From IMG/VR virus record IMGVR_UViG_2690316233_000014: DNA of 11,758 nucleotides; one strand, written 5' to 3'. Below are positions 1 through 11,758 of the stretch, one piece after another (the stretch's first letter is position 1; each line of letters begins with the position of its first letter). The notes below the pieces were generated by a model. That model saw only the letters and a list, made by a program, of their open reading frames with translations. It had not been told where the DNA came from and searched no databases. This stretch comes from a virus (taxonomy: Duplodnaviria; Heunggongvirae; Uroviricota; Caudoviricetes). The translations under genes were made by a program, and so were the position numbers.

Positions 1-81
1 GTCATGTGGGATGGCTGGTTCAGACTTCAGGATATGGTTGAGGGTTACCTGGTGATGAAGTCTCTTGATCAGGAGATCTGA
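1..81 (+). CDS. 3' end of a + strand ORF entering from the left edge (partial, 26 codons then TGA at 79-81)
   Basis: Open frame 1 from position 1 to the stop at 79-81. Too short to assign; by P2-type gene order it could be the end of a late gene, which is inference only. Confidence 0.3.
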   Translation, partial: VMWDGWFRLQDMVEGYLVMKSLDQEI

Positions 82-99
82 TCAAGAGACAGGCAACTG

Positions 100-279
100 A
101 TGGGGGCGATGCCGGGCGAAAAAAGTGCGTTTGGTGATGTGGAGAAGGCCGCGCGGGTTTACGCAATTAACGAGCTGATGCCCGTCATGGAGGCCATGAA
201 GCACATCAATGACTGGCTTGGCGAAGAGGTGATCCGCTTTAACCCTTACGCACTGTTAGACACCCAGCCCACATCCTGA
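100..279 (+). CDS. small hypothetical protein, 59 aa (below the ORF-track length cutoff)
   Basis: ATG at 100, TGA at 277-279, weak AGG Shine-Dalgarno upstream. Translation MGAMPGEKSAFGDVEKAARVYAINELMPVMEAMKHINDWLGEEVIRFNPYALLDTQPTS is not low-complexity. Confidence 0.35.
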   Translation: MGAMPGEKSAFGDVEKAARVYAINELMPVMEAMKHINDWLGEEVIRFNPYALLDTQPTS

Positions 280-305
280 CGCGCTTCGCTTGTCTGCTGC
301 TTCGC

Positions 306-330
306 CGGGGCATAAAAAATTTATGCCCCG
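306..330. repeat. perfect palindrome CGGGGCATAAA-AAA-TTTATGCCCCG
   Basis: 11-bp arms with a 3-nt spacer, read directly from the sequence. No U-tract on either side, so more likely a protein-binding site or structural hairpin than a terminator. Confidence 0.5.
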
Positions 331-702
331 ACTCTCCAGCTCCTGTATCAATCAGATAATTTCACGACGCTTTCCTGCTGATTGCCATCATCGACAGTCA
401 GACTCTTACGCAATCCCACCGCGTTGATTGCATGTTCTCGCCGTCTCAGTGCGATTTTGACGGCCTTACCTTTCACCCCATCAAATCAAAAGCCCTCACA
501 TCTTTTTCACGCTCAGCGTGAGAAATACAGCCATTCTGTTGTGTCGCTGCGACATCGTTCAGGGGATGCTATTTACCCCCTGAAACGCGGGCTGTTCCCC
601 CGTCACCTGCGCGCAGAAAAAACGCGTTTTTTTGTGCACGCACGGATCCCTGACGGATCCAGCCGCCACGCGGGCCGGAAGGGCAAAAAGTCGTTCAAAA
701 AA

Positions 703-730
703 ATTGTGCAAATTTGTGCACTATTGTGCA
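703..730. repeat. three direct repeats of (A/T)TTGTGCA phased at exactly 10 bp
   Basis: ATTGTGCA 703-710, TTTGTGCA 713-720, ATTGTGCA 723-730. One-helical-turn phasing suggests cooperative binding on one face of the DNA (iteron or centromere-like). Confidence 0.5.
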
Positions 731-737
731 TTGAAAT

Positions 738-760
738 AAACGCTCTGGAGGAGGGCGTTT
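738..760 (-). terminator. putative intrinsic terminator of the 135-aa gene
   Basis: Stem AAACGCTCT/AGGGCGTTT (9 bp including one G-U) with a 5-nt loop, directly after the TAA at 764-766 and followed on the - strand by AUUUCAAU. The + strand side is also U-rich, so it may act in both directions. Confidence 0.4.
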
Positions 761-763
761 TAC

Positions 764-1171
764 TTATCTTTTATAGCCTTGCCCCTTCCTGGCCAGCGCC
801 CTGATGGCCGGGCGTGCCAACACCATATTTTGGCAATGATGAATTGCCCGGCAAAATTCATCTCTACCCATTGGATGCTCAACTGGCAATGTTAAATACA
901 GGTTCCATGCGTCGCCTAAAAGTTGGGCTATCTTTTGTTCTTCAGATGTCAGCAAGCAAGCGGTATCCGTAAAATAATCATACTTTTCATGTATGTTATT
1001 TAACGGTTTTGTCTGTAGTGCAGCCTGAGCTATACGGTATGCCTGAAGCATACGGGCGTCGTTGATATCCATTCCGAACGGAATTTCTGATGATTGTGAC
1101 TCTGCATCTTCAAGCCTGGCAATTTCTTTACGTAAGAAGTATTTCAACTCTTGTTTCTGTTTTCTGTTCAT
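764..1171 (-). CDS. hypothetical protein, 135 aa
   Basis: ATG at 1171-1169 with AAGGA about 8 nt upstream, TAA at 764-766, and its own upstream and downstream hairpins. Translation is protein-like but I do not recognise a family. Confidence 0.6.
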   Translation of the reverse strand: MNRKQKQELKYFLRKEIARLEDAESQSSEIPFGMDINDARMLQAYRIAQAALQTKPLNNIHEKYDYFTDTACLLTSEEQKIAQLLGDAWNLYLTLPVEHPMGRDEFCRAIHHCQNMVLARPAIRALARKGQGYKR

Positions 1172-1240
1172 GCTTTTTTTCCTTTTTCTCTGTCAATGTG
1201 TTGCATTGTGTCCCCCTTGTTTATGTTCCCGGATTAAAGT

Positions 1241-1264
1241 CATCAGGGCGGATGCGCCCTGATG
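1241..1264 (-). terminator. putative intrinsic terminator after parR
   Basis: 10-bp GC-rich stem CATCAGGGCG/CGCCCTGATG with a 4-nt loop, starting 6 nt after the parR stop (1270-1272) and followed by ACUUUAAU on the - strand. Confidence 0.45.
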
Positions 1265-1269
1265 TTGTG

Positions 1270-1581
1270 TTATTCGGGAAATAACGCCCGGATATTTCCG
1301 GCCATCTGACTGGTTATCTGTGCGGTTGATACTGGCTGTGACGCGGGGCATTCTGTCCTGGTTTGTGTCACTGATAACGCCTCATCGTCAGCCCATGCAG
1401 CCAGTCGGTAAGCCTCTGCTGGATTCATTTTCAGAAGTGCCAGCCCGGCCAGAAAAGCCACGCGTTGGCCGCTTTTGCGGGCTTCTGGTGTAAGGCTGTC
1501 CAGCCAGGCGCATGCTTCGCTTTCGTTCTTGACGGCCGCAGGCTTCAGATAGAAACTTATCCGTCTGGTTGGTGTCGTCAT
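1270..1581 (-). CDS. parR: ParR-like partition adaptor / centromere-binding RHH protein, 103 aa
   Basis: Internal ATG at 1581-1579 preferred over the track start at 1716 (which overlaps parM by 130 nt); strong AAGGAG 7 nt upstream. Sits immediately downstream of parM. Translation MTTPTRRISFYLKP...LDSLTPEARKSG...LAGLAL...LFPE parallels plasmid R1 ParR as I recall it. Confidence 0.75.
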   Translation of the reverse strand: MTTPTRRISFYLKPAAVKNESEACAWLDSLTPEARKSGQRVAFLAGLALLKMNPAEAYRLAAWADDEALSVTQTRTECPASQPVSTAQITSQMAGNIRALFPE

Positions 1582-1585
1582 TGGT

Positions 1586-2545
1586 TTACTCCTTGTCCAT
1601 TGCGTACAGCCCATTAACCAGAGCAAACTGTGGCACCCCGTACGCGATGAAAGTCGCATTAACTCCGCAGGCTTCGCGGATAGCGGGTGCCACAATCTCC
1701 GCCCCGCCACCGACAACCATCACCCGACCGTAACCCGAAAAACCCGCCAGCGCGCGGATCACGCGTTGTTTCAGTGTTTCTTCCTTTTCACGAATAACCG
1801 CCATCAGGCTGGCGTAATGCGCGTCATTGTGGATGTGCTGGCGCAGCCAGGCTTCATCATGGCGATGTTCGATAATGGTATTGGCGATGTGGTGACTGGT
1901 GCGCATACCGTTAGTGGCCATCACCGACAGTACGGCATCGGCCATCAGAGAAACGCCTACGTGTGGATCGCAAAACACCTGGCTGATACCTGCCAGTTGC
2001 CCCTGAACCTTTGCCACATCCAGCGTGGTTCCGCCCAAATCCACAATCAGCAGGGATTCAAACGGACTCATGTCAGCCAGTGCCTTAAAGCCAGCCGGAA
2101 TGGATTCAGGCATAACCCGCACGTTACGGATAGTGAATGCTTCGCCGTTCTGGTACTCCACCGGGCGCATGACGTTCGCTTTTTTGCGGTTGATGTTGGC
2201 CATGTCCGGCTGTGCGTTTGTGTCGAAATACTCGCTCAGTGGCAGGGTGACAACCACATCCACCTCCTGTGGCGTGATGCCTGATTTGACCAGCGCGTGA
2301 TGAATGGCAATGACATTCACATCGCTGTACTGGTATTGCGTGTCGGTCGTCTGGACAAAGCGATCGCTGACCGGATCAAAACCATAGCGCACGCCATCAA
2401 GCATGTAGTTCGCGGGCTGCGTGCCACCGAACGGCGCAGACCATTCCGACTTGAAGCTGTTCGGGCTGATGGCGTTGCGGCGTTCGCCGTTCTCAGTCCA
2501 TGCCAGCTTGATGTTGGTGGAGCCGTCGTCGATACAAATTTTCAT
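1586..2545 (-). CDS. parM: ParM/StbA actin-like segregation ATPase, 319 aa
   Basis: ATG at 2545-2543 with AAGGA upstream, TAA at 1586-1588. N-terminus MKICIDDGSTNIKLAW (actin-fold phosphate-1 motif) plus SPNSF, YQYSDVNV, IHHAL, VMPESIPAG, IVDLGGTTLD and VVGGGAE blocks match plasmid R1 ParM closely as I recall it. Confidence 0.9.
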   Translation of the reverse strand: MKICIDDGSTNIKLAWTENGERRNAISPNSFKSEWSAPFGGTQPANYMLDGVRYGFDPVSDRFVQTTDTQYQYSDVNVIAIHHALVKSGITPQEVDVVVTLPLSEYFDTNAQPDMANINRKKANVMRPVEYQNGEAFTIRNVRVMPESIPAGFKALADMSPFESLLIVDLGGTTLDVAKVQGQLAGISQVFCDPHVGVSLMADAVLSVMATNGMRTSHHIANTIIEHRHDEAWLRQHIHNDAHYASLMAVIREKEETLKQRVIRALAGFSGYGRVMVVGGGAEIVAPAIREACGVNATFIAYGVPQFALVNGLYAMDKE

Positions 2546-2576
2546 GTCGCTTTTCCTTATGTTGATTAATTAATCG

Positions 2577-2615
2577 TTTACGGGATTCTGAAATCCCGTT
2601 TTTGCCTGTTTTGTG
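2577..2615 (+). repeat. hairpin repeat copy 1: TTTACGGGATT-CTGA-AATCCCGT followed by a T-rich tail
   Basis: 8-bp stem ACGGGATT/AATCCCGT (2580-2587 / 2592-2599), 4-nt loop, then TTTTTGCCTGTTTTGTG. Lies between the Rep stop (2622) and the parM start (2545). Terminator-like on the + strand, or a ParR-binding (parC-like) site. Confidence 0.5.
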
Positions 2616-2621
2616 CGCGCT

Positions 2622-5462
2622 TCATATATCGCTGCGCGTTTTTTGGTCATTTACGGGATTCGTGAGTCCCGTTTCTGTCTGTTTTTTGTTTCCGCTGGTC
2701 AGGCCACCCCGCAGCAGGTCTGCTTTGCGGCTGGCGCGTTCAGTGGTTTCACTGATTCTCTGTGCGTGCTCTGCGTCGCGGATGGCGCGCAGCATGTCAG
2801 AAAGCACGGTAACGGGTGTTTTCATGGTGTTCTGGTCCTGCTGAAGTGTGGATGCCAGGCGTGCGGCGGCTTCAGGGTCTGATGCCCCCAGCTGTGCCAG
2901 ATAGCTGGCGACCGGGTTATGGCGGATCTCCGTGCTGCTTACGCCATGATTACGGCTCAGGCGCTGCCAGAGCTGCGTGATTCGGCTGTCCGGGCGGGTA
3001 TCCGGTTTGCGTACAATTTCAAATCCCTGCGGTGCAATGATGCTGCCGTCAACGTACAGACTGCCGCCCCGTAACAGGTGCTGCATCTGTTGTTCACCGA
3101 TATGCAGGCCGAGAGATTCAGCAGACTCCCGCCATTCTTTAGCGAGTAATTCGTGGTTATCAGGCAAAGGCCGCTGCTGTTTGCGGCTCTGTGTCCAGCT
3201 CTGCATTTCATCACTGCTGTTTTTTGCCTGTTTGTCACGAAGCGAATGCATCAGCGCCCGGCGTTCGTGCCGTTTCAGTGAGCGCATCCATTCGTTCACT
3301 TCAACGCCGTCAGGGAGCTGCGGCCACGGTGCTGGCCGTTCTTCCGGCTGTTCTGTCCCGTTGTTGTCCGTTTCCTGTACACGGGGACAGTTATTGCCAC
3401 GAGTCCAAGGGGCGGCAGGGCCGCCCTGAAGGTCAAAACCATTTTCGCGGGCACTGTCTTCCGCTTCCGGTTTGCGTCTTACCAGCTTCCAGTTATCCGG
3501 ATGCGTGCACACACGGGAGGATTCCCCGATGAGTGGTGACCAGATCCCGTAAATCTGTACGCTCTGTTCGCCGTAATCGTTCAGCTCATCGGCGAGGTCG
3601 TAGGCGGTGCGAATCAGGTAGTCCTTGCGTGGAACAAGTACGCCGCCCTGTTTCTCTATGTAGGTGGCAAAACATCCGGCATCAGCGGCGGCAAGAACCG
3701 CATCCATTGCGTCATCCTTCAGCCGTTGCGGGCCTTCCGGGTTGCGTGCCATCTGGCTGGCAAGGCGGCGCAGTTCACGCCATACCTGGCGGGAGGGGAT
3801 GCCAAAGAACTGGAACTGGCGGACCCGGTGAAGGCGCGCCCAGCCGATGGCGCGTTCCACGCTCTCGGCCATTGATTTTCCGGTTTCGTGGTCAACGCGT
3901 GGCTTGCCCGTTTTCGGGTCGATGCCATCCACGGCACGGCTGTCCAGGTTTTTCCCGATGTAGGTGGCGATGTAGCTGGTCGGTGTGCCTTTTGAGCCGT
4001 CGACGTACTCCGCCTTAAAGCGTGGGGTAATATCATCACCCAGCTCGTGACGATCTTCCTGAATGGCAATATCGCGGGTGTGGGACACAATAGTGTCGAT
4101 TTCTTCCGGATGAGCAAAGACCATCATATGCCAGTGCACGGTGCCGTCATGGTGAGGCTCCACCGTGCGGATGCCATACCAGCGCAGGCCGTCGCGGTTC
4201 AGTTTCTTGCGGACCGCCGCAAAAAACGTGTTAACCAGGTAATCGCTGGAGTCGCGCATGGTGGCCCCGTTCCATTTGGGATTCGGATGACCGTTCTCTG
4301 TTGTGGCGTGGTATTTTGACGGGCAGGTGACAGTCAGAAACACCGCTTTGTCGCCACGGGCTTCGGCCAGAAGTTCCAGCCCCTTCATGGTGGCCATCAT
4401 TTCTGCCTTACGGTGAACCGGGTTACTTACTCCCGCGTAATACACTGTCTCGAGATCAATCGTGAACCCATCTTCGTTTTCCAGCATGAAACTTTTCAGG
4501 AAATCGCGTGTTTTCTCGCGCTGTGCGCGAAACTCGCTTAATGCGTCCTGGCTCAGATAGGGCGATGTTTTTCTGGAAACCAGACAGGCGGCGCGGAGTT
4601 GTTCTTCTCTCCACTCGCAACGTAACAGCCACAGTTTGCGTTTCCACCATTCCGCACAGGTCAGGCGAAGGATTGCGCCCGGCAGCAGCTCCGTGTCCGG
4701 TTCGTTCCTCCGGTCTTTATCTGTTGTCAGTGCGTCATAATGTGGAGGCATGATGTGCAGGTGTAACGCCATGCGGGCCAGCATCTGATACGCCTTCAGC
4801 GTTACATCCATGGTCAGTTCGCCATCGGTCGCGCCAAAGCCATCGCAGAGTTTTTCGAAGGTGCTGCTGAACATCGCCGCCGTCATGGTGGCCAGCGTCT
4901 GTATCTGGTGTTTGTTGAGCTGCGGCAGGTAAAGCAAATCGTCCAGGCGTTCGCGTCCGGCAAGGGAGCGATAACCAGGTGTCAGCCAGCGCCCGTCAGT
5001 GCGATCCAGACGTTCGAATATTTTGCGCAGGGTTCCGCGTGTATAGCGTTCCGCCTGCCAGCTCTTTTTGCCTTTCTGACGATCGGCTTCCTGCTTCTTG
5101 CGCAGGAAAGAGAGGTGGCGGCTCAGAGGTTCTCGCAGATAAACGGGAAGCGCCTTCAGTGTGGCAAAGGCACGGGCTACCGGGTCTTGTTCTGTTGCCC
5201 GGCGCTTACTGATGATGCTCTGTGCCAGCTTTTCACGCTGTCCGGCTTCCTCAAGGGATGCCATGAGTTTTTTACCCATGGCGGATTGTGCGAAAAAGGC
5301 TTCTTCCTTCGCTTCCTGTTCTTCCTGTGCCCTTTTGTCCGCCTCAAGGTAGCAACGGATGGCGCGTTGCAGGTCGGTTTCAGTTTCCTGCCTGCGCTCC
5401 GTAAATCTGGCCGGATCAATAGCTGGTCGTGGTTCATTCCAGCTCCATGCAAACGCACTCAT
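2622..5462 (-). CDS. rolling-circle replication initiator, HUH endonuclease of the P2 gpA / phiX174 A type, about 946 aa
   Basis: HUH motif VHWHMMVF (codons near 4128-4136) and paired active-site tyrosines in SYIATYIGK (YxxxY, near 3960-3976). No Walker A motif, so not a P4 alpha primase-helicase. ATG at 5462-5460 forms an ATGA overlap with the upstream stop; the track start at 5489 is GTG. Confidence 0.85.
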   Translation of the reverse strand: MSAFAWSWNEPRPAIDPARFTERRQETETDLQRAIRCYLEADKRAQEEQEAKEEAFFAQSAMGKKLMASLEEAGQREKLAQSIISKRRATEQDPVARAFATLKALPVYLREPLSRHLSFLRKKQEADRQKGKKSWQAERYTRGTLRKIFERLDRTDGRWLTPGYRSLAGRERLDDLLYLPQLNKHQIQTLATMTAAMFSSTFEKLCDGFGATDGELTMDVTLKAYQMLARMALHLHIMPPHYDALTTDKDRRNEPDTELLPGAILRLTCAEWWKRKLWLLRCEWREEQLRAACLVSRKTSPYLSQDALSEFRAQREKTRDFLKSFMLENEDGFTIDLETVYYAGVSNPVHRKAEMMATMKGLELLAEARGDKAVFLTVTCPSKYHATTENGHPNPKWNGATMRDSSDYLVNTFFAAVRKKLNRDGLRWYGIRTVEPHHDGTVHWHMMVFAHPEEIDTIVSHTRDIAIQEDRHELGDDITPRFKAEYVDGSKGTPTSYIATYIGKNLDSRAVDGIDPKTGKPRVDHETGKSMAESVERAIGWARLHRVRQFQFFGIPSRQVWRELRRLASQMARNPEGPQRLKDDAMDAVLAAADAGCFATYIEKQGGVLVPRKDYLIRTAYDLADELNDYGEQSVQIYGIWSPLIGESSRVCTHPDNWKLVRRKPEAEDSARENGFDLQGGPAAPWTRGNNCPRVQETDNNGTEQPEERPAPWPQLPDGVEVNEWMRSLKRHERRALMHSLRDKQAKNSSDEMQSWTQSRKQQRPLPDNHELLAKEWRESAESLGLHIGEQQMQHLLRGGSLYVDGSIIAPQGFEIVRKPDTRPDSRITQLWQRLSRNHGVSSTEIRHNPVASYLAQLGASDPEAAARLASTLQQDQNTMKTPVTVLSDMLRAIRDAEHAQRISETTERASRKADLLRGGLTSGNKKQTETGLTNPVNDQKTRSDI
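2651..2688 (+). repeat. hairpin repeat copy 2: TTTACGGGATT-CGTG-AGTCCCGT followed by a T-rich tail
   Basis: About 35 of 42 positions identical to copy 1 and 73 bp away. Stem ACGGGATT/AGTCCCGT with one G-U pair. Lies inside the last ~20 codons of the Rep ORF. Confidence 0.5.
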
Positions 5463-5848
5463 GGCTGGTATCCCGTCACGCGCTGCCACTCCTGCGAGAA
5501 GAGGGCGGAAAGGCGGTTAAATTCAGCGGTGTATTCACTCAGCGAGGCACACCCGCCAGCAGTGCGATGCGCCAGCATTGCTGCAAATACGGAGGCCGGG
5601 GAGTCGTAATACGCCAGCAGTGATTCGCCGTGCGGTGTCAGGCAGTGTAACGCCAGTCCGTGTGGTGTGAAATCCACGCGGTAGCAGTCGTCTACTGTGA
5701 AATAAAGGGTGTCTGCATTCTCCGGTTTTGTGGTGCGTGCTCTGTTGTCACGACCACGGATGTAGAGATCAAATAACCCCTGAAGAACGGGAGCCAGACG
5801 GGTGTCCTGTGTGCGCACCCATCTTGTGAAGTCATGAGCGTCAATCAT
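5459..5848 (-). CDS. hypothetical protein, 129 aa, translationally coupled to Rep
   Basis: ATG at 5848-5846, TGA at 5459-5461 overlapping the Rep ATG. Family not recognised. Confidence 0.6.
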   Translation of the reverse strand: MIDAHDFTRWVRTQDTRLAPVLQGLFDLYIRGRDNRARTTKPENADTLYFTVDDCYRVDFTPHGLALHCLTPHGESLLAYYDSPASVFAAMLAHRTAGGCASLSEYTAEFNRLSALFSQEWQRVTGYQP

Positions 5849-5920
5849 GCTGCAATTCTCTTTACTACAGATGTGCGAAGGCCTCCCGCCGCAAGGTGCA
5901 GGAAAGGCCCGGAACAGGAA

Positions 5921-6151
5921 TTAATGGAGTTTGTTTTGCTGCTGGATGAGCTGTTGAAGCTCGTGCAGATCATCCGCCAGATAGCTGAAAACAGAGGCGG
6001 AATAAATGTTTGATAGTGCGTGGCTGCGCTCATGCAGCATATTGATGTGCATGATTTGCGCGACGCGTGATGCGCGGGAAAGTCTGCGGTTGATTTCAGT
6101 CTGGATGTGACGACGCTCCGCGATAGCGCGGTGCTGTTTGCGGTCTGCCAT
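5921..6151 (-). CDS. small basic helical protein, 76 aa
   Basis: ATG at 6151-6149 with AGAGG 8 nt upstream, TAA at 5921-5923. Translation MADRKQHRAIAERRHIQTEINRRLSR... is protein-like; preferred over the overlapping Ser/Arg-rich 205-aa track ORF. Confidence 0.55.
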   Translation of the reverse strand: MADRKQHRAIAERRHIQTEINRRLSRASRVAQIMHINMLHERSHALSNIYSASVFSYLADDLHELQQLIQQQNKLH

Positions 6152-6194
6152 GGTGTGGCCTCTTTGCTCGGTGATAGAAATAACTCACCATCCA

Positions 6195-6386
6195 GAGTTG
6201 AGAATCTCGGGGTGGCGAGACGTACAGGGTTCTCAACACCGGAGAGCAAAGAATCCGGCCCGACCGAAGTCGGCCCCGTACGCCCCGCCATAATTCTGAC
6301 GCGAAAAAGACGTGGCAATACAGTACGCACAAAAAAACCGCTTGCGCGGTTATGCGCTTTGCTCTGTATCGGGTTGAGAATCCCGG
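6195..6386 (-). ncRNA. candidate cis-regulatory or small-RNA leader with three related boxes
   Basis: On the + strand, box A GAGTTGAGAATCTCGG (6195-6210) and box C GGGTTGAGAATCCCGG (6371-6386) are 14/16 identical. Box B AGGGTTCTCAACACCGG (6226-6242) is complementary to both over 10-12 bp. A GGCCGAC-UUCG-GUCGGCC hairpin (6257-6276, - strand RNA) and a terminator lie between them. No ORF with a plausible RBS. Confidence 0.4.
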
Positions 6387-6455
6387 CACCCGTTTTATGA
6401 GGTGCAGCGGAAATGTAACCTGACCGATTGAGGCATGGCAAGCGGTTTTTTTGTG
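6328..6455. repeat. perfect 18-bp inverted repeat CACAAAAAAACCGCTTGC / GCAAGCGGTTTTTTTGTG flanking a 92-bp segment
   Basis: Left arm 6328-6345 and right arm 6438-6455 are exact reverse complements. The left arm is half of the - strand terminator; the right arm with CCGATTG...CAAGCGG plus a T7 run resembles a weaker + strand terminator. Confidence 0.55.
6330..6352 (-). terminator. intrinsic terminator or attenuator inside the leader
   Basis: On the - strand: AACCGC-GCAA-GCGGTT followed by seven U residues (GNRA-type tetraloop). Located upstream of the 76-aa, 129-aa and Rep genes. Confidence 0.45.
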
Positions 6456-6473
6456 TGTGCATGTTCTGGTTTC

Positions 6474-6773
6474 TTACTGGTTCAGAAAAAAATCAAAAAC
6501 GTTATCGATGCGTTGCAGCAGCTCTTGCTGCATTGCTTCCGGCGTTTCCGGTTCGCCAGGTGCCCCCAGCGTTGCGCAGAAATCAGCGATTTCATGATGG
6601 AGCGTCAGGCGAATGGCAGGAGCCGTGGTTCTGGCGTGCTCCAGCTCATTCAGCAGTGCCAGCACAGCAGACGGCGAGAGCATTGCGCGAAATGCCAGTA
6701 ATTTTTGAGGCGTTGCCATTCGTTGCAGGGCAAATGCCAGTTCGCGTAGCTTCTGGTGGTTGATGGTGCTCAT
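6474..6773 (-). CDS. hypothetical protein, 99 aa
   Basis: ATG at 6773-6771 in an ATGA overlap with the upstream stop; TAA at 6474-6476. Family not recognised. Confidence 0.6.
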   Translation of the reverse strand: MSTINHQKLRELAFALQRMATPQKLLAFRAMLSPSAVLALLNELEHARTTAPAIRLTLHHEIADFCATLGAPGEPETPEAMQQELLQRIDNVFDFFLNQ

Positions 6774-7036
6774 GCTCTGGCTTCCTTCAGTAGCTGGTTA
6801 AACATGTGAGTAAGTGGATTGCTACACCCGAACGGCATCGGGTTTACGTGGTAAGAAGCCTGGCCTCCTGTTTTGCGAGCGCGACCACCTGTGCTGCGGT
6901 TTGTTCTGATGACTAAGCCGCCGCGCCAAAGTCGGCGTAACTCAGCATTAATGGCTGTGGTTGGGGTGTTCAGTGCTGCGGCGATTTCTCCGCCGCTACA
7001 ACCCGGATGTGTAGTGATGTAGTCCAGAATGGTCAT
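6770..7036 (-). CDS. probable winged-helix DNA-binding protein, 88 aa
   Basis: ATGA overlaps at both ends. The segment SGGEIAAALNTPTTAINAELRRLWRGGLVIRT has a wHTH-like pattern; assignment is by pattern only. Confidence 0.55.
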   Translation of the reverse strand: MTILDYITTHPGCSGGEIAAALNTPTTAINAELRRLWRGGLVIRTNRSTGGRARKTGGQASYHVNPMPFGCSNPLTHMFNQLLKEARA

Positions 7037-7236
7037 TTGCGTGGCTCCTGTACCTGTCGGATAAGATTCACCCGCGCCACGTTGGTGGCGCAGAAGTAAG
7101 TGCCGTCAGTGAGGTAGATGTGGTGTGCATCCTTTTCCGAACGATGTTTGTCGATAGTGGTAATCAGGCGTTCGTCGACCTCGTATTCGCGCCCTCTGGA
7201 GGTAAAGCGAATGACGGGAAAATGCTTAATTGCCAT
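7033..7236 (-). CDS. hypothetical protein, 67 aa
   Basis: ATG at 7236-7234 with AAGGGGG upstream, TGA at 7033-7035 overlapping the next start. Confidence 0.55.
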   Translation of the reverse strand: MAIKHFPVIRFTSRGREYEVDERLITTIDKHRSEKDAHHIYLTDGTYFCATNVARVNLIRQVQEPRK

Positions 7237-7259
7237 TGCGCCCCCTTTGTCCAGTAACC

Positions 7260-7676
7260 CTATGCGTTAAATACGGCACGTTGCGCGTCATCAATGAATA
7301 CAGCTTGAGATCGTTCTATCAGGCGGAGATTTGTCAGAAGCTCTGACTCTTTTGTGTGGTAAGGCGTTATCAGGTATTTGCCGTGCAGTTCGGCAATAAT
7401 GGTGTATTGCGTCATTATTGCCGAACCAAGAATGTAAATGCGGCGTCCAATGCTGGACGGATTCATGGCTGCAACTGTTGACTGTGTTTTAAGAGTGTCG
7501 ATTTCTTTGCTCTGTTCCTCAATAATTTTGGCTGCTTCAGAGGGGGCTATTGCGATGGTCAGTGCGTAAAGCGCTGCCATATGTTGATTATCTTTCTGGG
7601 CTGCCCTGGACAGCTTGTCTTGCTCTGCTGACACTATTTTTAATGTATTGATAATATTTTTTTCTCTTGCGTTCAT
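7260..7676 (-). CDS. hypothetical protein, 138 aa
   Basis: ATG at 7676-7674 with GGAG 8 nt upstream, preceded by about 100 nt of non-coding sequence containing repeats. Confidence 0.6.
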   Translation of the reverse strand: MNAREKNIINTLKIVSAEQDKLSRAAQKDNQHMAALYALTIAIAPSEAAKIIEEQSKEIDTLKTQSTVAAMNPSSIGRRIYILGSAIMTQYTIIAELHGKYLITPYHTKESELLTNLRLIERSQAVFIDDAQRAVFNA

Positions 7677-7725
7677 TTTATATCTCCGTTATTTACGTGT
7701 GCGAATACCTCCGCGAATGCGGATA

Positions 7726-7754
7726 GTTTTCAGGTTTTCAGGTTTTCAGGTTTA
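7726..7754. repeat. tandem octamer GTTTTCAG, about 3.6 copies
   Basis: Copies at 7726-7733, 7734-7741 and 7742-7749 plus a partial copy. Sits in the gap between the 37-aa ORF stop and the 138-aa start; the palindrome TCCGCGAATGCGGA (7709-7722) is adjacent. Confidence 0.6.
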
Positions 7755-7776
7755 ATCTGGTGTTTTGTTTAAGCTG

Positions 7777-7890
7777 TTATTTGTCAGTGAAAAAGCGTTC
7801 AATCTTTTTTACTGAATGAATAATTCGCATAATCCCAATGGCGCAGGCCACCGAAATAATCAGAACAAGCCATGAGATAAATATACTCAT
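7777..7890 (-). CDS. small membrane peptide, 37 aa, absent from the ORF track
   Basis: ATG at 7890-7888 overlaps the TGA of the upstream 80-aa ORF (ATGA); TAA at 7777-7779. Hand translation MSIFISWLVLIISVACAIGIMRIIHSVKKIERFFTDK: one transmembrane helix and a basic C-tail. Confidence 0.5.
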   Translation of the reverse strand: MSIFISWLVLIISVACAIGIMRIIHSVKKIERFFTDK

Positions 7891-8129
7891 GCGATATTCC
7901 CCAGCTTATACGGTTCAATGTGTTCCCCGCATTCTGCGGCACAGATCAGCTCGGAAAGTTCGTTCAGTGCATCCAGATCATCAGCGTAAAAAGCAACGTC
8001 ATACAAACTCCGGATTGCCCTGGTCAATGAATCACGGGCTGCATGTTCAGCATGAGCGCCTGATGCACTTAAGCGAAAATAAAATCGTTCAAGTGCTTTG
8101 TTAATGAGAGTTTTATATTCTTTGCCCAT
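7887..8129 (-). CDS. hypothetical protein, 80 aa
   Basis: ATG at 8129-8127, TGA at 7887-7889; fits the - strand operon and is coupled to the downstream small ORF. Preferred over the antisense + strand ORF 7838..8104. Confidence 0.55.
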   Translation of the reverse strand: MGKEYKTLINKALERFYFRLSASGAHAEHAARDSLTRAIRSLYDVAFYADDLDALNELSELICAAECGEHIEPYKLGNIA

Positions 8130-8140
8130 CGCAACGCCCT

Positions 8141-8419
8141 TTAATCTGCTTTCTGAATTTCAGCTTCTGAATCCATACAAATAATTTCGATATAGGGTTC
8201 ATCGCCATTAACCTGACGTGCCTTTTCAGCTTCGCTAATGATTTCTCGTACGGTCTGGTACGGAAGCTCCACAGTCAGGCGCGTACCGTTCAGATAAACG
8301 TAAGTAGCTGCGTTTTTTTCGGATGGAACAACTCCGTCAATTGCTGATGCGCGTAATAACAGTTCACCGCGAAAATCAATAAAACGGATAAATACACCTT
8401 GTGCATGCTCTTTGGTCAT
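8141..8419 (-). CDS. hypothetical protein, 92 aa
   Basis: Internal ATG at 8419-8417 preferred: it lies 10 nt after the upstream stop with AGGTG in between, whereas the track start at 8479 is TTG and overlaps the upstream gene by 50 nt. Confidence 0.55.
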   Translation of the reverse strand: MTKEHAQGVFIRFIDFRGELLLRASAIDGVVPSEKNAATYVYLNGTRLTVELPYQTVREIISEAEKARQVNGDEPYIEIICMDSEAEIQKAD

Positions 8420-8429
8420 AAAGCACCTG

Positions 8430-8780
8430 TTATAAATCAGCCTGTTTAATAAAACTTTGCCCGCGAAGCAGACGATCAACCGTGCGAAGTGCTTCGTATA
8501 ATGTGAAATCCTGCCCGAAGTGATTGTCGCCGCAGTTCAATGCAAAAATGCGGTTTCCGGTAAATGGATTGCGTGGGCATTTGTGGACCACGATTCCAGC
8601 TTTCTCAATCAGCCAGGCATGCTCGCCGATTTGTTTTACAGCGTGGCCATCCGGTGTTGCGTGCGTCTCGTTCAGGTTATAGCGACTGTTACTACGTGAT
8701 GCACTGGTAGCGACGTGGTGTACATGGCGTTCTACGCCATTACGAAATTTGGAGTATGGATTATTAGCGTTTTTTTTCAT
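8430..8780 (-). CDS. hypothetical protein, 116 aa
   Basis: ATG at 8780-8778, TAA at 8430-8432. Verified codon by codon against the track translation. Family not recognised. Confidence 0.6.
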   Translation of the reverse strand: MKKNANNPYSKFRNGVERHVHHVATSASRSNSRYNLNETHATPDGHAVKQIGEHAWLIEKAGIVVHKCPRNPFTGNRIFALNCGDNHFGQDFTLYEALRTVDRLLRGQSFIKQADL

Positions 8781-8801
8781 GATGGTGCTCTGTTCATTGT
8801 T

Positions 8802-9005
8802 TTAGCTGTTAGCCAAAGCGTCTTTTAACATCGCCACAAGGTTTACTTCAGGCTTTTCCATTTTGGCGCGTTTGGGGCGGATAATAATTCGACCGTCAGC
8901 CAACATCTTTTTGCATGTATTAAGAGGGATACCTGTTATCTCTGCATATTTCTGCAGGGATACATAGGGGGCATTCACATTGATATTGATGGTTATACCT
9001 GACAT
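8802..9005 (-). CDS. Cox/Apl-like small HTH protein (candidate excisionase / lytic-side regulator), 67 aa
   Basis: Strong AGGAGG 8 nt upstream of the ATG at 9005-9003. The segment PYVSLQKYAEITGIPLNTCKKMLADGRI follows the pattern of P2 Cox (IPYQEFAKLIGKSTGAVRRMIDKGKLPVI, as I recall it), and its position in the operon divergent from the repressor agrees. Confidence 0.6.
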   Translation of the reverse strand: MSGITININVNAPYVSLQKYAEITGIPLNTCKKMLADGRIIIRPKRAKMEKPEVNLVAMLKDALANS

Positions 9006-9021
9006 CCCACTAGCCTCCTGA

Positions 9022-9228
9022 TCAGGAAGATTTGTTTTGTTCTTTCTGGGTTAGCTCTAGGCCGCGAAGGAAGATCATGCGCGCCATGTTAGAGGATGAG
9101 CGTTGTTCTTTAGCTGCCATTTCATCAATGACGGCTCGCTCCTCGAGGGACAGCCGAAGTGCCAGTCTTGGACCTGTGGCGGTGTTACGCGGAATGCGTG
9201 ATCTGGTATCGTGAAGAACTTGTTTCAT
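9022..9228 (-). CDS. ribbon-helix-helix (Arc/CopG-type) DNA-binding protein, 68 aa
   Basis: RLALRLSLEERAVIDEMAAKEQRSSSNMARMIFLRGLE fits the beta-strand, helix, helix RHH pattern. It is the first gene of the leftward operon; no Shine-Dalgarno before the ATG at 9228, so the mRNA may be leaderless. Confidence 0.6.
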   Translation of the reverse strand: MKQVLHDTRSRIPRNTATGPRLALRLSLEERAVIDEMAAKEQRSSSNMARMIFLRGLELTQKEQNKSS

Positions 9229-9303
9229 AGTGGTATATTGTGATCATCTAATAGCTCGTGAAATCATTTTGGTATCAAAAAAGATACCTGTCAAGGTTTT
9301 TGT
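9229..9303. promoter_or_regulatory. divergent promoter and operator region between the RHH operon and the XRE repressor
   Basis: 75-bp AT-rich gap with an inverted repeat GGTATC-AAAAAA-GATACC (9271-9288), a further TGGTAT half-site at 9231-9236 and a TGATCA palindrome at 9241-9246. Candidate -35/-10 hexamers on both strands are not resolved. Confidence 0.5.
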
Positions 9304-9708
9304 ATGAAAAATGATATTGGTCAGCGGTTGCGTGAGGAAAGGGAAAGATTGGGACTTAGTCAAGTTGCCATGAGCGACATTGGTGGAGTCAAAAAGCTAA
9401 CTCAGCTTAGATATGAGAAAGGAGATAGCTTTCCTGATGCTGCGTATTTGGCAGCGCTGTCTCGTTTTGGCCTTGATGTTCAGTATGTTGTGTTGGGAAT
9501 TCACTCACCTGAAACTTATAACGATGATGAGCAGGAGTTGATTACTCGCTTTCGAGCAGCTTCGTTAGATGTGAAAAACGCGGTGATTGGGGCTTTAAAA
9601 GGTGCGATCAGTGAAAAGGAAACTCAGCCATCAGGACGTGAGTTAAATATTTCTGGTGGTAATAACCGTATCGCTGGTCGTGACTATAACGAAACTAAGG
9701 GTAGGTGA
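9304..9708 (+). CDS. XRE-family HTH repressor (CI/C-like), 134 aa
   Basis: ATG at 9304 with AAGG upstream. N-terminus IGQRLREERERLGLSQVAMSDIGGV is a classic Cro/CI-type HTH. Ends with three tandem in-frame stops TGA TAG TAG (9706-9714). Confidence 0.8.
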   Translation: MKNDIGQRLREERERLGLSQVAMSDIGGVKKLTQLRYEKGDSFPDAAYLAALSRFGLDVQYVVLGIHSPETYNDDEQELITRFRAASLDVKNAVIGALKGAISEKETQPSGRELNISGGNNRIAGRDYNETKGR

Positions 9709-9723
9709 TAGTAGGGAGGTGAC

Positions 9724-10374
9724 ATGGCCGTCAACTCAAACGGTTCAAACAATCGCGTTGCTGGGCGTGATTTTCACGAAAAGAATATTCAGATAGAGCG
9801 ATATGATGGTTCTCATACCGTCAATATCGCAATCCCTTCGAATAATGATGATGACGATCGCCCTTTGCTTAAGGCTCAGCGTAAGGAGCTAAATAGCTTG
9901 GTTGCTGCTATTGCAGAAGCTAGCAATACTGAAGCGTTTATTATTTGGCAAAAAGTACATGCGGAGATTGGTGTAGCTGGTATTGATGATATGACAGTAA
10001 ATCAATATAAAACAGCGGAGAGTTTTCTGCATGCAATGCTTGAGCGATGTAAAGATCATGATGCCTGTAAGGCTCTTGTAAGTTTATTACTACGTAACAG
10101 TGAAGACTGTGGACTTCGACAAAAACTTCTGCGGTATTGCCATATCAATTTCGGTACAGGACGTTTAAACGATCTTACTCGTTCTCAGTTACAGTCTGCA
10201 TTGTCGTGGTTAGAGCAACAATCGGCATCAAGCCACACAGAGAGTTCGACCTTACCAGAAGTCCGACTTCGTGCTTCAGAATTAATCCGACTTTATCCAA
10301 AAGAAATAATATTCTTTATCTGCGTAGGGGTTTTGGTAGGCGGTGTCATTTCTAGGGCGTTTTTTAATTTGTAA
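9724..10374 (+). CDS. tail-anchored membrane protein of unknown function, 216 aa
   Basis: Strong GGGAGGTGA Shine-Dalgarno before the ATG at 9724. C-terminal hydrophobic stretch EIIFFICVGVLVGGVISRAFF. The N-terminal motif SNNRVAGRDFHE echoes GNNRIAGRDYNE at the repressor C-terminus. AT-rich. Confidence 0.65.
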   Translation: MAVNSNGSNNRVAGRDFHEKNIQIERYDGSHTVNIAIPSNNDDDDRPLLKAQRKELNSLVAAIAEASNTEAFIIWQKVHAEIGVAGIDDMTVNQYKTAESFLHAMLERCKDHDACKALVSLLLRNSEDCGLRQKLLRYCHINFGTGRLNDLTRSQLQSALSWLEQQSASSHTESSTLPEVRLRASELIRLYPKEIIFFICVGVLVGGVISRAFFNL

Positions 10375-10403
10375 TCTTACTTGAGCTAAATTGAGGTAAT
10401 GAT

Positions 10404-10751
10404 ATGAAAGTAAAAAATGTTCAACTATTAGTTACTTTTTTATCTATGTTTTCTTTTTCCGCCGTCGCAATGCCTTTTAAAACTATTGAACGTGAGAGTT
10501 TTAATGGGGTATGGCCATTTAATACTGATGAGGTTCAATTACAGTGTCTTGATGGTAATCCTTATGTGATGAATTTTGACGATAATAAGTTATATGCACT
10601 TACAGGTTTGGCTCGAATAAAAGGTAAAACATTTGGTGCGTTACCGTTAGATAACAATAATCCATTTTGGCTAGATAATGATGCCGCCCCAGGGTTAAAA
10701 AAGAGTCTGGGGGATGTCACTAAGGCTGCATTTGATTTATGTGATAAGTAA
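10404..10751 (+). CDS. secreted or periplasmic protein with an N-terminal signal peptide, 115 aa
   Basis: GAGGT 7 nt before the ATG at 10404. MKVKNVQLLVTFLSMFSFSAVA looks like a Sec signal peptide; the mature part has two Cys residues. AT-rich. Confidence 0.65.
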   Translation: MKVKNVQLLVTFLSMFSFSAVAMPFKTIERESFNGVWPFNTDEVQLQCLDGNPYVMNFDDNKLYALTGLARIKGKTFGALPLDNNNPFWLDNDAAPGLKKSLGDVTKAAFDLCDK

Positions 10752-10756
10752 CTAAA

Positions 10757-11758
10757 ATGTCGGTTCGTAAGATTCCATCAGGTAAATGGCTTTGCGAATG
10801 TTATCCCTACGGGGCATCGGGAAAACGCATTCGTAAACAGTTTGCGACAAAAAGTGAGGCGCTCTCTTATGAGCGCCGTTTAATGAATAGTAGAGTTGGA
10901 GACGAGTTTCAAGATGGTTCTGGTCCTCGTCTTTCTGAGTTGATTGCTCGTTGGTTTGAGATGTACGGTAAAACCTTGTCCTCTGGTGCAGAGCGCAAAG
11001 TCAAACTTGAGGCGATTTGTTCCAGGCTGGGAGATCCATTTGCTTCTCAGTTTGACAAAAATATGTTTGCTACTTATCGGGAAAGAAGGCTATCAGGAGA
11101 ATGGAATCCCAAGGGGAAGAAAAAACTTAGTGAAGCAACCGTTAATCGCGAGCAGTCATATCTACATGCTGTTTTTGCCGAACTGAAGCGCCTTGGGGAG
11201 TGGTCTGGTGAAAACCCCCTGACTGGTATTCGCAAGTTTCGTGAGGAAGAAAAGGAACTGGCGTTTCTGTATGTAGATGAGATTGAACGCCTTCTGATTG
11301 CGTGTGATGAGTCACGGAATAAAGATTTGGGGGTTGTTGTCCGTATTGGGCTTGCGACGGGTGCTCGGTGGAGTGAAGCAGAAGGATTAAAGCAATCTCA
11401 AGTACTGCCCGGTCGAATCACATTTGTTAAAACTAAAGGAAAGAAGAACCGCACTGTACCGATTTCACCTCAATTGCAGGCTATGCTTCCTAAAAAACGA
11501 GGAGCGCTATTTTCACCATGTTATGAGGCTTTTGACGCTGCAATTAAGAGAGCGAAGATCGAGCTTCCTGATGGGCAATTAACTCATGTGCTACGTCACA
11601 CGTTTGCCAGTCATTTTATGATGCGGGGCGGAAATATTCTTGTGTTGCAAAAAATACTGGGGCATAGCGATATAAAAATGACTATGCGTTATGCGCATTT
11701 TGCTCCAGGTCATTTAGAGGCTGCTGTTGAATTGAACCCTTTTGACAATAGAGGGTAA
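10757..11758 (+). CDS. int: tyrosine recombinase / phage integrase, P2 Int-like, 333 aa
   Basis: Catalytic signature TGARWSEA ... HVLRHTFASHFM ... GHSDIKMTMRYAHF (Arg, His-x-x-Arg, Tyr). Length and blocks such as ITFVKTKGKKNRTVPIS and LQKILGH parallel P2 integrase as I recall it. Complete; stop at 11756-11758. Confidence 0.9.
   Translation: MSVRKIPSGKWLCECYPYGASGKRIRKQFATKSEALSYERRLMNSRVGDEFQDGSGPRLSELIARWFEMYGKTLSSGAERKVKLEAICSRLGDPFASQFDKNMFATYRERRLSGEWNPKGKKKLSEATVNREQSYLHAVFAELKRLGEWSGENPLTGIRKFREEEKELAFLYVDEIERLLIACDESRNKDLGVVVRIGLATGARWSEAEGLKQSQVLPGRITFVKTKGKKNRTVPISPQLQAMLPKKRGALFSPCYEAFDAAIKRAKIELPDGQLTHVLRHTFASHFMMRGGNILVLQKILGHSDIKMTMRYAHFAPGHLEAAVELNPFDNRG

What the first reader, a model, noticed from the sequence alone, without database searches (positions are those of the whole stretch)
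9304..10751. Repressor-linked cargo pair (tail-anchored membrane protein plus secreted protein) in an AT-rich island between repressor and integrase
In P2/186-type elements the repressor is normally followed directly by int. Here two visibly AT-rich genes sit between them on the same strand, so they should be expressed in the lysogen. A membrane-anchored cytoplasmic protein plus an exported partner matches the logic of superinfection-exclusion or abortive-infection modules (for example lambda rexAB, sieB). The membrane protein N-terminus carries the motif SNNRVAGRDFHE, echoing GNNRIAGRDYNE at the repressor C-terminus with different codons. The two ORFs share a frame but are separated by three tandem stops.
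Basis: partly seen in the sequence, partly recalled or inferred. Interest (0 to 1): 0.7.

Follow-up and report, generated by a model that had tools for sequence, protein, structure and literature searches.

The report
Repressor tail mirrored on membrane partner
A prophage's master repressor ends in a short peptide motif that is repeated at the start of the membrane-anchored protein encoded right after it, and the two copies change together across many phages, which points to an undescribed repressor-to-membrane coupling in the lysis-lysogeny switch.

Summary
The window is the immunity end of a P2-like (Xuanwuvirus) E. coli prophage. It reads HTH repressor (9304-9708), three tandem stops, a tail-anchored Flk_N-family protein (9724-10374), a secreted DUF2511/YebY-like protein (10404-10751), then integrase.

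The "cargo pair" reading is only half right. Only the third gene is swappable, AT-rich cargo (GC 0.35). The membrane protein is a fixed partner of the repressor. In 83 of 87 related loci the repressor is followed within about 35 nt by a gene, and all 48 unique partners have a predicted TM segment. This holds in both P2-like and Mu-like phages.

The motif echo (LNISGGNNRIAGRDYNE / VNSNGSNNRVAGRDFHE) is not chance (z = 9.1). Repressor tail and partner N-terminus co-vary across at least 11 motif classes (permutation p about 5e-6), with no gene-conversion signature. AlphaFold2 gives low confidence (pLDDT below about 50, no secondary structure) for both segments in the monomers.

Best reading (inferred, not shown): a self-contained two-gene cassette in which homotypic beta-type pairing docks the repressor on an inner-membrane partner. 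The logic resembles anti-sigma factors or amyloid-signalling gene pairs. No description was found in the searched literature.

The parts
9304..9708 (+). Immunity-type XRE/HTH repressor, 134 aa: HTH domain aa 1-66, two helices aa 74-102, low-confidence tail aa 103-134
   Evidence: Pfam HTH_31/HTH_3 below cut-off, phrog_8 transcriptional regulator E 2.5e-14. AF2 pLDDT is above 90 for aa 11-60 and about 50 for the tail. It is divergent from the Arc-like and Cox-like genes.
9643..9693 (+). Repressor C-terminal motif LNISGGNNRIAGRDYNE (aa 114-130)
   Evidence: Conserved at the C-terminus of most repressor homologs. It matches the ORF2 N-terminus.
9706..9714 (+). Three tandem in-frame stops TGA TAG TAG, followed by the Shine-Dalgarno GGAGG at 9715-9719
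   Evidence: Read directly from the sequence. Lineage-specific and not conserved.
9724..10374 (+). Tail-anchored Flk_N-family membrane protein, 216 aa, the repressor's cognate partner
   Evidence: PF27202 Flk_N is recorded on its homologs. NCBIfam Flk matches aa 37-166 at E 8.6e-16. phrog_5825 matches full length. AF2 gives a helical domain at aa 46-172 and a TM helix at 184-215.
9730..9780 (+). Partner N-terminal motif VNSNGSNNRVAGRDFHE (aa 3-19)
   Evidence: S5 G7 N10 R11 G14 D16 E19 are invariant in 25 diverse homologs; G7 N10 R11 D16 E19 stay invariant in 62, and S5 and G14 are at 90% or more. AF2 pLDDT is below 50.
9805..9837 (+). Degenerate second pseudo-repeat DGSHTVNIAIP (aa 28-38), 15 aa after the first GRD core
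   Evidence: In other lineages this position reads xGRD[IFL]VNI[ST][IL]P.
10297..10368 (+). C-terminal transmembrane anchor (about aa 192-215)
   Evidence: The highest 19-aa hydropathy window starts at aa 195 (KD 2.36). AF2 helix 192-215.
10404..10751 (+). Variable-slot cargo gene: secreted DUF2511/YebY-like protein, 115 aa, GC 0.348
   Evidence: Pfam DUF2511 28.3 bits against a cut-off of 21. PDB YebY 7n0j E 0.0027. phrog_2950. Replaced by other genes in related prophages.
10757..11758 (+). Tyrosine integrase, last gene of the same-strand block
   Evidence: Pfam Int_N 5.2e-32 and Phage_integrase 2.5e-22. yecA lies beyond it in E. coli genomes.
8802..9228 (-). Divergent early genes: Arc-like (9022-9228) and Cox-like (8802-9005)
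   Evidence: phrog_3431 and phrog_575. Annotated the same way in phage 520873.

Best explanation
The repressor gene and the next gene form a self-contained two-gene cassette of the phage immunity region.

The repressor has an XRE-type HTH domain, two helices and a low-confidence, probably disordered tail of about 30 residues. The tail contains a strand-turn-strand-like motif (hNhSG-x-GNR-h-AGRD-Y/F-xE). The partner carries the same motif at its extreme N-terminus, followed by a helical Flk_N domain and a C-terminal membrane anchor, so its motif faces the cytoplasm.

I propose that the two copies pair directly and homotypically, by beta-strand addition or stacking that forms on binding. This would dock the repressor on the inner membrane in a cognate-specific way. 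The partner would then act like an anti-sigma factor or a membrane sequestrator, titrating, localising or releasing repressor and so tuning immunity and induction. Relatives whose partner has an added periplasmic domain suggest that envelope signals can feed in.

Shown: the motif pair, its conservation, the co-variation, the membrane topology elements and the operon-like arrangement. Inferred: physical binding, membrane tethering, and any effect on the lysis-lysogeny switch.

The third gene (DUF2511) is separate cargo in a variable slot before int.
For: 1. The motif echo is highly non-random (z 9.1). It is invariant or nearly so at S5 G7 N10 R11 G14 D16 E19 in ORF2 homologs and is present at the C-terminus of most repressor homologs.
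2. The cassette is conserved. It occurs in 9 further genera of P2-like prophages, in Klebsiella and other E. coli, and in Mu-like transposable prophages of Pectobacterium, Gilliamella and Pseudomonas. Of 87 loci, 83 have the downstream gene; the exceptions are two contig ends and two frameshifts. All 48 unique partners have a predicted TM segment.
3. The motifs co-vary. With one representative for each of 11 motif classes, cognate pairs score 41.2 on average against 23.1 for non-cognate pairs, the cognate is top-ranked in 8/11, and the permutation p is about 5e-6. With 24 representatives p is at most 1e-5. Within the AGRDY class, the partner has Tyr only when the repressor has Tyr (10/22 vs 0/15, p 0.002), and a small residue at the hydrophobic position is shared in 4/4 cases (p 0.002).
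4. There is no gene-conversion signature: only 191/445 identical residues use the same codon.
5. The motif match persists while the partner's other domains change (Flk_N, Zn-ribbon, two-TM proteins, added periplasmic domain) and while the repressor core stays nearly constant. The divergent early gene is not homologous between the P2-like and Mu-like contexts. That leaves the two motifs themselves as the co-evolving surfaces.
6. AF2 gives low confidence and no secondary structure for both motif segments in the monomers (pLDDT about 40-50), as expected for segments that fold on binding.
7. Intergenic gaps are mostly -4 to +34 nt, with 10 four-nt overlaps. The window has a strong SD and no terminator-like site, consistent with coupled co-expression.
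Confidence: 0.55

Rival explanations
1. Effector model, like amyloid signalling or a toxin-antitoxin pair. The membrane protein is a latent effector (membrane-damaging, growth-arresting or lysis-assisting). Its N-terminal self-association motif is either capped or templated by the repressor tail. Loss, displacement or conformational change of the repressor then switches the effector on, giving abortive infection, prophage addiction or a commitment step at induction.
For: The genomic signature matches fungal NWD2/HET-S and bacterial BASS pairs: a motif of about 20 aa is shared between the termini of adjacent gene products, the motif diversifies into families, and one partner acts at the membrane. 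Several partners carry two pseudo-repeats 15 aa apart against one in the repressor. The order 'XRE-HTH gene first, short gap or 4-nt overlap' resembles type II TA operons. Both motifs are low-confidence, probably disordered, G/N/Q-rich segments.
Against: ORF2 has no recognisable toxin or pore domain. Its closest named relative, Flk, is a regulatory tail-anchored protein. There are no PADLOC hits. The BASS paper reports its motifs specifically in multicellular bacteria, with NLR-like architectures rare or absent in Proteobacteria. Frameshifted partner genes occur next to an intact repressor gene (L002, L023), but no case of an intact partner without an intact repressor was looked for. Amyloid formation is untested.
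Confidence: 0.2
2. Mimicry or decoy model. The two motifs do not touch each other. Both bind a common third factor, such as an antirepressor, a protease or adaptor, or the partner's own helical domain. The membrane protein's copy then competes with the repressor tail and buffers repressor inactivation.
For: The window carries a C4/isrK-type antisense RNA module upstream of small ORFs, which suggests an antirepressor circuit. The Flk_N helical domain resembles the Red-beta C-terminal domain, which binds a C-terminal tail peptide of SSB. Many repressor tails end in a basic patch.
Against: Diversification into at least 11 classes with within-phage matching needs a co-diversifying receptor. No third gene travels with the cassette between the P2-like and Mu-like backbones. 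The partner's cytoplasmic domain is replaced in some lineages while the matching persists. A conserved host factor would not drive such diversification.
Confidence: 0.15
3. ORF2 and ORF3 are a horizontally acquired cargo pair that together exclude superinfecting phages or abort infection, like rexAB or sieB.
For: They are expressed from the lysogenic operon. One is a membrane protein and one is exported. A repressor-int hotspot carrying defence systems is documented in K139-like P2-related Vibrio phages (PMC9122126). ORF3 is AT-rich.
Against: ORF3 is swapped for unrelated genes while ORF2 stays. ORF2 accompanies the repressor even in Mu-like phages that have no int next to it. There is no homology to known exclusion or defence proteins. 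ORF2's GC is close to that of its neighbours.
Confidence: 0.06
4. ORF2 is a Flk mimic that manipulates the host flagellar type III secretion switch, for example to block flagellotropic phages. The motif similarity would be an evolutionary relic.
For: There is domain-level homology to Flk. Flk is a tail-anchored inhibitor of the flagellar secretion-specificity switch (PMC13344023).
Against: The family is abundant in Klebsiella, which to my knowledge is non-flagellate (P0095 is listed in 1158 index blocks). The score is far below the Flk equivalog cut-off (58 vs 353 bits). Chromosomal Flk proteins lack the N-terminal motif. A relic would not co-vary.
Confidence: 0.04

Closest known systems
Amyloid-signalling gene pairs (fungal NWD2/HET-S; bacterial BASS: Bell-domain protein plus NLR)
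   Same: A motif of about 17-25 residues is shared between the C-terminus of one protein and the N-terminus of the protein encoded by the adjacent gene. There are many motif families, and the match is kept within each pair. One partner acts at the membrane. The motif is G/N/Q-rich with alternating hydrophobic residues. Some partners have two pseudo-repeats against one in the other protein.
   Different: There is no NLR/STAND ATPase and no Bell or HeLo domain. The motif sits on the C-terminus of a small HTH repressor. The membrane protein is permanently anchored by a TM helix. The hosts are unicellular Gammaproteobacteria and the genes belong to phages, whereas BASS was reported specifically in multicellular bacteria. 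Amyloid formation is untested.
Salmonella/E. coli Flk ('Fluke'), Pfam Flk_N
   Same: Homologous helical cytoplasmic domain and a C-terminal membrane anchor. Flk acts by holding another machine (the flagellar export gate) in one state (PMC13344023).
   Different: Flk proteins are 330-490 aa, with a Pro-rich N-terminus (MQPxSGP...) instead of the beta-type motif. They are chromosomal and not linked to an HTH gene. ORF2 scores 58 bits against the 353-bit equivalog cut-off.
Membrane sequestration of transcription factors (anti-sigma factors such as RseA; Mlc-PtsG)
   Same: A membrane-anchored protein with a cytoplasmic binding element is co-encoded with a soluble DNA-binding regulator. Some relatives have a periplasmic domain that could receive signals. 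This comparison rests on general knowledge of those systems.
   Different: There is no sequence or fold relation. Here recognition would use mirrored terminal peptides rather than a folded anti-sigma domain. Sequestration itself is not shown.
Lambda cI-rexA-rexB; P22 sieB
   Same: Genes co-transcribed with the immunity repressor in the lysogen, including an inner-membrane protein. From general knowledge, RexA has been reported to modulate the CI switch.
   Different: There is no homology. No mirrored motif is known for those systems. ORF2 is conserved with its repressor across two phage families rather than being an accessory.
Repressor-integrase variable hotspot of K139-like P2-related phages (Rousset et al. 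2022, PMC9122126)
   Same: A slot between repressor and int with high gene turnover. In this window that slot is the third gene (DUF2511).
   Different: In this lineage the slot lies after the conserved partner gene, not directly after the repressor. DUF2511 has no known defence role.
Type II toxin-antitoxin operons with XRE-type antitoxins
   Same: The HTH gene comes first. The second gene is tightly coupled, with 4-nt overlaps in 10/48 pairs. A low-confidence, probably disordered C-terminal tail on the DNA-binding protein would fold on its partner.
   Different: The second gene has no known toxin fold, and homotypic motif sharing is not a TA feature. Toxicity is untested.

Membership tests
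Pfam Flk_N (PF27202) domain family | Significant match to the Flk_N / Flk profile over the helical domain | tested here: met
   PF27202 is precomputed on 119 of 120 listed homologs, including the 98%-identical P0001, and is named Flk_N. NCBIfam PRK10715 (Flk) matches aa 37-166 at E 8.6e-16. The local Pfam copy lacks this model.
Pfam Flk_N (PF27202) domain family | Cytoplasmic domain followed by a single C-terminal membrane anchor | tested here: met
   The only strongly hydrophobic segment is aa 195-213. AF2 gives a helix at 192-215 after a low-confidence linker.
Flk (flagellar regulator) orthologue | Reaches the NCBIfam equivalog cut-off and has the Flk architecture (Pro-rich N-terminus, 330+ aa) | tested here: not met
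   58.1 bits against a cut-off of 353. Chromosomal Flk-type representatives start MQPxSGP and are 330-490 aa, whereas ORF2 is 216 aa with a different N-terminus.
DUF2511 / YebY (ORF3) | Pfam DUF2511 above the gathering score | tested here: met
   28.3 bits against 21, over aa 28-113. Solved YebY 7n0j matches at E 0.0027.
Amyloid-signalling pair (BASS / HET-s type) | Short motif shared between the C-terminus of one protein and the N-terminus of the adjacent gene's product, matched within pairs | tested here: met
   Window pair z 9.1. Cognate versus non-cognate permutation p about 5e-6 over 11 classes.
Amyloid-signalling pair (BASS / HET-s type) | The receptor partner is an NLR/STAND protein (NB-ARC or NACHT plus repeats) | tested here: not met
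   The motif-bearing upstream protein is a 134-aa HTH repressor with no other domain.
Amyloid-signalling pair (BASS / HET-s type) | The effector partner has a Bell/HeLo-type membrane-targeting domain | tested here: not met
   The partner is Flk_N plus a TM anchor. There are no such Pfam hits and no significant Foldseek hit in the PDB.
Amyloid-signalling pair (BASS / HET-s type) | The motif forms amyloid fibrils or prions and cross-seeds its partner | not testable with these tools
   Needs peptide fibrillation, ThT or EM, or Podospora, yeast or C-DAG reporters.
Amyloid-signalling pair (BASS / HET-s type) | Match to one of the BASS1-10 motif profiles | not tested
   The profiles and logos are not available here, and the paper's figures are not held.
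Known superinfection-exclusion / abortive-infection modules (RexAB, SieB, PADLOC systems) | Sequence homology to a described defence protein | tested here: not met
   PADLOC gives 0 families for ORF2 and ORF3 at E up to 1. Pfam and NCBIfam give none.
Known superinfection-exclusion / abortive-infection modules (RexAB, SieB, PADLOC systems) | A phage-resistance phenotype | not testable with these tools
   Requires a phage challenge of a strain expressing 9724-10751.
XRE-family phage immunity repressor | HTH_XRE fold and a position divergent from the early lytic operon | tested here: met
   phrog_8 E 2.5e-14. Pfam HTH_31 scores 23.2 bits, below its cut-off of 27. AF2 gives a five-helix domain with pLDDT above 90. 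The gene is divergent from the Arc-like and Cox-like genes. Repressor activity itself is inferred.
Type II toxin-antitoxin operon | A tightly coupled two-gene operon whose second product is a toxin neutralised by the first | tested here: inconclusive
   The coupling is present (gaps -4 to +34 nt). There is no toxin domain. Toxicity is not testable here.

The most novel reading that the evidence does not exclude
Temperate phages of unicellular Gammaproteobacteria use a prion-like or amyloid-like templating motif to couple their immunity repressor to a membrane protein. The repressor tail and the partner's N-terminal repeat(s) would stack into a shared cross-beta or beta-arch unit. The state of the repressor would then be transmitted to, or set by, a membrane-anchored effector or sensor. 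This would extend NLR-type amyloid signalling to phage lysis-lysogeny or abortive-infection decisions, with at least 11 specificity classes that insulate co-resident prophages from one another.
Probability: 0.17. Interest if true: 0.9.

Novelty: new variant of a known kind. Interest (0 to 1): 0.75.

Why it matters
About one in ten complete E. coli genomes carries this exact region (516 of 5426). The cassette also occurs in Klebsiella, Salmonella, Serratia, Yersinia, Pectobacterium, Gilliamella and Pseudomonas prophages of two unrelated phage types.

If the mirrored motifs do bind, this is a compact, specificity-coded way of wiring a transcription factor to the membrane. It would be a previously unnoticed layer of the lysis-lysogeny switch in P2-like and Mu-like phages. 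It might explain how short XRE repressors that have no protease domain are controlled.

The motif classes would offer ready-made orthogonal peptide pairs. They would also provide a tractable E. coli system for asking whether amyloid-type signalling exists outside multicellular microbes.

The work also corrects the annotation logic for the repressor-int interval. In this lineage only the gene next to int is a cargo or defence slot.

Tried and rejected
1. Read-through or fusion idea. The same frame and the triple stop suggested a split or read-through fusion protein. The frame is the same in only 24/48 unique pairs, the stop context varies, and 4-nt overlaps are common. Rejected.

2. Recent gene conversion or duplication as the cause of the echo. 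Only 43% of identical residues share a codon, and in the window 6 of 10 differ. Rejected as the main cause.

3. Chance or compositional similarity. Shuffle and non-cognate controls rule this out.

4. Structure of a repressor-ORF2 complex.

5. Locus search with the divergent Flk_N alignment A2 failed because no stretch was conserved enough. The profile search with A2 listed only the same close relatives among its best 120. The genome-contig scan gave only 9 loci.

7. Literature searches found no description of this module. Terms tried: Flk + prophage + repressor; Xuanwuvirus; amyloid signaling + prophage + repressor; P2-like immunity regions; membrane-anchored sequestration. The library is incomplete, so this is absence of evidence only.

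8. A flagellar role for ORF2 was considered and set aside because of host range and sub-threshold scores.
Full report
**What the window is.** Bases 9000-11758 are 100% identical to chromosomal prophage sequence in many E. coli strains. A match covering at least 80% of the query occurs in 516 of 5426 complete genomes. The same stretch is 98% identical to Escherichia phage 520873, a P2-like phage (Peduoviridae, Xuanwuvirus). In strain C7 the prophage sits next to yecA. The window runs from the end of the portal gene through the variable slot between portal and replication genes, the 955-aa GpA-type replication endonuclease and the early operon. It ends with the divergent immunity block: repressor, ORF2, ORF3 and int.

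**Checking the observation.**
- The repressor (9304-9708) ends ...ELNISGGNNRIAGRDYNETKGR.
- Its TGA is followed directly by TAG TAG, then GGAGG, and four bases later by the ATG of ORF2 at 9724, in the same frame.
- ORF2 begins MAVNSNGSNNRVAGRDFHE.
- The two 17-residue segments give a local alignment score of 62, against 21.1 +/- 4.5 for shuffled partners (z 9.1, 0 of 500).
- They are the only two matches to the core pattern in all six frames of the window.
- Six of the ten identical residues use different synonymous codons.
- ORF2 has a single strongly hydrophobic stretch, at its C-terminus (aa 195-213). AlphaFold2 models it as a terminal helix.
- ORF3 has a signal-peptide-like N-terminus.
- AT-richness is marked only for ORF3 (GC 0.348). 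ORF2 (0.413) is close to the repressor (0.44) and int (0.45).

**What the three proteins are.**
- The repressor is an XRE-type HTH protein. It matches phrog_8 at E 2.5e-14, and Pfam HTH_31 just below its cut-off. AlphaFold2 gives a confident HTH domain (aa 1-66), two helices (74-102) and a low-confidence tail (103-134, pLDDT about 50).
- ORF3 is a DUF2511/YebY-like exported protein.
- Neither ORF2 nor ORF3 matches any PADLOC defence model.

**ORF2 is the repressor's partner, not cargo.**
- ORF2 homologs in Klebsiella and in other E. coli prophages again follow an HTH repressor, but the gene between them and int differs: a 288-aa BRCT-containing protein or DUF8087.
- A scan of one genome per species found the same order in Rosenbergiella, Mixta, Izhakiella, Enterobacter, Erwinia, Symbiopectobacterium, Hafnia and Arsenophonus. 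The third gene was again variable or absent.
- Repressor homologs with different tails turned out to lie in Mu-like transposable prophages of Pectobacterium, Gilliamella and Pseudomonas, recognised by a transposase, a MuB-like ATPase and nearby lysis genes. They too are followed at once by a Flk_N-type tail-anchored gene.
- Among 87 loci holding the repressor family, 83 have a downstream ORF of at least 90 aa starting within 160 nt. Two exceptions are contig ends and two are frameshifted genes.
- All 48 unique partners have a predicted TM segment. Intergenic gaps are mostly -4 to +34 nt, with ten 4-nt overlaps.
- The divergent early gene is not homologous between the P2-like and Mu-like settings. 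The conserved unit is therefore the two-gene cassette.
- A profile search of 1.84 billion representative proteins found only 138 Flk_N relatives. They split into phage-type proteins with G/N/Q-rich N-termini and chromosomal Flk proteins with Pro-rich N-termini.

**The motif co-varies.** Within the P2-like group both copies keep the core NR-h-AGRD-Y/F-xE. In other lineages both copies change together:

| Lineage | Repressor tail | Partner N-terminus |
|---|---|---|
| Pectobacterium | PQIFNGDISGQFAGNQIIN | RQEFNGTAQGQFSSRDIIN |
| Gilliamella | NNTIRGEGQIAGGNIY | QDNTAEQIAGRDIY |
| Pseudomonas | GQQFNGPVGTVTSGDVVN | NQQFHDRVHQVAAGDIKN |

 Further classes came from viral contigs, including partners that are not Flk_N proteins at all. 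These are a 118-aa Zn-ribbon/TM protein, 151-aa two-TM proteins, and 260-340-aa proteins with a Cys-containing periplasmic extension.

- With one representative for each of 11 classes, cognate pairs average 41.2 against 23.1 for non-cognate pairs. The cognate is the best match in 8 of 11, and no more than one in about 200,000 permutations reaches the observed sum. A 24-representative test gives p at most 1e-5.
- 42 of 48 unique pairs beat at least 495 of 500 shuffles.
- Inside the AGRDY class, the partner has Tyr only when the repressor has Tyr (10/22 vs 0/15). An Ala or Thr at the hydrophobic position is mirrored in 4 of 4 cases. Both tests give p about 0.002, not corrected for phylogeny.
- Only 191 of 445 identical residues share a codon, so gene conversion does not explain the match.

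**Mechanism.** Diversification with strict within-phage matching requires co-evolving surfaces encoded by the phage. The repressor core is nearly constant across classes. The partner's cytoplasmic domain can be replaced. No third gene travels with the cassette. The simplest account is therefore that the two motifs bind each other.

Both are low-confidence, probably disordered in the monomer models. Both have a strand-turn-strand composition. Some partners carry a second pseudo-repeat 15 residues downstream; in the window this is DGSHTVNIAIP at aa 28-38. All partners are membrane proteins whose motif sits at the N-terminus, ahead of the first TM segment. For the tail-anchored ORF2 type that places the motif in the cytoplasm, so pairing would dock the repressor at the inner membrane.

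I therefore favour a sequestration or tethering role comparable to anti-sigma factors (confidence 0.55). Binding, tethering and the effect on the switch are all inferred. The main rivals are:
- An effector model, in which the repressor tail caps or templates a latent membrane effector. This is the amyloid-signalling or toxin-antitoxin logic (0.2).
- A decoy model, in which both motifs compete for a third factor (0.15). The C4/isrK antisense RNA module in the window hints at an antirepressor circuit.
- A Flk-like action on flagellar secretion (0.04). This fits poorly with the family's abundance in Klebsiella and with the sub-threshold score.

**Comparison with known systems.** The gene-pair signature matches the one used to discover fungal and bacterial amyloid signalling motifs. 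That work found the motifs specifically in multicellular bacteria, with NLR-like architectures rare or absent in Proteobacteria, and it does not mention phages or HTH proteins. Here the NLR and Bell/HeLo features are absent, so this is not a member of that family, although it may work like one.

Flk ('Fluke') is the only characterised relative of ORF2. It is a tail-anchored inhibitor of the flagellar export switch (PMC13344023), but it lacks the motif. The variable third position fits the repressor-integrase hotspot described for K139-like P2-related phages (PMC9122126).

Searches of the held literature found no description of a repressor-tail / membrane-partner motif pair.

**Verdict.** The lysogenic expression and the repressor link are plausible, but the 'pair' is repressor plus ORF2, and ORF3 is independent cargo. 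I rate it a new variant of a known kind (matched-motif adjacent-gene coupling, or membrane control of a transcription factor), with interest 0.75. The decisive tests are complex modelling, binding and localisation assays with motif swaps, prophage genetics, and fibril assays.

Noticed in passing
window 6208-6295 (-) and 6331-6405 (-): Rfam gathering-level hits to C4 antisense RNA (78.5 bits) and the isrK Hfq-binding RNA (63.1 bits). They lie just upstream, on the same strand, of small ORFs 5921-6151 (76 aa, phrog_3688) and 5459-5848 (129 aa, phrog_3237). The layout looks like a P1 c4-icd-ant or Gifsy-1 isrK-anrP type antirepressor control module inside a P2-like early operon.
   Followed up: partly
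window 1270-2545 (-); L001 4137-7507: A ParM-like partition ATPase (319 aa) and its partner (phrog_691, phrog_2515) occupy the slot between the replication endonuclease gene and the portal gene. E. coli C7 has an S8 peptidase plus an AAA ATPase there instead. This is the known gpA-gpQ hotspot, where partition systems were already reported (PMC9122126).
   Followed up: partly
L003 4647-5513; L014 4135-5013; L109 2871-4193: In Klebsiella, Enterobacter and Salmonella relatives the variable slot before int holds proteins of 288-440 aa with a BRCT domain. They also give weak matches to WYL and to PADLOC candidate PDC-S48, so they are possible defence or regulatory cargo.
   Followed up: partly
L109 767-1982: A Salmonella prophage has three tandem paralogous HTH repressor genes before the Flk_N gene. 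The first two end in the AGRDY motif. The third has a degenerate tail (ISDARNISDTGNNENK).
   Followed up: no
L106 3001-4132: A tail-less repressor homolog (P0224, 119 aa, common in E. coli P2-like prophages at the pgsA/uvrC site) has no Flk_N gene. It is followed by a 117-aa Cys-rich protein and a 140-aa coiled-coil tail-anchored protein before int.
   Followed up: no
L077 3008-4033; L090 2911-3720; L091 2926-3870; L092 2923-3900; L093 2926-3915; L099 2926-3711: Partner proteins of 260-340 aa carry, after the TM segment, a small conserved Cys-containing C-terminal domain (C-x-[FY]-x-G-x2-[YF]-[SA]-x-G ... C ... W). It is presumably periplasmic, has no Pfam match, and is a possible sensor input.
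   Followed up: partly
repressor homologs P0121-P0235 (C-termini): After the beta-type motif, many repressor tails end in a short basic patch (NENKK, SNKKNK, TTRRRKTK, GAKKKK). The window's own tail ends ETKGR. The patch could contact the membrane or DNA.
   Followed up: no
L002 (phage 520873, NC_049344) 6715-6888 and 7750-8750: In the deposited phage 520873 genome the ORF2 homolog is truncated after 58 codons and int is annotated in two pieces. These look like frameshifts or sequencing errors, so the only phage-collection record of this region (deposited under two accessions) does not annotate ORF2 or ORF3.
   Followed up: no
[not shown]
   Followed up: partly
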